From contig CP120455.1 of assembly GCA_034226945.1 (NCBI GenBank), forward strand, positions 496,001 through 560,000: a stretch of 64,000 nt of DNA. Direction: 5' to 3'. Made by a program: the position numbers and the translations under genes. The DNA is from Picochlorum sp. SENEW3. Its lineage: Eukaryota. The notes beneath the pieces were generated by a model. That model saw nothing but the letters and a program-made list of their open reading frames with translations. It was not told where the DNA came from and made no database searches. Shown here piece by piece: positions 1 through 64,000 of the stretch. The stretch's first letter is position 1. Each line of letters begins with the position of its first letter.

Positions 1-847
1 TTGCTGATATTGTTGTTGTTTTTGCCCGTAATGAAGGCACAAAGGATATCAATGCCTTTCTGGTGAGAAGAGGAAATCCAGGTCTCAAGACGACCAAGAT
101 TGAGAATAAAATTGCGCTTCGGTGTGTTCAAAATGCTGATATCGAGCTCACTGATGCTTTTATTCCAGAGAGTGATCGATTGTCTGGTTTGAATTCCTTC
201 AAGGATGTCAACAAGGTACGAATGCTACACGGGTTTGTCCCTTGACAAAAATACTTGCATATGATTTGAAACGATGACGGTGTGTGTGATTCTGTGTAGG
301 TGTTAGCAGTGAGCAGAATCATGGTTGCATGGCAGCCAATTGGCCTGGCAGTGGGCGTGTATGACATGTACGTGATGCATCTTACGCATACACATTGCAT
401 TCTCAGTGAATTACAATATAATCTTATGCTAAAGAAAAATTATTCTGCAGGTGTGTTCGGTATACAAAACAGAGATCTCAGTTTGAAACCCCAATAGCAG
501 CATTTCAGTTGATTCAGGAAAAGATGCAGCGGATCTTGTCGACAACATCTGCCATGTGGCTCATGGCGTGGAGGGTGACACAGCTTGCTGAAGAGGGTGT
601 GATGACACATGAGCAAGCGTCTCTTGTGAAAGCGTGGACCACACGTCAGGGAAGGGAGGTTGTGAGCTTGGGTCGAGAAATTCTTGGAGGGAACGGGATC
701 CTATCAGACTTTTTGGTTGCCAAAGCATTCTGTGACTGCGAAGCATATTACTCATACGAAGGGACCTATGAAGTGAATTCATTAGTCGTTGGACGAGGGA
801 TCACGGGCATATCTGCCATCCGTCCAAAACAACAACAAACCAGGTGA
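1..847 (+). CDS. ACX4: Acyl-CoA oxidase 4 / glutaryl-CoA-dehydrogenase-like flavoprotein, 3' part (5' end outside window); introns ~216-299 and 368-450
   Basis: Spliced peptide KIENKIALRCVQNADI...SRIMVAWQPIGLAVG...GREILGGNGIL...YSYEGTYEVNSLVVGR; GT-AG introns join the ORF pieces. Confidence 0.85.
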
Positions 848-875
848 TTTGTCTTCTTACCTCATCATTATTATT

Positions 876-2516
876 CTATATCAATTTCGTCAGCTTCATA
901 TACAGCATAATTCCGTAGAATGTCAGCAGACAGCATACTGCAGCAAAAATGTTCACGCCAAAAAATTGTGATACACTGCTGGTTATTTGTTCTGGAATGA
1001 TGAGGTTCTCTCCCAAAATGCCTGCAACCAAATTGAATGGCATGATTGCAAACGTTGCAACGGAGAGGATAATGTCCATACGAATCAACCTATTTCTAGA
1101 AGAATCCAATTCGATATTGATATATTCCTCTGTATCCTTGATGTACTCTCCGACAGATACGAGCTTGTCATACATGGCATCCACTTGCATAAAATAACTT
1201 TCCAGCAGATTTTCCACCTCAAGATGCGCTTCAGCATCAGCCTCTGCATCTTCTTCTTGAGCAAGGCTAGTAGAAATACCACCCTGCGCTTGAGCAGCAA
1301 CAGATGGGTGTGTTGACATGCTAGAGCGTGCAAGAAATGGCCGCCGTAGACTAGATGATATCAGACTCCTACTCATGGCAGGGTGCAGACCATCACCTAC
1401 ATCATTCAACGCTCCCACATCTGGCTGTGATGTGACTCGTATCGCTTCCTCCTCAATTTCCTTTCTCCTTGTCAAGCACATCTTGTCCATATCCTCATCA
1501 TCCTGTAAAAACCTTTCCAATTCATCCCGTACAGCTTCACACCGCACCGTAGTCCGCTGCAACCGAGTTTTAACTTTTCGCACTCGCTCCAAATTCGACG
1601 GATTCACTGCTTTTACGACCGCATCCATGGCTGGCATAATGACGCCTTCAATGTCGGACGCCTGCAGAGAAATTGAGGATATCACTTCCTTTAATGCTGC
1701 TTCTAGCACAATCAATTCAAAGGGCAGCGGCTGAAACTCTTGTTGAACATCTTCACTCATCGAAAGCGTTTCATCATGATGCTCTGGACTCGATGAATCA
1801 TCAACCTGGAACACCTGATTTCCCCTTTCAGGAGATGACTGTGCCAGCTGATCTGCAACCCGAGCCTTGTGATCCAACCATTCATGAATAGCCTCCTCCA
1901 GCAAGTCCAAAAACCTCGCCGTTAAAGGATTTTCTTCGATCTCGTTCCGCGGAAGAATCACCCTATCACACATGATGATGACCCGCACATGCTCCAACGA
2001 TGCAATAATTGCATTCTCTCTCACCAGAATAATGGAATCACAACTCCCCAAAGTATGATCCAGTAACCGCATATCACGAATAGGAATAGAAAGATTTAAT
2101 TTACCGATAAGAGCTCGTTTATCAGCATTCATATACGTCCTCCTTCCATCAGAATCCAAGCAAATCCATCCCAACCTCCTGCACACAGATGCTCACAAGA
2201 TGAACCAAAACACACATGTATGTTCATACAGTATGACGTTTTCAACCCACCGTGCCCGTGGAGCTACTGTACTCGACTTTCTCTTTGACCTTCGCTGCCT
2301 ATGAAGCTGCCTTTTCGATGCCGTGACAGGACTGCTGCCCTGGTATCGTTGCCCTACCTCTCGTACTTCTTCACCCGAAAACAAGGCATCGCTTACCATG
2401 ACCGAAGGAGGGGCAAACCTCTCTCCATATCGCCTTCTACGGGTATTTGAACCATCATGAGACTGCCCCTCATCGTCATTATCAGAAAGAAAAGGTTCCG
2501 TAGGGTCGCCACTCAT
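876..2516 (-). CDS. MRS2: MRS2/CorA-family magnesium transporter (one 5' intron ~2180-2250)
   Basis: RDMRLLD, LVRENAIIASLEHVR, PFELIVLE, LQDDEDM, EVENLLESYF, DTEEYINIELDSSRNRL, two C-terminal TM helices; signature reads GEN instead of GMN. Confidence 0.92.
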
Positions 2517-3002
2517 AAGGTCCTACAAACCGAAACAATCTCAGAAAATGAACAGAATGGCATGCATTCATATAAAATATTGCATCAATATTGACAGTAT
2601 AACTGAGGATTTGAAATGCAGCGTCAATTGCATACAGGGGTGAATGTAGCTCATGTGGGTTTTCAGCGCCTTCTTCTTCCTTCTCAGAAGAAGAGTTTTC
2701 TTTTCTTGGCAAACTGAAGGAAGAAAACGTCCCTTAACAACTGATCAGCGTCTACACATGCTATAACCATTCAACTTCTCTTCTATCTATTGATCGACAA
2801 GAGCACAGATCCCTATAGAAGAGAAGACACGAGAATTCTCTTCGAAGAGAAAATGGTTGCATCCTCCTTGGCAAGGTTGGCTTGAGCAGTCAATGGCCAA
2901 ATGGCATATCCCTCAGTCTGCTACCAAGGATCAATGGCATGCGATGGATACAAAAAAGCATTATTTACACAATAATAATGTGATAGCAGTGCGATCAGAT
3001 CC

Positions 3003-4031
3003 ATGGAGACTGTTATCGACGTTGGCATTCACCTGTACTGGTGGTTGTCAATTTCAGCTGCAAGTCTTGCTGTGTTGCCGATTTATGGTATCGATTGGTT
3101 TCGGTGAGTCTTAAGATCATATTTAATTGGTATGGGGTTGTTCAGAGCAGTTTCTAATAATCGCATTCCATGCGACGTTGTGTGCAGGAATGCAGTCATC
3201 CTTTCAGCGTGCCGAGGAAAATTGACAGATAAGGCCCCATCGCAGGCTCTAGGGGTTTTGAGTGATGCTTTTGTGCCTCAGAAATGGTTTTCTCACTTTT
3301 ATATCGTCGGGTCTGTGTGGAATGCGGTTGTGTTGTTCTTGTTGCAGAAAACCTCACCAGCCTATTTCTCATCGTTGCTGTGTTCCAGCACGCTGATATT
3401 GTTCCAGGTGCACGTCGTCAGACGTTTGATAGAGACATTATATATCATGAAGTATCCAAAGGATGCGCGTATGCATGTGCTTGCGTATGTGTTTGGGTTG
3501 AGTTATTACATCATGGTGCCCATGACGTATGCATATCCACTGTATGCACACCAAGCCTGTCGGCATTCTTCTGTCGTGCGAGAGATCGTGGTACGATGTT
3601 TATGTATCTATTTGTTCAACCATGGATGATTGCATCCATGGTATGATGATATCGTGATGTACATTATGTGAATATATTCATCACATGTTTGTGTCATGCA
3701 GGGTGTTGTTATATGTCTTCTAGGGCAGCTTGTTCAATCGCACTCGCATTATATTCTGTCGACGTTGGGAAAGAATAAAAATACACGTCGATATGTGATA
3801 CCACGTGGAGGTTTATTTCAGTTTGTATCATGTCCCCACTACTTTGGGGAAATTGTGCTGTATGTTGGGCTTGCACTGACAGGGACAGAGGGTACCCTTT
3901 CAGGATGGTATCCATGCGTATGGGTGGTGGTGAATTTGATTCTTGCGGCCAGGATGACGCATGCGTGGTACAAGGAGCATTTCAAGACCTATCCTGCAAC
4001 TCGCAAGGCTTTGATACCATTCATGTACTAA
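3003..4031 (+). CDS. Polyprenol reductase (steroid 5-alpha-reductase family), 3 exons
   Basis: VPQKWFSHFY, HVVRRLIE, YVFGLSYY, IPRGGLFQFVSCPHYFGEIVLY, THAWYKEHFKTYPATRKALIPF; ATG at 3003 with GT-AG introns. Confidence 0.9.
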
Positions 4032-4318
4032 GGGAATCTGATAATTACATGTTTCTTCATTGGCTGAACAAACATCACAGTATTTATAGGATATAATAAT
4101 AATGATATTAGACAATGAATCTGGGATATTCAATATATATATATGATCAAGTTTTTTTTGATTTTCTGTTGCCGTTTTCTACAAAAATAAACCTTCCGTC
4201 TCTCTCCTCTATGAGACGATAGAATCCACCTTTTTTCAGGACACGACAAAGAACAGAGAGAACCCAGAACGATGAGCATTGTGTATTGCAACAATCGCAT
4301 CGCACCATGCTAGCTGCT

Positions 4319-6086
4319 CTACTTTTTCTTTGGGTCCACCTTCATCCATCTGACACCACACGCATTGCACAGAGTCTTGTGTCCAAATGGGCCAGCTCTC
4401 CACACGGGTGTTGTTGTTGCTGTGCACTGTGTACAAAACACTCCTGGTGGAACATCCGAGATCATCATTCCAGTGCGAGGATCCCTGACCTCTCCCTTGA
4501 TCCAGACTTGAGGTGCCCTTCGACTTGGAACTCTGCCACCCCTCCTATTCTTCTGCTGCTGCGCTGCAATGTTCACATAACTTCTCTGTGCACTTGCCCT
4601 TTTACTGCGTGTCGTCACTGGTGCAATCTGCTTCTTGGACGAGGCACGGCTGAGACGTGAACTCTGACGAATTTCCATACTCTCTGGACCAGTGGGGTTG
4701 ACTGAATCATCATCACTGGATCCAAAATCGTACCCATCGTCATCATCCACTTTACGCCGCATTCTGCGCCTGGTGCTCTGTCTCACTGCAGGTTTGTTGG
4801 CTCCCTGAGAAGTCTCAACAGGCGCCACACGAGCTTCTTCAAGAGACTTGCCCTTGACAGACTCTGCCAGGGTCGCAGCAGCTTCTGGAAGGGGAATGTC
4901 CATCCATGAGCCATCTTCGGTTCTGATTCCAAGCGCTTCCAGCTCTTCTGGCAAGTATGCTCCCGGTCCTGGCACCACTGCACTGGTATCACACATTCCA
5001 AAGTGCCCAGGAGACATGGAGCACCATGCTCCGCTTGGGCACCCTTGCCATGATGCCTGATAGCACAAAGCAGCTCCTGCTTGGAGGCATTGGAGATTCA
5101 ACAACGCCACCGCCAAAGGAACATGGCGCATTCCTCGCAGCGATTTGCTCTTCTTGGCAGTATCATCCAAGGCACTGCCATCGTCATCACTGCCATCCTT
5201 GGTCGACTGCACCAACATGTCCCAGTTCTCCCCAAGTGGATGAGCTGTCCCAGCCATTGGAGTCTTTGGCAACATTCGAAGCGAGTCGTCCCCCTCCTCA
5301 GAGTCCATCCAAGGCTTTTGTGTCTGGACAGGCACCATGGGATGCACATTTTCATTCCCTCCATTCTCAAAGTCGTTGGAACTGCGAATGAGAACAGAGG
5401 AATTGTTCATCCTGGATGATGGCCCCATTCCAAATGCATCCATAGCCCCAGGATCATTCCTACAACATACATGCATAGACATGAGTATATTGATATGACA
5501 CGAAGAAAGGTGGACAAGGGCACTATTCGCAGTACCAAACGATGACTGTATGGTACTGCGAATAATATTCTCCAAGAGAATCGTCTGGAGACCCTCCGCC
5601 TTTCCACCCTACCCCTGCACAAGACTGCATAAAACCACATACCATGCACAATCAGAAGCTCCGAGGTCCATCTGGGGTTCATCGAACTTCCCATCGTGCA
5701 CCAACGGCCCGGCGGTGGAGCACGTGCCACGTTCGATGGAGCCCTGACCGGGGCCGTTGATACCCTCAAACTCATCGGCGATTTCAAGCAACCCAACGGA
5801 TCCATATGGTTGGAGTGGCAAAAGATCTTGCATCTGAGACACATCACTCTCCATAACGTCCGTCAGAGAAGCATCGTTCAATGCCGCGTACAGGTCATCT
5901 CCAAGCGGTGGAACGGACGACTGCAAACATAGCACCGTCAGAACTGGGCACTCATGACACACATACTATGACAACCATGAATACTGTAAAAGGAAAACGT
6001 ACCCCACAGCCCATACTATGTTGAGGCATGAGAATAGGCAACGAGTCAACGTCGCACGTCGAAAGCGGTGCTGCTTCAAAGGGCAT
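4319..6086 (-). CDS. GATA-type zinc-finger transcription factor, multi-exon (5' exons approximate)
   Basis: C-terminal [27 protein letters not shown] (C-x2-C-x18-C-x2-C); upstream exons linked by gtacgt/gtatgt...cag introns, candidate ATG at 6086. Confidence 0.85.
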
Positions 6087-6628
6087 GTCGAACTGTATTT
6101 CTGGTAACAACCCTGTTTATTCTTTTTATACTATCAAAAGATATATACTAGACCTATTTATGAACTATTTTTATGCGACGAGAGGATGGGAGACATTGGA
6201 CAACGTACGAGATGCAGCGACGTGGTTGAGTCGGATGCGTCATGTGACACGTTTTCGAGAGACACCTGTGGCCCAGTCATGGCCAGTTGATTGCCCTAGG
6301 AGGCATGGCGTGGTAGTTTCTTGATCTATCGTCCTGTTTCTAGAGTCATGGGGGGTTGGGAGGATGGGAGCAGGCGTCTAGAGCGCCAAAGGCACATGGG
6401 TCCACTTTTGGGCTGCAGAGGTCTACGCAGCTGCGTAGCACCAACGCGCGTCTGGCGTGTGCGTGCCCTTGCTCCAGAGGGCGAAGCTGGTGAGGAAGAT
6501 GGCGGGCAGCTATGTGGCGTGCTTCCCCGGAAGGTCTCATGATACATTCTGTACTCGAATACTAAGTTGGAGGAATTCAGCGCGGGCATTTCGTGGGCAT
6601 TTTGCCACCATTTGCCACGATGCAGCGT

Positions 6629-6650
6629 TGGAGGCTTCTAGAAGCCTCCA
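6629..6650. promoter_or_regulatory. 22-bp perfect palindrome containing a heat-shock-element-like core (TTCtaGAA), upstream of the GATA gene
   Basis: TGGAGGCTTCTAGAAGCCTCCA is its own reverse complement; pattern GAG-nn-TTC-nn-GAA-nn-CTC; G-box/ABRE-like TGACGTGGC ~10 bp downstream. Confidence 0.4.
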
Positions 6651-7011
6651 CCTAGAAGGCTGACGTGGCCGCCTCCCTGTGAGTCATTGGCCCCAGGGAA
6701 AGGGCTATTATGGTTGGCCACGCGTCTCTAGTGGTATCATAGATCGTGTGTTCATGTCTGTGATGCGAATATTTGGCGTATGGTGCCTCGATGGGATCGG
6801 CAGAGGCTGTTAGGCGGTTGTCCCGGTGGTTGTCCCTGGTCATTTTTGAAAAGTGGCGCCGGCTGCGCCCTTGGCGGGAACGAGGGTTCGTCATTTTAGG
6901 AAAGTCGGAATACCACATCCGACCACAAGTCCAACATGTTGGGAATTCTCTGGGAACACGGCGCGACTTCTGTTCCTGTTGTTCTTGGCCTTTTGTTCGT
7001 AGGAAGACATG

Positions 7012-9523
7012 TTACAATACGTGTGAAAGACGGCGTAGAAACTCTTCTCCACTGGAGAAGATCTCTGCAGTACTCTGCTGTGGAGGCATGTCTGAGGAAG
7101 AAATGGGTTGGTTGTCATCCATTTCTTCATCACTGCTGTGTGGTCGCTCATATGCGACTTCCATAAAACTATCTTTCACCAATTGGAGAGAAACTGATAG
7201 CGTCTTGGAGCTGGATGGCATGAGGATGCCTTCTGTAAAGCCCATCTGTCCATCTTGGATGCTTGCATGACCAAATATCTTTTGCATGATTGCATCGGGA
7301 TTGTCATCAGCAGGACACGAAAACTGCAAGGGCTCTGCCGGCCTCGGAAAGTTTGCAAATTCATCAATATCCTCGTTTGCTACAGCCATGCCTATGGCAT
7401 TGATGTGGAGTAGACCTGTCGAATTGATGCTGGGTTTGAAAGCATCCAGTTGACTTGTGACATGGTCTGTGAGCACGTTCTTCAGGCATTCCCACATAGC
7501 ATGAGATATTGCTGCAGCTGCATTCACTTGGCTGGAAGGCACATCTTTGGTACCGCAAAGTTCATGCTCCTGGCTATTTTTGTATCCCACCAGGGATGCC
7601 TGCAAAGATGCCAAAAACATAGTCATTGTCATACTGCCATCTTCACTGCCCATCGTCGTTTCAGATAACGCCCTAAATACACTTTGTAAGGCCACGAATA
7701 TCCCTGGAGTCGCACAAGGGCTGCCCAAAAGGGTCCACAGAAAAGACATGAGTGCCCGAACACAGCGTGTGCTGGTCAAAGAACTTGGAGGAGCCGCTTC
7801 GAACGTATGCCTGAGTATGCCCAAGCATTTCATGATTGATACTTTCATAGTGTCTGAACTATTATCGAGTGGCGAGCATATCGATTGCATGGAGGTAACC
7901 ATGGTCTCTGTGACATTGCAATCGTCTGCACTGTCCACTGGAATATCCAAATAGGTTGATCCAGCAGCCTCACAGAGCCACAGAGTACCCACAGATTCAT
8001 TATCCATATGACTTAATGCAGCTTCGATGACAGATGCAACCTGGCAGCGAGAGTGTGTCTGTTTAGCCAGTGTGCACACAGCATCATAGACTGCTGATCT
8101 CCAACCAGCCTGATGCATTGTGTACTGCACGGTATCCCGCCCAATATCGTTCTCACTGAAAATCGGTCCCATGATTCGTATCATAAGTAGCAAAAGGGCT
8201 GCAGAATCAGTGCTCCGGAGGAGCTGTGCCTGGGAGAGAGTGACATGCAATAGTGCCTTTTTCTGCACCTCTCCAGCATCTGCCTTCAACGATGCCAAAT
8301 GACGAAGTAACGAGCATGACAGAGCATACACTTGGTGATCCAATGTACAAGAGTCTCTCAAAACACCCAAGCCGACTTCCAAAGCAGCACCACCGGACCA
8401 TCTGGAAGGTTTCTTCTCCATAAAGTCAATCCAATACTCAGTGACATTCCTACTCTCAACAGAATCCAGGGTTACCGCACCAATCTCTTTGAAAATCAAT
8501 ATGGCGGCCTGGCATGGAGTCGATGCTCTCATTCTCGCACCGATTGATAACCGACTCATGGCCAAGGAGTTGACATCATCCTTGAGCACTTTGCTTGCCT
8601 GGTATGCAGTGATGGCAGCATCACCCTCTGCATCAATGATTTTCAAAGCCGATGTGGTAATCATATCCATATGTCTCGCCGCGTACGATATACGAGAGCA
8701 CAGTCGTAAATGCTCCAACAGACATTGCAGAGCGACAGCTGACACAGACTCTGCCATGGCGTCATCTCTGCCAGCAGAAGTAGGCACTGCCAATCGACAC
8801 ACCAACGGTACAAAATTATCCAGCTTTATAATAAATTCTGCTGAATCTTGGATTTTAATCATATGCAAAAGAAGCTCGATTCCCCATGACTGCACCAACG
8901 TGCTCTTATCCGACAGCAAAACACCAACTACACTCTCCAAATGAGAGGTCCCATGAGCAAGGCTTTGTGTATTCAAGACACCAAACCGGACAGATTTCTT
9001 CTGCACAATATGATACAATACATTCACTCAATACGTTCAAATAAAAATCTCCCTTTCTCCTATTAAAAACTACACATGATGGACATGCACGCACTGGGAA
9101 TGCAATCAGGAGCTCTTGGGCATACAACCTTGCAAACCTATTATCACACGCTTGCAAAAGCACACGGTATGTTTCTACAGCCACCCGTACGTATCCTAAT
9201 TTCCTCTTCCGTAAATCAGAATGCAATGTTCTCCCCAGTCGACGAGAAACCTGCACACCATCATGAAATAATAATAATAACCTCTTCTTCTTCTTCTTCT
9301 ACTACTAGAACGTCCTCTTCTGACAACATACCTTTGGTATACGGTGTTCATTCCTCTCTAAATAATCTGATATTCTCTTAATATTCTTCTCTACCCCAAC
9401 AGGAAGCTTTTTCGTCGGACTAGGCTCGGTGACTGGAAACACAGCAGGAACAAGCAGATTGTACCGCTTGACCGGAACTTTAGCCGCTGTCGCAACCCCA
9501 AAGCAATTACATCCGATATCCAT
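7012..9523 (-). CDS. EFR3: EFR3-like armadillo/HEAT-repeat protein, 3 exons
   Basis: N-terminal Cys motif (MDIGCNCFG), PVKRYNLLVPAVFP, KRISDYLERNEHRIPKV, LGYVRVAVETYRVLLQAC typical of the EFR3 N-terminus; long helical ORF 7012-9027. Confidence 0.7.
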
Positions 9524-9885
9524 TATGTATTAAATGGTCGATCTATCTGCCCATCAGCACCAGAGACGTTGTTTTTTTTGTTGAGAACAAGATGAAGAAA
9601 AAAAACCGACTTTGACAAGTCAGTATCGGATGATGAAAACTACAAGCCTCGATTAGCTGCTCGTTATATCATTATAATAAAGTGCTCTATCATTATTAGA
9701 AATAGTGCCTAATTCGAGCACCCTTTACAGGTATCGCCGAGTCCAGATCAAGACCGACACAGGGACTCATTCCTTGAGGATGAGAATTCTCATGAGCACC
9801 ATGGATGATTGATCAATCAGCATAACTCATGATTTATGTTTACTCTAATCGCCTTTACATACACATCTACAGCAAGGTACTACTA

Positions 9886-11037
9886 CTAACAATGTTTGCT
9901 CTTCTCAAAATCCTCTGGCAACTCGAGGCACACTCTTCCAAACTCTAATGATCTGAAATCCCGAAGCAGCCTCTGTCCAGCACGCTCAGGCTCATCATTA
10001 AAGTGCTTTTCTGCAACAGCAAGCACATAGTCTTCCACTGTGCACCCATCTATAGGTATTCCATACCTCTTCTCTACTTTATTTAGTATTCTATCCCCAT
10101 CTGGCAAGGTATCAAATGTTGCCAACAGTGCTGCAGCAACCATGGAAGCAACATATGATGCCTCTCCAATATCATTGCACATTGCCAGCTTTTGGGCAGC
10201 GTTCTGATTCTTCAGAGACATGGGGATGATTCCAGGTGCATCAAGTAAGTCTAATTCTCCTCCTATTCGCATCCATCGAAGCGATCGGGTGACCCCAGGG
10301 CGTGGTGCACTGTCTGCCATTCTCCGACCCAACAAGCGATTGATGAGAGCAGACTTGCCCACATTGGGAAACCCTACAACAACCGCCCGCACTGGCCTTG
10401 GACGCAGCCCTCGACTCGTACGTTTCGCATTCATTTTTTCACTCACTTGCAATGCATGTTTCACTACAGATGCAACTCCATCTCCTTTGTTTGCATTGGT
10501 CCATGACACAGAATGCCCCCTCTCCTTGAAGAATGCAGACCATTCTTTTGCCTCATCATCGTTCACCATATCGCGGCGATTCAGAACCATCACCCGAGGC
10601 TTTGACCCCACCCATTTAGGAATCGATGGATGCCTCGTTGACATTGGTATCCTCCCATCCCTCACCTCGAGCACCATATCCACAGCTCGCAGCTGCTCCT
10701 TGAGCTCTTGCTCAGCCTTGGCAATATGCCCTGGATACCACTGCACCATTCTCACTGCCTCCACTGGATTGATCTTTTGTTCAATTTCTTTTAAGAGAGG
10801 GTCATCCTCGGGAGCTCTCACTGTACGCTGTAGTAAAGATTTCCCTCGATTGGGCCGTTTTGCCCAAGTGGCCACATTCCTGCCGCTCTGATGTATTCGA
10901 GATCTATGATATGTGTTGTACATGTGTTTTGTATTCAAACTATTGATATTCACCATCTCTGAATGACAGACGAGACGAGTATCAGCACACGACATGCGAC
11001 ATGCAAGGCCTGCGTGTGCATTGAGACCTGTCTGCAT
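9886..11037 (-). CDS. rbgA: Circularly permuted ribosome-biogenesis GTPase RbgA/YlqF, probably plastid-targeted
   Basis: VQWYPGHIAKA, EVRDGRIP, NRRD (G4), GFPNVGKS (G1), PGVT (G2), LLDAPG (G3); N-terminal transit-like extension. Confidence 0.93.
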   Translation of the reverse strand: MQTGLNAHAGLACRMSCADTRLVCHSEMVNINSLNTKHMYNTYHRSRIHQSGRNVATWAKRPNRGKSLLQRTVRAPEDDPLLKEIEQKINPVEAVRMVQWYPGHIAKAEQELKEQLRAVDMVLEVRDGRIPMSTRHPSIPKWVGSKPRVMVLNRRDMVNDDEAKEWSAFFKERGHSVSWTNANKGDGVASVVKHALQVSEKMNAKRTSRGLRPRPVRAVVVGFPNVGKSALINRLLGRRMADSAPRPGVTRSLRWMRIGGELDLLDAPGIIPMSLKNQNAAQKLAMCNDIGEASYVASMVAAALLATFDTLPDGDRILNKVEKRYGIPIDGCTVEDYVLAVAEKHFNDEPERAGQRLLRDFRSLEFGRVCLELPEDFEKSKHC

Positions 11038-11381
11038 CCTTAATGCTCGATATCAGCATAGAAATTCAATACTACTATTCTAGGTCGATAATTAATGGAT
11101 GATATTTCCTTGGAAGACAATTTCTATGTCGTACGTACCATAAGTTCCATGATGCAGTATGGCGTGATGTTACATAGGTATCCCATATATTCCTATCAAA
11201 GGGATTCTTGGATGGGACAATAGGCACTTGAGTAGGTTAACCCCGCGTCCCAATTCATCAAGACCGAGCGCGGGCGTCTGCAAATAAACACCACGATGTC
11301 GTCCTGAGACACTGTATACTGAAATTCTTCTAATAAATTATTCATCAAATTCGTTGTCTATATACTTCAGTGTCATGGACT

Positions 11382-12869
11382 ATGAATGCTCTGTTCTGCC
11401 TTGAACCAATCGATCTCGTCATGGGAGACATGCAATATTCAGTTCCCAGAGTTACGGGAGAGGGGTGGCGTTTTGTTGATCAGAGCGCAGCAATAAGACA
11501 GTTGAAGAAATACGAGGTACGATTGATAGAGGTTGCTTGTATCTAGGGTGTGAATGTTGAAATACATGGTGCCGCGGGACACACTATGCGGCTGTCCGCG
11601 CTTGACATTGGCCAATATTGGGTTTGTTTTGTCGAGTCTTCGATGCGGTTCTGTCATCTAGGAGATGTGTTGGATGATATTTGTTGGATAGAATACGGCA
11701 TGCTGACCATACGAGTGCGTTGACACGTGCAGGCTGTGTCTGCTGTGCCTAGTATCTATGTGACAGGTATCCCGCTCTCTGGCCATCCCATGAGTGACGA
11801 GGAGGGGTTGCGGAATGAATTCGAAGAGTTTGGTGCCATTTCTGATATATACTTTGTCTCACAACAGTCCCGAGATGGGAACACCCCAAAGAGCAGCAGA
11901 GGGGCTTCGCCATCTTGGAGCAACCGTGATGATGATGGTGATGGTGATGATGATGGCGATGATGATGGTGATTCGAATACGTCGTTCCGGACTGCCATTG
12001 TCAAATATGAGAGCTGGACAGCAGCTGAGAAAGCGTATCTAAAATACAATAATAATAGTAATAATGCTTCATCAGGGGGAGAATGCGAGGAGGATGCGCG
12101 TATTTGTGTTCGGTATGCTCGCCCCAGAAGCTCTGGTGATGAGGCAATCAGTCCTCGCAGGCTGTTCATAGGACAAATTCCACGTGATTGCACACAAACA
12201 GACCTTCAGAATCAGTTTTTAAGATTTGGAAATATCATTGAGCTGTCCATGTTTGATAAAAACAGCAAAGGAATGCCTTTGTGTGCATTTATAGAGTATG
12301 ATTCTTGGGCTGCAAGCGACAAGGCGATTGCTGAATGTCATGGCAAGGTCGTGTTTTCATCTTCCTCGGCCGACAAGCATCAAAATAAAGCAATCGTTGT
12401 CAAGTATGCGAAAGCGAAAATATCTCCGAGTTCCTCTCAGATGCAGATGCAGACGCAGGGAGCGATGCACGCAAGCCCTGGAGGAGTTTACTGGCCAATT
12501 CCGCTGTATCCAGCTTACGTTGGTCCATACGAGCAACCCATGTACCCGGTATTTTACCAGCCACTCCCAGAAGCAACCAGGTATCAAGAACATGTGGACA
12601 GGAGAAAGCTCTTTATAGGTCAATTGCCTCTGTATGCAACAGAAGATGCCTTGATGAGTATCTTCTCCAGCTTTGGTGTTGTGGAGCGCGTCAGCATTCT
12701 GCCTCAACGAGGCTGTGGGTTTGTCACATTCCAGTATAGAGACCAGGCTACATTAGCCGCGCAGAACATGAATGGTCGCCCATATAGAGAAGGATCACGA
12801 CCGATGGTTGTCAAATTCGCCTCAAGGAGAACTCGGGCAACAAGCCCATCTGGATCTGCAGATTCATGA
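11382..12869 (+). CDS. Three-RRM RNA-binding protein (CELF/Bruno/FCA-like); intron ~11517-11732
   Basis: RRMs: SIYVTGIP...AIVKY; RRLFIGQIP...CAFIEY; RKLFIGQLP...RGCGFVTF...PMVVKFA. Confidence 0.8.
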
Positions 12870-13364
12870 ATGTGGCCGTATTCTTTATGTTCAACTCGAG
12901 ACATGATAGTGATGGATGAACTGGAACATGGGTATTGTTGAGGATGCCATCAGCACATTATACCTGTTTATTTGTCGTCATATATTTTTTAAATGAGAAT
13001 ACTTCTCATCATGCCATGCCATGAGAAGTACATTGCTGGAATTATTATTATTACCTTATTACATGTTGATGATGTTTTTTTAATTACCTTTACTATGATG
13101 TAAGGATTTAATACCTATAGATGCATCCAAATCATCCAAGTGTGAGTGATTGTCCAGTCAGCAGCAGATACATCCAGTCGACTGGATGACAGATTCAATC
13201 TGGCATTGTTGGCATTGTTGGCATGCCTTCCAAAGATGTTTTGAGTGGCCTGTATCGCCCCGTCTTCTCATATCTCAATTTTTCTATTTGATTAGAAGAT
13301 TTTCCCAGCGTTATTTCAGAAATCGCAGCGATAGTCCCAGTCTTTTCTCTTTCCTGTCGCTGAC

Positions 13365-15724
13365 ATGCTTGCTGCCCAGAATACAACAAAAACCTTTGCC
13401 TTTGGCAGACAGAATGCCATCGGACGTACTTCCAATTACTTTGGTACTTCCAAAGTGTTGAAGAATGCCTCTAGAGTGACCAGATCAGCATCTCAGAGGA
13501 AGAGTACAGTTTCTGTCTCTGCTGCCGTGGAAGCTCCTGCGCCAACCGTTGCCCCACCTGGTGTGACTGAACAGGCTGAGAAGCTCTTGGATATTGTTTT
13601 TGTGGCCACCGAGGTGTCTCCATGGTCCAAGACAGGTGCGTTCAGTGCCAAGAGAGGACAGCGAGCTCCCGTATGCCAGAATGGCTCGGTTGGGTCAACC
13701 AATCTGGCACATCGGGCGATGGTCGATTTCTGAGCTCGATTCCCCGTTTATTGGTTTTTAATTAATAAAATATTAATATTCTTGGGTGGATTTTTGATGC
13801 AGGTGGTCTTGGTGATGTTACTGGCAGTCTTCCAGTTGAGTTGGCCAAAAGAGGTCACAACGTCTTCTCCATTGCTCCACGATATGATCAATACTTTGAT
13901 GCCTGGGATACTTCCGTGGTTGTGAATGTGGATGGTGAGGATGTGAGGTTCTTCCATAGCATCAAGGATGGTGTTCACCGCGTGTGGGTTGATCACCCAT
14001 GGTTTTTGGCCAAGATCAAGGGGGTAACTGGAAGCAAACTCTACGGGAAAGAGTCTGGTGCGGATTACGTCGATAACCAGAAGAGATTCGCCTTGTTCTG
14101 CAAAGCTGCGCTTGAATCTTTCACGGCGTTGCCATTCATGCCCGGAGAGGATTCCGTCATTGTTGCCAATGACTGGCACACAGCCCTTATCCCAGTCTAC
14201 ATCAAGGATGTGATGCAGCCAGCTGGTCGCTTCATGGATGCCAAGGTTGCATACACAATCCACAACATTGCTTTCCAGGGACGTTTCTGGCCAGAGACGT
14301 TTGGTGATTTGGGTCTTCCAGAGTCATCCAGAGAGAGATTTTCATTTGAGGATGGATATCCAGTGGTGATTGATGAATCCAACCCAGCCAGTGAGATGTA
14401 CGAAGGTGCTGTCGGGCAGAGATTTGCCAAGACAAACTGGTTGCGTGCTGGTGTCACCGCGTGCGACAAGTTGTTGACAGTGTCACCAACCTATGCCAAG
14501 GAGATGGCATCTGGTCCACAGCTTGGTGTGGAGTTGAATGAGGTGATTGCTGCCAAGGGTATTGAGGGTGTTGTGAACGGCATGGACGTTGCTGACTGGA
14601 ACCCAGCGCTTGATAAATTCTTGTCTTTCAAGTATAATGAAGAGACAATGGATGCTGGAAAGGCATATGCCAAGGCATCCTTGCAGAGAGAGGCTGGTCT
14701 CCCAGTGTCCCCATCTACACCATTGTTTGGGTTTATTGGACGACTTGAGGAACAGAAGGGTGTCGATATTCTTCTTGCTGCTATTGATAAACTGGGAGAT
14801 GCTGGAGCTCAGGCTGTGATTTTGGGAACAGGAAAGAAGGACCTGGAAGAAGATGTGAGGAGTCTCAAGACCCGCTTCCCAGGTGTCGCGGCAGGTGTTG
14901 TGGAGTTCAACTCCCAGGTTGCCCATTTGATTAACGCAGGTGCTGATTTCATGGTCGTCCCATCTCGTTTCGAGCCATGTGGTCTGATCCAGTTGCACGC
15001 CATGTGCTATGGAACTGTGCCATTGGTTGCATCGACTGGAGGATTGGTTGATACTGTCAGCGAGGGTGTCACTGGGTTCCAGATGGGCGCTATGGATCCA
15101 GATGATCTTCTCGACGAAGATGCTGAAGCTGTCGCTTCTTCTATGAAGAGGGCTATTGAGGTTTATGGAACACCAGCATTTGAGCAGATGAGAAAGGCTT
15201 GCATTAGCCAGGATCTTTCCTGGGCTGGTCCAGCAAAGAAGTGGGAAGCAATTTTGACCAATCTCAAGTATGGAGTAGAGTCTGCGCCTGAGACCGAGGC
15301 GGTGAAGGCTAGCATTCCAACTCCAGTGCAGAAGATTGAGAGCCCAGAGTCTTTCGCACCTACCCCATCACCCAAGCCTGCTGATGTTGCTGCTGCCAAG
15401 GCTGCTGCCAAGAGCACAAGCACAAGCACCCCACCAGTTTCCCCAGCAGCCAAGACTGTAGCATCTATCAAGACACGTGCCCCAGTCATGCCAACTGAGG
15501 AAAAGACTGCCGCCAAGAAGGCAGCTGTGATTAGTGTGGATAAGAGCCCAGCCCCAGCCCCTCCAAAGGCCAAGGCTGCTCCTGCCAAGAAGGCAACCAG
15601 CAACGGTGCCGCAAAGCCTGCAGCAACTAATGGTGCTGCAAAGCCAACAGAAGCAAGTACGGCAGCTCCAACCAAGACTCCCTCTTCTCCAGTCAAACCA
15701 GTGAACACACCAAAGAAGGCATAA
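13365..15724 (+). CDS. GBSS: Granule-bound starch synthase (GT5); intron 13636-13802
   Basis: EVSPWSKT|GGLGDV split by intron; PRYDQY, ANDWHT, IHNIAFQG, GRLEEQKG, VPSRFEPCGLIQL, STGGLVDTV; transit peptide; Ala/Pro/Lys-rich C-terminal tail. Confidence 0.95.
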
Positions 15725-15845
15725 GATGTATATATTGATGAAACAAGAAAAAATGCGGTGACGGTTTTCGATTTTTTTTTGCTGAGGCAACATTTTTGAT
15801 GGATCCGATTTTATCCTTTTATGTTACAAAATGATTGCATACATT

Positions 15846-18800
15846 TTATACATGACGACGCAAAACTTTCTGTATCCATGTGCCCCAGATTCCAGTGTCC
15901 TTCTGAGGACTAGAGTATGAGGAGGAGTGATTTGAGACAGGCTGGCTTTCCGAGGTGCCTTTGGAGACTTGTCTGCTTTCCTCTTTCGCACTGTCATACT
16001 CTGGTTGATGGCCCATTTTAATTCTTTTACGTTCGTGCTTATCTGCCACTGACTTTGACTGGTGTGCAGCAGCAACGACACGAAAGGTCCAAGGAGCTTC
16101 ATGAGAGAGCTTTGCTGTGAGTCTCTCATGCAGATTTGGGTGTCTCCTGATCATCTGCTTGACCATATCTGCAAAAGGGGCTGATTGTTCGTCCCTCTCA
16201 GATGCACGTAGGATATTGGATATGATTGAAAACGTCCTACATGTGTCTTGTTGCTCCAATGACAATTGAAGGATGTCTCTCCAGTTGTCACAAGGAACTT
16301 GATATGTTTGCTGGCACATAGATTGTACAAGCTGTGGAATACACACCATTGGTATTCCAGGAGAGGCAATGTGATGCATGATGAATTGAGCACTGCACTC
16401 ATCGCCCAACAAACTCTGCATACATTGCATATTTGCCTCGTTGAGGGTACTTGTTGTCTCTCCCATCAATATGCTCTGACGAAACTTGATCAATGCCAGT
16501 GCTGCATTTTCAGAATGGTCAAACGGCTTCAATGCCTCCATAGTTTGATCGAGCAAGGACATGGCTTCTTCTTTTTGTGAGGAAGAAAAGAATGCCATGT
16601 CCAAATACTCATTTGCTAGCATAGTCATTGCTCGGTATTGTGCATGACGTAACATTTCCGTGACCTTTTCCAAGTTTTGAACAACATATGGGGCCTTTTC
16701 TAGAATGTAAAGACATGCTGCCAGGCATTGGGAGGCACCATCCATAACTCGTACCCTTTTCTTGGATGATGAATCATCCATGCCACATTGTGCTGTTTGA
16801 AGCACCTGAGCCAGCCGAATTATCTTGGCAAACATTAAACATACTTGCTTGGAAGAGAAGTCAGACGTAGCATGCAAGGCGGCGTCCACAATATTGTCGA
16901 GATCTGTGACAAACGTTTCAGGCAGATCCTTTTCCTTTTCCAAGAACCTCACCAGAATATCGAGACTGCCAAGCGGCCCATGATCGTTCCCCTCAGTGAT
17001 TGAATCGTAAGGCATTTCTTGAGACTGACAAAGCAGCGTTGATGGATGCTGCACAGGACTATTATAAAATGCTGCCATCTCGTCCATGGCTTGAAGATCC
17101 TCCAGACCCCATTGAATACCATTGTGTGCTGAAACACGTGCCATGATGACATCTTTGATTTGACAGGATGTGATATCTCCATCATGATGCTCAAACATCA
17201 AGACAAGCGTCATCAGAACGACCAGTGGCTGCCTCATGGATGCCTTCTCAAGCTGATCCAAACATTGCTCTGCCATGGACTTGTTCTTTGAGAACACATA
17301 CAACCCCATCAACAGAGTCAATGACCACTGTCTCTTGGTAATGGGACCATATCTAAGGCATGCTTGTTGAAATAGAATGCAAACATCAATCTTGCCCTTC
17401 AAAAACAGCTCATATGCAACCTTCTGGAATGCCTTTCGACACACATCCATATTATCCCTCTTTTTCACGACCATATTCAGTATCCTATCATCTGATATAA
17501 TATCTACGAATAGTGGCACAGCAAAATCACACGGCTCTGAGGCAGATTGCAGCATATTGACAAGGACCATGAATGCATCTAGACCCACATTGGGCGTCAC
17601 TCTGAGCAAATTAGAGAATGACTCAGGGATGCATTGATCCCTCACCAAAGGAACTGCGACCATGATTTCCGCCATCAAGCAACCCAATGACTGAGTGATG
17701 TCTCCAAGGATATCCGAGCCCTCTTTCAGCAAACCTATTGCGTCAGATACGTCTTTCCCAAGGTATGCAAAGCATTTCAATGGCTCATTTAGCCTCACAC
17801 AGATCCTGGCTTGCATGAATAAGACCTCAAAACCGATCAAGACTCGAACCGGATCCTCACCATCCTGTAGAGATGGAATGCGAGACAGCTCAGCAGATGC
17901 ATTCTTCATCTCACCCAAGCGCAGCAATGCCTTGGCCATGAGGAGCCTCACCTGATACATGAGTGTCATCAGCTCATAGCTATGCTCCAACACCTCAACG
18001 TGATCTATCACATTTTCTATCAGCTTGATTGACTGATCACAGTGGCGAATAGATGACCTGGTGCAGTCACCAGACTCCTCCAAACTGCATGCTTTCTCGT
18101 AATGGTGCAGCGCCACCACAGAGCATGCTCTCACCTTTTCATCCGGCATCAAATGATCATAGCATTCAGAAAGAATACGTTTCGCTGTTGAAATACAATT
18201 ATTTTCGACTAACTGCACAGAATAGTCGAGAAGCACCCGTGTTATCATTTAAATCATAATGAATCACCATTTCTTGACAACTCACCTCATTCTTTGACTC
18301 CTTAGAAACAATCAAATGCCCTCGAATCATAAATTCATACCAGAATGGGGGGAAATCTCCCTCATCAATTGGTTTCATATCATTCATACGGGCGAGTACC
18401 TCGACTATTTCTTCCAAGAGTTTTCTTTGATGATCCCTGATGCGGCCATCAAGGCTCTCTAATGGAAAGCAGTCATACACCTGAAGCAAGTACACCAGAC
18501 ATCCAAATGTGATATGAGGACACAGTCCAGACTTTCCTTCGCAACAGAAAACACCATAGACAGACCACATAGAATCCAAGCATGCCACACGTGCATCCAC
18601 TGTGCCCCCATGCAAACCCTCCATGCACTCTGTGTAGCCATGCAAACACGACTCTGAGAGAACTTGCAGAATATCCACGTAGAAAGACCGACAATGATGG
18701 CTTTCATAGGAATTATGTACATCTCCAGGAGCAGAAGACCTCGCCGCTCGACACTCGCACGGTTTTGATGCATCCCCACCCTCGCTCAGAGCTTTCACCA

Positions 18801-18972
18801 AACGCTCACAGAGCACCTTGATGGTGTCAGTACACTCCTTCCTCTCCGAATCATTGCCACTCTTAGAAACAAATTGTTTCGCCAGTTCGAGACAGAGTCT
18901 CTTGGCATCCCGTCGACCCGTGGCACCCTCCTCTTCCCCGTCAACTACCCCACCAGGCGTATCTCGAAACAT
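15846..18972 (-). CDS. Large alpha-helical/TPR-like protein, possibly ZIP4/SPO22/TEX11-like; two overlapping ORFs (intron or frameshift ~18200-18270)
   Basis: 800-aa plus 257-aa same-strand ORFs with TPR-like helices (LHHYEKACSL...QVRLLMAKALLRLG); family assignment weak. Confidence 0.45.
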
Positions 18973-19439
18973 CCGAATTCGTAACAGACACTTGTATTAA
19001 CGAACTCACTAGATATATAATAAAAAATTATAATAAAACAGGGTATAGATAGATTTTGCATATGCGCGAGAAGCGGAATCGGACCTTTGTGCATGGACAT
19101 CAAATTAGGAAGTGCATGAGCCATAGACATCTGCAGTACTGCTAGGTGGTATGCAGCAGAATCACCTTTTCATTTTCCAACTACTAAATTCGTATGAGGC
19201 AAAAACAAAAACCGACAGAATTCCTTCAAAAGGAACCATTTGAAGCTGCTCCCTATCTTGTTGTAAAGCTAGGCTTCATTCCATTCTTGGGCAAAACAAC
19301 AACCACGGATCACATAGCACTCGTATGGATCTCTACAGCAGATAGATTATATCATGTGCGTCCACTTGCCATGGTCATCCATAGTCATCCACATGGAGCA
19401 TTCTTGCTGCCACAACCACTCCATCCATCTCGGATCTGG

Positions 19440-20063
19440 TCAGGGACAGCAATGATGCTGAGACTTTGCTGACAAGAGAATCCTGTATTCGACAACAAGA
19501 AATATAAAATAAAGCATCAAAATACATTTTGAGTGACAACCGTTCAATTCTATCCAAAAAAAAAAGCATACCAAGATGGGTGCATTCTCCAAAAGACAGT
19601 CAACCATTGACAAATCTTCCACTCGCAATCCGTCCATCTCATCGGCTTGCAGCGATCCAATCAACTGTAGAATCTCTCCAACAAGGTTGTTTATATACTT
19701 CATGGACGTCTCCAAAACCCGCAGCGATTGAGCACTGGTTTCCATGGATGCATTGCTGAGGCAGTCTCGAGGAGGCCCTTTGACTCGTGCACAAGCACCA
19801 TTACCATCACGCTTTTCCAACTCTGACCCATAGATCTCCTCAATTTCTTTTACAAGAGCCTCATCATCGCGTATAGAGTCCAGCAACGACTGGTACTGCG
19901 ATGGTGTAGGAAATGGTTCTTGGACAAGACCAAGCCACTCTGCAAGGGTGCCGAGCGCATCGATCACATCATCCTCAGCCTGCCAGCATTTCTGCAGCAA
20001 TATGTATTCCATTCCAAAGGATGATTCGTTGCGTATCATGGGTATCCTTAGAATGATGGGCAC
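19440..20063 (-). CDS. Hypothetical protein (exon; ends uncertain)
   Basis: 207-aa acidic helical ORF with probable intron at the 3' end (gtatgc donor ~19570). Confidence 0.45.
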   Translation of the reverse strand: MPIILRIPMIRNESSFGMEYILLQKCWQAEDDVIDALGTLAEWLGLVQEPFPTPSQYQSLLDSIRDDEALVKEIEEIYGSELEKRDGNGACARVKGPPRDCLSNASMETSAQSLRVLETSMKYINNLVGEILQLIGSLQADEMDGLRVEDLSMVDCLLENAPILVCFFFWIELNGCHSKCILMLYFIFLVVEYRILLSAKSQHHCCP

Positions 20064-20399
20064 TCATCCGTTTAAAAAAGGGGAATGCAAAGAATGTGAG
20101 CGTACCAGCGTGAGGGTTTTCAGCGATTCAGCCTTCTCCTGCATATACTTGGGTTTCAATTCACTAGTAATGGCTTAATGGGCACTTGTGAGGGAATTTT
20201 GAATACGTTTGTGGTACTCCAAACTTGAACTCAGGGTGTTGTGGTCCTTAAAAAGGATATTAAATATGCTGATACCCATCTGAGTTTGTCCATGTGTATG
20301 CATGGTTTACTTCAACGCGCTACATTTATTTAAATTTCTGTATAATTTAATACGAATATTCTCTGACACTAGAGAGAAGAGTGTGGAGGAAACTTCGTC

Positions 20400-22066
20400 A
20401 TGGTTTTGTTGTCAAGCAGCATTCGCAGCGGCTGCAGCACGGGTATCACGCGAAATGAGAGGCTGCATGCTATCCACAATGCAAGAAAAGCATCTACAAG
20501 CCGTCAGCAAAAGCGTTCGTACGCTCTGTTGAAAGCAGTTGCGGAGCCGTCGGACTCGGTGCCATTTGCCAGTTCATCCGAGCATTTATCCGAGTGGACC
20601 GTGGATTCATGGAAAAACTTCACTGCATTGCAGCAACCAAGCTATCCTGACAAGGTATGTGTGGGGATACCGCTCATTGTGTCAATGTTTGGGTAGTTTA
20701 CCTGCAAAGACTGTTGGCGCTTCTTGTGAGTGGTGTTGGAGGATTTTCAAATACCGTCGATTCAAGCAACATGTATGATGTGCAGAATGCATTAGACAAG
20801 GGTGTTGCTGAAATTGCTTCTATGCCACCGTTGGTTTTCGCTGGAGAGTGCAGAACTCTTCAGGATAGACTTGCGGCTGCTGCCAGAGGGGATGCTTTCA
20901 TTGTTCAGGGTGGAGATTGCGCCGAGTCGTTCGATCAGTTCAATGCCAACAGAATAAGAGATTTGTACCGTTTGATTCTTCAGATGAGTCTGGTGGTGAT
21001 GTATGGTGGGGGTGTGCCTGTTGTAAAGATTGGTCGCCTTGCTGGGCAGTTTGCCAAGCCTCGATCTGCAGATTTGGAGAAGAAGGGTGATGTCGAACTC
21101 CCATCATATAGAGGCGATATCATCAATGGACCTGAGTTCACTCCTGAAGCTCGAATCCCAGATCCACAAAGGCTGGTCAAGGCGTATCACCAGTCAGCAG
21201 CTACATTGAACTTGGTGCGTGGGTTCTCTACAGGAGGATATGCTGCTCTTGATAGAGTGGCGGATTGGAACCTGGACTTTATGAGTAATAGTGATGAAGG
21301 AGAAGCGTACTTGGATCTTGCAAAACGTGTGAAGGAGGCATTGGTGTTCGTCAAAGCTTGCGGTGCTCAGGAGTTGTCAACATTGTTCAATGAAACCGAA
21401 TTCTTTGTGAGTCATGAGTGCCTTCTTTTGGACTACGAAGGCGCGTTGACTCGAGTGGATTCTACGACTGGACTGTACTATGGATGCTCTGGTCACTTTT
21501 TGTGGTGTGGAGAGAGGACACGCCAGTTAGATAATGCTCATGTGGAGTACCTCAAGGGAATTGGAAATCCAATTGGCGTCAAGGTATCAGACAAGATGGA
21601 TCCAAGTGAATTGGTGGCGTTGATTGCAGCATTGAACCCAGAAAATACACCAGGAAGGCTTGCTGTTATTGTACGAATGGGTGCTGCCAAATTGAGGGAG
21701 AATTTCCCAAGGCTTATTCAAGCTGTCCAGGAGGCTGGACAGACTGTCACCTGGGTGTGTGACCCAATGCACGGAAACACCGAAAGTTGCAACGGATATA
21801 AGACACGCCGCTATGATAATGTGAGGGCGGAAGTAGAAGCATTCTTCGATGTGCATCAGGAGATGGGATCCATCCCAGGAGGAGTGCATCTTGAGATGAC
21901 TGGTGATGATGTCACAGAGTGCATTGGTGGCGGGTCATCCGTGTCCGAGACAGACTTAGATTCAAGGTACCACACACACTGCGATCCACGCTTAAATGCT
22001 GAGCAGGCCCTGGAGATGGCATTCTATGTGGCCTCCCGCCTGAGGGAAAGAAGAAAACACGACTAA
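20400..22066 (+). CDS. DHS: Class II DAHP synthase (phospho-2-dehydro-3-deoxyheptonate aldolase), plastid; intron 20655-20785
   Basis: [86 protein letters not shown]. Confidence 0.97.
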
Positions 22067-22128
22067 AAGAACAGGTTTCTTAAGTCCTTTTGATTCATTC
22101 ATTACAAATGAGATACAACATGTAACCT

Positions 22129-22747
22129 TTACTTTGTCCACAAGCTTTTTACTGGAACTCTAAAATCTACACCGCTGCCTGGTGCCCAATACTCGCACGC
22201 TCGAATCAATTCCTTGAGTGCCCCTGCACTCAACTGCATTTTATTTCTCTTGTGATCCATCATCATTGCTGCCACATCATCACCGTGGACCTTTTGTAAC
22301 TCTGCAATCACCCTTCTCTGTCTATCTGTAGGCCTCTTTGGCGCAGCTGGACCGTGGATAAGACTCTGCTTACCCAACGTCACGCGTAAATCATCGTCCA
22401 AGTCCTCGTCACTCTTGACCTCCGTCTCAGGGTTGATACCCCCACGGGTTTTCCTCCCATGGCCCTCATTAGGATCCATCACGAAACCCGATTCTTCATA
22501 ATTATCTTTCAAATGCTTACTTTCATCCCATTCGAGCCTGTACAGGAGAGAAAAAGAAAGAATGTGAGTGGCATTGCATGCGAGCATGTCAGAGGCAATT
22601 TTCGTACTCTGCTCCCAACTTATCCTCCAGTGCTTCTGACCCCTTCTTCAGTTCATGGGGTATCTTACTTTTAGTGAACCGTGTTTTGCTCTTCCGCTTA
22701 ATGATTTTAGGCCGAGAACGTTTGATTCGCCTCAAGGACCTCCCCAT
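22129..22747 (-). CDS. NOP16: Ribosome biogenesis protein Nop16-like; one intron
   Basis: Basic N-terminus MGRSLRRIKRSR..., WDESKHLKDNY...G...DPN, HGDDVAAMMMDHKRNKMQLS. Confidence 0.75.
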
Positions 22748-22862
22748 GTCTGGTACTAGTAGTAACGCTTCTACTCGCCACCTCGCAAATGTCTTCTTCT
22801 AGTTCTTACAGCAACACAAATTCCATCATAAATAGTAATTAGATCTGAGGCCGTTGCTTTCA

Positions 22863-24401
22863 TCACGCTGCAGATAGAGACACACGTCCAAATGTTCGGA
22901 TCTTTCCAGCATAGTATGGCTTTCCATCTTCATCACCCTCAAAGCCTACTTCAAATCCAAGCCCAGAGTACGATTTGCCTGGGTATCCACTGTAAAGTAC
23001 CTCTGCTCTGATATCCTCTATAGTAGTATCGCGATTTTGAATGCCCTTGGATGATTTCAAAATGGCTCGAATGGCACCAGTGCCTCCTGCTTCCATAGAG
23101 TCAATGCACCATTGAATTCGAGATTCCTGTGGACTAAACGAGGCCCTGTGGGACGTCTTCACGAGTCCATCCAACTCTGGGGGTAAACTGAGAGTAACTG
23201 ACACATCTACCAGTCCATTGGGCAGGGATGGATTCACTGCAAAAGGGATGACTAGCAACATACTTTTTGCAGGGCCCTTCTCCTCCTCTGGCAAAGCAAC
23301 AAGCATGTTACACTGCAGAGGTGGATCTACAGCAGAACTAGGAAGCTGGTATCTCAAATATGACGTATCAATCGGTGTACTGGATAAACGAGCTCCAAAC
23401 TCTCCCACATTCTTCTGTGCATACATCCTATGCACAGATGCGCTGTGCAAACAACTATCAACAACAAGCGATTCAGACTCAATAATCCGAAAGGCAGCTT
23501 TATCCAAATTGTATGGTGCTAGTGCTCTACGAACTTCACCCCGCACGCACGCAGACTCGATGGCACCATGTGACACAGATCCTTCCCACACCTCAACCAT
23601 CACAAGTGCCTCTTGCAAGTCAGACACTGGAATATCATGCGCCACAGTCGCCTCTGTATCTTCTACAACACCCTCCCGCAGATTAGATTCTTCCTCTTCA
23701 TCATGCGACTCCTCCACAACAGTCTCATCGTCATCACCCTCATCAGCTGTTGCCGCACCAGAGAATGCATGCCTTGAAACACTGTGCACAGGCGGTGCTG
23801 GTGGCTTTCGTTTCGCACCCATCACTCGACTAGGCGGAGCAGGAAGCGCCCCAGCTGGTATCACAAACTCTGTCGACGTCACCGCGTGCCCACTCGCATC
23901 CCAGACCTTTTGCAGCACCTCCCCATCACCCTTTTCTCCCTGCACCACCTCCACATCCTCACTCGTCTTGACAAACGAATTCTTCGTCTTTGTCTTTGCC
24001 ATCTTCTTCAACTTTCTACTCGCATCAGATGCAGACACCGGCATCGACAGCATCTTTTCATTCGTAGGAGGAGCATGAATAAATGCAGATGGCAAGTACC
24101 CAATCCCTCTCCCTAATATCCTTCCCAGCAACAAATACAAAGTCGCATACTTTTTCGACAACCTCTTGGTCGAAATTTCAGCTCCCTTGCACACCCCAAC
24201 CAAAATCTTTGCCGCAGCATCCACATACCGCAAACTCACAATTGGATTGGTGTGTGGCTCACACACATAAAACACCATGATGCTATCCACCAACCGAAAC
24301 GTCACCAAATACTTGCTCTGCAACGCATATCTCTGTCCTAATGATACATTATATGCATCCTCATCCCCTCTGCATCGCAAACCCAACGTCGCAATCAACA
24401 T
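22863..24401 (-). CDS. Mu-homology-domain adaptor protein (TPLATE-complex TML / muniscin-like)
   Basis: N-terminal longin-like region (YLVTFRLVDSIMVF...LSKKYATLYLLL), acidic linker, C-terminal MHD (MVEVW...VRGEVR, YLRYQL, PPLQ, IQWCI, SGLGFE). Confidence 0.65.
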   Translation of the reverse strand: MLIATLGLRCRGDEDAYNVSLGQRYALQSKYLVTFRLVDSIMVFYVCEPHTNPIVSLRYVDAAAKILVGVCKGAEISTKRLSKKYATLYLLLGRILGRGIGYLPSAFIHAPPTNEKMLSMPVSASDASRKLKKMAKTKTKNSFVKTSEDVEVVQGEKGDGEVLQKVWDASGHAVTSTEFVIPAGALPAPPSRVMGAKRKPPAPPVHSVSRHAFSGAATADEGDDDETVVEESHDEEEESNLREGVVEDTEATVAHDIPVSDLQEALVMVEVWEGSVSHGAIESACVRGEVRRALAPYNLDKAAFRIIESESLVVDSCLHSASVHRMYAQKNVGEFGARLSSTPIDTSYLRYQLPSSAVDPPLQCNMLVALPEEEKGPAKSMLLVIPFAVNPSLPNGLVDVSVTLSLPPELDGLVKTSHRASFSPQESRIQWCIDSMEAGGTGAIRAILKSSKGIQNRDTTIEDIRAEVLYSGYPGKSYSGLGFEVGFEGDEDGKPYYAGKIRTFGRVSLSAA

Positions 24402-24859
24402 TTGATTAAATTTTTTTCATGTCTAATAATAATCAAGTCGTTCTCTCATGAATTCTTCGATTCATACCTGGACTTTACCCCTGTAGCTGATCGAATCTTC
24501 CTCGAATGATTGTTAAAATCATCGACAATCTCAGTGATAGCATCCTGAACAAGCTTGGATGGGATCCCGTGCCTGTACTCAAACCACACCGCGTCAGTGC
24601 ATAGAGCATACAAGGCCATAGAAACTATTGATCACGTACGTTTGTACCATAAAATTCCCACCTCGAACTACTCGAAGCAGAAAGGCACCGGGAGAGACGC
24701 TCATAATATACTACTCGGTGTGTATCAAAAAGTTCCTCTGATTTTTTCTTCTTTGGTTTCGTGTGAATCAGAGGGCCTGTTCAGCCTAGGCTGCTTTTTT
24801 TTTTCAATCTTACGTACACAAGTATTGATACAAATAATAATAATGATATTGCGTGGATG

Positions 24860-25679
24860 AACAACAGGACAGCTTGATGAGTAGTCTTCTTCTTTTTTAC
24901 ACAAGATCTCTACATATGTAGAGATCTCTGTACAGAGATCTAGATTTTTAGGTACTGGAATACGGCATCGACAAAAAAGATGCAGAGACATACACGCTAC
25001 AATCAATCAATCAATCTTGTTTGCGTTGATGGTATAATGCAGGTTCTCATCATTGGCTGTCTGCAGCTTTTGGCTGTCCCGAACAAGTTCAGGAGTATGA
25101 AACAGAGCAGTTGGGGACACAGTCGCAGCAGCACCCTTTTGGAGATGGGCAATCCTCTTTTCCACCCCAACACCTGACGAATACCGCTGTTTCTGATCAG
25201 AAGAACGCTCATCTGCAACCCCAGTACCTGCTCCTAAGTAGGGGCTGCAGGAAGGAGATGCACTGGCAGACATGTGTTCCACTTGCAACTGAGCAATCAC
25301 AAGCTGCTCTTTCAAATTTGCATTTTCCCTATCAACCTGTTGCATTTTCTGCAACGTTTCTGATTTCTCCATACTTAGATTTTTTATTTCTGCATTCAGA
25401 AAGGCGATTTCCTCGAAAGATTCTCGGAATTTTTCCTTCTCCTCCTCGAGAATCCACTTGAGTGTTTCACTCTCGTTCAGGGCCTCTCGAGCCACCTGAT
25501 CCTTGGCCTTGATCACCTCTTCCACCCCCTGTATGAAATGTTTTACTTTTCTCCATGAAATATATTCCCTATCGTCGAGTCCAATAGAGAAGTCATTCTT
25601 CGTGACGGTTGCAAATCGTTCTGCAAGTTGACCGGAACAGGGTCCTGTGCCTCCATCTGTGGGCTTTTCTCTCCCCATG
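24860..25679 (-). CDS. Hypothetical coiled-coil protein (3' exon approximate)
   Basis: 228-aa ORF with heptad-rich segment; small downstream exon ...IPVPKNLDLCTEIS. Confidence 0.45.
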
Positions 25680-26011
25680 GCACGACTATTCACACTATTT
25701 TAGAGGTATAGAATTATAAAAAAGGGAATAATTGGATGCAGCAGGGTATGTGTAGGACGTATAGACGTGAGAAGCGCCCATGGCATATGGCAAGTCAACG
25801 GTTTTTTGGTCCAATGCTAGAAGGATTCAAGGCTTCCCATCGACCATGCCCACTGACGGGATCTTACACAATCTCCTCACAATGGATCTGCACACGAGCC
25901 ATAGGTCCACGTTGGGTGGGCAAATTGAGTATTTTTTTCATTACATAGTTCTATTCGTGCACAGAGACTCGTTCTTTTCCGCCCATTTTTCATTTACCAG
26001 AGTACAGAGAC

Positions 26012-26936
26012 ATGTCCCGTCTAGTTCTTGCACCCACGAGCGCACCAGTCGCTCGGGTGGTTCCAAGGGCATCTATTGCCCACATTTGTGGACAGAAATC
26101 ACCTGTACATGGTATCAAGGCAGGTCGAAGGGGGATCGCCGGCATCGTCAAAGGTGCGTGACTCGTGTGGTGCTCGGGACAGGTTCCACCAGACACACGA
26201 CTGTGGATCGAATGATGCAACACATGGTCTATGTGTGACGATATATGTGCATTCTGCAGGAAATGATGCCCATCACAGGGGGGGAATGTGTCTTACCCGG
26301 GCAGAGGAGGAAGGAAGCTCTGGTAAGATTGCTGCTCAGACTGGCAGCTTCATTCCAGTGATGAGGCCAGAGGATTTGCCAAAGGGCGTGCGCAAGGAGG
26401 TTCGAGTAGAGGGAAAGAGTGTATTACTCTTCTGGTATAGGAATCAGATTTATGCGATTGAATCCAGATCTCCTGCTGAAGGAGCATACAGTGAGGGATT
26501 CATCAGGGCCAAATTCACTCAAGACTACTGCATTGAATGCCCAAGCACTGGTACCCTCTTCTCACTGAAAGACGGGTCCATTGTGTCATGGTATCCAAAT
26601 AATCCCGTGTTGAGGGCGTTGACACCATCATCAACATGCAGGAGGATGGAAATTTATCCAGTCAAGTTGTCCCAAGATGCCATTTCTGTGGATGTCTCTG
26701 GATCAGTTTTGTCCGGCGGGTCTGCAGGGTACAATACGACCAAGGGAGGTTCTGATACATCTTTAGAAAACAACAACGTGTATGGTCTGGAACCAAGAAT
26801 CTATGTGGAAGGAAGTGATGCTGGGGGGGCAGAAGAATCCATGGTGTCAAAGGTTGCATCCGTTGGGGTGGGTATTTTTGCCATTGCTGCAGTTGTGACT
26901 GTAGGTTTTGCTGTGGTTCAATATATTTCTAGGTAA
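26012..26936 (+). CDS. PSB33: Thylakoid Rieske-like protein PSB33/TEF5 (lacks 2Fe-2S ligands); intron 26154-26259
   Basis: LPKGVRKEV, LLFWYRNQIYAIESRSPAEGAYSEGF, CPSTGTLFSL, WYPNNPVLR, C-terminal TM; transit peptide exon from ATG 26012 splices in frame. Confidence 0.88.
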
Positions 26937-26953
26937 TACAAAGTAATGTTGAT

Positions 26954-27712
26954 TCATTCGTCATCATCCTCTCCCACTTTGAAAAATGTATAGCTCAGGG
27001 TGATGTTATTAATATGATCCACACGGGTATCTGTCGCATATTCTGGATCAATATAGAAAAACACGGGCATATCCAGCTTTTCTCCTGGTCGCAATCGCTG
27101 TTCCTCAAAACAAAAACACTGCACTTTATTGAAATACTGGCCCACCTGCTGTGGTGCGACATTATATGTTGATACCCCTGTAATGGCTTTATCACTCTGG
27201 TTTTCCACCGTATAAAATGCGAGCGTACTCTGACCTGGATGAATTTTCACAGATCGCTGCGTCGGAGCGAATTTCCATTCCAAGCCATCCGCAACATCTG
27301 CATTAAATGTTACTGTCAGTTCCCTTGCTGCTGCTGCCTTTTCCACATCCTCATCTCCCCCTTCTTTCCTCGCTTTGAGCTTCTCTTCTACAGTCTTGCC
27401 TTCTTTGATAGTCCCTCCAAACCCTGTCGCCTGGCAAAACATTCTATACAAAGGCACAGAGGCATATGTCAAGCCGACCATACCCACCACCACAGTCACC
27501 AAGTACAACCCTTGCTCTGTCACTCGCTTCTGCCGCTGTGCTGCTGCATTACGAGCTGTGCTATAGGATACAGAGCTACAACAATCGTACGCATTCCTGC
27601 TGTACCGAGACCCACGGAAAGAGAGTCCTATGAGGCCACCTTCAGTCTGCTGGCTCTGGTTCAGCAAGAGTCGCCCATATCGGGATGCTATGCTGTGTAA
27701 ATTTCTAGACAT
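26954..27712 (-). CDS. COX11: Cytochrome c oxidase assembly copper chaperone COX11
   Basis: YASVPLYRMFCQATGFGG, YFNKVQCFCFEEQRL, DMPVFFYIDP, ITLSYTFF. Confidence 0.97.
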   Translation of the reverse strand: MSRNLHSIASRYGRLLLNQSQQTEGGLIGLSFRGSRYSRNAYDCCSSVSYSTARNAAAQRQKRVTEQGLYLVTVVVGMVGLTYASVPLYRMFCQATGFGGTIKEGKTVEEKLKARKEGGDEDVEKAAAARELTVTFNADVADGLEWKFAPTQRSVKIHPGQSTLAFYTVENQSDKAITGVSTYNVAPQQVGQYFNKVQCFCFEEQRLRPGEKLDMPVFFYIDPEYATDTRVDHINNITLSYTFFKVGEDDDE

Positions 27713-28111
27713 AATACTACTACTTGTGAATCCTAAAATTCAAAAACCTGGTGGTACTACTACTGTAGACGGTATGGAATTAATTAATGTCCAAAGAACG
27801 GAATGCAACTCCTTCAACAACTACAGCTGGACGCCTCTATGCGTATAATCCACTCATGGCGTACCGTGGAAATTATAGCGAAATAATTATGGCGAATGCC
27901 ATGGGTTTTCCAAGAGCAACCATGTCGAGTTCCGTAATACAAACAATAAAAAGATCTTCTAGAAGAGACGAAGAAAATAGTTGTTATGAACAGCCATCAT
28001 GCATTGTCCATGCAATCCAGTTGGTAAACCCTTTGTGTCAAAACAAAAGTATGAATATACGAATGCGATCGGTCTTTGATGAATTCTATTCGTTCGAATT
28101 CGGAATAGAAT

Positions 28112-31100
28112 GTGCATAACCCGACCATGGTTATAATAAATACGTCAGAATCTCCTCCGAGTGTCCGTCGAGGGCTTGGAGGGCCTGGGAGATTTTCTTC
28201 TGTGGATTCTGAGTATTCAAAGGAGTATTGCATATATCTATGGTCGTACTATGCCAAGTACCTGCCCAGATTTGTGCGGCGTTCAATTTTGGGAATGGAA
28301 GGCTCGCTTGCTTTGTTTCCTAAGCTCAGAAACCCCATAGATGATTGTAAGGAAGAAATAAACACTACACAGAAAAAAAATAATGATAATTTTGGAGCTG
28401 ACGAGAATGCAGCGAGTGGGAACGGTGGGCCTGCAGGGGAGACTGGAGTGGATACTTTGGAGACAGCTCCAATGTCTGCGGAGAGTTTTGCTGCGGTAGC
28501 TATCATCGATGTTACTGGGTTTACGACGCTGACGACGAAAGCTAGTCGCGCTGGGACGCTTGGTGAAGATGTGTTGCATAGGTTTATGAATTCGTACTTT
28601 GCCAAGGTACTGGAGATGGTGGCTTCCTATGGAGGTGATGTGCTTCATTTTGCTGGAGATGCCATGATTGTTGTTTTTTTACCCACGGAAGATGAGAAAA
28701 AGTCTGGTACAATGAAAGAAGATGTCTGTTATCGGTCTGTGTATTGTATTCAAAGTATTATTCAGAAATATGGTAAGTTTTTGTCAACATTGTTGTGAGT
28801 CCATCTGTGATGTAATAATAATAATAATGTGCGTGCAGGGTGCGTGAAAATTACACGTCATGGAAACGTTGAAATGGTGGATGAGGAGGAAATGGTCGGT
28901 ATTCAGCTGAGTGAGCGCCAGGGCCTTGACATGGAGGCACAGGCTGAAGCGGTTGTGACATGCGAACCTGACTCATCAGTGGATGGTGATGGGGACGATG
29001 GGATCGAGTCAAGGATACAGCATAGTTTGGAGCGAATTCAGAAAGCTTTTGGGAGAAAGGGTCTGTGGTTTGATCAGCTGGATATACCGCTCAGGAAGGG
29101 TGTGTGGCTACCTGATGTGATGGAAAGTCCAAAAGGACATCAATCACTGCAAGGCAGTGATGGGCCAGTTCGTTCGGATTTGAGGTATGTCGGCCAAGTG
29201 CTGCGCGATGCCCAATCTAGAACATTGGAGATTATCACTCGATTGAGTGGTGTGTATCACTCACAGCAGCCAATGGAGAAGAAGGACAGTGTGTTGGAGA
29301 TGTTGTATAAAGGGGAGGAGTATGTGTTGCAAGAAGAATTGTCTTCCATCGATCAGCTCGTGTATTTGAAGGTGCGTCGCCTCTTTCATCCTTCCTTTTT
29401 ATTTTGTTCTTACAAAACTTTATGAGATCTCAATGGATGTGTCCACAGGGTATGGTTTCGTGCGGCGATGTCGAATTTTACCGGGTTGGAGGAAACTTTC
29501 AGGACAAGATGGAATCGGTGTCGGAGGTGGTCATGGTGGATAAAGGATCACTGAAAGGCAGCACGCCTTCTACGAGTGGGCCGATGAGGGAATTTGCTGA
29601 GATGGATCAAATAATTAGACCCAATCAAACGTTGATAGCTCCGAGGACGGCATCTTTATTACATGGCAAGATATTTGGGAAGCATGTTTTTCGTAGAGGC
29701 ATGCTGCATGTTCTTGCTGTTAGACCACCAAGCTCAATGGCGATGACATCTGCTATGTTCTCAGATCCTGATTTAGATGAAGAGGAATCTTTCCTAGAGC
29801 AAATGAGTGAGGATTCTTGTCAACAGGCATTGAATGCCTTAGTTGCACACATCCCAACGCCTATCAAGAATATGACGAGTGATGACCAAAGTAGCCTTGG
29901 GATGACTGGGTCGAGGATCTGCAGCATTCTCTTTTTTGGATTTCCATCCCTGAACTTGTTTACTACATTAGACTCAGTGCAAAATGTCTTTACAATTGTT
30001 CAGAAGCACCTGGCAAGGAATGGCAGTGCAGTGTTGCAGATGAGAAATGATGAAAAAGGCTTTGCATTGATTGGAGGGTTTGGTCTTCCAGGTCACTCAA
30101 AACATGCGAGAGATTCTCCTGCGGAAGTTGCTGTACTATCGGCTTTTGAAATACTTGAAGATTTGGAAAAGGAAGGTTTTCGTGCAAAAGTCGGCATTAC
30201 AACCGGCTATGTTCTGTGCACATCAATTGGTTCAGATCTTCGCTGTGAATATTCTGTCTTTGGGGATACGGTCAATTTGGCTGCAAGGCTCATGGTTTTT
30301 GCCATAAAGAGTCATTATTCCATATTTTGTGATGAGGAAACACAGTCCATGTGTTCATCAGGGGAATTTAATTTCCAAGCGTTGCATTCTATACCAATCA
30401 AAGGGTTTCTGGAGTACAAGAATGTGTTTTCTGTTGAGAAAGGTGTGGCAGAGAGGCTATCTGAGGATGATCCAACATCTGAAACACCCTATAAACATTT
30501 TCTTCAAAGGCTTGATTCTATATTTGTCGGTGCGTTCTTGTTTTGCAAATGGTTGAGATAATTGCCTATGTCTGATGCACGTGATTCATCGCCCAATGAT
30601 GCAGGACGAGAGACATATATTAAAAAGATTCTAAGCCATGTTGAACTGCTTCGCCAAGGAATCGGCTCAATCATCAATATTACTGGGTTTTCTGGTGTTG
30701 GGAAAACAGCACTATTCAATCACATCTTTCAGAGTGGTCAGTACAAGGATGTTGAAAATTTGACTACAAAATCCCTCTGTATGAAAGAAAGCATCTGGAA
30801 AAGTTTTCAGGATATGATCAATGGCATATCAATACCATCAAAGATCTCTGGTGGACTCAACAAATTTGAAAAACTGCATGCTGAAGACATTGATGCATTT
30901 CAGAGCATGATCTTTGAATCATTGCAGATGCAAGATGACAGCAACTCAATTGAAAATCTACCTGCTTTGTTAAGTCTTGCTATTTCCAAAGGAAGATTTG
31001 ATGAGAAAACATTAAGTGGATTGAACTCAATGGAGCAAATTGACATTGTTTCAGAATTTTTGATGACCATTGTACAGAATTATGTTGAGTCAGAAGGGTC

Positions 31101-32850
31101 TTTCATTCTGTTTATCGATAATATTGAGCTTGCACCTCCAGTGATTTGGAGGCTGGCAAGAAAACTCTTGCACAGAGGCTTGCCTGTGCTCTTCATACTC
31201 TCTCTGAGATGGTCCCAATTCATATTTCTGAATGGAACGAATTGGATGGAGGATGCTGATAGCGCATCATCGAGAAAAGAACCCGCCGAAGAATTTATTG
31301 GGTTCAATTATTACATGCACAATGCGCCAATTGAAAGCATACAGTCTCCACTGTTACAGGACTTTTTTTCTATTGTTCTGGATGATTCAGTAACAACCCT
31401 GGTCATGCGAGATTTATCAGAGGTTGAAGTGTGTCAGTTCATCGCTAAAGCATTTCCTGGGTTGAGAATCGATGGCCGGTTTTTACATTCTGTATTGGCT
31501 GGGCATCCAGGCTGCATGAAATTGCTCTGTATTTTCCTCTACCTGCATCACCAGAAGCGAACAGAACATGAGACGCCAGTTGGCTCTCTCTCTTCATTAC
31601 TTTTGTACCAGATACGAACATTTTCGCCAATGTGGTCGAGGTCCCAAGCCCAATTCGATTTGATGACTCCAGAAGGGAGATACGTTGGCGTGCATTTTTT
31701 GATCATGGGAAATGTTGTGCCCGAACAAATACTCGTAAAATACTGCTCAGACCTGACAGAGGAACAAGTTTGTCATACTCTGGAAGTACTGGAATACGTT
31801 GGATACTTGATCAAGCATGAAAGTGACGATGGGTCCAAATATTGGGAGACTAAAAACCCTGTTCTTCGCCAGTCATATCTTGACATGATACCCACCTCCA
31901 CAAAGCGAGATCTGAGAGCTCGGCTCGCCATGGTATTCGAGCAAATGTATTACGATGGAGAGTTGCGATTTGATCTAATCGGGTGGTATTGGAGGGAAGC
32001 TTGTCGAGCTTGCGAAGGCATTTTATGGAGGAGGGCACTAAGAGCCATTGCAGCATTTGAAGATTGTGCATGTGTCCAATTGGACAAGGGAAATTACGCT
32101 CTCGCCGAAGAAAGCCTCACCTCTGCTATCAGTTTAGCCATATCTCTGACCGAATCTAGTGTACACGCAGAGATCAAACCTGTCCCTCGGTGGAGGATTG
32201 CAGCATGGGAACGGTCTCTTGCTGCCTGCAAGGTAATGAAGGAATCTTTTGATGCAGAAGAGATTGCTCTCCACTGCCTGAAAGCCATCACACTACTCGG
32301 AGACCCCTTGCCATGGAATTATACAGAAATTGCAAACACTTTGCATCCAAAAGTCTTCCCCAAGCCGTCAAAGTTGGTGGCATCCATGCTTGCCTTGGGA
32401 CGGCATAAGGAAGGCAGGAAACAGTCCTCAATCACAGGCTTTGCCAATCTCGGCAATCCACAGTGGGTAATCATCGATGATGGCGAAGATCAATATGAAA
32501 CAATACCTGAACTGGTAGGCATGACCACATCATTCCTTCCATCTAAGGGCAAGACTGTGGCTGATGAGATTGAACAGGAAAGGACATACATAGTGCAGAT
32601 TCTCACCTACATTTTTGAATCGTCAGGGCCTTGGGACCCTTCAAGCATCGACTATGTCTCTAAATATTGCAGCTTTATTTCTTCCAGATCAACCTCGCAG
32701 AAAACAATATCGAAAATTCGCGGTGTGAAAGCGCATGTGGCCAAATTAGCAGCCTCTGCGCAGCAGCAAACAAATGCAGTATTTTCTCTTGACTCTGCAG
32801 CACACCCAATCATGACATCGCGACCATCTCTGAATTATTCTGACATGTAA
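28112..32850 (+). CDS. Soluble adenylyl cyclase (ADCY10/sAC)-like protein: two class III cyclase domains + STAND P-loop NTPase; introns ~28772-28838, 29372-29448, 30529-30604; may start at ATG 27787 or 28127
   Basis: C1: AIIDVTGFTTLT, VLHFAGDAMIVVF; C2: NDEKG, GFGLPG, VGITTGYVLC, RCEYSVFGDTVNLAARLM; FVG|RE then Walker A GFSGVGKT, Walker B ILFIDN. Confidence 0.85.
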
Positions 32851-33196
32851 GCATTGCATATTGTCGACGAACAAAATCGCGACTCCAATTCCCTTTCTGT
32901 GTGTATTCATCAGGTCTCTACAGACCACACAGATTCATAGCCTCCCATTGTTGGCTATGGGAGATTCATGACCACCATCGGTGGTTCGCGTACGACGAGC
33001 GGTTCTGCATCCACAGACAATGCATTCCCATTGCTCAGCCAAGACCGAGACAAAAGCTCATCGCCGCTCCATTTTATAATCACTTTTCTTTTGGGAGGTT
33101 ATCTCATCGATAATCTACCCCTCCGATTATTCACAGCGGAGTACGAGTACCTGCTTTTTTTCTGCAGTCGGCCACCGCTGGATATTCGTCACAACC

Positions 33197-34588
33197 ATGG
33201 CGACGCATATAACGATGATATCATTCCCCCAATCTCATACTAGGGCAAAATGTGGTATTAAAATGCATCCACATCGCCAATTACTGTGGAACAGCGGGGT
33301 TCAGTATCAGCCACATGTCTCTAGTCGGCATGTGGCGTCTGCAGGGTGCTCCAACCAAATAGTGGTCGGTTGGCCAGAAGAAGAATATCCAGACTCGAAA
33401 GAGTCCATCTATAACCGATCAGATGATACGAAAACCGACGTTCTTGGTCTCGGTCAGGCAATGGTGGACTTTGGTGCGAGTGTCGAAAACTCGTGGCTCG
33501 AAAAGCACGGGGTGGCCAAAGGAAGCAGGAGCCTCATCTCCGTGCAAGAGCGCACATCCATTCTGGAGGGCATTGATGAGTATCACATTGCAGCTGGTGG
33601 ATCTCTATCAAACACATTGATTGATCTTGCAAGGCTGGCACGAGCAAACTCGACTGGCCCAGAGGCTGAGTTCAAAGTTGCCATGGCAGGCTTGGTGGGC
33701 AGCGATGCACTAGGCTCATATTACAGATCTCAAATGAAATCAGCAGGAGTTTCAGTCATCGCTCCCCAAGAAGAGAACGTACACACTGGCACGGTGATTG
33801 TGCTGACAACAGACGATGCACAGAGAACAATGTTGTCATACTTGGGCACACAGAAAGAGGTGGAGATTAGCAAGGAATTAGAGCAAGCAATTAGTAATAC
33901 ATCCATTTTAGTTATCGAAGGATATCTTTGGGAGCTTCCAAACGCATCAAAGACCATCTTGCAGGCAATCCGTGTTGCCAAAGAGCATGGCGTCCAAATT
34001 GCCATGACTGCAGGCGATGCAGGGGTTGTCGATCGCAACAGCGAAGCAATGTGGGAAAGCATCCATGCAGGTGTAGATATTCTTTTCACCAATGCGGATG
34101 AAGCTGCATCACTCGCCCGCAATAGACCAATTAGCAATGATGGCTCCATCATCAAGGAATCCATCAGCCCAGTAACCTCCAAGGCAGAAGCTGCAGCCCT
34201 TTGTTTGGCTCCATTCTGCCCAATGGTGTGCGTCACTGACGGTAGTGTAGGTAGTGTCATAGCATCCTTGGGACAAATGTGGGTAATTCCTCCCCACTGG
34301 ACCCAATCACCTCCAGTGGATACCTGTGGTGCAGGAGATGCATGGGCAGCAGGGATGCTCTTCGGGCTCCTCTCCGGGGGCGATATTGTCTCCATGGGAC
34401 ACGTAGCATCTAGATCAGCCTCCGCAGTCATCGCCAAGCATGGCCCAACGCTCTGCCCAGAGGCAGCTGCCTCAGTCATGCCCCAAAAGTCAAGAACAAA
34501 CGTTGTCTCATCTTCTGGCCTGAAGGCCATGAAGAACGACCAGATCTACGTGACTGACTCTGAAACTCTCGGTGATTTCTCAGCATAA
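33197..34588 (+). CDS. PfkB/ribokinase-family carbohydrate (nucleoside) kinase
   Basis: DVLGLGQAMVD, AGGSLSNT, VGSDALG, DAQRTM, EGYLWE, FTNADEA, VDTCGAGDAWAAG. Confidence 0.92.
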   Translation: MATHITMISFPQSHTRAKCGIKMHPHRQLLWNSGVQYQPHVSSRHVASAGCSNQIVVGWPEEEYPDSKESIYNRSDDTKTDVLGLGQAMVDFGASVENSWLEKHGVAKGSRSLISVQERTSILEGIDEYHIAAGGSLSNTLIDLARLARANSTGPEAEFKVAMAGLVGSDALGSYYRSQMKSAGVSVIAPQEENVHTGTVIVLTTDDAQRTMLSYLGTQKEVEISKELEQAISNTSILVIEGYLWELPNASKTILQAIRVAKEHGVQIAMTAGDAGVVDRNSEAMWESIHAGVDILFTNADEAASLARNRPISNDGSIIKESISPVTSKAEAAALCLAPFCPMVCVTDGSVGSVIASLGQMWVIPPHWTQSPPVDTCGAGDAWAAGMLFGLLSGGDIVSMGHVASRSASAVIAKHGPTLCPEAAASVMPQKSRTNVVSSSGLKAMKNDQIYVTDSETLGDFSA

Positions 34589-35018
34589 TAAATGCTGACG
34601 TGTAGTACAGACGGGTACTTTATTATTAGTATAGATATAATTTTTTCTGTTTTCGACTCGAGAATCATTCAATTTTCTTCCATTTTATGCAACATACTGC
34701 AACCAAGTAAGTATATATACTTACTAGATATATATCTCATGAATTCGGATATGATTCATTGAATCCTATGATATGTGACGACATATCCAATGCACCATGA
34801 TGAGCCCACTCACTCACTCACTACAGTGTGTTGCCAGTACTACTGACTCGAGAGAATGAGGCGCCGGCGCCACCTCTGGAGAATCGGTTGCCTTGGGGCA
34901 ATCATCTTGACCAAATTGACATCGTTACGCGCATATATACTGCATCCACTCGTCACCTACTGATATATTTTGAATTTTTTTTCATCTACGTGTAGTACTG
35001 AAAGAACATATCATCATC

Positions 35019-36554
35019 ATGAGAGCGCTGAGAGTAATTACCCTTTTCATTTTGCTCAGCTGCGCGGCGTTGTTAGCACGCGGTCAAGAAGGTACGCCAC
35101 CTTACACGTGGCCCCTCTCTGTGCCTTTGCCTGTCGATCCTTTACAAAAATAAAACATGTGTACAAATCATCGGGGGATTGAGTGCTTCCATCTCCATGG
35201 GGAGAATAAGAATTTCTGTTTGGTCAACGCGTTCTGAAAGCAGTGACGACCGTCCATCTGTGTCTTATGTATATCGCCATATGTACTGCAGAAAGTGAGG
35301 ATCGGATTTTGTTGAGCGTGCGCAAGGCCGCAGTGGTGAATACGACGAGCACGAATGTGACTGTCGGTATGTTGTTGATAATGACTCCATCTAGTGTTCT
35401 TTGTGGCCACGACCATGTCCATATGGGATGCGGCATGTTCTTGATATTTTGACTACCGTTGCATGATTCCTCCAGGATTTTACACCGGTCCAAACCTGAG
35501 CAAGGTGGAGTTTTTGGTATCATGCGGCCCTGTGAACTCGACCTGCACAGACCCTTCCTCTGGTAATGATACAGCAGGGGTTTTGCCCAAGGCGGTGTCA
35601 TATATCGAAGCAACTGTCACTGGATTGGCAGAGAATACCACGTATTGGTGTTATGTGTCATCTTCTATCGGCAAGGTGTCCAAGTGCCAGGGACCATATG
35701 TAGCAACCACTGGTGTGTCACCAACACCTGTTCCAATTCCTCAGGCAAACTTATTCGGAAGCAATTTTGGGAATAACAATCCGGGGGCGAACGAAATCTT
35801 CAAGAAGTATCCAATTGTGGATGGATCATATGTGTCGGTACTCATCGAAGATATATCTGTCGTCAGTCTCAGCGGAAATACTGGTGCCATCTTGGGAGGA
35901 CCACCTGGTAGGCGTAGAAACCTCATGGCGGCTGCGTCACTTCGAATCAGTGCGAACATGTCTGCTCAAACGCCACAATTTGATACCACCATCGATACCA
36001 CTGGGGTTTCTCTGGTCGATATCAGTCTGTCTGGGAACGCGTTGGCTGGTGTAGACTTTTCTGGATCATTGTACTACACATCAGATTACTCTACCACAAA
36101 CCTCTCGCTTGTGGCACAAGGCAACTTCTCAAAGGTGGCGTTGAGCGACCCCTCTGTACTTGTATTTGACGATGAAGAATTTTCCCTCAATTACAGTGAT
36201 GACGCAGAATGCCCATCTCTGAGTCCTGTGAACACCACTGGTATGGATCTGTCCTCATCAGACGTGTACATCTCCCTGAGTGGTGCAGGTGCTGCTGTTA
36301 CTGACAGTAATGGTACATTGTTTTATACCCCTGACATTACGGCTCCAATATGGACACAGATACCATTCCCACCTGGTATTTCTGTGTTGAAGGAGGTGAG
36401 CTTGGCTGGCAAACAACTCGTTGTTGTCGATTCGAGTCTTGATCCAAGCGGTGCCAGCGTATGGTACGTTGAAGACATTACAATGGTCGTTGACGAGAAT
36501 TCATGGACAAGTATTGGTGGAGCACTGAGATCAGTCTCTATTTCTGAGCCATGA
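35019..36554 (+). CDS. Secreted glycoprotein: signal peptide, Fn3-like domain, beta-propeller-like repeats; 2 introns
   Basis: MRALRVITLFILLSCAALLARG signal exon; VTGLAENTTYWCYV (Fn3-like); repeated ISLSG...LYY/LFY/VWY blades; many N-x-S/T sites. Confidence 0.6.
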
Positions 36555-37015
36555 GAATCTTTTTCAGAAACCTGGTTGACTCTGCTGCAAGGAGTTCCGA
36601 CGACTCCTTGCCGTGAAGATCCGATACCAGCCAGCCAAGATGCTTCATATACCATCTGATCTGTTGTTGTTGACAATGTAACCATCATCTTGGCAATGAT
36701 TGATTTCAACCAAACAAAGGTCCCGGTCAATCGTGACTGTCGATGGGAGCATGCCCTATGTTGGTCTCGGACCCACCCAGGAACCCACGCAGTCGGACAC
36801 GCAGTGACTTGGCCCGCGTTGGATCCAACGACCGTGGATCCGAGGTCGTGCAACCCATGAAATCCTTCATAGCCCCTGAGACTCCCTGGAAAACCCCAAT
36901 TTAATGGCTACATACATGTTATTCAACTATCTGTAGGACCCTGTGTCACGGTTATACTCTGTTGGGTGAGTAACCGAAGACTTTATTATTACACACGGTC
37001 CAATCACCCAACACG

Positions 37016-38669
37016 ATGAACGACGATCAGACTGTGCGGATGAGGTACGAGCCTTTGGCCAGATTGATTGCGAATATATACTCATAGTAGTCAATTGGTT
37101 GTCTTGGATGCGGTTGTCTGCTGTCTAGGAGCGTTACAAGCGTTGTGGTTCGTCCGTGTGTGTAGGGTACCCGTCGACGGAACGGCCTCTTCGTCCGATA
37201 GAGAGATTGTTATATCCGCACCCGATGCGACTGGATTGGGTGTCGATATTACTCGGGTTTTCTTGGATTTTGGGGTCACCGTGAAGGATTGTGACTTGAT
37301 GGTTGACGGCGGATGGGTATTGCTGGTGTTTCGGGTGTCACTAGAGAGGGATACTCCTGCCCGGTGGGGTTTACTCAAGCAGAAGTTGTACAGCGTGTGC
37401 CCAAAGGATATTGATAAGCTTCATGTGTTGTCTCATATTCCAAAGGTGGACAGTGCGCCATTTATTGTGACGATATTTGGCACTGATTTTCATGGGATGC
37501 TGCATCAGATTGCCCATGCCCTAATCGATGCTGATTGCTCTTTGTGTAAAGCGCATGTATCGACTGAAGGAAATGTTGTGACGGATACGTTCTGGATATA
37601 TGATAATAAAGGACGTTTGCCTCATTCGAGTAGAAGGACTGATATTTCCAATCGATTGATTGGGTTGCTCGGGAGCCATGTTGGATGTGAAATTTCTCCA
37701 GCACCGCGTGCGGCACACGTCGTGCCGAAGAATATTTCTGCTGTTTTGGAATCTGGGTATGCGGAGGGATGTGGAACTCGTCGGTTGGCATGCAAAGATG
37801 CTGCATCCCATTCGAGCCTACAGTCGTTGGCAGAGGATGGGCGGCATACAATGAGGCAGTGGAGCAGCAGTGATTCGCTCAGTAGCCATGAGATGTCGGA
37901 AAGTTCTCAACAAAGTAAAATGGCGTCGCTTCTCTCGTTCAAGAGCCAGCTGTCTGTGGTATCAAAGGAGTTTGATAAGACTGAATTGGTGTCCATTGAT
38001 GTCGATTCAGAGACCTCGAATGAATTCATTCTGTTGCAGATACGTTGCAAAGATAGGAAAGGTCTTTTATATGATATATTTGTTCAGCTGAAAGAGATTC
38101 GAGTCCGAGTGGCAAATTGTAGGACAAAGGTGGATCGCATGGGACATGCAACCATTGATTTAATGATTCAAGATGCGTATGGAGGGGAGCTTGTGTCCTG
38201 CCAGTCGACTCCAGCACTCGTTGCTAGATTAAAAGAAGCTGTTGCCAAGCCAGTGCAGGTGTTTTTGAGTAATGCAGATACCAATGGTTTCTATAAATTG
38301 CTTGTGGTGGCAATGATTGACTGTGGAGGACGTGGGCGCCCAAGAGTCGTGTATGATGTCTCGAAAGTCCTTGCTGACGTTCGTATGTCAATCGTTGATT
38401 GTGAGGTGTTTGTGGAAGAAGGTGTTTCCGATGAAGATGAGTCGTATGAAGTTCATACATTTTCCATCCGGCCATGCGTTCAGTCTCTAAGCCTGTCACA
38501 AGATGATAAGCGCCATCTTGCTGAAGCTATCGTGCAGTGTTTGGAAGGAAAATTCAATCGTCGCACTCCGTTTGTTATTACAGCTGATATGAATGATTCC
38601 CCCGCTGGTGATCACTTGTCTGATAGACATTTGGGGTATCCTAAAGAAGTTCACCAAGTGAACGCTTGA
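37016..38669 (+). CDS. ACT-domain-repeat (ACR) protein; intron ~37045-37165
   Basis: Four ACT-like units: APDATGLGVDITR, DFHGMLHQIAHAL, CKDRKGLLYD, GRGRPRVVYDVS. Confidence 0.88.
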
Positions 38670-38828
38670 TTTTGTTTTCCCGTGTCGTGTTTTATTTTTA
38701 CATGTTGAAGGATCGTGGTTTCCTTTTTTTTTTTTGAATTAGAGATTAACGGATGATGATGATTATTATATATATAAACTACGGTATAGAGTGCTCAAGT
38801 GTGCGAATTGTAAACAAGAACGTCTCTG

Positions 38829-39747
38829 TCATAGCATGCACAATAGTTTCATGATTTGTGACTCTGCTGAGATGCATGGAGGTCGTGGAAGTGATGTATG
38901 TTCTAGAAGAAACTTGGCTGCTTTTCCCATGTTCTTTATTTCTAAAAGAAGAGCACTCGCTGCAAACAGCTCACCTAGTATGCCACATGCTATTTTCAGG
39001 ACAATACCAGCTGTTCCAATGATTTCAGAGAATGTTGTGAATGCCCAGGGCAAGAATGCAAAAAATAAAGCGGCGAGTGCATACATCATTGTGAGTCTTC
39101 GTCCAAGGTTGAAGCACTTTTGCCATGTTGAGCAGCCGATGCAACAGCTTGCTGTAGATACAGTGGCCATGTTGCCAGTGAAGGAAACAATGTCATCCAG
39201 TTTCTCACGCCCAAGATCTACATTCCGAATGCAAAGAATCGACTTTGCAGACTTCCAGAGAAGTATCTCATGTTGGCCTCCCAACTCGAGTAATGTATCA
39301 TCAGTTTTGAAAGCATCTTTACTGACGTGGCACCCACAGCTGGGGCATCTCCTGTTCACTGGGGAGCCTGTAACACATTGGATATATATAATACATGTAG
39401 TAGACATTATACACATACAATACGCTCATACCTGTAAATGGACATTTCTTTGTGGACTTTTCCCAAAGAGTGAGCCATGGGAATGTGTCAAAATATGTCT
39501 CAAGGCGGGTTACTAGTATGGTGGAGCCCACTAGAAGAAAGTACAGGGCAACACATGCGCTAGAAACTGACGTCAGGACATAATCTTGGATTTGAATAGT
39601 GTGTTGGACAGAGTTACCATGAATTGAGTACAGAATGACAGCTGGTGACATCAAAAGCAGAATCAATGCTCCAGTCACTGGGCCACTTATGAGTGGGATA
39701 CTCAACGGAAACAGTGCAAGCGTCACGATCATTATCTTCTCTTGCAA
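38829..39747 (-). CDS. Hypothetical multi-pass membrane protein(s); exon structure uncertain
   Basis: Two overlapping hydrophobic ORFs with an intron-like segment ~39370-39431. Confidence 0.35.
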
Positions 39748-40199
39748 TCAGAAATGGTTTTTAATTTTATCTAGGGTTGTGTATTAGGACTGGGCCAATG
39801 ACGCTGAAGACTTCGAAGGCTCTTGTTCTTGTGCGTTATTTGAGGCATGGATCTTGTCATCACTGTCACAAGTCAATGGACCATGTTTCTTTACGAGTGC
39901 CTCGTCATGTGTCCTACTCTGGTATATGATCGTCTCAAAACCTTTTGAGAACATTGAAAAATAAATCAAAGGGGTTCTTTGAGTTTCCAGGTACCAGTGG
40001 CCCACATTCTACATCTTTGTTTTTATATACAAAGCTTGGCTGAGGCTGAGCCCATCTGGTTTCGAAAAAATAGGTCGGAGTTGTGAGATGGGTGCTTCGA
40101 AAAAGATCTACATGATACTTTTATTAAGTTTATATAGCCTCCAGTTGACAAAAGCAGTATATGACGTACGGGATATGCGCATGATAATTAAGGGGCATC

Positions 40200-41411
40200 T
40201 TGTTGTCAACCACCCGAGTCATGGTGATCATGGTGTCACTGCAGGAAACTACGTACGACGATTCAATAACAGATTCTGGATTCTACTCAGACTATGAATA
40301 TGAATACAATGGTGTTGAGCCATTGTTGGATACAAATGTACCTTTGATTCCATTGCCAGAGCCTTCAGCCGCAATGCTGCCTGTTCCAGAACCACCTGTT
40401 CCTGCTGCTCCAATACCAGAGCCCTCTTTGGATCAACCAGAGGCAGAACCTCCGGTTCAGCAGAAAATAAATCCTCCATTTGCAGAGAGCTCATCTCCAC
40501 CTGCTACTTTCATCGCGTCGCCGCCCTTGGAGTTTCTTTGCCCGCCATCACCTGATGTGGAGGATAGTTTCACTGACGGAGAGATTGAGGAGGACCATGC
40601 CGGGAATTTTCCAGATGCCATTCCCGTTCCAGAACAAGATCAGAATAATACACCGATAGCCGACGAACCGACGAGGAAAAGTCGCGTTAGAGTGTACTTT
40701 ATCCTGATATTCCCAGGCTTGTCGCAGTCAACATTTGACCAGTCCAAGGTTATTTCGGCAGTCCAAAATGCAACAAAGATATTGGGCACGTTTCTCTTTT
40801 ACTTGATGATGAGTATTTCAACTTTATTCACTGCATTATGTTTATATACAGGGGCTCAATTGGAGCTTGAAATCAAAATACATTCAGTTCTAAATCTGTC
40901 AGATGGCAGGAGGAAACTAAGGAGTTCCCAAATCCAACTCATGTCAGCAGGAGGTATCAAACTTGAGGCTGAGGCAAACTTCGGTGGAGAAGATGAGGCA
41001 GTAGCTGAAGATTTCGTGCAACTTCTCTCTGAATCTCCGTCGACAATATTCCCATCTTCTGAATTCGGTCAAGTAGACGTTCCAGAATTTGAAATTGTCA
41101 GACTGTCAGACTCTTCAATTCTTCTGCCTGTTTGTTTTGGCATTCTTGGGGGCTTGATGCTTTGTGCCCTCATAGCCTTCATACTATTGAAAAGCCAGAG
41201 AAGAAAGCCTGCCCACCATCCACCCAGAAAAGACGATGTATCCTCCGTGCACAGTGATGAAAGCAGCCTTCCCTGGGGTGAGGACCACAATCAATCCTTT
41301 TCCAGAAAGAATCTGCTAGGACCAGTATCTTCAAAAGAATACTCATCGCCTTACGATGAGAAGAACACAGGTGGGATTCTAGTGAACAATCTAGGAGCTA
41401 ACTTTATGTAA
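40200..41411 (+). CDS. Proline-rich single-pass membrane protein
   Basis: PEP-rich N-terminus, GRRKLRS motif, TM ILLPVCFGILGGLMLCALIAFILL followed by basic stop-transfer; probable intron ~40785-40851. Confidence 0.55.
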   Translation: MLSTTRVMVIMVSLQETTYDDSITDSGFYSDYEYEYNGVEPLLDTNVPLIPLPEPSAAMLPVPEPPVPAAPIPEPSLDQPEAEPPVQQKINPPFAESSSPPATFIASPPLEFLCPPSPDVEDSFTDGEIEEDHAGNFPDAIPVPEQDQNNTPIADEPTRKSRVRVYFILIFPGLSQSTFDQSKVISAVQNATKILGTFLFYLMMSISTLFTALCLYTGAQLELEIKIHSVLNLSDGRRKLRSSQIQLMSAGGIKLEAEANFGGEDEAVAEDFVQLLSESPSTIFPSSEFGQVDVPEFEIVRLSDSSILLPVCFGILGGLMLCALIAFILLKSQRRKPAHHPPRKDDVSSVHSDESSLPWGEDHNQSFSRKNLLGPVSSKEYSSPYDEKNTGGILVNNLGANFM

Positions 41412-41445
41412 TACTTTACATCAAATAATGAATTCTACTGCATCA

Positions 41446-42346
41446 TCAGTCATCATCACTATCAAATTTATAACTGGATACAGCACTAGGGTCAATGGCA
41501 CCTCCCCTATAACTACCTCTCTTTTTCTTTGTTTTCTCGTGCCTAAAGTCTTTTCCTCTCACTTTCCCCAATACTTGTTGTGCCTTAAAGCCCCAGCCAG
41601 CAGCACCAAAAGTTTTTTCATACGAGTTGTCCCAGGATCCTTTCTTTCCAAGCCAATCATCTGCCTTGACTCTCTGAAATGCTTTTGCGGCTGAGCCTGG
41701 AGTAGTACCTTCCTGGGTCTCATCTCCTTCATTACCTTCATCTACCTCTTCATTTCCATTTTCAAGTACTGCCGGTGCCTCTTGATGTGGCTCCTCATTA
41801 TCCTCCTGCTTCTTCTTTTTCTTCTGTTTTTTTTCCTTCTTCTGCTTTTTGCTACTCTTTTTCTCCTCTACATTTTCACTGACAGTTTTTGTTCCTTTTG
41901 CTGCTTTCTTGGATTTCTTCTCCCCTTGATCATCTTTTGTCTTTGCATCTTTGCTGCCACCTTTTTTCTCCTTCTTGTCCTTCTTTTCCTTCTTCTTCTT
42001 CTTGTCTTCTATTTTCGGAGTTTCGTTCTTAGCCTCTTTTTTAGATTCTTTCTTGGCCTTTTTGTTGGCAGTTTCGACAATCTCAACCGTCTCCTCGGCA
42101 TCTCTTCCACGCTTCTTATCCTTCTTCTTGTCCTTCACCTTGTCCTTCTTCTCGGACTTGCTCTGCGACGTTACAAATGAACAGTATCCATCAGTACAAT
42201 TATTTGAAAGATGTAAAAAATTCAAAACGATGCATGGATCGCTGCATCGGAGAGGAAGTACGCGCTGCCGTTTGTGGTCTTTTGCATGCCATGCAAAACT
42301 GATTTATTTTTCCACGTACCTTTTTCGCTGCATCTTTCTTGCCCAT
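41446..42346 (-). CDS. SRP40: SRP40/Nopp140 C-terminal-domain nucleolar protein
   Basis: Lys-rich body; AFQRV...DNSY...WGFKAQQVLGKVRGKDFRHEKTKKKRGSYRGGAID...SYKF. Confidence 0.9.
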
Positions 42347-42568
42347 TGTATCTTCTTACTGACTAAAAAAAGAATAAAAGATTTTTAAAGGTGCGCGGGT
42401 GCCGCAACATGCTTCAAGTCGTCAATCTGCCTTTGAATCCAGGGCGCCCGGGTGCCCAACCCGGGACTGGGATTGTCATCGCAGAGAATTCACAGGAAAG
42501 AGAGGCATTGACCCTGAATTGCCATTAATTACAAACTTATAAGGATATAGATCTTTTCTATCGCCAGC

Positions 42569-44355
42569 ATGTCTCGAGAGGATGAACGAGACTCTGATGG
42601 GCACGAACCAAGTGCAGATTTGAGACGGAAAAGAAGCAGTAAACATGGCCATAGATCGCGTGAAAGGCATGGGAAACGGCATCATAGTAATGATGATCAC
42701 CATAGTAATGATGATCACCATAGTAGTGGTAGTAGAAAGCATAGGAGGCATCATCGAAGCAGAAGAAGTCGTCACGGGGATAAGCCTGACACTGAGGAGT
42801 CTGAAGACTCCATACTTGAGCGCGGCAGAAAGGCAATGAAGGCATTGAGAGAGCTTCTAGGGTATAACTATGAGCTGAGGAATGAGTTTAGGGAGGTACG
42901 TTTGGGGTTTTGTTTGAACCACAGTGCTCAGCCATATTGAAAGCCACGATTCCTAATTGTTTATTGGGGTGTACATGCAGCTGCTTGAACAATTAGATAA
43001 AGGCAAAGCACTTGATATATCTGGTATACCTGACGAATATGCACACAAGAAAGTCAAAGAGGTGTTTGATAATATCAGTTTGTTGCGGAGGAGGAGCAAT
43101 GGCACCTATGTGCAAAGAAGTGCAAGAGGAAGTGCTCTAGCGCTGGTTGCGCCAATTCTGGATGAAAGCAAAGAATCGTTGGAGACGTTGTACAAAAGTA
43201 GTATCGATATAGTTGGTAAAGGCGATGAGAGTCGTGGGAGAAGAGCTGAACAAGAACTACAGAGGGATACCAGTGCAATGGCCAACATTGAGAATCCTGT
43301 TGAGAAGCATGAAGAGCGCCACGTGAAAAAGTCATATGGTCCTACAATGCCAACAACTATGGAACTGAAAAAGGCAGAAGAACTGATGGAGCAGCAAAAT
43401 ATTGCGGACGGGGACCCTCTCTTGGGTCCAGTGCCTCCTGAAATTTTGGAAGATTTGCAAGGTATGTGTATCATCATACGTCACGTATCCGCCTATCTTC
43501 ATGACTTGGATTTTTTTGATTGACGCAGATTCAGATGATGCCAAGTTGGCGGAGGTGGGTCGAATCATGAACATAATCGAGGAGCATAAATCTTTGGGTT
43601 TGTTGGGTGATAACGCATCTGCCATTCCACCAAACCCTTATACTATTCTTGGGTTGGAGCAGACATGTTCTGCGTCAGACATTAAGAAACGATTCTGGAA
43701 ACTTTCTCTTTTAATCCATCCCGATAAATGCAGCCACCCCGCTGCAGCAAGTGCATTTGATGCAGTGTCTACTGCAGCGAAGCGCTTGCAGGATGCCGAT
43801 GAGAAAAAAGTGGTACATCGCCAGATTGATGATATGGAACGCATGGAGCTGATGAAATCCATTCAAAAAGAAAAGGAACGGGAGAATGCCTGGAAAATTG
43901 CCAGAGGTGAGATCAAGCCCAGCGACGTCAAGCCAGTCGGCCCAGCACAAAGGGAAGAGTGGATGACCCATTTGCCAACCACAAAGCCACGGAGTAACCA
44001 AGTGCCAGAGAAAAGTTCAACTGCCTTCAAAACAAGATCAAGCGTTCCTCAGGATCACTCATGGACCCTTCGGCCCGGCGAGCAAGGACCTCAACTCCCA
44101 AGTACTCGGCAGGCATCACCCCAGGCAGCTCAAGTCCCAACTGCACGTAAAGAAAAGTCTCTCCTGGAGAAGCATATGGAAAAGCAAGCCTCTGCTGGAC
44201 CAGATCATCTCAATAAAGATATGAAGGGGACACAGGGAAAGTACAAACCATTCGATAGAGAACGTGATCTTCAAATAAAGAAGAAGAGCCAGCAGCCCTC
44301 TCTAGAAAGCATGAAAGGACTTGGCAATAGATTTGGAAAGGGTTCCTTCATCTGA
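42569..44355 (+). CDS. DnaJ-domain protein with GPALPP/DUF3752-like C-terminus; 2 introns
   Basis: J-domain NPYTILGL...KLSLLIHPDKC; GPTMP, GPVPP, REEWMT, PFDRERDL, RFGKGSF. Confidence 0.85.
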
Positions 44356-44425
44356 AGCAAGCCATATATAATAAATAATATACATGAAATGATAACTTTA
44401 CTGAGCAATAACATCAGATATATGA

Positions 44426-46320
44426 TTACACGGCAAGTTCGATGTAATTTGATGCAAGCGAGAGACAGATTGTCCCAAAAGAGCCCAAACGATGAGACGC
44501 ATTGGTGGAACATTCCTGCTCATAAATTCGTTCAATGCACATTTTCATCATTTGTTTGACTTTATCTAAAGTTTTATCCAGCAGTGGCAAGGATTCACCA
44601 CCGAGTTGGAGCTTCACGATGCTTGCTGCCAGGACACTTACCAACAGGGCAAGATGATCTGCAGATTTGTAAATCTTCATGGTTCTCGACATATCCAAGA
44701 TATACGACTCCAACATAGGCTCGATATGAATCTCATAAAAAGTTTCCAAATCTTTGCTACTCAGTGACAAGACATCCACCGCATCATACAGCTCTTTCAC
44801 TTTATCCAATGCATCCGGCCCCATTCTTTGGACATCACTGCGTTGATACGCCTTTGTAAACTTGGTAGCAGTCAGAAAACCTATGAATCGCAATGCATCC
44901 CGTGGCTCCAAACTATACAATAATTTATTTGCTGTTCTTGGATCTTTACAGTACCCTTTCTCTGTCCAGAAGGCTTCCAGCATGAATTCATCCAGAGCCA
45001 CTCTATAGTTTGCAGATGCTGATCTATATGAACTTGTTGCCAAGAAGCCACCCAGCCGCTCCATTGTTCCGAACATCTTCAAGAGAGCATTCAAAAATGT
45101 AGACGCCATTTCAGACAATTCTGATTTTGAAAAAGCACATGCCCCCGCAGGAGAGTCATCCTCTGGTTCATCTTCTGCCACTTCCATATCCTCATTCTCA
45201 GTGCTGTTGACAATGAGACGAACGAGTCCTCCTACAAGCCGCTGCACTTGCCGTCCATTCCACGACTGCATACGACCCCACACATTACGGCATCATCATC
45301 CAAATAAAAAACAACAACAGAGCAAATCACGTACAATGCCAACCACCATTCTCCAGAAAGCACTATTCTCCAAAAGAGCCTTCAGCTTGCTAAAATACAA
45401 TGTCCTTTGCTCTTCATCTTTCGCTATCCGCTCTACTACTTCCAATCGACATTCCAAATCTTGCATCATAACTCGTAACAAGTACCCAAACATGAGCAAA
45501 TCGCCATTTAAATCCTTCTCATCTACACCACACAACAAACCAACATGAGTCTCTCTTTCTTGCCCAGGCACACACATATACATAAATGATGTTCCAAAAA
45601 AATACCTACCAGACTCGAGCGCAGCGTCAATACAATGCATGAGTAGCTCATCCCCATGACCCCATCGCCTGTCAGACCCGTTTCGCTTGCCTTTTGCATG
45701 CTGGCCCATCTCATCTTGGGCATATTTGAGTCCCGATTGAGACATATCCTCATACATGAAATACTTTGGAAAGAAGGACTTCCGTTCCCTGCAACATACA
45801 CGCATCATCAACACTATACAGGTCTTGAAAGAAAAACAAATCTGACGACGCACGAGAAGAGCGGAAGCCAAGCAGATTCTGGACAGATCACAACCTGACC
45901 ATGGTCCACCCCATCCTTGACAACACTCGCATATGGATACGAATCCAAGTATGATTTCAGACACTGATATGCTGCCCTCGACACATGAGAATAATGATGA
46001 ACCACATCATTCCTCATCATGAACACGAGATACCCCAGATACTCTTGGGGAAGTAATTTCCCATGCGCTGATGCTTCTTCAGCACAGGACTGAAATGCAG
46101 CAACAAACTTCAACCCATGACCATCCACATCAGTCGCATCCTTAACCTTCAGCTCCGACTGATAACTTGTCTTTGTACATTTTGAAGCCCAAGCTTCGAC
46201 GTAATCCTTCGAATACTTGTCCAATTCGAGCATTTCGTCCTCTCGATCGGTTGTGGCGTGACTCTCCGCTTCCAACGGCGGAAGAGCACCGCCATTCCTC
46301 TTTTTACCCAGCTGGGTCAT
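44426..46320 (-). CDS. Hypothetical multi-exon protein
   Basis: Series of same-strand ORFs (168, 222, 285 aa) separated by intron-like segments. Confidence 0.5.
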
Positions 46321-46598
46321 GTCTTCTGGGATTGTTATAGATGTAAGTATTGAATTGGACCCGACTCGTGTGGAATCACCTCGTATCCAATTCTAACGCA
46401 TTTTTGAATTTGACTATTCCCGAATTCTGTGTCTCCATGACGAATCGGCCAAGCGAGTCGTAATCAAACGATACCGTGCACAGGTCCCACTGTGTATTTT
46501 AAACAATTAAAAAATCATTAAACGACACGTGAAGCATGCATTCGACGTATCAGTGAGGGATTGGGAGATAGGGCTCACCCTGCTTGACTCTGGTCACT

Positions 46599-49343
46599 AT
46601 GGCAGAAGAAACCCTACATTTTCATCTAGCGAGGGATGTATACGCACCGGTATGTCCGCTTCATCTGTGTCATAGGTACCATGGTATGACTATATGTGTG
46701 TTGTATAGGTGGAAGTACAGATACAGTCGCTCGTCATTGATCCAGGAGCAGCAGAATGGAGTTTGGCGGATGAGTCTTTGACCCTCAGGGATGCCTTGTG
46801 TATGCATGGGAGCAACGCCTCGGTGTATGCGTCTCTATGGTTACGGGATGAATTTGGTCCTGTTGGCACTCCGTTGCACACAACATGCGTCGAATCAATT
46901 AATAACGAGCGCCTAGTGGATGATGGGGCTCAGATATGGTGCTATTGGGGTCAGATGGTCACCTTTCCGGTCAGATACAGGGACTTGGATCAGAGTACTC
47001 GACTGTGTGTTACTGTATGGTATTCTGATGGATTGGGATCGGACTTTTGTGTTTTGGGAGGATGTGTGATGCCGTTTTTCAGTCAGAAGGGGAGGCTCAA
47101 GACTGATGCCATGAAACTTGGTCTCTCATTGGGTCGAGAGGCAGATGACGTTGGTGGGTCGACCATGTACAAGTATTCGCATGATGACATGGTAGCATGC
47201 GCTAAAAATGCTATGAAAATTTCTGGGTCGCACGCACATGGTAATCGATTGGATCTGGTTGATGAGCTTGATAGGTTGGTCAAGGCACAGAAACGGTTTG
47301 CACGCGGTGATCATGAACGTCTTCCCTGGTTGGATTCCATGTCGATGAAGAGCACTGATGAGCGTATATCGCGTATCAAGTCTTTATGTGGGTTGAGGAG
47401 AGGCCTTGAATTGAAAGTGAATCTTCCAAAGTTTGATTTTGATGTGTTGTACTGTGACGTGTATGCATCCCATCATGATGCACCTCATCAACACCACGGG
47501 TCATTGCATGGAAACGATGGTGGAAAGCGTGTGCTGTATTTTGTCGATCCTGAAATTGATCGGGACTCTCCTGCAGAAGTGATGGCTCAAAAGCTTGCTC
47601 GAAGTGCTGCACGAGGAAATGACAACCCGACTCTGAGGCCAAATACACAAGAAAAGGCAGAGCTGGAGAGGATCATTCGATACTCTCCGACAAAAATTCT
47701 GACGCGAGAGGAGAAGGAGTTGATTTGGAGATATCGTTATGCACTCACGCATGAAGGGAAAGCGCTTACAAAATTCCTCAAGTGTGTGGATTGGGCAGAT
47801 GCTGAGGAAGCTGCCCAAGCATCTAAATTGATGAGACAATGGGCAGGGATTGATGTCGGGGATGCTTTAGAGATGCTATCTCCTGTATTTCCCATTGAAG
47901 CAGTGCGATCTCATGCAGTGGAATTTCTTCGGCTATTACCAGATGATACTATTCATCTGATTCTTTTGCAGCTTGTCCAGGCCCTTCGGTATGAAGAGCG
48001 TGATGTCTCACCCCTCTCAAAGTTCTTACTAGAAAAATCTGGCGCGAATGAGTTGATCGCCTCATCCCTTTTTTGGTATCTTTGCTCCGAGCTAGAGGAC
48101 ACAGAATTTGGGAAAAGAGCGCAAGTCTTACAGACTGCTCTGCTGTCAGCACTGTGTGATTCTGAGTCACAACGACACGATATTGGTGGCCCTCGTAATA
48201 AAGTTAGAAAGGCATCCATTCCGTTGCAGTTGAACCTGGTCGCTCGTCTCAGACATTTATTTGATTCTATTAGACTATTTCGGTCTGCTGATGCGAAGAC
48301 TGAACAGATTAGGACGATGCTTCGATTGGGAGGCTCCTGTGAGGATCTTGCTCACTTCATCACACCCAGTCCATTAAACCCTTCCATTCGGCTTTCCGGA
48401 GTCATTCCAGACGCATGCTTGGTTTTCAAGTCGAAAGTAAACCCTGTAAAGCTCGTTTGGAATGTTGATGGAAGATATGAGAGCGAGACGCCCTATGCAT
48501 TCATTTACAAAAAGGGTGATGATTTGCGCCAGGATCAACTCGTACTCCAGATATTTTCTCTCATGGACAGGTACGGTTGCGCACATATTGTTTCACCCTT
48601 GCAGTGTTTTGTTCTCATCGTGATATTTGCATCATGAATTTGCATGTAGGCTTTTGAAAAGGGAGCATGTAGACTTGCAGATCACTCCGTACAGAGTGCT
48701 GCCAACATCCATAGATGATGGACTCATTGAATTTGTACCAAAATCGGTTCCATTATCAGCAATACTGCGCGAATATGGTTCAGTTCAGCAATTCTTAGAA
48801 CATCATGCTCCAAGCAAATCTCCCAGAGGAATCCGACAGCAAGTATTGCATAATTACACCCGATCCTGTGCTGGATACACTGTGTTCACACATATTCTAG
48901 GTATTGGAGACCGGCACAATGACAATGTCATGATCACCACCGAGGGCAAACTCTTCCACATAGACTTTGGATACATTCTAGGAAGAGACCCTAAATTTTC
49001 CTCGGCACCACTGTTCTTAAATAGATCGATTGTAGATGGTATGGGAGGCCCAGAGAGTCCAGAGTATGAGCAATTTGTCCAGTTGTCGTGTGAGGCTCTC
49101 AACATTCTCAGAAAATCATCCAACCTGCTGCTCTCATTGATACACGTCATGGCTCAATCTTCTGTTCCTGATATCCGAGCAGATCCAGAAATGGCAATGC
49201 TGAAAGTTCAAGAGAAGCTATTGCTCGACATGTCAGATGAACAAGCTGCAGCAGCGTTTGTTGAGATTTTAAATGCAGCGCAAACTGCCGTACTTCCCCG
49301 CATTGCAGAGGTGCAGCATCGCGTCGCCCAAGGATGGCGTTAA
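46599..49343 (+). CDS. VPS34: Class III phosphatidylinositol 3-kinase VPS34; introns ~46650-46708, 48571-48648
   Basis: C2 domain (FPVRYRDL), helical domain (ALTKFLKCVDW, LLQLVQALRYE), kinase KKGDDLRQDQL, SCAGY, LGIGDRHNDN, FHIDFGYILGRDPK, C-terminal W-R. Confidence 0.96.
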
Positions 49344-49387
49344 AATAATGTAATACAACAGTGATCTAATTATTTGATTATTCGTCG

Positions 49388-50274
49388 ATGGGAAACGGGC
49401 CAAGCAAGCCACCCACGTGCAAAGGCACACTCGACAAGTACAAGTATTCGGTTATTATACCCGCTCTGGTAGGTGCATCTGATCCCTTTATGGTATGATT
49501 GAAACAATAGTAGATGGATAATGGGTTATCACGGATGTGCAGAACGAAGAGCAGTCAATAGCTGCTGCAGTGCATAGGTGCGAACGTCTTCTTTTTCTGA
49601 GACCTGCAAATAGCCGGGGCATCACAAACCCATTCATGATATATTGCAGTGCACAGCATCCTGGCTCAGAAGTCATTGTTGTCGATGGAGGGAGTCGGGA
49701 TGGTACTATTAAGAACGCAGAGGTGGCCGGGGCATGTGTAATTTGCACCTCTCGCAGCGGGAGGTCTGTTCAGATGAATGCAGGGGCTGACAAGGCATCT
49801 GGACGCATGCTTATATTTCTCCATGCAGATTCCACCCTTCCTCAGGATTTTTGTACACATATGGACTCTGTTATGAAAGAAGACCGTCGCTGGGGATGTT
49901 TTGAGAGCATCGATATTGGTGCTGATGTGCATCCCATCTTGTCCAGAGCAATGCAGATTGGTGTGGCCCTAAGGACACGTTGGTTGAGTCAACCCTACGG
50001 GGATCAAGGTATTTTCGTAGAGCGAGAAACATTTAGACATATAGGAGGATATAGAAATGACTATCAGCTGTTGGAAGATGTGGATCTGGTTCAGAAATTA
50101 CGCAGAACATATGGTAGACCCGCCATCATACCTTGCTCTCTCCAGACATCTGGACGTCGGTGGAAGAATTTAGGATTCATTAAGACAACGTTGTTAAATC
50201 AATATATACTTGTACGATATGCTATGGGTGCAGATGTGAATACATTGGCAGAACTATACCGCAGTATGAAGTGA
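49388..50274 (+). CDS. Glycosyltransferase family 2 (TIGR04283-like); 2 short introns
   Basis: Spliced SVIIPAL|NEE, VIVVDGGSRDGT, GRSVQMNAGA, FLHADS, PYGDQGIF, LEDVDL, TSGRRW. Confidence 0.88.
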
Positions 50275-50284
50275 TATCTATTAT

Positions 50285-51097
50285 TTATTGTGCTCGCACT
50301 GATCCAAGTCCTCCATCAACGCCAAGGACTTGCCCAGTGACAAACGTGTTCTCAGGATTCAGGAAAAATTCTAATGCAGCTGCCACATCGTGTGGCTTTC
50401 CAATTCGTTTCAATGCATGCATGCTTTCAGAAGCTTTTCTGGCAGCATCATTTGAAGTGATTCTCTCTGTCATTGGAGTTGCAATCAGGCCTGGTGCTAC
50501 GCAGTTGATTCTTATGTTTTTGGGAGCATACGTACTCGCCGCACTCTTTGCCATGGAAACAATAGCCCCTTTTGCTGCGGCAATAGCCTCGTGATTTTGA
50601 ATGCCATGCATGGCAACTGCTGAAGCACAGAATGCAATGCTACCATGCTGTTGCTTGGACATTAATTTTACTGATGATTTGAGAATGTTGAACGAGGAAA
50701 ATGCATTGATTCTCATCGTATCCTCAAACTCCTTTTCAGTAGTAGAATGCGCAGGCTTTAATATAACTGTACCGATGCAATTCGCGACTCCAGTAATGGG
50801 CTCTTTCAAGTGCTTTAAAAATGAATCCACTTCTGCACTGTTGAGAGCATCCACAATATGATACTCGCAACGATCCCCCAATGCATGCTTTAAAGCTGAC
50901 AGTTTGTCTTCATTTCTTCCAGCTACAACAACGTGTCCATCATGATGCTTGAGCAATCGATCCGCGAGGGCACCACCAATATTCTCTTTTGAAGCACCAA
51001 ACACCACAAACAGGTTTGAACTGCTACCTGCGGGCGTTGCTTGAGAGCTCAACAGCCTCCGGCCTGTCAATGCACCTAATTGCAAATATTTATTCAT
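50285..51097 (-). CDS. Short-chain dehydrogenase/reductase (atypical, no catalytic Tyr)
   Basis: VVFGASKENIGG, NHEAIAAAKG, IRINCVAPGLIATPM, RIGKPHDVA, FVTGQVLGVDGG. Confidence 0.88.
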   Translation of the reverse strand: MNKYLQLGALTGRRLLSSQATPAGSSSNLFVVFGASKENIGGALADRLLKHHDGHVVVAGRNEDKLSALKHALGDRCEYHIVDALNSAEVDSFLKHLKEPITGVANCIGTVILKPAHSTTEKEFEDTMRINAFSSFNILKSSVKLMSKQQHGSIAFCASAVAMHGIQNHEAIAAAKGAIVSMAKSAASTYAPKNIRINCVAPGLIATPMTERITSNDAARKASESMHALKRIGKPHDVAAALEFFLNPENTFVTGQVLGVDGGLGSVRAQ

Positions 51098-51434
51098 TTT
51101 TGATGTGACGGGTGACAATGTGCTTCACATTGTTCAGACATTGTGTGGCGATGAACCACCATGAAGAAAAAAGAAAGTCGGAATGCGTGTAAAAAGAAAG
51201 TCGGACAAAGACAAAGTACGTCATACACCGTCTCCATCAATTCTCTACCCCAGTGAAATCAACTGATTTTGGTACATGTGAATTCCAATTGTAAATTCGA
51301 TATTCGAACGTGGAGGACAATCTGTATGAAAGACGAATTCTTTGTTTGATCAATTTGAGAGTTGACCAGGCAAAGGATCAATTGGACACCCGTATACTCA
51401 GTTCGCTGCATTCTTGTATCGTTACATTGTCATC

Positions 51435-54056
51435 ATGGATCGGCGCATAGTATTTCGAGCGTTTGTGTTGCTCTGTATTGCAACTCAGGCGCTCGGTGCT
51501 CTAATGGCGATCGATCTTGGGAGTGAAAATTTGAAGATATCGATCGTTAAACCTGGTAAAATTCCCATATCGATTGTTATTAATGAGATGAGTAAACGAA
51601 AAACTCCTGCTGCGCTGTCCATTGTGGATGGGGATAGGCTTGTGGGAGAGGAGGCTGCTGCTTTGTCTGCCAGGTATCCGGACAAGGTATTTACCGGATT
51701 CAGGGACATGCTCGGCAAGGCATTTGGCGATGAGGTTGTTGTTGAAGATTTGAAACGATTGAGGGTTCCATTTGAGCTCGAACAGGCGGCAAATCGGTCC
51801 ACGATTGCTGTCAAAACAGATCAGGGCACAAGCCTGTCTGCAGAAGAGGCTGTGGCCAGTCTGTTCGAGTATGCTGCAAAGTTAGCAAAGGAATCAGCCG
51901 ATGGTGTACCAGTGACTGATTGTGTCATTGTAGTACCAGCATACTTTACACCAGGGCAGAGGCGGGCAATCAAGGATGCAGCAAGTTTGGCAAACTTGAA
52001 CGTGTTGACATTGGTAAACTCACATGCTGCAGCTGCTCTGCAGTATGGAATTGAAAGAGATTTCACGAATAAGACAGAGCAAGTGATTTTCTATGATCTT
52101 GGAGCAAAATCAGCAGAGGTGGCGCTTGTTGAGTTCAGCTCTTTTGTGGATAAGACCAATGGTAAACCCGTGAGTCAGTTTGATGTGAAGGATGTTGCAT
52201 GGGTGAGTCACAATGTTGGTGGAGATGCGTTGGAGGTTGTCCTTGTGGATATGATGATTGGGAAATTTGAAGGTGACTCTCAGAATCTCCTGTCAAACAA
52301 GCGGGCCATAGCAAAGTTGAGAAAACAGGCGCAAAAGGCCAAAAAGGTGCTGTCTGCCAACACAGAAGTCAATGTAAGCATTGAGGATTTGGTGCCTGAT
52401 ACTGACTTTAAAGCACACATTACCCGCGAGGAATTCGAGGTGGCAGCAAGCAAGATAGTTGACCGTGCTGTGATTCCTTTGAAGGCTATATTGTCGAGAA
52501 ACAATGTTACATCCGACGATCTTTCTGCAGTGGAACTTCTTGGTGGATCATCCAGAGTGCCTCTGGTGAAGAGTCGCCTGTCCGAAGCACTGAATGGTCG
52601 CGCCCTCGATTCGTACGTTGGATGTATTTTTATGTCTACAATAAAATTCCGAATATACATAACTTCTTGTGCATCTTTGTGCAGGCATTTGGATGCAGAT
52701 GAAGCAGTTGTTCTTGGCGCTGGACTTGTCGCAGCCAACCTAAGCACCATTTTCAGATTACGCAAATTCGGCATGACGGATAAATCCATGTACGATGTGA
52801 CATTTTCTTTAAATGGAGACGAAAGTAGAGTTCTGGCACCAGTGATGAAAAAGATTCCGACGCATAGAGCCATTAAACAGGATAATGTGACAGATGATGC
52901 CTTCTCTGTATCGTTTGAATGGAACAATGAATTGGGTGCCCAGGACGGTGCCACCAGAGCACCACTTGGCAGTGTTCGCGTGTCTGGCATTTCTGATGTC
53001 GTGAAAAATCGTGGATATTCAGGGAATGTGTCTCTTCACACAAGCATCGATTCCAGCGGTATATTCCATGTTGACAAGGCAGATACATCTGTGGAGATTG
53101 AAGTCGAGCAAAAGATTCCAATCGTCTCAAACAGCACAGCAGAACTGAACACAACGAGCACAGTAAACGAAACATCTTCTTCAAACTCGACGGACGAGTC
53201 CCCCAAAGCCATCGAGCCACAATTCGAGGTGAAGATGGTCAAGAGAAAAGCCAAGGACCCCTTGCAGATGAATGTGACATTCCAGCTCAACTCCATGACC
53301 ACTGAGCACATGATTTCATCTAGAAAAGTTCTGAGGGAATTTAGAGAGCGTGATCGAGTGAAACGTGAGACTGATAAAGCAAGAAACGATCTCGAGGCGT
53401 TTATTATCGATATGAGCAGTTCTATTCAGGATGAGGATTCAAAACTGTATACATTTAGTACCGAAGAGGAGCGTCAAAAAGCATCCAAAGATTTGATGGA
53501 TGCAGAAGATTGGATATACGGTGATGAAGCTGAAATAGCAACAGCATCTACATTCAAATCCAAATTAGCTAGTATTAGGTCTACCATTGACAGCATTGAA
53601 CATCGAATTGATGAAGCTGCACGCAGAGACAAGGTCATTCAGACGGTGACATCTTTTGTGGATGATTCTGCCAAGACCATAAAATCATGGGCAAAATCCA
53701 AGCCTTGGATTACCAAAGAAGAGACAGAGGCATTGCAAAAGAATATGACAGAATTGGTCGACTGGATGAAGGAACAGCAGGCCCTCCAAGAAAAGAAACC
53801 AGTCAATGAAGACCCAATCTTCAAAGCAGACAATGTCCTCTCCCGCCTGGATCAGGCGAGAAAAGCATTCACCCGACTGAATATTAAAAGCAAACCAATC
53901 GAGAAGCCAGTCAAGTTGTCGAAGAAGGCAGAAGAGGAGACAAAGGAGAACACGACAGAAGAGCAACCTGCTGCTGACACAGAAAAGGACACAAGTGATG
54001 ATGACAACAAGGACAGTGCACAGCAGGAGGAAAAGCCAGACCATTCAGAATTGTAG
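51435..54056 (+). CDS. HYOU1: ER Hsp70-family nucleotide exchange factor HYOU1/GRP170 (HSP70-17); in-frame 72-bp intron ~52613-52684
   Basis: Signal peptide, AIDLGSE, INEMSKRKTP, VPAYF, AAALQYG, FYDLGA, LLGGSSRVP, DADEA, C-terminal HSEL retention signal. Confidence 0.93.
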   Translation: MDRRIVFRAFVLLCIATQALGALMAIDLGSENLKISIVKPGKIPISIVINEMSKRKTPAALSIVDGDRLVGEEAAALSARYPDKVFTGFRDMLGKAFGDEVVVEDLKRLRVPFELEQAANRSTIAVKTDQGTSLSAEEAVASLFEYAAKLAKESADGVPVTDCVIVVPAYFTPGQRRAIKDAASLANLNVLTLVNSHAAAALQYGIERDFTNKTEQVIFYDLGAKSAEVALVEFSSFVDKTNGKPVSQFDVKDVAWVSHNVGGDALEVVLVDMMIGKFEGDSQNLLSNKRAIAKLRKQAQKAKKVLSANTEVNVSIEDLVPDTDFKAHITREEFEVAASKIVDRAVIPLKAILSRNNVTSDDLSAVELLGGSSRVPLVKSRLSEALNGRALDSYVGCIFMSTIKFRIYITSCASLCRHLDADEAVVLGAGLVAANLSTIFRLRKFGMTDKSMYDVTFSLNGDESRVLAPVMKKIPTHRAIKQDNVTDDAFSVSFEWNNELGAQDGATRAPLGSVRVSGISDVVKNRGYSGNVSLHTSIDSSGIFHVDKADTSVEIEVEQKIPIVSNSTAELNTTSTVNETSSSNSTDESPKAIEPQFEVKMVKRKAKDPLQMNVTFQLNSMTTEHMISSRKVLREFRERDRVKRETDKARNDLEAFIIDMSSSIQDEDSKLYTFSTEEERQKASKDLMDAEDWIYGDEAEIATASTFKSKLASIRSTIDSIEHRIDEAARRDKVIQTVTSFVDDSAKTIKSWAKSKPWITKEETEALQKNMTELVDWMKEQQALQEKKPVNEDPIFKADNVLSRLDQARKAFTRLNIKSKPIEKPVKLSKKAEEETKENTTEEQPAADTEKDTSDDDNKDSAQQEEKPDHSEL

Positions 54057-54130
54057 TGGAGACGTCTATGTATATATATATATATATATATTACAATTCA
54101 ATTAGGTATACACGCATACATTTTGAAACA

Positions 54131-54559
54131 CTAGTGAGACCTCTTCTTTTTCTTTTTCTTCTTCTTCTTTTTCCCTGCTGTCCCTCCTCCTCTGCTGCCA
54201 GCAGGCTCCCCAGAAGATTGCTGTCGAGCTGCAGCCGCTGCCGCTGCCATATCAGACGGCCTCATATCCTTCCAATGTCGTCTTGATGCAGTCTTTTCAC
54301 CCACTGTGCCACCCACAAAGCGCCGAATAAACCTCTTCAAAGGTTCCAAAGGGGCAGAGTCCAACTTCTTCCCCTCTCTCAACACCCACAGTCCACACCC
54401 AATCGCCGCAGACACAACTACTATTGACTTTAAAGATGCATTTGGTTCTTTGTCATATACTGAAGACCGAATCTGACTCTTATATTTTCGTTTCAACACC
54501 TGAGGGTCCTCAACTTCCTCTAGACGACGAGCCTCGGCTTCGTCCCTCCATCCACCCAT
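54131..54559 (-). CDS. Small hypothetical single-TM protein with Lys-rich tail
   Basis: 142-aa ATG ORF, TM SIVVVSAAIGCGLWVL, poly-Lys C-terminus. Confidence 0.55.
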   Translation of the reverse strand: MGGWRDEAEARRLEEVEDPQVLKRKYKSQIRSSVYDKEPNASLKSIVVVSAAIGCGLWVLREGKKLDSAPLEPLKRFIRRFVGGTVGEKTASRRHWKDMRPSDMAAAAAAARQQSSGEPAGSRGGGTAGKKKKKKKKKKRSH

Positions 54560-54992
54560 CGATCAATCGATTGCTTCCTATCTATAGTTATATTACATCT
54601 ATGTAACGAGTCAATCAATCAACAGAGAATGATTTGACGAGGACTTGAGGCAATCAAGTCCGAGTCGAATACTGATACCCCATCGATACAACGCATTGAC
54701 CGGACACGAATCCTCCTGCAAGAAGTCTGTGTGATTTCTAGAGATCTGGAGAGATCTCTCTCTATATGGCACTTTAAAAAAACTGTACCTGCATGCTGCA
54801 ACGACACTCTGTCTTTTTCTCCGAAAACCACGCCATGCTATATAAGCAAGAAATCTTGTTAAAAAACCGTACATAGTGAAAGCAATCTAGATGGTATGGC
54901 AGAATTACGAGGGAGCAGCATCCTTGTTCTAGCTACAAGAAGAAGAACTTGATGATGTAGAATACCTGGTGTGACATATACACCCATAGACA

Positions 54993-55688
54993 ATGGATGA
55001 TACGAAACTATTCAGCTATCACGACCTTGTCATTCGAGCGTGCGATGTAGAATGCCTGCAACCAGGGCAATGGCTGAATGATCAGTGCATAGAACTCTAC
55101 CTCTTGTATTTGCAACATGAGGTGCATGCCCCTCCAGATATCCTCTTCGTGCCTCCTTCGACGACATTTCTCGTACTTCATGGAGGACAAGAAGTGGCCG
55201 CAAGCATCATGGACTCGATGGATGTATCCTCCAGATCAACCATATTTTTTGCCATAAACAACAGTACCAACATGGAGGTTGCCATGGAGGGCACCCATTG
55301 GTCAGCCATGGTCGTCGATCGCCGTACCCAAACCTGTACGCACTATGACAGTATTCCAGGAATGAATGCTCGTATAGCGATGCGCTTGAAAGATATTATT
55401 GCGCACGTCATGGGCATGCGCATCAGCTCTGTGAACGAGTGTACTGCACAACAAGGCAACTCGTATGATTGTGGATTATTCTGTTTAGCAACTGCTGCAA
55501 GGCTCGTATCAGAGAACATGCCATCATCCTTGGTAGGAGCCAATCAGGACGACGCAGATACCAGTGCGCTGCTCTTGCAGCATTCGGCAGTCACCAGTAG
55601 GTTTCAAGATTTGAACAGTCGCATGATGCTCGACTTTCGGCAGAAACTGGCAGATTGGGTCCATTCCCACATCCCTCCTACTCATTAA
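54993..55688 (+). CDS. SENP8: NEDD8-specific protease SENP8/DEN1 (Ulp1 peptidase C48)
   Basis: LFSYHD, WLNDQCIE, AINN, GTHWS, HYDS, QQGNSYDCGLFC catalytic His-Asp-Cys. Confidence 0.9.
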   Translation: MDDTKLFSYHDLVIRACDVECLQPGQWLNDQCIELYLLYLQHEVHAPPDILFVPPSTTFLVLHGGQEVAASIMDSMDVSSRSTIFFAINNSTNMEVAMEGTHWSAMVVDRRTQTCTHYDSIPGMNARIAMRLKDIIAHVMGMRISSVNECTAQQGNSYDCGLFCLATAARLVSENMPSSLVGANQDDADTSALLLQHSAVTSRFQDLNSRMMLDFRQKLADWVHSHIPPTH

Positions 55689-55767
55689 AAAATGATGTAA
55701 AAATAATTTCATGTGCATGCATTGAATATTTGATTCTTTTGTGGTAGAATAGACATCCAGTCGGTCG

Positions 55768-57732
55768 ATGCAAGCGGTCATACATCTTTTCCAAGGGCCT
55801 GCGTCCATATTTGGAACAGCGCTGTTAGGATTATGTGTATTATGTGCTTTATTGATGAATGAATTGACAAAAAAGAAGAAAGGAACGGTGTCAGTGGCTC
55901 TTCAAGCCAAGGAGGTTGAGGCACAGGAAGAAGAAGAAGACGGAAGGGATCAGTGTACGCTCGTGTTTGGAACGCAGACTGGTACGGCTGAGAAATTTGC
56001 AAAGACTCTTAAATCTCAATTAGAGAGTGCGTATGGGTCGACGACGGCGTTTCATGTGGTTGATGCGGAGCAGTATAAAGCTCAGGAGAGGCTGAGTAAG
56101 GAGACGCTGGTGATTTTTCTGGTAGCGACGTATGGCGATGGGGAGCCGACGGATAATGCTGTGGAGTTACATGATTACCTGGTGGAAGAGTCTGGTAAGG
56201 TGGATTATGCAGAGCTTCCGTTGGATGGTGTGTCTTTTGCTGTGTTTGCCTTGGGAAACAGGCAGTATGAGCATTTTTGTTCCATGGGAAAGACTGTGCA
56301 CAAGTGCATGACAGAGTTGGGGGCGACACCATTGTTAGCCATGGGAACTGGAGATGATGATGATGATATTGATAGAGATTTTGATGAGTGGTCTGCCAAG
56401 TTTTTTGAGGCATTGAAGGATTCAGAGTTGTTTGAGGCAGGGGTGACGGCACAGGTGACAACAGAGTCGGTTCCTGCGTATTCTATACAGAAGATTATGG
56501 ATGCGCCGGCGTCTTCTGTGAATAAAATTATAAATGGACGGGGAGATAATGTGCATTCGCCGTATTTGGCAGAGGTGACGTGTGTCAAAGAGTTGCATGG
56601 TGATGCATCAGATAGGTCTTGTGTACACGTGGAGGTTGATATATCTGGATCACAAACTGGATATGAGGCTGGCGATCATATTGGCGTGTATCCTGAAAAT
56701 TCAAAAGATGTTGTGAAGAAAGCTGCCGAGTTGTTGGGGAAGCCTCTCGATTTCTGTTTCAGTATGACCAAGGATGATAGATTTGAGGATTTGGGAGAGG
56801 TCTTCCTTCCAGGTGCCATGACCTTAGAGTTTGCATTGACTCATTTTGCCGATCTCTTGTCGTCTCCGAGTAAAGCTGCTTTAAAGATGTTGTCTGCGTT
56901 TGCGACGGATGCAAAGGAGCGGGAGCGGCTGGTGACGCTCTGTAGTGTGGATGGCGTGGCAGAATATGATGCATATGTGCATGTGCCAAAGAGGAGCCTT
57001 TTGGAGGTGTTGGAGGACTTTCCTTCCGCGAAGCCGACGATTGGTGCCTTCTTTGGCTCAATATCTCCTCGATTGCAGCCCAGGTATTACTCGATATCGT
57101 CTTCGCCAAAAGTGCATCCAACGTCAGTGCACATTACATGTGCTGTAGTTAGGGACCTCATGCCTACTGGAAGGGTTCACAATGGTGTCGCATCGACGTG
57201 GCTTGCACGTGTACGGGTGGGACAGAAGATTCCAGTGTTTTTGAGGAGTTCTTCCTTCAAATTACCTCAGAATAGGAATGCGCCCGTGATCATGGTTGGT
57301 CCGGGGACAGGTTTTGCTCCATTTAGAGGATTTATTCAGGATAGACGAGCAGATTCTACCTCAGCAGAGATGTTGTTGTACTTTGGGTGTCGGCATAGAG
57401 ACCATGATTTCATCTATGAAGAAGAGATGAAATCAGCTGTAGAAGATGGGACACTATCAAAGCTGGAATTAGCATTTAGTAGGGAGGGAAAAGCCAAGAA
57501 TTATGTGCAGCACCATATTGAAAAGGATGGAAGTCATCTGTGGTCACTGTTGAGCAATAAAAAGAACCCTGGGTACTTGTATATTTGCGGTGATGGAAAG
57601 CATATGGCAAAGGATGTGAATCGTGTGCTTCATCATATTGTGGAGAAGGAAGAAGGGTGCTCTGGAAATCAGGCGGAGGCGATTGTGAAAAAGATGGCCG
57701 ATCAGGGTCGGTATCTCAAGGACGTCTGGTGA
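55768..57732 (+). CDS. CPR: NADPH-cytochrome P450 reductase
   Basis: N-terminal TM, FGTQTGTAE, ATYGDGEPTDNA, LGNRQYEHF, LQPRYYSISSSP, GPGTGFAPFRGF, YFGCR, YICGD, RYLKDVW. Confidence 0.97.
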   Translation: MQAVIHLFQGPASIFGTALLGLCVLCALLMNELTKKKKGTVSVALQAKEVEAQEEEEDGRDQCTLVFGTQTGTAEKFAKTLKSQLESAYGSTTAFHVVDAEQYKAQERLSKETLVIFLVATYGDGEPTDNAVELHDYLVEESGKVDYAELPLDGVSFAVFALGNRQYEHFCSMGKTVHKCMTELGATPLLAMGTGDDDDDIDRDFDEWSAKFFEALKDSELFEAGVTAQVTTESVPAYSIQKIMDAPASSVNKIINGRGDNVHSPYLAEVTCVKELHGDASDRSCVHVEVDISGSQTGYEAGDHIGVYPENSKDVVKKAAELLGKPLDFCFSMTKDDRFEDLGEVFLPGAMTLEFALTHFADLLSSPSKAALKMLSAFATDAKERERLVTLCSVDGVAEYDAYVHVPKRSLLEVLEDFPSAKPTIGAFFGSISPRLQPRYYSISSSPKVHPTSVHITCAVVRDLMPTGRVHNGVASTWLARVRVGQKIPVFLRSSSFKLPQNRNAPVIMVGPGTGFAPFRGFIQDRRADSTSAEMLLYFGCRHRDHDFIYEEEMKSAVEDGTLSKLELAFSREGKAKNYVQHHIEKDGSHLWSLLSNKKNPGYLYICGDGKHMAKDVNRVLHHIVEKEEGCSGNQAEAIVKKMADQGRYLKDVW

Positions 57733-57852
57733 AGAGGCATTGTTGGAGCGTGTGTCATTGATTTTTTTAATTCATTTGATTTTATTTCGTACCCTTCTTC
57801 GAGTAAAAAGGTAGATACTGAAGTAGAATATAAAATTCCAGTAGGACTATTA

Positions 57853-58456
57853 TTATTCTTCCTCGTCGTCGCTATCATCCTGCGGCACACACTCTACACT
57901 AACATCCCACCTGCTGCCAGGAGCGCTAGAGGCCACATATTTGACAAATCTCATGAGTCCTTCATCACGCAAAACAATGCTGATGGCGTTAAAGGCTGCA
58001 GAGATATTCAGAACGCCAGACTCGTCATCCTGTGCTTGTCGATACACTTCTGCTGGGCCATCCTCTTCTTCATCTGCAAGCAGATATGCTTCAAACCCGC
58101 CGCACTCTCCATCAGCCCAGGACGATTCGTCCATGGATGCTTCATCAACAAAGGTCAACACAACATCGAGACGAGGATCTTTGGTCAAGATACCATAATG
58201 CGCGACTGTATAATCTAATCCTGGTCGAAATCGTCGTATTTCTCTACGGTTCACCCCATCCATGGTCAATGTAGTGAAGCTGCGGATCAGGTTGGCAAAC
58301 GGAACACTACATATAACCTTATCACAGAGCTCTCTCATTGTACTTCCTAACCGCCTATGCGTGGATTCCTGTGTTGATGAATCCCCAGTGAACTCTAGGT
58401 AACGTTGAGGTATGGAAGAGACGCTAAATAAGGCCCCAATCCCAACCCCTTCGTAC
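57853..58456 (-). CDS. OGFOD1: C-terminal (Ofd1_CTDD-like) part of prolyl 3-hydroxylase OGFOD1/Tpa1; catalytic N-terminal domain not found in window (truncated or distant exon)
   Basis: QRYL, EIRRFRPGLDYTVA, GGFEAYL, AEVY, NAISIVLRDEGLMRFVKYVASSAPGSRWD; frame open up to a possible acceptor ttttcacag at 58457. Confidence 0.75.
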
Positions 58457-58518
58457 CTGTGAAAATAACTTATATTGTCGCTTTAAATATTGGTTTGAGT
58501 TGAAGAGTTTTAAAATTA

Positions 58519-58661
58519 ATGCAAAGCGCAGTGAGAGGGTCGGCCCTTATCAGATGTTCTGGTTTGAAAAGCCTCCCTGCAGGGACCAGCTGGTGGCCCT
58601 CCGGCGCACAGAGAGGCATCGTATTCCTTATCGTAGTACTTCAGGGTGTGATAGGTATATT

Positions 58662-58701
<40 letters not shown>

Positions 58702-59058
58702 AATACATCGTTGGCTGCAATGAGTCTCATATCTCGAGCCTATCTAAGGTCTTGGAAATTTCGTCGTCAAACCAGCATTCACAGTCTAGACAATTTAATT
58801 CATCCCATTCGGAATAAAAAGTTCTCATGGAAGGAGATATTCGATAATTTAACGAGCACAGGTCACAAGTATTGCACCCTTTACCGAGACAATTGGTCAT
58901 GCTCAGGAACTGACTACATGAAGGTGTTAAACGCAACAAAGAAATACAACAGTCAAAAAAGAGTACAGCATCTACCAAGAAATTCCTATATTTTTGCTGA
59001 GGGAAATTCGTTACTGGCCCAACTGATCTTCACATTGATCTGTGAGAGCAGAGGCTGA
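58519..59058 (+). pseudogene. Probable gene fragment: type II membrane anchor + GDS/GNS (SGNH/PC-esterase-like) motif, ending just after the motif
   Basis: TM GIVFLIVVLQGVIGIFIY; YIFAEGNSLLAQLIFTLICE then stop; contains a microsatellite. Confidence 0.35.
58655..58700. repeat. Compound (TA)n(GA)n microsatellite
   Basis: tatatttatatatatatatatatatatagagagagagagagagag. Confidence 0.9.
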
Positions 59059-59715
59059 TGGACAGGTCTGTGGAGATGAGTGTGAGCCAGCATGGTTGAC
59101 TTTTCTGCTCTGGGTGATGTATCAGCTGAGGTGTTGAGCATGCATTGTTGTTAGCATGGATTTTTCTCGTGATTATGAAGCGTAGCGTTGCATTCAAGAA
59201 AGAAGAATTCTAAATAAAGAGACGCTCATGTGGCGTACATCATTGTTCTATGGCGTTGCACATGCATTGGCACATGCATGTTGTTGCATCTATAGCGGTC
59301 TCCTGTTTGACCGCTACGGTATGGTTGCCAACTATGAGTGATCTCTCATTACTTTACCCGATGTTTATACCTGGAATGTAAATATGAGTAGCGTCAAAGC
59401 TCGATAATGTACCCCATGTTTCCTCTCTTCTCTGTTGTGCTGGGGAAACGTGTCAATCAGAGCAAGGCATCTGCAAACTTTCTAATAATTCTTCTAGCCT
59501 CGCTTATGGCATATTTGTCAGCACAGATTAATTTTATGTATTTAGGAAGACTGAAACAATAAATAGAACATACCTTTTGACGACGAATGTGGCATGTTGG
59601 TTCTGAGGAACTGTGGTCAAAGTTGAGTGAAAATTTTGGAAACTTTTGAGCGAGACTGACCGCATTGAATTGAAAATATATAATAGCGCTGTTTTCTTCT
59701 TGGAGAATAGTACAT

Positions 59716-60918
59716 TTATTGGCCTCTTGATGAGCATGCGTCCTGAATGATGGCCAGGCCCTGTTCTGCAGGTTCTTGCAGGTCTGGATTACTGCAGTAG
59801 AGAGTCCATGCAGGAGATTCATTCCCATGAGATTCGCCGCAATGTGTCATAATAATGACGTTGGAGTGACAGAGATCAGTTTGCTGCATGGCTGATGCAA
59901 TCCTCTCCTCAGGAGTGCTGGCCTGGGTACCGTCCTCAACAGAACAACAAGGTGATACAGCGTTGTAGTGACACAGCATGGTCGACACTGAATGTCGTTG
60001 GGCGTCTGCTACTTGCTTCATGGTATGATAGGATGCGTTTGACGACATGACAAGGGTAGAGTGAGCTTTGCGGAGACCTTGGATTGGACGTGGCCATGGT
60101 GTGTTGTCCTGTGGTGATGCCATGGCTTGACTCAGCAGTTTGGACAAGTTCACCTTGGATATGTGCTTGTCTGGGCTGTATGATCGATGGAGTGGATTTT
60201 GAGATGACTTATAGGTGTATGGAACGACCACGGATCGAGGGAATTGGCGTATGGAGTGCAACAGCACAGAGTGGAGCTCATCAGTAACGGGAATGTGAGC
60301 TCCACCCTTCCTGTGTGACACCTTATCGTGCTGGATCAGAATGAGAGCCTTGTCCGATGAGAGCACAAGATGGTTCTGACCTGGAGATTCCTTGTCAACA
60401 CTATCAATGATGGACATTGTGGCCCAATCACCTCGTAGCGGTGGCTGCATGGTGTACAAACACAGGGCGAACCATTGCCAGTACTCGGTGGTGTTTGCTG
60501 GGTCGCTGTCGATCCTGCGTTTGATGGCATCCCTGCGACAGCATATCTCTTGGAATGTTTTGAAGGCTTTGCCTTGGATGTTGTGGGCTGTTTCCTGGGT
60601 GGCTTGGATGCGTAACTCGTTGGCTTCCTGTCTCCACTTGTCTGTGGTGGGGTGATGGAGTCCAAGCTCCTTTCTCAGGACGGAAACCACGGGAAGCATC
60701 ATGGACGACAAGACAGATATATTGGTATACGTTTGTTTCATGTAGCGGTATATATCTTCGACCTTGGGTATGAGCCACAAGGAGTATTGTTGGACCTTGG
60801 CAGCATTAATCTTGGACCGTTTCTTGAGGGCATGCATGACTCTGTAGAGCGTTTCCAATTTGGTTCTGTACGATCGCACATCCCAAGGATTGTCGACATA
60901 AAGTTGTGTTGTTCTCAT
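59716..60918 (-). CDS. Tyrosine recombinase/integrase, intronless, resembling virophage/Polinton-like-virus-type YR
   Basis: Catalytic residues in correct order and spacing: LCLYTMQPPL-R162-GDW, HD-K199-VSHRKG, Q280-GL-R283-KAHST, VADAQR-H309-S, MLCH-Y318; ~140-aa helical N-terminal core-binding region. Confidence 0.85.
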   Translation of the reverse strand: MRTTQLYVDNPWDVRSYRTKLETLYRVMHALKKRSKINAAKVQQYSLWLIPKVEDIYRYMKQTYTNISVLSSMMLPVVSVLRKELGLHHPTTDKWRQEANELRIQATQETAHNIQGKAFKTFQEICCRRDAIKRRIDSDPANTTEYWQWFALCLYTMQPPLRGDWATMSIIDSVDKESPGQNHLVLSSDKALILIQHDKVSHRKGGAHIPVTDELHSVLLHSIRQFPRSVVVPYTYKSSQNPLHRSYSPDKHISKVNLSKLLSQAMASPQDNTPWPRPIQGLRKAHSTLVMSSNASYHTMKQVADAQRHSVSTMLCHYNAVSPCCSVEDGTQASTPEERIASAMQQTDLCHSNVIIMTHCGESHGNESPAWTLYCSNPDLQEPAEQGLAIIQDACSSRGQ

Positions 60919-61036
60919 ACATAGGGGAAGAGATAAAAATTTTGGAAATTTTACGCACGGGATAACTCAATTGACGGTTCATGTTTGGCCAGGCTTCCTT
61001 GGTTGCAGTTGGGAGGAATACCGTTGTATTTGTCAA

Positions 61037-61066
61037 AGTAACGTTAGAGAGGCCACTAACGTTACT
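61037..61066. repeat. Perfect 11-bp inverted repeat with 8-bp asymmetric spacer (loxP/dif-like geometry), candidate recombination site
   Basis: AGTAACGTTAG-AGAGGCCA-CTAACGTTACT, ~120 bp upstream of the YR start codon. Confidence 0.7.
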
Positions 61067-61146
61067 ATGTCGACCTTGAGTGGTGACTATCAGTTATCCA
61101 GTGAAGAGGCATGGAAGTATGTTGTCCAAAAAGTCTCAAGTACTAT

Positions 61147-61400
61147 TGTGGAACACCGGAACAGTAGTGGAACAGTTGTGGAACAGTTGTGGAACAGTTG
61201 TATATTTCCCCCTTGGTCTTCAAGTTTCTTTTTTACGTGTAAGCGAGGCATCTATAGGGTATAATTGAAAGAATGTCATAAATGGAACAGTGGAACAGTT
61301 GTTTTCAGGGTTTTTTGCCTATGGGCTTGAGTCATGCAAGACATCCAAAATCTCCCAGAACAAAAAAGTTTGAGAGGTGTTCCACTGTTCCGCTGTTCCA
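61147..61400. repeat. Iteron-like module A: GGAACA x7 forward, TGTTCC x3 reverse
   Basis: GGAACA at 61150, 61158, 61169, 61180, 61191, 61284, 61292; TGTTCC at 61378, 61386, 61394; 80-bp spacer between the inverted clusters. Confidence 0.9.
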
Positions 61401-61874
61401 CCCCGGTTGCCAACCACCCTGAGGTGTGCAAGTAGTCTACCGCTATTAGCCCTTGGTGGATATCTTTTTACAAGTTGAATGCTTTCAATAGTACTCAATG
61501 ACCACTTAATAATCCATTTCCTCTCGAGCGACAGTCGGTGTAGGAAAAAGCATACGAGTGGTGTAACGGTACCGTTGGCGGCTGATCTGCGTACTGCCAA
61601 GTAGAAGTATCACTGGGCCTCGATCTTTATATTCTAAGCATATCACATATATTTACGTGCTTTGCCATAGGGTGATGGCTGCTGGCTGCATATGGAGGTA
61701 ACAAAAAGGCCGACCACAATGGCGTTGACCAGCAACAACGGCAGAGTTCAACTTGATGATATTTCCTGCAGAGGACTGAAGCTCCGTGAAAAGCGGTTTC
61801 AAGGGTTCAATTTCATCATCATAAAACTATCAATAGCGCGTCGGCTATCAGAAACATCGCCGCAGAGGCACAAC

Positions 61875-62213
61875 GTAACTAAAGTAACTAAAGTAACTCT
61901 GTTCTTCTACTGCCTGTTTCCCTGTTGACTGAGGCATGTGGTAGCAACATGTTTCTGAGCTCTAGTCCTGTAGAGTTACTTTAGTTACTTTGTTTTAGAG
62001 TTCAGTAGAAAATGATTGAAAAACATGTTGGACTGTAGTTTCGGACACCCATACCAGAGGCCAGTCACAGACAATGCAAAAACAAAGTAACTGAAGTAAC
62101 TAAAGTAACTCTGCATCATTGGAGTGTAAGCCATCGCATTCCAGTAAATATATGGACTCGAAGACAAAACTTGAAGATATTCGAAGTAACCCCTAAAGTA
62201 ACTTCAAGTAACT
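61875..62213. repeat. Iteron-like module B: GTAAC(T) x9 forward, AGTTAC x2 reverse, with a 20-bp perfect inverted repeat
   Basis: GTAAC at 61875, 61884, 61893, 62087, 62096, 62105, 62186, 62198, 62208; AGTTAC at 61974, 61983; AAAGTAACTAAAGTAACTCT (61881-61900) pairs with 61972-61991. Confidence 0.9.
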
Positions 62214-62414
62214 GCGTCATTGACAGTCCAATATATATCAAACATGCCCATGTTCATGCATCTTTTGGCAGACTTGGATGCATGCATGGACTGTTGAATC
62301 AGTCCAGCATTTTTTGAAACAAGCACGATTGATATTCCGAGTATATGGATATATAGGCTTTGGGAGATGTATGCCAGTATATTGCCATATGGTTCCTTCA
62401 TGTTTTTGTCAAGT

Positions 62415-62804
62415 AGTAGAAATTTGGTGGAATCAGTAAAAGTGGTAAGAGAGTTGATGTGATAGCTGGGCACTTCTACCATTTTTACCATTTCTACCAG
62501 TTTTTTTTCAAAAAGTTTTTTTTTCAGGGATATATATGTTTATATATAACATATAAATGTAGGGACTTTTCCCCCCAAAAGTGGTAAAAGTGGTAGGACT
62601 GAGGCTAACAGGTCACAACAACTGGAACAGCCTGCCTGACACATGTATGTTGCTGGAGTGATAGTTCGGCGATCCATTTTCAAATCTGGTAGCACTCTCA
62701 AAGGAAAAGTCTTTGAAAATTTGATAGAATGCATTGGGTGGCACTCGACTCGAACAGCACATAAAAATCATCCATACCAACAAAATGGTAGGCAAAAGTG
62801 GTAG
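62415..62804. repeat. Iteron-like module C: TACCA x3 facing TGGTA x2 across an AT-rich spacer, plus outlying TGGTA copies
   Basis: TACCA at 62477, 62486, 62495; TGGTA at 62582, 62591, also 62443, 62687, 62786, 62799; 82-bp spacer with T tracts and TATATGTT/AACATATA hairpin. Confidence 0.88.
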
Positions 62805-62900
62805 TCAAATATGAGGATGCATGACACATAATGCCTAGGTTGTGGGTGCCCCTTTTCATCTCCGCACATGACAGTGCTTATATCGTAAACTTTGGCTACT

Positions 62901-64000
62901 TTACACATACCATATAGAATCTTTCATAGCTTTCGTCTTGGCTGCTTGTTGTTGTCTGGCCTTGGATGCTTTGATGTGACTACTACCGTTGTTCCAGGTT
63001 GGCTTGACAGGGCCTGTAGATCGAGCACGCTTTCTCTTCGTAGCGTTAGACATATTCTCGTGTTTTCTTGGCGTTAGCATTGGTTGAAACACGTGTACAT
63101 GCTCAGAGTGCACTGTCCTCCACACCTGATGGCCAACTCCACTCTCAAACCATTCAACCAAGGCATCTGCATGATATATGATGCAATTGTATTGTCAATT
63201 GATGTATTGATGTGGTCCATTACTGTTCATGTAGTCTATTTAATATGATATCACGCACCAGATACACGGAACCCCAGTTGTCTGTACGTTTCCAAGTGAT
63301 TGTACTGATGATCCTGCAATGCTACTGCTACATGTGCAATCTCACATGGGACCAAACAGAGGAAAGGGTCATCGCGATGTACCAGTGACCTCCATTCGCC
63401 ATAATGTTGTTTCGTCGCGTGTTCGCTGTCATTGTTGTATTTGAGACTCGCAGCAGCAATGGAAATCTTAGCTGCTGAATTCCCATTCTCAGCTCCTCCT
63501 CCTGCATCATCTGCATTCCACCCCATCAACGAGACTTCCCCATCATCTGTGGCCCCTTCAATATCTAGAATGGAATCTTGGGAATCTTCTACCGCCAGTG
63601 CAAGGCTAGATGGAGCCAAGGATGATGATGGTGGTGGCACTTTCTTGTCTTCTCCAACTATTTGCACATCCAATTCAGCTGCATCAGATGCAACGTGCTC
63701 CTCTACCGTTGTGCCATTTCCATCCGTAGCGTCCTTGTCGACCTGATCACAAACCTGATTGGTTGGTACATCGGTATCGTCCTTGTCCGCAAGAACGTCA
63801 TTCAACACATCACTGAGGTGTGCTTGAAAAGACTCCTTCAAACCTGGGGAGCCCACAATCTCCACAACCTCTGCAGCAAAGAAAACTCTTTCAGATGCAT
63901 CCATGACAAGTATCACAATGCACCAAAAGGCACGCACCATGCACTTGACCGCTCCTGTTCTGTCTGAGAGCTTTGACCAACAGCACATACTGCCCACCTT
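62901..64000 (-). CDS. Spliced hypothetical gene (5' end outside window), weak resemblance to Crypton/NDC10-II tyrosine-recombinase region; introns 63871-63937 and 63167-63258
   Basis: gtgcgt...tgcag introns restore one frame (..GQVH|EVVEIV...FRVS|DALVEWF..); motif HATKQHYGEWRSLVHRDDPFLC resembles Crypton KTNQ..RH.D..LC. Confidence 0.45.

What the first reader, a model, noticed from the sequence alone, without database searches (positions are those of the whole stretch)
59716..62810. Candidate new system: tyrosine recombinase + loxP-like site + regularly spaced array of three different origin-like iteron modules (integron-like layout in a eukaryote)
SEEN: an intronless YR gene points away from ~1.8 kb of non-coding DNA. 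That DNA starts with an 11-8-11 inverted repeat and then carries three modules with the same architecture but unrelated repeat words (A GGAACA, B GTAACT, C TGGTA/TACCA). Each module has 2-3 copies at 8-9-bp period facing 2-3 inverted copies across a 75-82-bp spacer, plus outlying copies. The symmetry centres are at ~61338, ~61936 and ~62541, i.e. ~598 and ~605 bp apart, and the att-like site lies about half a unit before module A. KNOWN: inverted iteron clusters flanking an ~80-bp AT-rich spacer is the origin layout of P4/SaPI-type satellites recognised by D5-like primase-helicases, which virophages, PLVs and giant viruses also encode. A YR gene divergent from an att site and a cassette array is the integron layout. 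INFERENCE: this could be (i) a non-autonomous satellite carrying origins for several different helper-virus replicases, (ii) a YR-built collection of captured viral origins acting as decoys or memory, or (iii) nested relics of three related elements. No primase-helicase gene is visible in the window, so any replication would need a factor supplied in trans. I could not find a conserved repeat at the module junctions by eye.
Basis: partly seen in the sequence, partly recalled or inferred. Interest (0 to 1): 0.92.

Follow-up and report, generated by a model that had tools for sequence, protein, structure and literature searches.

The report
Viral-type recombinase beside three origin-like arrays
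A green-alga (Picochlorum-like) locus holds a virus-type DNA recombinase gene next to three arrays of short repeated words that look like replication origins, probably a stripped-down relative of small recombinase-origin-primase/helicase mobile replicons, though no origin function has been tested.

Summary
ORF 59716-60918 (-) is a real tyrosine recombinase: it has a Cre-like fold and its R-K-R-H-Y residues are conserved, yet it gets no Pfam hit. Its nearest feature relatives are in polinton-like viruses, virophages and giant viruses. The 11-8-11 inverted repeat and the three word arrays (A GGAACAG, B AAGTAACT, C AAGTGGTA) are real and non-random. Their symmetry centres lie about 600 bp apart.

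The key new result comes from a metagenomic relative, L003. There a single B-type array (same word, 9-bp period, 3+3 inverted copies, 78-bp spacer) lies between the recombinase gene and a divergent primase-helicase gene (putative AEP primase N-terminus; relatives carry DUF5906). In phage contigs the same words in the same layout often sit in or beside replication-initiator or primase-helicase genes.

My best reading is that the window holds a copy without a replicase of a small family: recombinase, iteron origin, primase-helicase. This family resembles the polinton-like-virus "end module" and P4/SaPI satellites.

The integron-like reading is not supported. The array units share no junction motif, and the loxP-like site is not conserved in relatives. 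Only the spacer of array C is AT-rich. Origin function is inferred, not shown.

The parts
59716..60918 (-). Tyrosine recombinase gene: 400 aa, a Cre-like two-domain protein plus a C-terminal extension of about 65 aa
   Evidence: ORF. No Pfam hit. AlphaFold2 on a 126-row alignment gave pLDDT 94.4. Foldseek ranks Cre first, at E 1e-5 and TMq 0.53-0.59. A profile of the family hits integrase 3nkh at E 6.9e-5. In the family alignment R162 is kept in 124/126 rows, K199 in 124/126, R283 in 126/126, H309 in 96/126 and Y318 in 125/126. dN/dS against relatives is 0.17-0.30.
60931..60958 (-). Conserved box about 15-40 bp upstream of the start codon (minus strand GTGCGTAAAATTTCCAAAATTTTTATCT). Similarity to the near-identical copy L006 stops inside it.
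   Evidence: Alignment A3 shows the box in 5 of 6 sequences. Similarity to L006 ends at 60943. Contigs of run X4 start at 60953 and run X5 has a joint at 60957.
59630..59642 (+). Second exact copy of the 13-mer AAAATTTTGGAAA from the box, in direct orientation, 74 bp past the stop codon
   Evidence: These are the only two copies in the window at <=1 mismatch; 0.21 expected, and 0 of 100 shuffles reached 2. The similarity extends over about 45 bp.
61037..61066 (.). 11-8-11 inverted repeat, made of two copies of the palindrome TAACGTTA. Its arms share GTAAC with the B word.
   Evidence: (pair I16). It is not conserved in relatives.
61149..61401 (.). Array A: GGAACAG x5 (11-bp period), then x2 (8-bp period), a 78-bp spacer, then x3 inverted
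   Evidence: L002 has the homologous 11-bp x4 array with one base changed in every copy, GTGTAACAG.
61875..62213 (.). Array B: (A)AGTAACT clusters of 3, 2 (inverted), 3 and 3 copies at a 9-bp period. The spacers are 71-75, 82-92 and 73 bp.
   Evidence: The same word, period and 3+3 inverted layout, with a 78-bp spacer, occurs in L003 between the recombinase and primase-helicase genes.
62439..62805 (.). Array C: AAGTGGTA x1, x3 inverted (9-bp period), an AT-rich spacer of about 72 bp, x2, and x2 outlying
   Evidence: C-type words also stand in the loose ends of other copies just left of 59045, in runs X2, X5 and X15.
59045..59671 (+). Non-coding segment downstream of the recombinase gene that occurs in other sequence contexts. 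A polyadenylated plus-strand RNA ends at 59398.
   Evidence: There are loose ends before 59045 in X2, X5 and X15, and behind 59671 in X2 and X4. A poly(A) run followed by adapter-like letters lies behind 59398 in X15. Contig L001 ends at the equivalent of 59673. No open frame and no Rfam match.

Best explanation
The ORF encodes a working-looking, Cre-like tyrosine recombinase. It belongs to a family without a Pfam model, and its nearest look-alikes are in polinton-like viruses, virophages and giant viruses.

The ~1.9 kb upstream holds three arrays of short protein-binding words. Each is laid out like the origin of a primase-helicase replicon such as P4 or SaPI: two or three words one helical turn apart, facing inverted copies across 71-82 bp.

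The full form of the family is seen in the relative L003. There the recombinase gene, one such array and a divergently transcribed primase-helicase gene (putative AEP primase N-terminus, DUF5906 helicase in full-length relatives) lie together. I read this as a small integrative replicon, a free-standing version of the 'end module' of polinton-like viruses.

The window's copy keeps the recombinase and carries three arrays with different but related words. It has no primase-helicase. It is therefore a non-autonomous derivative that could only be replicated by primase-helicases supplied in trans by related elements or viruses.

Shown: the fold and catalytic residues; the arrays and their statistics; the L003 gene order; the absence of a primase-helicase in the window.

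Inferred: that the words are bound by primase-helicases; that the arrays fire as origins; and how the three came to lie together.
For: Recombinase:
- Model pLDDT 94.4, with Cre as the best solved match.
- The family profile aligns R283 with the box-II Arg of integrase 3nkh at E 6.9e-5.
- Catalytic residues are conserved, and dN/dS is 0.17-0.30.
- The nearest Atlas clusters are viral, Nucleocytoviricota and Preplasmiviricota, at score 0.98.

Link to a primase-helicase:
- L003 ORF 2-943 (-) is divergent from the recombinase gene, which starts at 1674. GAGTTACTT x3 (1149-1176) and AAGTAACT x3 (1255-1281) lie between them with a 78-bp spacer, plus single copies at 1054, 1351 and 1462.
- For that ORF the Atlas gives AEP_C962R / Herpes_UL52 primase clusters at 0.96, 200/256 features.
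- Four relatives of 816-824 aa, 44-63% identical, carry PF19263. I confirmed this on 2 of them. Their helicase part hits PDB 'Primase' 6k9e at E 1.1e-18.
- Viral contigs L007-L009 hold a distant recombinase of this family a few kb from a helicase (DUF5906 by Pfam on L009 only) that is 23-25% identical to the helicase part of three of these four proteins (P0172, P0173, P0175; P0174 gave no hit).

Arrays as origin-type sites:
- Words, copy number, phase and spacer length are conserved between window array B and L003, while the spacer sequence is not.
- All four copies in L002 carry the same one-base change relative to array A.
- GTAACT x3 at a 9-bp period matched 123 viral loci; 23 of them have >=2 inverted copies within 300 bp. 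I looked at 13 of these. In L080, L081 and L071 the cluster abuts a primase-helicase gene.
- GGAACAG x3 at an 11-bp period matched 39 viral loci. I hand-picked 18 of them. In 7 the array lies inside a DnaD/O-like initiator gene and in 5 it lies beside a primase or primase-helicase gene.

Literature (passages read):
- SaPI origins have 6-12 iterons just downstream of rep, with at least two on each side of a central AT-rich region pointing in opposite directions (PMC9371898).
- In polinton-like viruses the tyrosine recombinase, the primase-helicase and inverted repeats are proposed to form one mobile end module, the repeats serving as both att site and origin (PMC11296320).

The window has no primase-helicase remnant: the best tblastn E-value is 0.57.
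Against: - There is no binding or replication evidence of any kind.
- Only the spacer of array C is AT-rich. Those of A (59% AT), B (52%) and L003 (50%) are not, unlike the SaPI/P4 model.
- Other recombinase copies show no arrays in the upstream DNA available: L004 1536 bp, L005 492 bp, and the ~640-bp intergenic stretch of L006.
- The viral relatives L007 and L009 show no clean array between helicase and recombinase.
- The N-terminal primase call for L003 rests on the Atlas and on motifs I read by eye. Pfam, PHROGs and a PDB sequence search found nothing.
- L003 is a single 2.8-kb contig, so the size and autonomy of the full element are unknown.
- The phage parallels were found by searching for the same words, and I chose the subsets myself. 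They show that such layouts are often origins, not that these are.
- The recombinase and its right-hand neighbour appear to be near each other in Picochlorum SENEW3 (locus tags ..1526 and ..1524, with the same largest-contig length listed for both). The locus may therefore be old and fixed.
Confidence: 0.5

Rival explanations
1. The arrays are accessory (arm-type) binding sites of attP-like recombination sites. The recombinase, or a partner, binds the inverted word clusters, bends the 71-82-bp spacer and recombines at a core within or beside it. On this reading the arrays serve integration, excision or inversion rather than replication.
For: Word clusters in opposite orientation flanking about 80 bp recall lambda attP arm sites (recalled, not tested). 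The arms of the 11-8-11 repeat share GTAAC with the B word and with the L002 word. The entomopoxvirus study of polinton-like viruses proposes that one set of repeats serves both the recombinase and the primase-helicase (PMC11296320, passages). The recombinase gene with about 45 bp on each side occurs in other contexts: L006 has dS 0.084 yet no alignable upstream DNA beyond -25.
Against: The model shows only the two Cre-like domains and no extra arm-binding domain. The C-terminal extension is absent from the L002/L003 subfamily, which still has arrays. One recombinase faces three different words. L004, L005 and L006 have no arrays.
Confidence: 0.15
2. The arrays are dead relics. Three related elements inserted one after another, or recombined, next to the recombinase gene. 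Their genes were then deleted and nothing acts on the arrays now.
For: The window has no primase-helicase. The units share no sequence, as expected of separate origins. Run X4 has contigs that join 59148 to 61624 and 60483 to 63627, which could be deletion derivatives (laid at 85% likeness, so treat with caution).
Against: Copies within an array are nearly identical: 100% over the 20-nt arms of B, and 84-100% by TRF. The DNA between them is unrelated. The recombinase is under purifying selection. B-type word, phase and spacing are kept between the window and L003, whose recombinases are about 64% identical.
Confidence: 0.15
3. The arrays are transcription-control sites (operators or enhancers) for the recombinase gene, and in L003 for the divergent gene pair. 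A host or element-encoded regulator would bind them.
For: They lie upstream of the recombinase gene, and in L003 between divergent genes. Iterons in plasmid and phage origins often double as operators (recalled).
Against: The arrays extend to 1.9 kb from the start codon in a genome whose other genes in the window lie close together. Three different words would need three regulators. The inverted 3+3 layout with a fixed ~75-bp gap is not a usual promoter form. RNA contig cover over the recombinase gene and the arrays is thin (contigs cannot measure expression).
Confidence: 0.1
4. This is an integron-like capture platform. The recombinase collects origin cassettes at an att site next to its gene.
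For: The recombinase gene points away from an inverted repeat and an array of about 600-bp units.
Against: No repeated junction site: local alignments between the units do not exceed 60 shuffles each, and blastn finds only the B words. The 11-8-11 repeat is not conserved in relatives. L003 has one array, and it is tied to a replicase gene rather than to a cassette boundary.
Confidence: 0.05

Closest known systems
Replicative/integrative 'end module' of polinton-like viruses and virophages: tyrosine recombinase + primase-helicase + inverted repeats (PMC11296320, passages read)
   Same: It pairs the same two genes. L003 has them divergent around an inverted word array. The viral contigs L007-L009 carry distant members of the recombinase and helicase families a few kb apart. 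The paper proposes that the repeats serve as both att site and origin and that the module is itself mobile.
   Different: Here no capsid or other virus genes are seen. The contigs that hold the pair or its parts are 2.8-5.2 kb. The window copy has no primase-helicase and has three arrays with different words. It sits in an algal chromosome beside spliced host-type genes.
P4 and SaPI/PICI satellites: integrase + primase/Rep helicase + iteron origin (PMC9371898, passages read; P4 details recalled)
   Same: Penta- to heptamer words, at least two on each side pointing in opposite directions. The words differ between related elements. The array lies next to the helicase gene. The element depends on outside functions.
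   Different: This is a eukaryotic nuclear setting. The central region is AT-rich in only one of the three arrays. There are three arrays in a row and no replicase in cis. Homology of the proteins to the SaPI or P4 proteins was not tested.
Cryptons: eukaryotic DNA transposons that encode a tyrosine recombinase (PMC9977147, passages read)
   Same: A solo tyrosine recombinase gene found in more than one genomic context in a green alga. A short sequence shared at the junction is possible (the box).
   Different: No GCR1_C DNA-binding domain and no Pfam integrase hit. The nearest look-alikes are viral. A relative is linked to a primase-helicase and word arrays. No termini or target motif are defined here.
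Integrons (recalled)
   Same: The recombinase gene is divergent from a site and a row of units.
   Different: No attC-like junctions. The units are non-coding. The site is not conserved.
Yeast 2-micron-type plasmids: FLP recombinase + origin + inverted repeats (recalled)
   Same: A tyrosine recombinase combined with a replication origin in a eukaryotic nucleus.
   Different: No long inverted repeats and no Rep/STB partition genes. Replication there uses the host origin machinery, not a primase-helicase. Episomal existence is not shown here.

Membership tests
Tyrosine recombinase superfamily | Two-domain fold with a C-terminal catalytic domain like Cre, XerD or lambda Int | tested here: met
   Model pLDDT 94.4, pTM 0.89. 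Foldseek gave 31 PDB matches at E<=0.001. Cre ranks first (E 1e-5, TMq 0.53-0.59, about 340 columns), followed by TelA, lambda Int, XerH/XerA and the Tn1549 integrase.
Tyrosine recombinase superfamily | Catalytic residues R, K, H-x-x-R, H/W, Y | tested here: met
   R162 124/126, K199 124/126, R283 126/126, H309 96/126, Y318 125/126. The first His of H-x-x-R is D/Q/N in this family. R283 aligns with the box-II Arg of integrase 3nkh.
Tyrosine recombinase superfamily | Match to Pfam PF00589 (Phage_integrase) | tested here: not met
   0 Pfam families for the ORF and for 49 of 50 distant relatives; the remaining one has a weak, unrelated DUF. This is a model-sensitivity issue and does not argue against the fold.
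loxP/FRT-type core site | Two inverted recombinase-binding arms around a 6-8-bp crossover spacer, conserved with the recombinase | tested here: inconclusive
   The 11-8-11 form is present and rare. But L002 keeps one palindrome without the spacer and L003-L006 have none. Binding was not tested.
Integron | Cassettes bounded by a recurring recombination site (attC) next to attI | tested here: not met
   No similarity between the three units beyond shuffled controls. No repeated junction was found by blastn.
P4/SaPI-type iteron origin | Short iterons, at least two on each side in opposite orientation | tested here: met
   A has 2 (+5) facing 3; B has 3 facing 2 facing 3; C has 3 facing 2.
P4/SaPI-type iteron origin | AT-rich, easily melted region at the centre | tested here: inconclusive
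   C is 74% AT, with 40-bp windows >=80%. A is 59%, B 52% and L003 50%.
P4/SaPI-type iteron origin | Lies next to the gene of the cognate primase-helicase/Rep | tested here: inconclusive
   Met in the relative L003. Not met in the window, which has no primase-helicase remnant.
P4/SaPI-type iteron origin | Specific binding and melting by the initiator; replication starts there | not testable with these tools
   Needs EMSA or footprinting and replication assays.
Polinton-like-virus end module (Tyr + prim-hel + repeats) | Tyrosine recombinase and primase-helicase genes adjacent, with repeats beside them | tested here: met
   Met for the family: L003 and L007-L009. The window copy has only the recombinase and the repeats.
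Polinton-like-virus end module (Tyr + prim-hel + repeats) | Part of a virus genome with capsid genes | tested here: inconclusive
   No capsid gene is seen in the window or in L001-L006, but the contigs are short and the window ends at 64000. No capsid search was run.
Crypton | Recombinase with a GCR1_C/GCN4-type DNA-binding domain; several copies; a short terminal motif matching the target | tested here: inconclusive
   No such domain by Pfam. More than one sequence context is seen. No termini are defined, and no genome was held for counting copies.

The most novel reading that the evidence does not exclude
The three arrays may form a multi-specificity origin platform. This would be a locus with no capsid and no replicase, a satellite or a host-kept decoy. 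Any of at least three different primase-helicases, brought in by polinton-like elements or viruses infecting Picochlorum, could load on it and amplify it. The resident recombinase would excise or resolve the amplified DNA. That would make it a eukaryotic counterpart of phage-inducible chromosomal islands, and it might blunt infection by titrating viral replicases.
Probability: 0.15. Interest if true: 0.9.

Novelty: new variant of a known kind. Interest (0 to 1): 0.72.

Why it matters
If the reading holds, green algae carry very small integrative replicons built only of a recombinase, an iteron origin and a primase-helicase. That is the replicative 'end module' of polinton-like viruses living on its own, and a eukaryotic parallel to P4/SaPI-type satellites.

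The window's copy, with no replicase and three origins, would then be a testable case of a chromosomal locus that waits for foreign replicases. This bears on how algae, their giant viruses and virophage-like elements interact.

It also gives a concrete, short DNA target (three word sets) and a protein family (P0172-type primase-helicases) for binding tests.

Tried and rejected
Whole genome: none is held, so copies could not be counted genome-wide.

Depth: summed contig depth is higher over 59019-60971 than over the flanks in X2 and X4. The tool states this is not a copy number, so I draw nothing from it. Parts without cover (58585-59018 in X4, X5 and X15; the left flank in X5) are no evidence of absence either.

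Close relatives in IMG/VR:
- None for the recombinase.
- None for the primase-helicase.
- The broad alignment A2 was too diverse for locus scans. A narrower one, A4, found three viral contigs.

Other searches that gave nothing:
- The loose-end motif left of 59045 is not elsewhere in the window.
- No other copy of any part of 58500-64000 lies in the window.
- No tRNA and no Rfam family.
- No similarity among the three units.
- No primase-helicase remnant in the window.
- Records behind five word-array loci: two were held and had no recombinase; three were not held.
- Earlier notes of this scan: none for this genome or sequence.

Scans for C-type words in viral contigs gave over 120 loci each. 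These are mostly 9-bp coding-type repeats. None of the loci had inverted GTGGTA copies nearby. The loci were not analysed.

A shallow-alignment fold was poor, pLDDT 57.6, and a PDB profile search with A1 was empty.

L003 primase ORF: no Pfam, PHROG or PDB sequence hit.

L007/L009 intergenic DNA: no clean array.

Readings considered and set aside, with no test beyond the absence of further copies in the window: a centromere, and MITE or foldback elements.

Literature:
- 'Picochlorum' + 'tyrosine recombinase' gave 0 papers.
- One search listed one relevant paper, PMC11633385, on Picochlorum-associated viruses (passages read).
- Searches listed no paper whose title or abstract start describes a stand-alone recombinase + primase-helicase element in green algae.
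- Supplements were not read.

Full report
**Setting.** The window comes from a Picochlorum-like green alga. The closest named relatives of two of its proteins are from Picochlorum sp. SENEW3. No whole genome is held. All comparison therefore rests on the window, six metagenome loci, IMG/VR loci, protein databases and one laying of public contigs.

- ORF 59716-60918 (-) is 400 aa with no intron.
- The inverted repeat has perfect 11-nt arms (61037-61047 and 61056-61066) and an 8-nt spacer. Only two such repeats exist in the 64 kb, against a mean of 0.15 in 20 shuffles. Each arm contains the palindrome TAACGTTA.
All 9 AAGTAACT in the window lie within 332 bp, and 5 of 6 GTGGAACAG within 235 bp. 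AAAGTGGTAGG with <=1 mismatch gives 4 hits, all in array C, against 0.72 expected.
- The symmetry centres computed are 61337.5, 61936 and 62536.
- Corrections: spacers are 71-82 bp; only the spacer of C is AT-rich (74% AT; A 59%, B 52%); and B has a second centre near 62037.

**The gene is a tyrosine recombinase of a viral kind.**
- Pfam finds nothing in it. It also finds nothing in 49 of 50 distant relatives; the remaining one has only a weak, unrelated DUF hit.
- A full-database search found 182 representative relatives at E <= 0.001.
- With 126 of them aligned, AlphaFold2 gave pLDDT 94.4. An alignment of 15 close relatives had given only 57.6.
- Foldseek puts Cre recombinase first (E 1e-5, TMq 0.53-0.59 over about 340 columns), then TelA, lambda Int, XerH/XerA and the Tn1549 integrase.
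- The family profile hits integrase 3nkh at E 6.9e-5 and aligns R283 with the box-II arginine.
- R162, K199, R283 and Y318 are kept in 124-126 of 126 sequences and H309 in 96.
- dN/dS against five relatives is 0.17-0.30.
- The ESM Atlas places the protein next to clusters from Nucleocytoviricota and Preplasmiviricota at score 0.98.

**Relatives and their surroundings.**
- L002: its recombinase is 65% identical. The contig starts inside an 11-bp x4 array that is homologous in position to the window's 61158-61201. Every copy reads GTGTAACAG rather than GTGGAACAG.
- L003: 60% identical in the best segment; its cluster representative is 64%. It has one array of the B word: GAGTTACTT x3 at 1149-1176 facing AAGTAACT x3 at 1255-1281 across 78 bp, with single copies at 1054, 1351 and 1462. 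The spacer sequence is unrelated to the window's.
- L004 and L005 show no arrays in 1536 and 492 bp upstream.
- L006: 96% identical in DNA over the first 117 codons, dS 0.084. It loses all similarity 25 bp upstream of the start codon. It is flanked by ordinary-looking long ORFs that match nothing in the window.
- All-against-all comparison shows that only the gene and about 40-95 bp upstream are shared. That upstream stretch is a conserved box, GTGCGTAAAATTTCCAAAATTTTTATCT. The L006 break lies inside it.

**The missing replicase is present in a relative.**
- In L003 an ORF on the other strand (2-943, running off the contig end) starts 730 bp from the recombinase start. The B-type array lies between the two.
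- Pfam, PHROGs and a PDB sequence search give nothing for this ORF.
- The Atlas puts it with AEP_C962R / Herpes_UL52 primase clusters of giant viruses at 0.96, 200 of 256 features.
- Four proteins of 816-824 aa are 44-63% identical to it over its whole length, and all carry PF19263/DUF5906 (confirmed on 2 of them).
- Their C-terminal part hits the PDB chain 'Primase' 6k9e at E 1.1e-18.
- By eye they show DxD, sxH and D..R..K primase motifs, a Walker A site and a Walker B site. This reading is mine and not a tool result.
- The helicase part of three of them (P0172, P0173, P0175) is 23-25% identical to an ORF in viral contigs L007-L009; P0174 gave no hit. These contigs also carry a distant recombinase of this family a few kb away.
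- So recombinase plus primase-helicase is a recurring pair, and in L003 a B-type array sits between them.
- The window has no trace of a primase-helicase: the best tblastn E-value is 0.57.

**Do such arrays mark origins elsewhere?**
Of these, 23 have at least two inverted copies within 300 bp.
- I examined 13 of the 23. In four the cluster is inside a long ORF. In L080, L081 and L071 it is intergenic and abuts a primase-helicase gene: VapE/PriCT_2, Prim-Pol+DUF927 and DUF927 respectively.
- GGAACAG x3 at an 11-bp period matched 39 loci. I picked 18 of them.
- Of those 18, seven have the array inside a DnaD-like or O-like initiator gene and five beside a primase or primase-helicase gene. Two are next to a large terminase gene. 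Three have no annotated neighbour, and one was not scanned.
- These sets were chosen by the word and by me. They show that this layout is commonly an origin in phages, not that the algal arrays are origins.
- Passages of PMC9371898 describe SaPI origins in the same terms as the arrays, apart from the AT-rich centre.
- Passages of PMC11296320 propose that in polinton-like viruses the tyrosine recombinase, the primase-helicase and inverted repeats form one mobile end module, with the repeats serving as both att site and origin.

**What the laid contigs add (contigs only, 85% likeness).**
- Loose ends stand before 59045 in X2, X5 and X15. Their consensus carries a C-type word (AAAAGTGGTAGG or AAAATGGCAGG). 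So in other copies a C-type word lies directly beside the segment that follows the recombinase gene.
- Loose ends stand behind 59671 in X2 and X4, and contig L001 ends at the equivalent of 59673.
- Together with L006, these show the recombinase gene with about 45 bp on each side in more than one context.
- X4 has contigs joining 59148 to 61624 and 60483 to 63627. X5 has joints at 60957/61149 and 61228/61283. At 85% likeness these need confirmation.
- RNA contigs of X15 show two spliced joints (63166/63259 and 63870/63938). Both are GT..AG on the minus strand and restore one open frame.
- The right-hand neighbour is therefore a spliced gene ending at 62901. Its SENEW3 homologue is tagged ..1524 and the recombinase homologue ..1526, with the same largest-contig length listed for both. 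They therefore appear to be near each other there too.
- A poly(A) run followed by adapter-like letters lies behind 59398 in X15. This indicates a polyadenylated plus-strand RNA over a stretch with no open frame and no Rfam match.

**Against the integron idea.** The three ~600-bp units share nothing beyond shuffled controls, and blastn finds only the B words. The 11-8-11 repeat is not kept in relatives. A better candidate for a recombination site is the conserved box. Its 13-mer AAAATTTTGGAAA occurs exactly twice in the window, in direct orientation on either side of the gene, at 59630 and 60936. Only 0.21 were expected, and 0 of 100 shuffles reached 2. The L006 break lies inside the box. This remains a lead only.

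**The words are related.** By my reading, A is AGTGGAAC, the L002 word is AGTGTAAC, B is AAGTAACT and C is AGTGGTAA. They differ by one to three bases in a chain. This fits binding proteins of one family that have shifted specificity, as happens with iterons and their initiators.

**Verdict.**
- The most likely reading (0.5) is a replicase-less member of a family of small integrative replicons: recombinase, iteron origin, primase-helicase.
- This family is related to the end module of polinton-like viruses and works like P4/SaPI satellites.
- Rivals: the arrays are arm-type recombination sites (0.15), dead relics (0.15), transcription-control sites (0.1) or an integron-like capture platform (0.05).
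- I call it a new variant of a known kind. Searches listed no paper whose title or abstract start describes such a stand-alone element, or a multi-array locus, in green algae.
- Earlier notes of this scan on bacterial P4-like satellites describe the same logic in bacteria. I did not test them.

Noticed in passing
window 59630-59642 and 60936-60948: The 13-mer AAAATTTTGGAAA occurs exactly twice in the 64 kb, in direct orientation on either side of the recombinase gene. Similarity extends over about 45 bp. The upstream copy is the box conserved in relatives, and the place where the near-identical copy L006 loses similarity. It could be the recombinase's own site.
   Followed up: partly
window 59045-59398 (+): RNA contigs of a metatranscriptome cover this non-coding stretch and end at 59398 with a poly(A) run followed by adapter-like letters. 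TGTAA lies about 20 nt upstream. Other copies continue leftwards from 59045 with a C-type word.
   Followed up: partly
window 59716-59913 (C-terminal ~65 aa of the recombinase); L004 2761-2901 (-); L005 1724-1867 (-); L002 1717-1942: The C-terminal extension of the window's recombinase resembles a separate small ORF that lies downstream of the recombinase gene on the opposite strand in L004/L005 (33% identity over 48 aa, E 0.003 in a small database). A 226-bp segment there is inverted between L002 and L004. It may be a small accessory domain that is sometimes fused and sometimes free.
   Followed up: partly
window 62901-64000 (-): Spliced gene for an acidic protein with no Pfam family. Its introns are 63167-63258 and 63871-63937 (GTGCGTG...CAG). 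It is only 44% identical to its SENEW3 homologue. DNA contigs of other strains show length changes at 63615-63762.
   Followed up: partly
L077/L078 and L086/L087 (IMG/VR contigs; L078 is 25% G+C): Arrays of the exact 9-mer AAAGTAACT stand in inverted orientation on either side of a UDP-glucose dehydrogenase gene near a contig end: 4+3 copies on one side and about 8 on the other. The records were not held for further search.
   Followed up: partly
L258-L296 (IMG/VR): GGAACAG at an 11-bp period is a widespread phage word. Of the 18 loci I looked at, 12 have it inside DnaD/O-like initiator genes or next to primase-helicase genes.
   Followed up: partly
L004 370-1275: A gag-type aspartyl protease ORF, a retroelement fragment, lies just upstream of that copy of the recombinase gene.
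   Followed up: no
window 57405-57435: The only other 11-nt perfect inverted repeat with a short spacer in the window (11-9-11). It lies inside the 3' part of the long ORF 55768-57732 (+), which I read by eye as an NADPH-cytochrome P450 reductase.
   Followed up: no
window 58656-58701: A (TA)14 (AG)9 compound microsatellite in the stretch between the Ofd1-like ORF and the element.
   Followed up: no

Follow-up and report, generated by a model that had tools for sequence, protein, structure and literature searches.

A virophage/PLV-type tyrosine recombinase encoded in a repeated and probably mobile cassette of Picochlorum sp. SENEW3

Tyrosine recombinases of solved structure, among them Cre, XerA, XerH, lambda Int and Tn1549 Int, have a two-domain architecture that is also found in the recombinase (YR) of Picochlorum described here. 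A spacing of 9 residues between the catalytic histidine and tyrosine is typical of this group in the numbering of Cre and XerD, and the loxP site recognised by Cre is laid out as inverted arms around an 8-bp spacer. Eukaryotic genomes harbour mobile elements of a related kind. Cryptons are described as multi-copy elements without long terminal repeats in which the YR is the sole recognisable enzyme, and breakpoints at a short site matching the element are described for them, as for CryptonF-1_cRei of Chlamydomonas (PMC9977147, PMC3212892). Activity is reported for the Chlamydomonas Cryptons, which give rise to rearrangements whose breakpoints have target sites (PMC9977147). Crypton YRs have also been domesticated before, and the domesticated genes are reported to have lost catalytic residues (PMC3212892). 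Virus-derived YRs are described from the nuclear genomes of protists and green algae in the endogenous mavirus-like elements and in the polinton-like viruses (PLVs) of Tetraselmis (PMC8547959; bioRxiv 10.1101/2025.10.09.676808). These elements measure 15-30 kb and have capsid and replication modules, whereas only a recombinase and a companion gene are seen at the locus considered here.

In the current analysis a stretch of 64,000 nucleotides of SENEW3 DNA, referred to as the window, has been found to encode a YR within a cassette that is probably Crypton-like and mobile, with a recombinase of virophage/PLV type. We place the probability of this reading at about 0.6, its mobility being inferred. 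The features of the region are the following.

57853..58407, minus strand: truncated duplicate of a host prolyl hydroxylase gene of OGFOD1/Tpa1 type, last 184 aa only
58408..59044, unstranded: junction segment with a (TA)n(GA)n run
59045..59715, unstranded: 3' flank common to other YR copies, with indels (RNA and contig alignments)
59716..60918, minus strand: YR ORF of 400 aa (uninterrupted ATG-to-stop frame, conserved residues, fold match)
60919..60962, minus strand: conserved 5' block, in gene sense GTGCGTAAAATTTCCAAAATTTTTATCTCTT..ATG, forming a leader of ~45 nt (alignment with copies L017 and L016)
61037..61066, unstranded: lox-like site AGTAACGTTAG - AGAGGCCA - CTAACGTTACT, perfect inverted arms of 11 bp on either side of an 8-bp spacer
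61148..61401, unstranded: iteron cluster A, units of GTGGAACAG type, of which 7 are direct and 3 inverted
61872..62213, unstranded: iteron cluster B, AAAGTAACT units in both orientations
62439..62803, unstranded: iteron cluster C, AAAGTGGTA units in both orientations
62904..64000, minus strand: companion gene, acidic product, at least 3 exons, running off the window end (RNA contig joints, paralogues)

On the minus strand the order of the cassette is thus companion gene, three iteron clusters, lox-like site, leader, YR and 3' flank. The seven YR loci in SENEW3, the companion gene, the lox-like site and the adjoining truncated duplicate of a host gene are points additional to the initial annotation of this DNA.

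The uninterrupted 400-aa frame which that annotation had reported is real; it has homologues (20 close, 182 in total), and comparison between copies, also proposed there, gives dN/dS of 0.17-0.30 for the 7 pairs, out of 10, that overlap sufficiently to be scored. The YR copies are under purifying selection. The public annotation starts at M28 and has 373 aa, its entry P0294 being 100% identical to 60837-59719. Five of the six canonical catalytic residues (R162, K199, R283, H309 and Y318) are present, as had been claimed. Across 40 aligned family sequences there is no variation at R162, K199, R228, R283, A304 and Y318, and at least 90% of the rows keep R308, H309 and S310. The histidine of the HxxR motif, found in the solved tyrosine recombinases, is replaced by Q or D in this family. 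The column three residues before R283 is occupied by Q280 in the window YR and mostly by D in distant relatives, and the replacement noted in the initial annotation is confirmed by a profile-to-PDB alignment (E 0.005) in which this column pairs with the H of ILRH in the integrase 3nkh, while R283, H309 and Y318 align to its R, H and Y.

The integrase fold which had been predicted is likewise recovered in an AF2 model of the YR (pLDDT 87.3). Structure comparison of the model reveals a two-domain Cre fold made up of a helical core-binding domain and a catalytic domain, with Z-scores of 15.3 to Tre/Cre (280 aligned residues, rmsd 5.4), 14.0 to XerA and 11.9 to lambda Int, at a sequence identity of 8-13% to the solved tyrosine recombinases; Foldseek matches the model to Cre with an E-value of 2.7e-5 and probability 1.0. 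Every one of the 34 top-ranking VIA rows is a tyrosine recombinase or a relative with the integrase fold; the title of one, 9rd5, reads only 'Phi3T SroF bound to DNA', and topoisomerase IB comes next. The R..K..R..H..Y spacing is as in the Cre-type recombinases, with H309 and Y318 separated by 9 residues. R228, an additional invariant residue, and a C-terminal domain of ~65 aa specific to the clade set the Picochlorum YR apart from the Cre-type enzymes. No Pfam family, Phage_integrase (PF00589) and the Crypton accessory domains GCR1_C and DUF3504 included, is assigned to the window protein at E-values up to 10, and none of 43 distant homologues matches any family at E up to 0.01; single-sequence searches of PHROG and PDB gave no useful match. 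RNA over the region is represented by metatranscriptome contigs of depth 2-6 and 91-97% identity, which lend weak support and may include DNA carry-over.

The YR is a tyrosine recombinase equipped for catalysis, from a family that lacks annotation and is common to virophages, polinton-like viruses and giant algal viruses. The motifs LYTxQPPxR, DKV, FPR, LR and MRHS..Y are common to the viral and the Picochlorum enzymes. Distant relatives are recovered with E-values of 1e-14 to 1e-4 in sequence search, and the A1 profile matches ORFs in all 12 IMG/VR loci with YR relatives (E 9e-35 to 9e-18). Capsid or ATPase genes share the contig with the YR relative in 5 of these 12 loci, namely Sputnik-type MCP or penton genes in L001, L003, L005 and L011 and an A32 ATPase in L003 and L006; one of the 12 is a giant-virus MAG contig. 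The best structure matches in BFVD are from Hokovirus, Harvfovirus, AaV, TetV-1, PoV and HaV-1, and relatives also occur in Preplasmiviricota clusters of the Atlas. The viral-type kinship suggested by the initial annotation is thereby upheld, whereas IMG/VR scans with the window YR, with the Picochlorum-clade alignment A3 and with the sister-clade alignment A2 (P0022-P0027) gave no close relatives. The family is tied by sequence to these viruses, and the difference from Crypton and DIRS YRs proposed in the initial annotation may hold.

In an unrooted tree that includes viral YRs, as had been proposed, the Picochlorum YRs group together with support 100; they sit on a long stem and are separate from the clade to which the 11 viral-contig ORFs belong. 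The viral YRs have a C-terminal tail which is lacking, and has been replaced, in the Picochlorum clade. The Picochlorum YRs also differ from the viral ones in lying in cellular DNA without capsid or replication genes, as seen in the 38 scanned of the 48 window ORFs. Horizontal acquisition and continued activity, both suggested in the initial annotation, are possible; the tree, being unrooted, gives no direction of transfer, and its immediate sister sequences are of uncertain origin. The gene is indeed a single ORF in an intron-containing genome, but as an argument for a foreign gene this is weak, because most of the neighbouring genes are also single ORFs.

The cassette is repeated in Picochlorum, with copies in differing flanks. 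SENEW3 has 7 YR loci (6 named entries and the window copy), 5 of which are on one 1.13-Mb contig, and P. soloecismus and P. renovo have two entries each. Single positions inside the YR gene are covered by 12-16 distinct contigs as against 1 in the flank; contig-derived depth does not equal copy number, and such ratios serve as hints only. Self-BLAST of 58300-63300 against the 64-kb window reveals no second copy of the cassette. Different flanks are seen in L016, L017 and the X5 contig. L016 has a near-identical YR copy (96-97%) in an unrelated flank, with ordinary host genes, a Na+/H+ exchanger among them, ~630 bp away. L017, identified in a scan of genome contigs, is one 1.8-kb contig filed under a bacterial MAG; its 5' ORF had been considered protease-like, a reading that was dropped because Pfam gave no match.

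The companion gene is unannotated and adjoins the YR in all 3 loci in which the neighbour is known. Paralogues of it adjoin other YR copies, and the repeated unit continues past 64000. RNA contigs, which cover it at strong depth, define GT-AG joints on the minus strand at 63166/63259 and 63870/63938. Its product appears to be largely disordered, in a shallow alignment of 5 rows, and has no Pfam family and no Atlas neighbour. The companion gene and the iteron arrays distinguish the cassette from Cryptons.

These properties could also be those of a domesticated, immobile two-gene host module, in which a recombinase of old viral or transposon origin has been multiplied a few times, together with its companion, by ordinary segmental duplication. 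The two genes would now serve the host, for instance in programmed rearrangement, in defence or by binding DNA at the iterons. Purifying selection on the YR, the age of the cassette paralogues (YR identity of 80% and 64%, companion identity of 44%), the retention of both genes together in 3 of 3 loci, the introns and strong RNA depth of the companion and the long stem of a clade with a replaced viral tail would all agree with it, and the domesticated Crypton YRs provide precedents (PMC3212892). We consider it unlikely, as 3 of the 7 SENEW3 loci are truncated or frameshifted, L014 is a 5'-truncated fusion copy and near-identical copies, as in L016, occur in unrelated flanks; the YR moreover keeps its five catalytic residues, in contrast to what is reported for the domesticated Crypton genes (PMC3212892).

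The edges of the cassette vary among the copies. The conserved 5' block (60919..60962) is common to a 62%-identical YR copy, and other copies switch flank at or inside it; L016 diverges at 60943 and the X5 contig at 60960, while another continues past 61156. The N-terminal extensions of P0003 and P0005 in the family alignment also bear on this block. In the 3' flank contig joints are found at 59272/59404 and 59466/59672, a loose end lies at 59045 in X2, X4 and X5, and a plus-strand polyadenylated RNA ends at 59398, as seen from an A-run followed by adapter. The segment ~58404-58871 has zero depth in X5 and almost none in X4, which is a hint only. A motif resembling the units of iteron cluster C sits left of 59045 in other YR copies; among clusters A, B and C self-BLAST of 58300-63300 detects no similarity beyond the iterons themselves. 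Crypton termini carry short direct repeats of 4-6 bp. The available Picochlorum copies, whose flanks are short, revealed no such repeats and no element ends, target-site repeats, empty sites or circle junctions; the sole observation that bears on termini is the coincidence of the 8-mer GTAACGTT with the OGFOD1 breakpoint, described below. A 17-nt direct repeat around the ORF, AAAATTTTGGAAAyTTT (59630 and 60936), was considered as an att pair, a reading set aside because L014 and L015 do not conserve its downstream copy. Scanning the region for Rfam families and tRNAs gave no tRNA and a lone miRNA-family match (E 0.78) far below threshold.

Alternatively, the YR could mark where the integrase gene lies at the end of a larger virus-derived island, be it an endogenous virophage, a PLV or another kind, the rest of which lies beyond 64000 or has decayed. 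The distant members of the family on virophage and PLV-like contigs, the extension of the repeated unit past 64000 and the iteron arrays, which could be viral non-coding DNA, fit such an island, and insertions of PLVs and virophages are described as normally carrying a YR or an rve integrase (PMC10120064). The initial annotation had found no capsid, packaging ATPase or polymerase gene nearby and had concluded that this is not a complete PLV; both statements stand for the window, which ends 3 kb upstream of the YR, as no viral hallmark gene occurs in the 38 scanned of its 48 ORFs of at least 150 aa. The GC content shows no shift across the region, the next gene rightward has spliceosomal introns and no viral match, the L016 copy is close to ordinary host genes and IMG/VR has no close relative, all of which make a viral island quite improbable. 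The absence of reverse transcriptase and RNase H from the same 38 ORFs, and from the stop-to-stop frames of 58300-59720, argues against a DIRS or Ngaro element. A dead relic or functionless chance ORF, for which only the want of Pfam, PHROG or PDB matches to the single sequence could be cited, is scarcely credible in view of the 182 homologues with conserved catalytic residues, the dN/dS values well below 1 and the confident integrase-fold model.

The reading of a Crypton-like, probably mobile cassette is consistent with its multi-copy occurrence and with the YR as the sole recognisable enzyme, with no reverse transcriptase or RNase H in the 38 scanned ORFs and no long terminal repeats in self-BLAST; it has also a candidate recombination site. 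The lox-like site, 119 bp upstream of the YR ATG, is of 30 bp and laid out like loxP. Perfect 11-8-11 inverted repeats occur twice in the 64 kb, this site included, as against 0.27 expected. The 8-mer GTAACGTT occurs 3 times (0.47 expected), two of them in the lox-like site. The units of iteron cluster B carry AAGTAAC, a word also present in the arm of the site, and 11 of its 12 occurrences in the window are within 61036-62206. The lox-like site is absent upstream of L016 and L017, which are both of the other copies with upstream DNA.

The third GTAACGTT ends 1 bp before the point (58407/8) at which the OGFOD1 duplicate is cut off, and the 8-mer thus coincides with the OGFOD1 breakpoint, in the manner of the Crypton breakpoints; the YR may have made this break. 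The partial duplicate is 99.5% identical and is cut directly after GTAACGTTG (58399-58407), at a junction spanned by a mismatch-free 184-nt contig. It had been considered as a gene interrupted by insertion and is now read as a truncated duplicate because a full-length copy exists. The sequence right of the break (AGGTATGGAAGAG..) has no resemblance to the spacer and right arm of the lox-like site, and for this reason the break may have come from an end-joining accident.

If the YR acts as its fold suggests, it would bind the GTAAC-type arms, cut at the border of arm and spacer and, like Cre, form a Holliday junction during strand exchange. The cassette would then integrate and be excised through a circle, as in the Crypton model. 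Occasional recombination with look-alike half-sites in host genes may also occur, and one such event at GGTAACGTTG inside OGFOD1 could have left the truncated duplicate beside the cassette.

More tentatively, the cassette may represent an undescribed class of eukaryotic mobile element that moves and reshuffles chromosomes by true site-specific recombination. Such a class would combine a Cre-like recombinase derived from virophages or PLVs with an obligate acidic companion and private iteron arrays around a lox-like core. A full-text search of the literature yielded no paper pairing Picochlorum with a tyrosine recombinase, and the words 'recombinase' and 'integrase' are absent from the main text of the SENEW3 genome paper.

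The YR family connects a repeat family that lives free in cells with the integrases found in virophages, PLVs and giant viruses, and it bears on the kinship between YR transposons such as Cryptons and viral integrases. The genomes of Picochlorum are described as repeat-poor and streamlined, yet with unexplained haplotype rearrangements (PMC11092101), for which a site-specific recombinase residing in the genome, together with its recognisable site, offers a testable cause. If the more tentative reading is true, the cassette would be an agent of haplotype-specific rearrangements in these diploid, streamlined genomes, which could include the truncated OGFOD1 duplicate and the repeat-rich, translocated chromosome arms reported for SENEW3. 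If active, the native Cre-like enzyme and its candidate 30-bp site would provide a genome-engineering tool for a fast-growing production alga.

The tyrosine recombinase (YR) gene found in the window forms part of a cassette that also includes an acidic companion gene, three iteron clusters, a lox-like site and a 3' flank. The most likely reading, given a probability of about 0.6, sees this unit as a Crypton-like mobile cassette whose recombinase, of the virophage/PLV type, recombines GTAAC-type sites.

Features of the cassette and of its left neighbour
57853-58407, minus strand: final part of a gene for an OGFOD1/Tpa1-type prolyl hydroxylase
59106-59398, plus strand: short RNA, convergent with the YR gene
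59716-60918, minus strand: YR gene, 400 aa
61037-61066: lox-like site, a perfect 11-8-11 inverted repeat, AGTAACGTTAG-AGAGGCCA-CTAACGTTACT
61148-61401: iteron cluster A, GTGGAACAG
61872-62213: iteron cluster B, AAAGTAACT
62439-62803: iteron cluster C, AAAGTGGTA
63998-62904, minus strand: companion gene, three exon pieces

The YR gene runs from ATG to stop without interruption and its region has a GC content of 0.44-0.46, which is no anomaly against 0.42-0.50 over the window. The protein alone matches no Pfam family at E-values up to 10 and has no match in a PDB sequence search; a PHROG match (E 0.47) was rejected as spurious. A word-indexed search has identified 20 close homologues with 54-93% identity, two of which are hypothetical proteins recorded under the name Picochlorum sp. 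SENEW3. When 1.84 billion representatives were searched exhaustively with HMMER, 182 proteins reached an E-value of 1e-3 or lower, among them 46 at or below 1e-10 and 13 at or below 1e-30. A set of 43 distant homologues gave no Pfam match at E-values up to 0.01, and the YR family is therefore unannotated.

In an alignment of 40 sequences R162, K199, R228, R283, A304 and Y318 are invariant, and R308, H309, S310, P159 and P160 are conserved in at least 90%. This alignment and the ORF call confirm the intact 400-aa frame and the residues R162, K199, R283, H309 and Y318 recognised in the initial annotation. The 40-sequence profile matched one PDB integrase, 3nkh (E 0.005), with LR(283) paired with ILRH, RH(309)S with GHS and Y318 with a tyrosine. 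The column of the HxxR histidine is occupied by D in the profile and by Q280 in the window protein, and the replacement of this histidine by Q280, proposed earlier, is thus borne out. A C-terminal tail is common to the distant relatives, in place of which the Picochlorum clade has its own domain of about 65 aa. This clade-specific domain (residues 335-400, 59716-59915) is modelled as two strands and a helix with pLDDT of 54-84.

The AlphaFold2 model generated from the alignment (pLDDT 87.3, pTM 0.73) has K199 in a turn joining two strands, and R283 and Y318 in helices. The integrase fold expected from the initial annotation is recovered by two methods. Cre holds the top rank in Foldseek (E 2.7e-5, probability 1.0, both domains covered), and VIA-align gives a Z-score of 15.3 with Tre/Cre (280 residues, rmsd 5.4), followed by XerA (14.0), Tn1549 Int (12.1) and lambda Int (11.9), with topoisomerase IB ranked only beneath the YRs. 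The Cre row with the best rmsd aligns Cre 41-328 with residues 13-322 of the model. If the last helix is ungapped, the ends of these ranges would place Y318 opposite Y324 of Cre, and H309 opposite W315.

Relatives of the YR are encoded in 12 viral loci of IMG/VR, and their ORFs score E-values of 9e-35 to 9e-18 with the family profile A1. These loci include Sputnik-type major or minor capsid genes (L001, L003, L005, L011), A32-type ATPases (L003, L006) and D5 or DUF5906 primase-helicases (L005, L006, L007, L010, L011, L012); L008 is a giant-virus MAG contig. Virophage and PLV insertions are described as usually carrying a YR or an rve integrase (PMC10120064, PMC8547959, bioRxiv 10.1101/2025.10.09.676808). 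The PLV/virophage-like contig L006, with a prim-pol and an A32 ATPase, has two integration enzymes, since the YR homologue directly adjoins an rve-chromodomain integrase (L006:9470-11814); the same two enzymes (YR and rve) have been reported in some Cafeteria EMALEs. The top structural matches in BFVD are from Hokovirus, Harvfovirus, Aureococcus anophagefferens virus, Tetraselmis virus 1, Pyramimonas orientalis virus and Heterosigma akashiwo virus, and a Qinghai Lake virophage protein is a lower-ranked match. ESM Atlas neighbours belong to viral clusters, mostly of Preplasmiviricota, in one of which 16% of the members carry PF00589.

An unrooted FastTree phylogeny (a fast method) of 159 rows, limited by catalytic-core coverage to 147 of 167 proteins, groups 17 Picochlorum-type rows into one clade with a support of 100. 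P0017, a close homologue outside the predefined group list, also falls in this clade. A larger clade of 30 rows (support 99) encloses it, the remaining rows being of unrecorded origin. The 11 viral-contig ORFs fall in a different clade (support 99), and the IMG/VR searches found nothing closely related to the Picochlorum clade or to its sister sequences. From the breadth of the family a viral origin of the Picochlorum YR is likely, though not proven. The viral-type YR of the initial annotation is largely supported by the viral-contig relatives and by the BFVD and Atlas matches; the lone gene has given way to a repeated cassette, and a close viral relative is missing from IMG/VR.

The companion gene, which lies right of the YR gene, has GT-AG introns in RNA contigs (63166/63259 and 63870/63938). 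Its acidic product has a few conserved blocks, with no Pfam family and no Atlas neighbour, and only a single homologue cluster was identified among proteins of 357-2000 aa, comprising PSENEW3_00001524, PSENEW3n2_00000867 and an unnamed 215-aa ENA fragment. PSENEW3_00001524 is separated by two tags from the YR PSENEW3_00001526, as is PSENEW3n2_00000867 from the YR n2_869, and tblastn places the homologue on the window with 44% identity. The companion is therefore beside a YR copy in all three known loci and the repeated unit therefore extends past the window end.

The two genes are separated by three clusters of different 9-11-bp iterons (61148-62803), arranged in sets of 2-5 tandem units, direct and inverted, about 75-90 bp apart. 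The motifs of clusters A and B exceed shuffles, and all three motifs are confined to this stretch. The lox-like site is situated 119 bp upstream of the YR ATG. The 64 kb contain only two perfect inverted repeats whose arms measure 11 bp and whose spacers measure 4-10 bp, against a mean of 0.27 in thirty Markov shuffles. Among the clusters only B shares AAGTAAC with the lox-like arm, and 11 of the 12 AAGTAAC words of the window lie at 61036-62206. Both other copies with known upstream DNA lack the lox-like site. The other perfect 11-bp inverted repeat (57405-57435, 9-bp spacer), inside a P450-reductase gene, is just left of bin 57468, where the summed contig depth of sequencing run X2 climbs about 3-5 fold; it may be the other end of a duplicated segment, or chance.

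The left neighbour encodes only the final 184 aa of OGFOD1, 99.5% identical to 552-aa proteins of Picochlorum strains, and the window lacks the first 367-368 codons altogether. A full-length copy and the 161-aa fragment are listed on NCBI contigs of identical length, and the OGFOD1 fragment is therefore a recent partial duplicate. Contigs of run X4 continue past 58407 with the letters expected of intact OGFOD1, and in X2 the junction is bridged by a 184-nt contig without mismatch. The 8-mer GTAACGTT is found at three places in the window, with 0.47 expected: two in the lox-like arms and one at 58399-58406, ending one base before the OGFOD1 break. By a rough estimate, the probability that this word would fall by chance only a few bases from any one breakpoint is ~1e-4. 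This position would place the break at an arm/spacer border, where a YR would cut. The far side of the break bears no resemblance to the lox-like spacer and right arm. The junction segment also contains a (TA)14(AG)9 microsatellite (58656-58701) and has no cover in X5 and near none in X4.

Five SENEW3 YR entries (n2_684, n2_836, n2_855, n2_869 and n2_873) are assigned by cluster look-ups to one 1.13-Mb contig, and PSENEW3_00001526 to a 1.56-Mb contig. The window copy corresponds to P0294 (373 aa, 100% identical to 60837-59719), and no second YR copy is present within the 64 kb. Two entries are listed for each of P. soloecismus and P. renovo, and the 90% cluster of the homologue P0001 has 40 members. 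Metagenome contigs provide a copy of 95% nucleotide identity (L013), one truncated 5' and fused to unrelated sequence (L014), an 80% copy (L015), the first 117 codons at 97% amino-acid identity with window homology ending 25 bp upstream of the ATG (L016), and a 62% copy with only 45 nt upstream of the ATG in common with the window (L017). In L016 an unannotated 599-aa ORF lies some 630 bp away from the YR copy, and a Na+/H+ exchanger gene is found on the same contig. L017, P0328 and P0333 are Picochlorum-type YRs on contigs deposited as bacterial MAGs (Myxococcales; 'bacterium'), which are probably algal contigs binned wrongly. Position 60178 is covered by 12 contigs in X2 and 16 in X4, and the flank at 57967 by one, these being contig data and not copy numbers. 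A contig of X5 departs from the window sequence at 60960, and X2, X4 and X5 all have contigs that depart from it at 59045, directly left of which a cluster-C-like motif is found in other copies (loose contig ends).

Three of the seven SENEW3-type loci are truncated or degraded (152 aa; 289 aa; an internal gap with a frame change). Nei-Gojobori dN/dS, suggested earlier as a check between copies, is 0.30, 0.24, 0.25 and 0.17 for the window against L013, L014, L015 and L016, and 0.22-0.26 among L013-L015, a range of 0.17-0.30 over the scored pairs; three pairs with too small an overlap were unscored. In X15, one oligo-dT metatranscriptome, three parts of the YR ORF are covered at depth 4-6, compared with ~8 for the neighbouring reductase gene and 82-184 for the companion gene. 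The RNA coverage sought for the YR thus exists in part, from contigs that are 91-97% identical and may reflect DNA carry-over. The short plus-strand RNA, with no convincing ORF, has a depth of 63 and ends in an A-run and adapter at 59398, 14-17 nt after TGTAA, a green-algal poly(A) signal. A domesticated two-gene module would be an alternative explanation of the locus, and we regard it as unlikely.

The window is ordinary algal nuclear DNA, in which 38 of the 48 ORFs of at least 150 aa were scanned and either fell into housekeeping families or remained without a match. Capsid, ATPase, polymerase and RT are all absent from these 38, in agreement with the earlier statement that no capsid, packaging ATPase or polymerase gene is visible near the YR. 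A larger provirus that continues beyond the window, with the locus as its edge, is a still less probable explanation than the domesticated module. The ORF 54993-55688 (+), 4 kb from the YR gene, has a Ulp1/C48 peptidase domain (E 4.9e-12). A C48 peptidase is described in some CryptonS elements (PMC3212892); this ORF may simply be a host SUMO protease.

A full-text literature search found no paper that combines Picochlorum with a tyrosine recombinase. The main text of the SENEW3 genome paper mentions neither a recombinase nor an integrase; it describes a low number of repeats, right arms of chr04 and chr06 that are rich in them, and a reciprocal translocation between these two chromosomes (PMC11092101). 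Cryptons are described as DNA transposons that have only a YR, lack long terminal repeats and end in direct repeats of 4-6 bp (PMC3212892). Those of Chlamydomonas are reported to be active, to insert at a short site that matches one terminus and to give rise to inversions and translocations whose breakpoints carry target sites (PMC9977147). The Picochlorum cassette, read as a mobile element, resembles them in its Crypton-like behaviour, but sequence ties its enzyme to the viral family, and the cassette additionally holds a companion gene, arrays of iterons and a complete lox-like site. The object is larger and more interesting than a lone YR gene.

What the first reader, a model, noticed from the sequence alone, without database searches (positions are those of the whole stretch)
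61037..61066. loxP/dif-shaped site directly upstream of the recombinase
SEEN: perfect 11-bp arms AGTAACGTTAG / CTAACGTTACT flank an asymmetric 8-bp spacer AGAGGCCA, and each arm contains the palindrome TAACGTTA. The spacer octamer recurs at 62056-62063 inside module B, and the left arm context CAAAGTAAC matches the module B repeat. KNOWN: YR core sites are 11-13-bp inverted arms around a 6-8-bp spacer. INFERENCE: this is the YR's att or resolution site, or an autoregulatory operator.
Basis: partly seen in the sequence, partly recalled or inferred. Interest (0 to 1): 0.72.

Follow-up and report, generated by a model that had tools for sequence, protein, structure and literature searches.

The report
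Internal repeat of algal recombinase transposon
The mirror-image DNA site is real but is probably not where the recombinase cuts; it lies inside a small, apparently undescribed jumping element of a green alga whose true ends are kilobases away and which carries different passenger genes in different copies.

Summary
The 30-bp site is exactly as described (11-bp arms, 8-bp spacer), 119 bp upstream of an intact Cre-fold tyrosine recombinase (YR). It is not the att site. The YR lies in a 5,994-bp mobile element whose real ends are window 58407 (GAGGTATGG…) and C3:560400 (…CTCTGTATGG), flanked by a 7-bp target duplication; a paralogous empty site confirms this. The own genome holds 25 right-end matches. 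Seven of 14 paired ends have exact 7-bp duplications, all different in sequence. The full inverted repeat occurs only in one close subfamily (3 of 7 YR loci with a 5' end; 0 of 5 metagenome loci). Only the right arm recurs in five subfamilies. The arms match the element's origin-like iteron motif, not its ends. Best reading: a replicase-type binding motif at the YR promoter/origin border, symmetrical in one lineage, regulatory or vestigial. The notable result is the element family itself: YR, D5-type primase-helicase, swappable iteron modules, variable cargo and 213-bp non-autonomous copies, with variable duplications unusual for a YR. Unexplained: this copy's duplication, TAACGTT, equals the arm core.

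The parts
58400..58406 (+). Left copy of the 7-bp target site duplication TAACGTT, inside a truncated copy of a host Ofd1-type gene. The right copy is at G000:C3:560401-560407, outside the window.
   Evidence: The intact paralogue at C3:563311 has one TAACGTT and no element.
58407..58437 (+). Left end of the element: GAGGTATGG, then an AAGAG-type repeat and a 16-bp palindrome (degenerate in this copy). The right end is C3:560400 (window equivalent 64400); element length 5,994 bp.
58519..59044 (+). Truncated cargo-type ORF (hydrophobic stretch followed by a (TA)n(GA)n run). This slot holds a different gene in each copy.
59716..60918 (-). Tyrosine recombinase, 400 aa, open frame; R162, K199, R283, H309, Y318 invariant in 15 close homologs
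60935..60958 (-). Conserved AT-rich block just upstream of the YR start, present in 8 of 9 upstream regions compared; candidate core promoter
61034..61047 (+). Left arm of the site (CAAAGTAAC GTTAG); iteron-B-like; found only in the close subfamily
61048..61055 (+). 8-bp spacer AGAGGCCA. A near match is kept in the C2/C6:741k subfamily; the spacer is absent in L113.
61056..61069 (+). Right arm (CTAAC GTTACTATG). Its GTTAC core recurs in the same orientation in five subfamilies, 126-211 bp from the YR start in the four that keep a YR.
61148..61401 (.). Module A: GTGGAACA iterons, direct then inverted; origin-like
61870..62212 (.). Module B: AAGTAAC iterons in both orientations. The same motif lies between the YR and a divergent ORF in L114.
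62441..62803 (.). Module C: AGTGGTA-type iterons in both orientations
63251..64000 (-). ORF3, a conserved gene of unknown function, probably spliced; its first exon runs past the window (C3:559936-560154)

Best explanation
The site is an internal cis-element of a YR-mobilised element, not its recombination site. SHOWN: the element runs from window 58407 to C3:560400 with a 7-bp duplication. The site lies between the YR 5' region and three iteron modules. Its arms match the module B iteron. Only the right arm is shared across subfamilies. INFERRED: the right arm is the YR-proximal iteron of an ancestral B-type replication origin, bound by the element's primase-helicase. In this subfamily it exists as an inverted pair (gained by inverted duplication, or kept while others decayed). 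It either lets the replicase bind beside the YR promoter and tie excision to replication, or is a vestige. INFERRED for the family: the YR acts at the two termini through a circular intermediate, the primase-helicase (in trans for this copy, which lacks it) amplifies the circle from the iterons, and integration at near-random targets leaves a 7-bp duplication.
For: Ends, duplication and empty site. A weight matrix of 12 iterons from L114/L115 scores the left arm above all 116,780 host positions and the right arm above all but 7; matrices of the real ends score the site at background (26-48% of random host windows do as well). Full repeat in 3 of 7 own-genome YR loci with a 5' end and 0 of 5 metagenome/MAG loci with upstream DNA; right arm in five subfamilies. 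In C2 the modules are followed by a D5_N-bearing ORF. At 2 of 14 right junctions the extra bases before the duplication read like the start of the left end, as a circle joint would give.
Against: No binding was tested. The iteron matrix was seeded on a motif I had already seen to resemble the arm, so its score is partly circular. The site is no better conserved than its surroundings (47% of 30-bp windows differ as little between the window and C6:750k), and both single changes in the sister copies break the symmetry. This copy's duplication equals the arm core (chance about 0.001 per target), which this reading does not explain. The spacer region shares 8 nt with the right end (83 of 2000 random 36-mers do as well). 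No circle joint appeared in the 15 joints listed of 19 or in the assembly. The genome also holds DDE and KDZ transposases that could act in trans.
Confidence: 0.52

Rival explanations
1. YR autoregulatory operator or accessory site: the YR binds here and represses its own promoter, or the site helps assemble the excision complex.
For: It lies 119-148 bp upstream of the YR start with the geometry typical of YR sites (quotes 11-13 bp arms, 6-8 bp spacer). AGAGGCC in the centre occurs in the terminal repeats, and a near match is kept in the C2 subfamily.
Against: End-derived matrices do not pick out the site. The part that resembles the ends is the spacer, not the arms. The symmetry is missing in four subfamilies with 60-80% identical YRs.
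Confidence: 0.17
2. Functionless lineage-specific duplication or insertion footprint: TAACGTTA is a palindrome, so a direct duplication around a 10-11-bp insert looks like an inverted repeat.
For: L113 and C4:975413 have a single TAACGTT here and the window's subfamily is 13-15 bp longer than L113 at this place. The family makes 7-bp duplications. There is no excess conservation.
Against: The symmetry extends beyond the palindrome to 13 of 14 bp. The insert begins and ends like neither terminus. A near match to the spacer is present in the diverged C2 subfamily.
Confidence: 0.2
3. True att or resolution site: a lox-like site used by the YR, for example to resolve dimers of the replicating circle.
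For: Classical shape, a Cre-like YR fold, and a probably replicating element that could need dimer resolution. This copy's target equals the arm core.
Against: Not at a junction. Absent from the empty site, from all 213-bp copies and from the C2 copy, which has both ends and a replicase ORF. No joint at the site among those listed for four runs. Only one homology break lies near it (C4:975k).
Confidence: 0.08

Closest known systems
loxP/Cre and dif/XerCD core sites
   Same: 11-bp inverted arms around an 8-bp asymmetric spacer; the adjacent YR's best structural matches are Cre
   Different: Arms are not conserved across homologs, there is no partner site, and the element's junctions lie elsewhere
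Crypton DNA transposons, especially CryptonS (PMC3212892; PMC13565253)
   Same: Eukaryotic YR DNA transposon; TATGG at both termini, as here (GTATGG at both ends)
   Different: In CryptonS one TATGG is regarded as the target; here the empty site lacks it and a separate, variable 7-bp duplication flanks the element. This element also has subterminal inverted repeats, iteron modules, a primase-helicase and cargo. Structural neighbours of the YR are giant-virus and virophage proteins. Kinship to CryptonS YRs was not tested.
YR plus primase-helicase end modules of Polinton-like viruses and Sputnik-type virophages (PMC11296320; PMC12220804; PMC2579912)
   Same: YR next to a D5-type replicase; swappable replicases; a few YR PLVs have 7-23 bp duplications, sometimes offset by 1-3 bp
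   Different: 6-10 kb, no capsid or packaging gene found, no long terminal repeats (at least 100 bp in that survey), 213-bp non-autonomous derivatives, host-like cargo
Starships (fungal YR cargo elements; seen as search listing, abstract starts and passages of 10.64898/2026.09.21.753150 and PMC13465315)
   Same: YR-mobilised cargo-carrying eukaryotic element with asymmetric ends
   Different: Far smaller, has its own replicase, no DUF3435 hit, duplications do not share a target motif

Membership tests
YR core recombination site (lox/dif type) | 11-13 bp inverted arms around a 6-8 bp spacer | tested here: met
YR core recombination site (lox/dif type) | Located at element junctions or shared with the empty site | tested here: not met
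   Junctions are 2.6 kb and 3.3 kb away; ends do not match the site
YR core recombination site (lox/dif type) | Both arms conserved beside homologous YR genes | tested here: not met
   Full repeat in 1 of 5 subfamilies
YR core recombination site (lox/dif type) | Bound and cleaved by the YR | not testable with these tools
   Needs EMSA or a recombination assay
Tyrosine recombinase (protein) | Catalytic R-K-(H)xxR-H-Y set and YR fold | tested here: met
   R162, K199, R283, H309, Y318 invariant; profile hits PDB integrase 3nkh E 8e-5; model pLDDT 96 matches Cre, E 1.7e-5, TM 0.57. The first histidine of HxxR is Q or H in homologs; no Pfam hit.
Crypton (CryptonS) | YR with TATGG termini | tested here: met
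   GTATGG at both ends; definition
Crypton (CryptonS) | Terminal direct repeat reflects target microhomology; no true target duplication; no terminal inverted repeats | tested here: not met
   Empty site lacks TATGG; 7 of 14 pairs have exact, differing 7-bp duplications; subterminal inverted repeats present
Crypton (CryptonS) | YR belongs to the CryptonS clade | not tested
   No CryptonS sequence was at hand
Polinton-like virus | Jelly-roll capsid and packaging ATPase genes | tested here: inconclusive
   No PF04665 or PF21738 match in the own genome, but the PF21738 control rang nowhere and divergent capsids are missed; the two fully bracketed YR copies show no large unexplained ORF
Polinton-like virus | YR linked to a D5-type primase-helicase | tested here: met
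   D5_N over cut-off in C2, weaker in C6:739k; absent from the window's copy
Replication-origin iteron | Matches the repeated motif of the element's origin-like modules | tested here: met
   with partial circularity
Replication-origin iteron | Bound by the replicase and needed for replication | not testable with these tools
   Needs binding and replication assays

The most novel reading that the evidence does not exclude
A capsid-less, self-replicating eukaryotic transposon class. A giant-virus-type tyrosine recombinase integrates a circle at near-random targets and makes true 7-bp duplications, and each copy ships a different cell-surface-modifying gene. The flagged site would be a dimeric replicase operator that couples amplification to YR expression, and TAACGTT-type sequence may also bias target choice.
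Probability: 0.3. Interest if true: 0.8.

Novelty: new variant of a known kind. Interest (0 to 1): 0.55.

Why it matters
The site alone is a minor feature. The element matters because tyrosine recombinases are said not to create target duplications (PMC12220804, PMC13465315), yet three 213-bp copies identical to within one terminal base sit between different exact 7-bp duplications. With defined 30-bp ends, a minimal 213-bp substrate and an intact 400-aa enzyme, that mechanism is directly testable. It could also give an integration tool for an industrial microalga, and it offers a route by which small algae reshuffle methyltransferase and surface-protein genes.

Tried and rejected
Pfam found nothing for the YR or any YR family for 30 remote homologs. 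The first structure model (15 sequences, pLDDT 58) gave only generic helical matches and was replaced by the 105-sequence model. IMG/VR scans found no YR relative, no site and no right end. The scan with alignment A2 could not run. No right-end/left-end joint exists in the assembly, and none was among the 15 of 19 joints listed for four contig sets; contigs drop rare forms, so this is no evidence against circles. One search listed only 40 of 1,018 variant rows and 12 of 232 gap rows, so the lack of a listed change inside the site is not used. I rejected homology-dependent integration at a carried 7-mer because near-identical 213-bp copies have different duplications. ESM Atlas gave no hit for ORF3 and only unnamed viral clusters plus a 0.88 D5_N lead for the replicase N-terminus. 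Three look-ups of earlier findings were empty. Supplements of the papers were not read; the CryptonS terminus tables may bear on the comparison.

Full report
Observation. The sequence is as stated: AGTAACGTTAG-AGAGGCCA-CTAACGTTACT at 61037-61066, unique in the window, extendable to 14-bp arms with one mismatch. Its shape is not very rare: 4 of 60 simulated windows had such a repeat, and 3 others occur in 447 kb of fetched genome. Folded as a single strand it gives the expected hairpin (z -4.9), while the matching regions of L113 and C2 do not.

Setting. The window is from a compact eukaryotic alga; named relatives of its YR and ORF3 are Picochlorum proteins. The ORF at 59716-60918 (minus strand, 400 aa) has no Pfam match but is a tyrosine recombinase. 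R162, K199, R283, H309 and Y318 are invariant in 15 close homologs. A 105-sequence profile hits PDB integrases (3nkh E 8e-5, XerC-like 4a8e E 7e-4). The model (pLDDT 96) matches Cre best in the PDB and giant-virus proteins best in BFVD. The own genome gives 12 matches, three of them overlapping at one locus.

The real ends. Homology among copies stops at C3:560400, after …GGCCACTTCTCTGTATGG. The other end is window 58407, GAGGTATGGAAGAG…. TAACGTT flanks both, and an intact paralogue of the interrupted Ofd1-type gene at C3:563311 has a single TAACGTT, so this is a true 7-bp duplication. Pattern searches gave 25 right-end matches at up to 2 mismatches (control 0) and 34 left-end matches at up to 3 mismatches (control 12), of which I took the 19 with up to 2 mismatches plus this copy. 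Of 14 left/right pairs matched by position, 7 have exact 7-bp duplications, all different; 1 has one mismatch; 2 have the duplication after 2-3 extra bases that read like the start of the left end; 4 have none. Eleven are 213-bp non-autonomous copies, four of them identical over 212-213 bp. In run X4, from another study, three contigs leave the right end into flanks that agree poorly with each other.

Anatomy of the family. The C2 copy (9,858 bp) reads: left end, cargo, YR, module A, a replicase ORF with a D5_N domain interrupted by one in-frame stop, ORF3, right end. I read its N-terminus as a TVpol-type polymerase from recalled motifs; no tool confirmed that (one search is a lead only). In L114 the YR is followed by module-B-type iterons and an unrelated ORF with primase-like motifs (recalled; no convincing Pfam hit). 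The window's copy has modules A, B and C but no replicase. That these modules are origins is inferred from their layout and from iteron origins beside D5/P4-type primases (recalled). The slot beyond 59045 differs in all 8 copies compared; Pfam calls three of them an fn3 protein (weak), a PAN/proline-repeat protein and a methyltransferase, a fourth another methyltransferase, and one had no match.

Is the site conserved? Seven own-genome YR loci keep the 5' end. Three carry the site (window; C6:750077 and C6:588149, each with one change that breaks symmetry). Two (C2, C6:741k) keep AGAGAGGCAAC and CGTTAC but have no left arm. Two have unrelated DNA beyond 60960. Of 7 metagenome/MAG loci, one lacks the 5' end, one (L117) has the upstream region replaced, and none of the other five has the repeat; L115, L116 and L118 are nearly the same sequence. 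L113 keeps the right arm exactly, lacks the spacer and has at most a decayed left arm. A GTTAC core in the right arm's orientation recurs in five subfamilies, 126-211 bp from the YR start; C4:975k, which lacks a YR, has it just before module A. Between the window and C6:750k the site is no better kept than its surroundings.

What does it resemble? An iteron matrix from L114/L115 scores the left arm above all 116,780 host positions and the right arm above all but 7; a matrix from the window's own module B gives 3 and 43. Three matrices from the real ends score the site at background. The test is partly circular because the seed motif was chosen after seeing the likeness.

Against my reading. 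This copy's duplication equals the palindromic core of both arms. A host 7-mer falls among the site's 36 7-mers with probability 0.00125, and no other duplication is the same, the nearest flank being TAACGCC. I cannot explain this. The centre of the site shares 8 nt with the right end (83 of 2000 by chance). No circular form was seen. That the YR is the mobiliser is inferred from association; DDE and KDZ transposases exist nearby.

Mechanism. Shown: ends, duplication, empty site, YR fold and residues, subfamily-limited symmetry, iteron likeness. Inferred: replicase binding at the site, circle formation, and joining of element ends to a target cut with a 7-nt stagger (or repair of mismatched overlaps toward the target strand), which would give the duplication.

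Comparison. CryptonS elements share TATGG termini (PMC3212892, section 7 and passages; PMC13565253, passages), but there one copy is regarded as the target, and Cryptons lack true duplications (PMC13465315, passages; PMC9977147, passages). PLV end modules pair a YR with a primase-helicase (PMC11296320, passages; PMC2579912, passages), and 10 of 232 YR PLVs in one cluster had putative duplications, described as 7-23 bp and often offset (PMC12220804, passages). Phaeovirus YRs use a 2-bp core (PMC13236599, passages). A Picochlorum genome paper has no occurrence of 'recombinase' or 'integrase' in its main text (PMC11092101, passages). Eight searches listed no description of this family; Repbase and subscription journals were not searchable, so novelty is not proven.

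Verdict. The element family is the part worth following up.

Noticed in passing
window 58657-58698; C6:665633, C6:761212, C4:1172936: Several cargo-type ORFs carry a (TA)n(GA)n run in coding sequence right after a hydrophobic N-terminal stretch (translated as YIYIYRER-like). Slippage there could switch surface-modifying genes on and off.
   Followed up: partly
G000:C2:1165926, C4:1171237, C6:230516, C6:748176 and others: An AT-rich palindrome lies between the cargo 3' end and the YR 3' end in most copies but is missing in the window's copy. It recalls hairpin polyadenylation signals of giant viruses and virophages (recalled, untested).
   Followed up: partly
G000:C3:562390-563319 versus window 57491-58407: About 0.9 kb of host DNA (3' end of the cytochrome P450 reductase gene and 3' part of the Ofd1-type gene) is duplicated. 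The element sits in the truncated copy, 8 bp before a 2-kb unrelated segment (C3:560416-562389) that has a 73-bp inverted repeat.
   Followed up: partly
G000:C6 about 570-780 kb and C4 about 970-1,020 kb and 1,155-1,185 kb: Repeat-dense regions with these ends, retroelement-like ORFs, PIF1 helicase, KDZ and SWIM-type ORFs, and many methyltransferase and glycosyltransferase genes; resembles the outlier chromosomes of Mamiellales (recalled).
   Followed up: no
window 60935-60958: A block reading AAAATTTCCAAAATTTTT on the YR sense strand is better conserved across distant homologs than the flagged site and is itself a short inverted repeat; a stronger candidate for the YR promoter or operator.
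   Followed up: partly
G000:C6:618529-618581: A 53-bp mini-element made only of the two ends fused at their palindromes, with a 7-bp duplication bearing one mismatch.
   Followed up: partly
G000:C6:645576 and 646099: A right end and a left end on opposite strands share the same 7-bp flank, which suggests an inversion made at element ends.
   Followed up: no
G000:C3:564956-566050 and 578811-579896: Two 80% identical copies of a ~200-aa ORF with repeated W-x-W motifs, outside the element.
   Followed up: no
L118 (JAAEPE010000760.1): A 1.8-kb contig filed in a Myxococcales MAG matches L115/L116 upstream of the YR; probably algal contamination of the bin.
   Followed up: partly
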